Assembly (NCBI GenBank): GCA_052390515.1
Contig: JBQTGV010000220.1
Coordinates: 1 to 16,777, forward strand
Direction of reading: 5' to 3'
Origin: Candidatus Eiseniibacteriota bacterium
GTDB taxonomy: Bacteria; ARS69
Length of the DNA: 16,777 nt
Shown here: piece by piece, positions 1 to 16,777 of the stretch
Layout: each line of letters starts with the position of its first letter
Numbering within the stretch: the first letter of the stretch is position 1
The notes under the pieces: generated by a model
What the model was told of the DNA's origin: nothing
The model's input: the letters and a program-made list of their open reading frames with translations, nothing else
Databases searched by the model: none
Program-made: the position numbers and the translations under genes

Positions 1-2
1 CC

Positions 3-638
3 TCTGCTCTGGTCGATCTGGCCATGAGCCCGACGGCCGCTCTGAACCCGTTCGTGATCGCGGCCGACGACTACGAGGAGGTCGTGGGAGCGAACGCTCT
101 CGACTACCACTGGTTCGGCGCGCGGTACACCGATACGGGGATCAGCGTCGGCAACAACGGCGCCGTCCGGCTCGGCACGAACGTCTGGCTGAACATCAAT
201 CCGGTGAACCAGCCCTTCCCCGCGACGAACCACTCCGACATTCTCGCCGCGTTCTGGGACGATCTGGATGCGACCAACGCAGGCGACGTCTGGTTCGACA
301 CGATGGCCGGTGGCTTCCTCGTCCACTGGCGGGGCGTGGAGATCTTCGGGCTCGCCGGCTCGAACATGAACCTGGAGATCATCTACCGGACGAATCCCGA
401 TCCCTGCTCGCAGGCGGGGTATCCACCCTGCTCGGAGATCCAGCTCGTGTACGGCGTGCTCGACGGAGCCGGCGACGTGGCCCGCGCCACGGGCAGCGGC
501 GCGTCGATCGGGATGCAGAACAACGCCGCCAGCCTCTACCACTCGTTCAGCGTCAACACCGCGAACGCGGTCCGCGAGGGGTACACGATCACCTACGCGT
601 GGGACGGAACGGCCGGCGACTACGTCAGGGTGCGGTAG
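3..638 (+). CDS. C-terminal part of a probable secreted/surface protein with a NIDO-like beta-rich domain (probably 5'-truncated by the window edge)
   Basis: The frame is open from the window start (TCT GCT CTG GTC GAT CTG GCC ATG) with no SD before ATG 24. The pattern DD..(Y/F)xWFGxxY..ISVGNNG..P..ILAAFWDDL..VHW..EIQLVY..ASIGMQN resembles the 'IAPFWDDL' extracellular domain of bacterial secreted proteins. Stop TAG at 636-638. Confidence 0.6.
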   Translation, partial: SALVDLAMSPTAALNPFVIAADDYEEVVGANALDYHWFGARYTDTGISVGNNGAVRLGTNVWLNINPVNQPFPATNHSDILAAFWDDLDATNAGDVWFDTMAGGFLVHWRGVEIFGLAGSNMNLEIIYRTNPDPCSQAGYPPCSEIQLVYGVLDGAGDVARATGSGASIGMQNNAASLYHSFSVNTANAVREGYTITYAWDGTAGDYVRVR

Positions 639-1782
639 AGCTCGCCAGGTCCTTCCGCCCTTCCGTGTAGATCCGGTAGCAGGCGAGGAAGAGCGAGAGC
701 GCCGCGGGGCCGAGCAGGATTCCCAGGAATCCGAACACCTTCAGTCCGCCGAGCAGGGCGAGGAAGAGCCAGAGGATCGGCAGCCGCGTCTGCCTTCCGA
801 TGAGCCACGGCTTGAGCACGTTGTCGACGAGGCTGACCACCAGCGTCCCCCAGATCAGCAGGCCCACGCCCGCGGCCGTCCTTCCGGTGACGATCAGGCC
901 GATGCCCACCGGCAGCCAGACCGCCACCGGGCCGACGAAAGGAATGAGTGCCGAGACGAGCGTCACGGCTCCGAGAACGACGGGTACGGGTGCCCCGGCC
1001 ACGGCGAATCCGATTCCTGCGAGCACCGCCTGCACCGCCGCGGTGATGACCACGCCGCGGAACACGGCGTTGATGGTGTCGCCGGCGATCTGAAGCAGGT
1101 TCGAGGCGTGCTCCGGCTCGAGGGGAAGCGCCCGCTTGACCTGCTCGAGCCAGCCCGGTCCGTGACGCAGGAAGAAGAAGTAGATGAGCGCGGTCACGAC
1201 GCCGCCCAGGAAGCGGGCCGGCGCGCTGCGACCGATCTCTTGCAGCTGGCCGAGTGCGAGGTCGCAGAAACCGGAAACGGCCTGCCGCAGGGCCTCCTCG
1301 ATTCCCGCGGCTCCCGGTTCCACGATGTCGGGAAGCAGCTGCACGACGATCGGCTTCAGCCGCGAACCCTCGAGCCAGGCGGCCACCCTCTGGAACGTCT
1401 CCCCGCCGAGGTACTCCCGGATGGACGGCCACAGGTTCTGAACCTGCGAGGCGAAGTTGATCAGCAGCAGCGCGGCGGGCGCGGCGAAGATCAGGATCGT
1501 GAAGAAGGTGGAGAGCGCCGCCGCGGTACGCTCGCGGCCGCCGACGAGACGCAGCACGCGCTGGTGCATCGGGAAGAACAGGGCGGCGAGGGCGGCGGCC
1601 CAGAGGATCGCGCGCAGCACGGGGGCGTAGATGATGATGAGGAAGGCGAGCAGCCCGAGCACGATGGCGCCGAATCCGAGCGCCAGCGCGATCCTACGAA
1701 ACTCGGCGACGCCGGACGCCACCAGACCCGACCGGCGCGCCGCGGGGGAACCTGTCTCGTCGGGACCCGAGGTCGTGGACAT
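625..1782 (-). CDS. AI-2E family (PerM/TqsA/YdiK-like) membrane transporter
   Basis: Multi-TM hydrophobic protein with family-like segments AILWAAALAALFFP, YFFLRHG, ALIPFVG, VDNVLKPWLIG and GGLKVFGFLGILLGP. ATG 1782 is preferred over GTG 1803. The 3' end overlaps the convergent upstream ORF by 14 bp. Confidence 0.88.
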   Translation of the reverse strand: MSTTSGPDETGSPAARRSGLVASGVAEFRRIALALGFGAIVLGLLAFLIIIYAPVLRAILWAAALAALFFPMHQRVLRLVGGRERTAAALSTFFTILIFAAPAALLLINFASQVQNLWPSIREYLGGETFQRVAAWLEGSRLKPIVVQLLPDIVEPGAAGIEEALRQAVSGFCDLALGQLQEIGRSAPARFLGGVVTALIYFFFLRHGPGWLEQVKRALPLEPEHASNLLQIAGDTINAVFRGVVITAAVQAVLAGIGFAVAGAPVPVVLGAVTLVSALIPFVGPVAVWLPVGIGLIVTGRTAAGVGLLIWGTLVVSLVDNVLKPWLIGRQTRLPILWLFLALLGGLKVFGFLGILLGPAALSLFLACYRIYTEGRKDLASSTAP

Positions 1783-1826
1783 GGCGGGGGCGAGTATACT
1801 CACCCGGCCGCGGTCGACCAGCTCGA

Positions 1827-4124
1827 TCAGAGATCGACGTTGCGGAGCCGCAGGGAATTGGCGATGACCGAGACCGACGAGAGGCTCATCGCGGCCGCGG
1901 CGAACATGGGTCCGAGCAGGATGCCGAACGCGGGATAGAGGACGCCGGCCGCGACCGGAACGCCCGCCGCGTTGTAGAGGAAGGCGAAGAGCAGGTTCTG
2001 GCGGATGGTCGCCATGGTCGCGCGGCTGAGCTCCCGCGCGCGCACGATGCCGCGCAGATCGCCCTTCACCAGCGTCACGCCGGCGCTCTCGACGGCGACG
2101 TCGGTTCCGGTGCCCATGGCGATTCCGACGTCGGCAGTGGCGAGCGCGGGCGCGTCGTTGACGCCGTCGCCCGCCATCGCGACGATCCGTCCGCTCTCCT
2201 GGAGCTCCTTCACCTTCGCGGCCTTCTCATCGGGGAGGAGCCCGGCGACGACCTCGTCGATTCCGAGACGGCGAGCCACCGCGTCGGCGGTCACGCGGTG
2301 GTCACCGGTGAGCATGACGAGGCGCAGCCCGGCGGCGTGAAGCGCCGCGACCGCTTCCGCCGCCCCCGCCTTGACCGGATCGGCGGCCACGAGGTACCCG
2401 GCCGCCTCCCCGCCGACGGCGGCGAACAGCACCGAACGGCCGTCCGCGCGCCAGGCCTCGGCACGGGCGGCGAGGCGCGACGCGTCGACGCCGGACTCCT
2501 CCAGGAAACGCCGGGTGCCGAGCAGCACGCGCCGTCCGTCGACGAAGCCGGTCACTCCGCGCCCGGGAAGCGTGCGCACGGCCCCGGCCTCGGTCCGTGG
2601 CACTCCGCGGCTCTCCGCTGCGGCGACGACGGCGGCCGCCAGCGGATGCTCGCTGCCGCGCTCGACCGCGGCCGCCACGCGCAGCAGCTTCTCTTCGCTC
2701 AGGGTGTCCGACTCGATCCGCTCGAGCACCGGCCGTCCCTCGGTCAGCGTTCCAGTCTTGTCCAGCGCGAGGATCTCCACGGAGCGCAGCGTCTCGATGG
2801 CCTCGGCGTCCCGGAAGAGCACGCCGGCCCTCGCGCCACGGCCCGCCGCCACCGTGACGGCCATCGGCGTGGCCAGACCGAGGGCACACGGACAGGCGAT
2901 GATCAGCACGGCGACGGCGTTCACCAGGGCGAAGGCCAGACGGGGCGACGGTCCGAAGAGCGCCCAGAGTACGAACGCCGCCGCCGCGACGGCGACGACC
3001 GCGGGGACGAACCAGGCCGAGACCGCGTCCGCCAGCCGCTGCACCGGCGCGCGGCTGCGCTGCGCATCGGCCACCATCTGCACGATGCGGGCGAGGAGGG
3101 TGTCCCGGCCGACGCGCTCCGCGCGCATGGTGAGCGGGCCGTTGCCGTTGAGCGTCGCGCCGATGAGCCGGTCCCCGGCACCTTTCTCGACGGGGATGGG
3201 CTCGCCGGTGACGATGGACTCGTCCACCGAGCTCGTTCCCTCGAGCACGATGCCGTCGACGGGGACCTTCTCTCCCGGACGGACGCGGAGCCGATCGCCG
3301 GCGGCGACGTGCTCGAGCGGCACGTCCGACTCGGAGCCGTCCGCCTCGATGCGTCGCGCCGACTTCGGAGCGAGGCCGAGGAGCTCGCGGATGGCGGCGC
3401 CGGTGCGGCCGCGCGCACGCAACTCCAGCACCTGTCCAAGCAGCACGAGGGTGACGATGACCGCCGCCGACTCGAAGTAGACCGGCACCAGTCCGTCGTG
3501 TCCGCGGAACGAAGCGGGGAAAGCCACCGGGCGCAACGTGGCGAAGACGCTGTAGAGGTAGGCGGTTCCGGTGCCGAGCCCGATCAGCGTGAACATGTTG
3601 GGGCTCTGTCGGAGCACCGACGTCCAGGCCCGCTGGAAGAACGGAAGCCCGCCCCACAGGACGACGGGCGTCGCCAGGGCGAGCTCGAGCCAGCGTAGCG
3701 CACCATCCGCGGAGTGTCCGAGTCCCATGGCGACGACGACGAGCGGCGCGGTGAGGACCGCGCAGACTACGAAGCGGCGACCCATGTCGGCGAGCTCCGG
3801 GTCGTCGACCGGCTCCGCAGTGATCTCCATGGGCTCGAGCGCCATTCCGCACTTCGGGCAGCTGCCCGGGCCGACCTGCCGGACCTCCGGATGCATAGGG
3901 CAGGTGTAGACGGCGCCGGGAACGGCTGGTTCGTCGCGCCCGCCCGGAGTCGTTCCCGCCGGGAGAGCCCCTGCCGCCGCCAGGTACTTCGCCGGGTCCT
4001 TCGCGAAACGTTCCCGGCATGCCTCGCAGCAGAACCGGTACGTCGTCCCCGCGTGCACGTGGGACGGAGCCGCCTCCGACGTCACGGTCATGCCGCACAC
4101 GGGATCGATGCTGGGTTCGATCAT
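1827..4124 (-). CDS. copA: Copper(I)/silver-translocating P1B-1 ATPase with N-terminal YHS and heavy-metal-binding (CPMHP) domains
   Basis: TGEP actuator motif, transmembrane CPC, DKTGT phosphorylation site, [15 protein letters not shown], and the YN and MSLSS motifs of P1B-1 pumps. The N-terminus has [14 protein letters not shown] (YHS) and YTCPMHP..CPKCGM. Start re-called to ATG 4124 (765 aa) because the 49 extra codons run across the divergent promoter region. Confidence 0.95.
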
Positions 4125-4129
4125 GGAGC

Positions 4130-4160
4130 CATCTATGCGGCGCACGAGAGATCGCGTCAA
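4130..4160 (-). promoter_or_regulatory. Candidate sigma70 promoter of copA
   Basis: The minus strand reads TTGACG (4160-4155), then 17-19 nt, then a weak -10 region CATAGATG a few nt before ATG 4124. No SD is visible. Confidence 0.4.
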
Positions 4161-4222
4161 CGGCTGGCGCGTCCGGGCGCCCGCTGCGGGGCAGACCGCG
4201 AAGGCGCGTGACCGCTCCCTCG

Positions 4223-4264
4223 TGCTAGATTGACTGCTTCCACCCACAACGGCCGAGTGGAGGT
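4223..4264 (+). promoter_or_regulatory. Extended -10 promoter and RBS of the VOC gene
   Basis: TG-C-TAGATT at 4223-4231. GGAGGT at 4259-4264, 5 nt before ATG 4270. Confidence 0.55.
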
Positions 4265-4269
4265 TCGCC

Positions 4270-4629
4270 ATGGGTCAGCCCGTCGTGCACTGGGAGTTCT
4301 GGTCCGAGGACCCGGAGAAGGTTTCGAGCTTCTACAAGAAGGTGTTCGGCTGGGAGATCCGCCACATCCCGGAGATGAACTACCGCCTGGTCGAGACCGG
4401 CGGGACGGGAGGAATCAACGGCGGGATCATGACGCCGCAGAAGGGGCCGTGGCCTGGGAAGATGGCGTTCTACATCGACGTCGACGACATCGAGGCGTTC
4501 GCGGGGAAGATACGGGAAGCAGGCGGGGAGATCGTCGTCGACAAGGTGGACGTTCCGGGGGTGGGACAGTTCGCCCTGTTCGAGGATCCGGAAGGACGGG
4601 TGCTGGGGATGTGGAAGCAGCGGAAGTGA
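4270..4629 (+). CDS. VOC / glyoxalase-bleomycin resistance family protein
   Basis: 119 aa with [59 protein letters not shown], a typical VOC-fold pattern. Strong SD. Confidence 0.9.
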
Positions 4630-4700
4630 GTTCGGCGGAAGGCCCTTGCGCCCCGGTGCTCGTTTCCCCATCAGGACACCGCGTCTTCCGTGCCGGCCGG

Positions 4701-4749
4701 TTGACCCGGCGTGCGTCGAAGCCGATAATGGTTGGGTCGAATCGGAGGT
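4701..4749 (+). promoter_or_regulatory. Sigma70 promoter and RBS for the leader ORF plus efflux operon
   Basis: TTGACC (4701-4706), 17 nt, GATAAT (4724-4729). SD GGAGGT at 4744-4749, 7 nt before GTG 4757. Confidence 0.7.
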
Positions 4750-4756
4750 CGGTCGA

Positions 4757-5161
4757 GTGTTCTCGAAGGCGTTTCGCGTGCTGGCGGCACTCCTGGTCGC
4801 CGTGCCCCTCGGGGTCGGAGGCCTGTGCTGCTGCCTCCTCGGCGCCCCCGACGCGCATCGCCACGCGGCCGCCCCCACCGCCCTCGCGCCCTGCTGCGCC
4901 GACGAGAACACGCCGGCGGCACCTCGGCCCGGCCCCGCGGACGACGAGGACTGCTCGTGCCCGTCCCGCGATGCCGGCGTGCTCGCCGCGTCGGTTCCGG
5001 CCGAGGGCGCGGCGCCGACCGCGCCGGCGTGCGTCGCCGTGACGGTGGTGCCGACGGTCGAGTCCATCCTGGCAGGTCCGGCCGGTCTGTCCGTCCGAAC
5101 GACGCCGTACCCGCCACCGAAGGTCCCGGCCTACCGGACGCTCTGCGCCATCCTCTGCTGA
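4757..5161 (+). CDS. Cys-rich, Pro-rich exported leader protein (134 aa), putative metal-responsive translational regulator (CutF/CruR/DUF2946-like architecture)
   Basis: Start re-called to GTG 4757 from the SD and promoter. It has an N-terminal hydrophobic signal/TM segment (MFSKAFRVLAALLVAVPLGVGGL), then CCC, HRH, CC and CSC, an Ala/Pro linker, and the C-terminus PYPPPKVPAYRTLCAILC. It is the first gene before tolC-cusB-cusA. Confidence 0.7.
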   Translation: MFSKAFRVLAALLVAVPLGVGGLCCCLLGAPDAHRHAAAPTALAPCCADENTPAAPRPGPADDEDCSCPSRDAGVLAASVPAEGAAPTAPACVAVTVVPTVESILAGPAGLSVRTTPYPPPKVPAYRTLCAILC

Positions 5162-5163
5162 TC

Positions 5164-5229
5164 CTCCTTTCCGTGAAGCACTGACGCGGCGGGGCGAAGT
5201 ACGCCCTGCCGCTCCCGAACGGAAGGGAG
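5164..5229 (+). promoter_or_regulatory. RBS-sequestering nested stem-loop between the leader ORF and the TolC-family gene
   Basis: Outer stem CTCCTTTCCGT (5164-5174) pairs with ACGGAAGGGAG (5219-5229): 11 bp with one G:U, covering the SD. Inner stem GCGGCGGGGCG (5186-5196) pairs with CGCCCTGCCGC (5202-5212): 11 bp with one G:U, loop AAGTA. Confidence 0.75.
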
Positions 5230-5235
5230 TTCCTC

Positions 5236-6513
5236 ATGAGATCGCTTGCCATGCTGTTCGTCGCGCCGTCGTGCGCTCTCCTCGTCTTGCTGGCGGGAGC
5301 GCGAGCGGCGTGCGCTCCGGCCGCCGAGGGCGACACGCTCGACCTGCAGGGCCTGCTGCGAGAGGCCGTGGCGAATCATCCGGAGGCCTCTCGCGCACGT
5401 GCTGCCGCCCGGGCGGAGGAGGAGCGAGTGCCGGCGGCCGGCGCGCTGGAGAACCCCGTTCTGGAGCTCGCGCTCGACGAGCGGCCGTTCGACGGGAGCC
5501 GCGCCGGTCAGCGGCAGATCGGCCTCTCACAGGCGGTCCCGTTCCCGGGCAAGCGCGGGAGGCGGACCGAGGCGGCCCGCCACCAGGCCGACGCCGCACG
5601 CGAAGCGGCGCATGCGGTGGAGCGCACGATCATCGCCGAAGTGAAGGTTGCCTACTGGGAGCTGTTCCTGCAGGAGAACCGTACCGCGATCCTCCGCGAG
5701 AGCCGCACGACGCTGTCCGACGTGGTGGCTTCGGCGCGCGCCCGGTACGAGACCGGCCTGGGCGGACAGCAGGAGCTGCTCCTCGCGATGGTGGAAGCCG
5801 GCAAGCTCGACGGCGAGATCCTCCACGGCGAGGCGGTCACGTCCGCCGCTCGATCGCAACTGAACCTTCTCGTGGGGCGCGATGCCGAGGCTCCGCTCGG
5901 TCGGGCCGTGGTCGATTCGCTCACGCCGTTCGATGCACGTCTCGAGGATCTCGTCGCGGCAGCCCGTGACACGCACCCGTCGGTGCGCGCGGCGGAGGGA
6001 GAAGCGGCCGCTGCCGCCGCGGAAACTCGTCTCGCGGCCACCGCCGCGCGACCGGACTTCGAGCTCGGCGGAATGTACATGCAGATGCCGGGGGAGTCGG
6101 ACGAGTGGCGGGCGTCGCTGGGAGTCACCCTTCCCGCCTGGAAGGGGCGAAAGGAGGATGCCGCCGCGCGGGAGGCCGCTCACCGTCACGAGGCGGCGCT
6201 CGGCGCGCTCGACGCGGAGCGCCTGCGCGCGGCCGCCTCCGTCGAGGAGCAGTACGCGCACGTCGCGTCCGAGCGGCAGATCGTGGAGCTGTATCGCCGC
6301 GAGATCCTGCCGCAGGCGGAGCTCGCCTACCGCAGCGCCCGGACCGGCTATCTCGCCGGCCGCGAGACGTTCCTCGTGCTGCTCGAGGCGGTGCGAACGA
6401 GCCTCGAGCTCCGCGAGTCCTACTACGAGTACTTCGCCGACTCGGAGATGCACCTCGCCTGGCTCGAGCAGGCGGTAGGTCAGGATCTCGTTCCATGGGA
6501 GGTGGCGCCATGA
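5236..6513 (+). CDS. TolC-family outer membrane efflux protein (CusC/CzcC role)
   Basis: Signal peptide and two OEP-like repeats (ANHPE..LENP..LSQAVPFPGKRG; DTHPSV..RPDF..VTLPAW; AYRSA..Y..G..FL.LL). First structural gene of an RND operon. Confidence 0.9.
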   Translation: MRSLAMLFVAPSCALLVLLAGARAACAPAAEGDTLDLQGLLREAVANHPEASRARAAARAEEERVPAAGALENPVLELALDERPFDGSRAGQRQIGLSQAVPFPGKRGRRTEAARHQADAAREAAHAVERTIIAEVKVAYWELFLQENRTAILRESRTTLSDVVASARARYETGLGGQQELLLAMVEAGKLDGEILHGEAVTSAARSQLNLLVGRDAEAPLGRAVVDSLTPFDARLEDLVAAARDTHPSVRAAEGEAAAAAAETRLAATAARPDFELGGMYMQMPGESDEWRASLGVTLPAWKGRKEDAAAREAAHRHEAALGALDAERLRAAASVEEQYAHVASERQIVELYRREILPQAELAYRSARTGYLAGRETFLVLLEAVRTSLELRESYYEYFADSEMHLAWLEQAVGQDLVPWEVAP

Positions 6514-7823
6514 AGCGCACCGTGCTCGTCGCGCTCCTCGCGACGGCCCTCGCCCTCTTCGCCCTGACGGCCTGCTCGCCGCGTGAGGGGAAGGGCGATG
6601 CTTCGCGGGAAGAGACCTGGTTCTGCCCCATGCACCCGCAGGTCATCTCCGACCGACCGGGAGAGTGCCCGATCTGCCACATGAGTCTCGTCCCGGCGAC
6701 CGAGGCGGGGACGGACGGGGCGATGAGCGCGCACGTCGGCGAGCTCGAGACCGGTGCCGGTGCGCCCGCGGGTCACGCCCCGATCTCGATCAGCGCCGAG
6801 AAGGCGCGCCTCATCGGAATGCGCTGGGAGGTCGTGACGCGCGCTCCGTTCGCCGCTCCCATCCGGACGGTCGGCCGCATCGAGTTCGACGAGAGGCGCG
6901 TCCACCACGTACACACGCGCTACGAGGGGTACGTCGATCACGTCTTCGCGGATTTCGGCGGGAAGTTCGTCCGCAAGGGTGAACCGCTCGCGTCGATCTA
7001 CAGCCCGGAGCTCCTGACCACGCAGGAGGAGTACCTGCTCGCGCTGGCGGCCGCCCGTGACGCCGCGGCCCGCGATGGATCCGTGCCACGCGCCGCCCAG
7101 GAGCTGGTCGACGCCGCGAAGCGCCGGCTGCTCCTCTGGGAGGTGGACCCCGCCGAGATCGAGGAGCTGGAGCGGACCGGCAAGCCGCTGGAGACGCTGC
7201 GCATCTACGCGCCCATCTCGGGAGTGGTGACCGAGCGCACCGCGTATCACGGCATGAAGGTCGGTCCCGAGGACACGCTCTTCGATCTGGCCGACCTGTC
7301 CCGCGTGTGGGTGATCGCGGACGTGTACGAGTACGAGCTGCCCCGCGTCGCGGTGGGGCAGGAGGGCATGATGACGCTGCCCTACTGGCCGGGCCGCATT
7401 TGGACCGGTGCCGTCGGGTACATCTTCCCCACGGTCGACGAGAAGGCTCGAACGGTGAAGGTGCGCCTCGAGTTCGAGAACGCGGGCGGAGATCTCAAAC
7501 CCGGGATGTTCGCCGACGTCGTCCTTTCCGGCCGTTCCGCGACGGCACTCTCCGTTCCCGAGGACGCGGTGCTGGACAGCGGCACGCGCAAGCTCGTCTT
7601 CGTGCGAACCGGGGAGGAGAGGCTCGAGCCGCGGGAGGTGGTGACCGGAGTGCGGGCCGGCGGCCGCATGGAGATCCTCCAAGGCGTCACCGAGGGGGAT
7701 TCCGTGGCGCTCGGGGCGAACTTCCTGCTCGACTCCGAGTCCCGCTTGCGGGCGGCCGTGTCGTCGGCGTCGGGAGGCGCCACCAGGCCCGTCGATGATC
7801 ACGCCGGGCACGGCCGGCCATGA
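6510..7823 (+). CDS. cusB: Heavy-metal efflux RND periplasmic adaptor (CusB family) with lipobox and N-terminal CPMHP metal-binding domain
   Basis: The real start ATG 6510 overlaps the upstream stop (ATGA) and has SD GGAGGT. MKR-hydrophobic-LTAC lipoprotein signal, WFCPMHP..CPICHMSLVP, IYSPEL..QEEYL, APISGVV, ADLSRVWV.ADVYE, LKPGMFA and NFLLDSESRL. 437 aa. Confidence 0.92.
   Translation: MKRTVLVALLATALALFALTACSPREGKGDASREETWFCPMHPQVISDRPGECPICHMSLVPATEAGTDGAMSAHVGELETGAGAPAGHAPISISAEKARLIGMRWEVVTRAPFAAPIRTVGRIEFDERRVHHVHTRYEGYVDHVFADFGGKFVRKGEPLASIYSPELLTTQEEYLLALAAARDAAARDGSVPRAAQELVDAAKRRLLLWEVDPAEIEELERTGKPLETLRIYAPISGVVTERTAYHGMKVGPEDTLFDLADLSRVWVIADVYEYELPRVAVGQEGMMTLPYWPGRIWTGAVGYIFPTVDEKARTVKVRLEFENAGGDLKPGMFADVVLSGRSATALSVPEDAVLDSGTRKLVFVRTGEERLEPREVVTGVRAGGRMEILQGVTEGDSVALGANFLLDSESRLRAAVSSASGGATRPVDDHAGHGRP

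Positions 7824-16777: not shown

Follow-up and report, generated by a model that had tools for sequence, protein, structure and literature searches.

A conserved stop-proximal anti-Shine-Dalgarno hairpin, a candidate for translational coupling of a small cysteine-rich protein to a heavy-metal efflux operon

Hairpins that mask a Shine-Dalgarno (SD) sequence until a ribosome on the upstream gene opens them are known already, and the corresponding RNA-unfolding model of translational coupling is reviewed in PMC12548453, with the examples rpmI-rplT, MS2 coat-lysis and f1 genes VII-IX. The CutF work of 2023–2025 described how bacteria can use a hairpin of this kind to sense copper outside the cytoplasm, and mutation of the anti-SD in the CutF-stem-loop-cutO system was reported to render CutF dispensable (PMC9973294). 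In the passages of the CutF literature cited here, only CutF (multicopper oxidase) and CruR (TonB-type importer) are dissected. The network figure of PMC9973294 that includes the small ORF CzcI also carries the labels SilD and CusD, and the passages of that paper contain no stem-loop or SD analysis of the CzcI-type efflux cases. Structure near stop codons has also been described in a synthetic E. coli operon, in which a stable structure just past the stop codon lowered re-initiation (10.1101/2020.02.10.941153). Here we report a pump-linked case in a barely sampled lineage.

The window (the whole stretch of DNA analyzed, 16,777 nucleotides of contig JBQTGV010000220.1 from the Candidatus Eiseniibacteriota assembly GCA_052390515.1) contains a predicted operon that is headed by ORF134 and continues with an outer-membrane efflux protein (OEP) gene, a CusB-like gene and a CusA/CzcA-family gene (Table 1). 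By family matches it encodes a copper-type efflux pump, having the RND pump, membrane fusion protein and OEP gene of a CusCBA/CzcCBA-type heavy-metal efflux RND operon. The CusB-like protein scored above the TIGR01730 cut-off (125.6 vs 94.9), and the matches of the OEP protein to the NCBIfam TolC and NodT models scored under their cut-offs. A first-pass annotation of this DNA had claimed ATGA overlaps between the pump genes, and both can be read in the sequence, at 6510-6513 (OEP stop and CusB-like start) and 7820-7823 (CusB-like stop and CusA-like start). Within the scanned interval 4200-5400, a putative promoter-like site was found upstream of ORF134 only; TTGACC-17-GATAnT precedes ORF134 in 8/8 loci with enough upstream sequence, the ninth locus being cut by a contig end. 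No orthologous pump without ORF134 was found in three genomes of the lineage (G005, G009 and G011): the first two had no OEP match at E ≤ 1e-20, and the sole OEP of G011 is a 38%-identical paralogue that heads its own unit beside a divergent histidine kinase gene.

Table 1 Positions of the hairpin, the expression signals and the genes of the predicted efflux operon in the window.
Feature	Position	Strand	Basis
Sigma-70-like promoter TTGACC-17-GATAAT before ORF134 (putative)	4701..4729	+	10/12 matches; mean 0.0 sites in 50 shuffles
SD of ORF134 (GGAGG), 8 nt before GTG 4757	4744..4748	+	Read from sequence
ORF134, 134-aa cysteine-rich protein	4757..5161	+	Conserved across relatives by sequence comparison
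PPP codons (CCG CCA CCG) of ORF134	5111..5119	+	13 codons between PPP and stop
ORF134 stop codon TGA	5159-5161	+	Read from sequence
5' arm (anti-SD) CTCCTTTCCGT	5164..5174	+	RNAfold pairing with 3' arm
Inner G+C-rich hairpin: 11 bp (5186-5196 with 5202-5212), loop AAGUA, and 2 pairs (5183-5184 with 5213-5214)	5183..5214	+	RNAfold
3' arm ACGGAAGGGAG, includes OEP SD GGGAG (5225-5229)	5219..5229	+	RNAfold; SD pairs with stop-proximal arm, p about 1.0
OEP gene, TolC/CusC-like outer-membrane efflux protein, 425 aa	5236..6513	+	Pfam OEP, E 8.1e-34
CusB/CzcB-like membrane fusion protein with heavy-metal-binding domain	6510..7823	+	HlyD_D23 E 1.4e-78, HMBD E 4.3e-12
CusA/CzcA-family heavy-metal RND transporter	7820..11077	+	TIGR00914 1081 bits (cut-off 701); ACR_tran match

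The 74-nt spacer between ORF134 and the OEP gene is predicted to fold into a nested hairpin that includes the OEP SD (GGGAG, 6 nt before ATG 5236-5238). The first-pass annotation had placed an anti-SD 2 nt past the TGA at 5159-5161, pairing over 11 bp with the SD region and enclosing a second 11-bp stem. The 5' arm indeed starts at 5164, its 11 nt are 91% complementary to the 3' arm (10 Watson-Crick pairs and a G-U as the eleventh, with 44 nt between the arms), and RNAfold of 5159-5240 reproduced exactly this outer stem around the inner 11-bp stem. No shuffle out of 200 equalled this fold in energy (-42.4 kcal/mol, z -5.16). The outer stem was retained when 5130-5260 was folded (z -3.77), the interval proposed for checking it, and the SD was paired at p about 1.0 in the predicted fold, in line with the idea of a hairpin that locks it. 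In the predicted fold the outer and inner stems stack into a helix of about 24 bp that is interrupted by an internal loop. Folding of the opposite strand was weaker (-36.9 kcal/mol, z -2.54), as would be expected when G-U pairs form in an RNA of the forward strand. CUCCUUUC is found in the 5' arm as well as in the 16S rRNA 3' tail of the relative G004, which was used for this comparison; the motif search did not locate the 3' end of the G000 16S rRNA in its assembly.

Several candidate elements were rejected for this region. An intrinsic terminator was dismissed on the lack of a terminator-like site in 4200-5400 and of a U-tract after the inner stem, which is followed by UCCCGAACGG, and a riboswitch or known cis-regulatory RNA on the lack of an Rfam 15 match at E ≤ 1 on both strands of the same interval. 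A repeat element was rejected too, since the hairpin has a single occurrence in the genome.

For the comparison with relatives we used the nine ORF134-bearing genomes of the lineage, which correspond to seven sequence lineages, and the phylum-level sample comprised 12 genomes. A closing stem is part of the minimum-energy fold in 9/9 loci. Its 5' arm begins at -2 to +3 nt relative to the stop, although the spacers range from 74 to 158 nt, their interiors differ and the interior hairpins vary in number and sequence. The SD lies within the closing stem in 8/9 loci, where it is paired at p about 1.0; the exception is G003, in which the closing stem stops 22 nt short of the AUG, leaving the SD outside it. 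The partners of the SD core are nt 3-7 past the stop at the window locus and fall within nt 2-12 in 8/9 loci. The arms themselves differ among lineages, with two-sided changes at seven stem positions (p4-p10), each paired in at least 4 of 6 lineages, the pairs being drawn from each sequence's own predicted fold and hence canonical by construction. When cognate arms were compared with permuted ones, the observed sum was reached by 3 of 5040 permutations and by 0 of 1854 derangements. Shuffling of the 5' arm attained the real energy in 0 to 47 of 1000 shuffles in eight loci. Some non-cognate arm pairs match cognate ones in stability, because all arms are pyrimidine-rich opposite purine-rich. MAFFT does not align the arms of the nine spacers, and the pair tables were made by script. 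Covariation in homologous spacers, which had been suggested as a check on the stem, backs it through both the two-sided changes and the permutation test across lineages, and conservation across the relatives makes a chance origin very unlikely.

ORF134 had been labeled a leader, a label that does not hold: it is no short leader but a conserved 134-aa protein with an invariant cysteine pattern, for which a profile search returned 38 cluster representatives at E ≤ 1e-10. No Pfam (E ≤ 0.01) or NCBIfam family was found for it. The protein has a hydrophobic N-terminus with PLGxGGLCCC, followed by CC and CxCPxR[DE] motifs; an Ala/Pro linker of variable sequence then leads to the conserved tail PPPK.P.YRTLC..LC, which ends here in C-A-I-L-C. 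In 40 aligned members C24, C26, C66 and C68 are invariant, and C25, C46 and C47 are kept in at least 90%. K4 and R7 precede a hydrophobic stretch of ~20 residues, compatible with a cleaved signal or a membrane anchor. P120-P121 are residues -15 and -14, which puts a proline repeat among the last 15 residues; counted over the final 20 residues, PP occurs in 34/40 and PPP in 25/40 family members. Between the CxC motif and the C-terminus the spacing is near-constant (median 69, interquartile range 68-70, n = 39), in contrast to the CCC-to-CxC distance (25 to 58), and the linker between CxC and the tail is variable in sequence and has no confident structure in the AlphaFold2 model. That model (40 sequences) had helices at 3-18 and 23-28, with a mean pLDDT of 61.9 and a pTM of 0.21, too weak for a fold search. 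A metagenome scan with the ORF134 alignment gave one locus, on a contig ending 50 nt past an ORF stop, which was left out of the counts; a scan of the genome collection gave two loci, one apparently G002 again and the other a weak partial match (residues 34-72), and neither was added.

To relate the hairpin to ribosome position, we modeled the cost of opening the OEP ribosome-binding site (-18..+12). Without a ribosome the predicted cost is 14.8-28.2 kcal/mol across loci. With a modeled terminating ribosome (mRNA truncated) the mean cost falls from 19.4 to 11.7 kcal/mol, whereas with the P site placed 14 or 5 codons upstream of the stop there is no reduction (20.6 and 19.8 kcal/mol, respectively). 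The earlier proposal is partly supported by this in silico result: the 5' arm is within reach of a ribosome at the stop codon, which lowers the predicted opening cost, and a ribosome arrested at PPP leaves it at 20.6 vs 19.4 kcal/mol. A residual barrier of about 12 kcal/mol is left with the terminating ribosome, the G000 SD then being predicted unpaired only 20% of the time, and in G003 the modeled ribosome brings no gain.

Taken with this modeling, the locus is probably a case of translational coupling by RNA unfolding in a CutF-like layout, in which the pump would be translated only when ribosomes finish ORF134. What the analysis shows is the predicted fold, how it is conserved and covaries, the geometry and what the genes encode; from these we infer that ribosomes would open the hairpin in vivo and that the pump would depend on this opening. 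ORF134 would be transcribed from the conserved putative promoter just upstream. On ribosome-free mRNA the nested hairpin would shut the OEP ribosome-binding site, since the SD is paired with the stop-proximal anti-SD. A ribosome at the ORF134 stop would cover and unwind the first 6-10 nt downstream, the very nucleotides that hold the SD core. The freed site could then be taken by a new 30S subunit, or by the terminating ribosome kept near by the remaining hairpin, a re-initiation route against which the lowered re-initiation in the synthetic E. coli operon counts. Given the ATGA overlaps at the starts of the CusB-like and CusA-like genes, dependence on ORF134 translation would extend to the whole pump.

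Other explanations of the hairpin were weighed against this coupling. The passages of Chemla et al. (10.1101/2020.02.10.941153) report selected stable structure centered about 9 nt after stop codons, enriched at spacers of at least 25 nt, and lower downstream expression with stabler structure; the structure here starts 3 nt past the stop in a 74-nt spacer, and the closing stem of G003 exists without the SD. These points would suit an insulator with a fixed damper, that is, a ribosome termination structure that stops post-termination sliding while the masked SD holds the pump constantly low relative to ORF134 through rare spontaneous opening, independent of ORF134 translation. We judge this quite unlikely. 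The 3' arm of an insulator need not be an SD, yet it is one in 8/9 loci; the anti-SD of a fixed damper need not abut the stop, yet the position of the 5' arm is kept across spacers of 74-158 nt; and a predicted opening cost of about 15-28 kcal/mol would nearly silence the pump operon unless the site were opened. Intercistronic hairpins are also known to set the stability of mRNA segments, and RNase III cuts to unmask ribosome-binding sites. With stems stacked to about 24 bp around an internal loop, the hairpin could be imagined as such a processing or stability element, an RNase III-type cut or exonuclease block giving ORF134 and the pump different half-lives and cleavage in the closing stem freeing the SD. 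This leaves the 5' arm at the stop and the 3' arm as SD unexplained, and the interior hairpins are not conserved in number or sequence, so that we regard it as very improbable. As for folding by chance, the genome has a G+C content of 70%, and 42 of 1514 stop-to-SD-start intervals of 60 nt or more (about 3%, window locus included) carry ten or more stem pairs of this kind along with an SD paired at p ≥ 0.9, a rough null only, as many of the intervals are no real gene pairs. The hairpin at this single locus exceeds chance only moderately; the z of -5.16 and the recurrence of the stem in 9/9 loci with differing sequences speak against chance, and the lack of a U-tract after the stem and of a terminator-like site in 4200-5400 against a factor-independent terminator or attenuator, leaving chance or termination hardly plausible.

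A further reading adds regulation to the coupling. ORF134 would be a CutF-like transmembrane metal sensor in which metal binding alters ribosome dwell near the ORF end and so tunes hairpin opening, making pump translation responsive to copper or silver; we consider this possible but rather doubtful. In its favor, ORF134 has the parts listed for CutF-like proteins in the passages of PMC9973294 (<150 aa, hydrophobic N-terminus, Cys motifs, PP in the last 15 residues and a same-strand gene <100 nt downstream), where OEP genes are also the commonest downstream neighbors of CutF-like genes. The tail is conserved at the protein level although its codons vary synonymously, and the near-fixed length from CxC to the C-terminus, with a linker of variable sequence, fits a ruler that holds the Cys motif beyond the membrane at a time when the ribosome still contains the tail. 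The stop codon would be the likeliest site of the dwell, as the conserved 16-residue tail would then be in the exit tunnel. In such a sensor, a ribosome on the stop would have the tail (P.PPK.PLYRTL.V.LC) filling the tunnel, the fixed linker of about 69 residues would put CxC outside the membrane, and metal binding would shift the time of release and hence the coverage of the anti-SD. An Atlas feature search lists a 23% DUF2946 cluster among the nearest named clusters (score 0.93), which is a lead only. Against regulation, none of the 40 members matches DUF2946 in sequence at E ≤ 0.1, the proline motif is 13 codons before the stop vs 2 in CutF and a ribosome stalled there falls short of the hairpin in the model, PPP is absent from the last 20 residues in 15/40 members, and the strong conservation of the N-terminal and Cys motifs would be just as compatible with a stable membrane protein that binds metal and is simply co-produced with the pump. 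We know of no arrest motif that ends in Leu-Cys-stop, which also counts against a regulated dwell. The idea that ORF134 founds a class of its own, made up of nascent chains that span the membrane and sense metal, with no detectable relation to DUF2946 and with regulation by dwell at the stop codon rather than at a proline repeat, is a tentative and unlikely proposal. If it were true, translation of the OEP-CusB-CusA pump would be switched from outside the cytoplasm without a transcription factor.

The coupling itself, if merely constitutive, would be an ordinary and well-documented example. The geometry of the locus tells a proline stall apart from a ribosome positioned at the stop, comparison over seven sequence lineages supports the closing stem, and the small protein is not detectably related to DUF2946. 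Together these make the locus a clean test case for the question of where a ribosome must stand to open such a switch. It can also show whether the CutF-like layout arose more than once.

The closest described system is CutF-cutO of Rhodobacter capsulatus (cutFOG; DUF2946), which the passages of PMC9973294 and 10.1101/2025.02.05.636593 present as a small protein of <150 aa whose N-terminus is hydrophobic and which carries Cys motifs and, close to its C-terminus, a proline motif, as in ORF134. In both, an anti-SD stem-loop shields the SD of a copper-detoxification gene, a putative one here, and a ribosome on the small ORF is the proposed opener, and the idea of a stop-proximal, SD-masking hairpin in the first-pass annotation agrees with this published system (PMC9973294). 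The layout is shared as well: 134 aa, a 74-nt spacer, same-strand metal-homeostasis genes (OEP, CusB-like and CusA-like) and, in the predicted fold, the shielded downstream SD. A proline-stalled ribosome does not reach the stem-loop here (13 codons; 20.6 vs 19.4 kcal/mol in the model). As far as the cited passages describe CutF, it differs in having CxxxC in place of CCC...CC...CxC, PPP 2 residues before the stop in place of PP(P) 13 codons before it with a conserved tail, and a multicopper oxidase as target in place of an OEP/CusB/CusA pump, the case here being predicted from sequence alone. None of the 40 ORF134 family members matched DUF2946 (PF11162) at E ≤ 0.1, no ORF134 locus was matched in a six-frame DUF2946 search of the lineage's 12 genomes, and hhalign of ORF134 against two single DUF2946-like proteins gave a probability of about 1% (single sequences). 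A search for homologues of the DUF2946-like query returned only the query itself, and none at E ≤ 1e-5 in 201 genomes of its phylum.

CzcI, upstream of czcCBA, and other CutF-like ORFs in PMC9973294 are likewise small ORFs with Cys/His motifs directly before an OEP-led RND metal efflux operon; CzcI is without a C-terminal proline motif according to the passages of that paper, and ORF134 shows no detected sequence relationship to CzcI-type ORFs. CruR-bfrG of Bordetella pertussis (DUF2946) may resemble the locus in having a copper-responsive upstream ORF with a C-terminal proline motif and post-transcriptional control of a metal-transport gene (10.1101/2025.02.05.636593, PMC9426467, in the passages cited). 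It is described as acting by Rho-dependent termination over a 162-nt spacer, with copper relieving stalling and a dispensable signal peptide (10.1101/2025.02.05.636593), in contrast to the SD-masking stem found here. Among the classical cases of RNA-unfolding coupling, rpmI-rplT has a comparable spacing, ample for a second ribosome (52 nt there, 74 nt here; PMC12548453), but here, as far as the review describes those cases, the anti-SD differs in lying wholly in the spacer and abutting the stop, and the upstream gene in encoding a metal-motif membrane protein without a family. SecM-secA, MifM-yidC2 and VemP-secDF2 resemble the locus in joining a signal for export or insertion at the N-terminus, a candidate one in ORF134, to a C-terminal segment that is conserved and a stem that masks the SD (10.1101/2025.02.05.636593, in part); the gene regulated here would be an OEP-family efflux protein and no Sec or YidC component, and ORF134 is without a known arrest motif. 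The ribosome termination structures of Chemla et al. (10.1101/2020.02.10.941153) are likewise stable structures a few nt past the stop in spacers >25 nt, a form that the hairpin has in the predicted fold. They are described in the passages cited as insulators and are not defined by pairing with the next SD, whereas here the 3' arm is the SD in 8/9 loci.

We folded the spacer between ORF134, the gene for a 134-aa Cys-rich protein, and the outer-membrane efflux protein (OEP) gene downstream. RNAfold predicted an outer stem around an inner stem in 5159-5240 (−42.4 kcal/mol, z −5.16; matched by 0 of 200 dinucleotide shuffles), and the stem was kept in the wider stretch 5130-5260 (z −3.77). Coordinates and folding thus bear out the first-pass annotation, which had placed an anti-SD sequence 2 nt past the TGA, an 11-bp pairing with the arm holding the OEP SD (GGGAG, 5225-5229), and a second 11-bp stem inside; the eleventh pair of the outer stem is G-U. 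The two arms are the sole inverted repeat detected in 5100-5300 (11 nt, 91% complementary). Folding is weaker on the opposite strand (−36.9 kcal/mol, z −2.54), consistent with an RNA transcribed from the forward strand. A single copy of the hairpin is present in the 4.27-Mb assembly, which rules out a repeated palindromic element. The 16S rRNA 3′ end of the source genome (G000) was not found in its assembly, and comparison with the 16S rRNA 3′ tail of a relative (G004) revealed that it shares CUCCUUUC with the 5′ arm.

Coordinates of features at the ORF134 locus and its surroundings.
Feature	Position	Strand	Basis or remark
P-type ATPase with YHS and HMBD domains	1827-4271 (longest reading)	−	Upstream of ORF134
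Glyoxalase/VOC-family gene, 119 aa	4270-4629	+	Pfam Glyoxalase, E 1.4e-10; between ATPase and ORF134
Promoter-like TTGACC-17-GATAAT	4701-4729	+	Ahead of ORF134
ORF134 stop codon TGA	5159-5161	+	Read from sequence; TC precedes the 5′ arm
5′ arm (anti-SD), CTCCTTTCCGT	5164-5174	+	Sequence, repeat finder, RNAfold
Inner 11-bp stem	5186-5196 with 5202-5212	+	Loop AAGUA, two more pairs; RNAfold
3′ arm with the OEP SD, ACGGAAGGGAG	5219-5229	+	Followed by TTCCTC and ATG 5236
OEP-family outer-membrane efflux protein	5236-6513	+	Family match
CusB/CzcB-like membrane fusion protein with heavy-metal-binding domain	6510-7823	+	Family match
CusA/CzcA-family RND pump	7820-11077	+	TIGR00914, 1081 bits vs cut-off 701

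ORF134 had been labeled a leader in the first-pass annotation, and homologue and profile searches show this to be wrong: it is a member of a protein family. Although it matched nothing in Pfam or NCBIfam, five full-length relatives (42-62% identity) were detected in an index of 5.8 billion proteins, and its profile had 60 matches at E ≤ 0.001 among 1.84 billion cluster representatives, of which 38 also passed E ≤ 1e-10. Nearly all of the 60 are 120-160 aa long. We aligned the window protein with 39 of the 60 matches (n = 40), excluding six short or partial sequences and fifteen from among the weakest. The shared motif order is a hydrophobic N-terminus with PLGxGGLCCC, then CC, CxCPxR[DE], an Ala/Pro linker that varies, and, directly before the stop, the conserved tail P.PPK.PL[YF]RTL[SC]V.[LR]C. 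C24, C26, C66, and C68 are invariant, 31 members have a terminal Cys, and PPP and PP are present in the last 20 residues of 25 and 34 members, respectively. Across nine loci, the conserved tail residues are encoded by synonymous codon variants, which indicates selection on the protein.

The distance from CxC to the C-terminus is nearly constant in the family (median 69, interquartile range 68-70, n = 39; a single value of 101 reflects a mis-picked motif), and that from CCC to CxC ranges from 25 to 58. The AlphaFold2 model of ORF134 is weak (mean pLDDT 61.9, short helices only), and the fixed-length linker is variable in sequence and has no confident structure in it. Such a linker fits a ruler that would keep the Cys motif past the membrane with the tail not yet out of the ribosome; an unrecognised fold would also fit. 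In the window, the PPP codons lie at 5111-5119, separated from the stop by 13 codons. The middle Pro is encoded by CCA or CCT in all four lineages with Pro there (the window at 5114-5116, and the loci L002, L008, and L009), and these codons account for 2.9% and 4.8% of Pro codons in the source genome (crude gene set) and for a 25% share at the middle of PPP genome-wide. This gives a weak hint of regulation, from lineages that are not independent.

We profiled the locus in the 12 genomes of the same phylum-level group in the collection searched. ORF134 is carried by nine of them, with an OEP-type reading frame downstream in every case, and its profile matched nothing in 29 other genomes sampled outside the group. 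The nine spacers are 74, 158, 97, 97, 117, 117, 96, 93, and 128 nt long and differ in their interior hairpins. A closing stem is present in the minimum-energy fold of all nine, its 5′ arm beginning −2 to +3 nt from the stop. Eight loci, from 6 of 7 sequence lineages, have the SD within the 3′ arm, where it pairs with the stop-proximal arm at p ~1.0 and has the partners of its core 2-12 nt past the stop. The exception is the relative G003, in which the stem closes the spacer yet ends 22 nt ahead of the AUG.

The arms themselves vary by lineage (e.g., CUCCUUUCCGU, UCCUCUCUCGA, CUUCUUCUUCG, and CUCUCUUCUCGA). Covariation, which the first-pass annotation had proposed looking for, is seen at SD-anchored positions p4-p10, each paired in at least four of six lineages and each with two-sided changes; canonical pairs are favored in this count, since the pairs were taken from each sequence's own predicted fold. 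When the 5′ arm was shuffled, the real duplex energy was reached by 0 to 47 of 1000 shuffles in eight loci and by 427 in G003. The mean duplex energy was −21.7 kcal/mol for cognate arms vs −15.4 for 68 non-cognate pairs, certain of which equal cognate stability because every arm pair sets a pyrimidine-rich against a purine-rich sequence. Among seven lineage representatives, the observed pairing total was reached by 3 of 5040 partner permutations and by none of 1854 derangements. As a genome-wide null, we took intervals of at least 60 nt from a stop to an SD start, a crude set in which many are not true gene pairs; 42 of 1514, the window locus included, had at least ten such pairs and an SD paired at p ≥ 0.9. 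A single such locus could thus be chance, whereas nine could not. Taken together, these comparisons of sequence strongly back the predicted hairpin. The same device may occur elsewhere in the source genome, where two further candidates, on the minus strand of contigs C118 (5225-5320) and C147 (5468-5570), have a CCUCC-type tract directly past a stop, paired with the next plausible gene's SD.

A ribosome covers about 15 nt of mRNA beyond the first P-site nucleotide, as known from toeprinting, and we modeled ribosome positions by deleting the mRNA covered to that point. Opening −18 to +12 around the AUG has a mean predicted cost of 19.4 kcal/mol, and this dropped to 11.7 kcal/mol when the stop codon occupied the A site, a drop seen in eight of the nine loci and not in G003. 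The cost was not lowered with the P site 14 codons (the PP motif; 20.6 kcal/mol) or five codons (19.8 kcal/mol) before the stop. These costs uphold in silico the earlier geometric inference that a ribosome at the stop would free the SD and one at PPP would not. The unpaired probability of the SD rose from 0.00-0.27 to about 0.2-0.8 with a terminating ribosome; in the source genome it reached just 0.20, as weaker local pairings replace the stem. In these models, only a ribosome on the stop, or very close to it, would help, and the barrier would be removed in part, not whole.

We lean towards the reading that the hairpin masks the OEP SD and would be opened by a ribosome, coupling translation of the whole pump to that of ORF134; the ATGA overlaps that the first-pass annotation had put at 6510-6513 and 7820-7823 are both in the sequence. 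That metal would modulate this coupling through the nascent chain seems unlikely. The position beside the stop could also be explained by an insulator, as stable structures centered ~9 nt past stops have been proposed to insulate translation, and such a structure cut downstream expression in a synthetic operon described in that report (10.1101/2020.02.10.941153); an insulator, however, leaves unexplained why the SD is the 3′ arm in eight of nine loci. A fixed damper on the OEP gene would account for the masking but not for an anti-SD that keeps its place by the stop even as spacer length doubles, and a processing or stability element accounts for neither the stop-adjacent anti-SD nor the SD as 3′ arm. 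A terminator and a riboswitch failed as candidates, with no terminator-like site and no Rfam family found in 4200-5400.

ORF134 most plausibly starts at GTG 4757, 8 nt past a GGAGG, giving 134 aa. A TTGACC-17-GATAnT element precedes its homologue in all eight related loci with enough upstream sequence. In two of the relatives (L003 in G008 and L004 in G001), the conserved −10-like hexamer ends just 6 nt before the assumed ATG, so that either the mRNA is leaderless or the real start is a GTG 19 codons downstream. The VOC gene start (4270) would overlap that of the divergent ATPase in its longest reading (4271); the true ATPase start is probably further inside, as its first domain match begins only at residue 55. 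Beyond the pump genes, a 578-aa ORF (11143-12879, −) has a thiol-activated cytolysin domain (E 3.1e-44) and a C-terminal Laminin_B domain, an unusual pairing for an environmental metagenome-assembled genome, and a Ser/Thr protein kinase with a long TPR region (13002-15926, +) adjoins a PF07638-type ECF sigma factor (15901-16512, −).

Two models of translational coupling are described in a 2025 review; in the RNA-unfolding model, structure that covers the downstream ribosome-binding site is broken up by the ribosome on the upstream gene, and its examples include spacings that fit a second ribosome, e.g., rpmI-rplT at +52 nt (PMC12548453). Among specific systems, the nearest is CutF of Rhodobacter capsulatus. 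This protein of ~118 aa is reported to carry a Sec signal and a CxxxC motif, with PPP close to its C-terminus (P109EPEGPPPRL118), and in the stem-loop that comes next an anti-SD masks the SD of cutO; CutF is dispensable once the anti-SD is mutated, and the proposal is that copper stalls the nascent chain, letting the ribosome melt the stem (PMC9973294; 10.1101/2025.02.05.636593). CutF-like proteins were defined operationally as shorter than 150 aa, with a signal at the N-terminus, PP among the final 15 residues, and a gene on the same strand downstream, and their commonest neighbors are reported to be OEP genes of RND metal pumps (PMC9973294). Judged by its sequence, ORF134 appears to fall within this definition, with its hydrophobic N-terminus as a candidate signal.

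CutF belongs to DUF2946 (PF11162), in which ORF134 has no detectable membership at the level of sequence: none of the 40 family members matched PF11162 at E ≤ 0.1, no ORF134 locus was matched in a six-frame DUF2946 search of the 12 genomes, and the family profile, compared by hhalign with two single DUF2946-like proteins, gave a probability of ~1%. In a language-model feature search, one of the nearest named clusters (score 0.93) had a 23% share of DUF2946, a lead only. At another locus in the relative G010 (L024:1398-1800, −), a canonical DUF2946-like gene (103 aa, HGDC...CPVC motifs, ending SRAPPIPA-stop) precedes an 85-nt spacer (−51 kcal/mol, z −2.32) whose closing stem, taking in the stop codon, extends as far as the initial G's of the GGGAGGGAG belonging to the next gene; textbook CutF geometry is thus also present in the lineage. 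A ribosome that stalls on the proline repeat of CutF reaches the stem, whereas one at the PP motif of ORF134, 13 codons ahead of the stop, would not. The ORF134 locus has a CutF-like layout, with a protein family not detectably related to DUF2946 and a different stall geometry.
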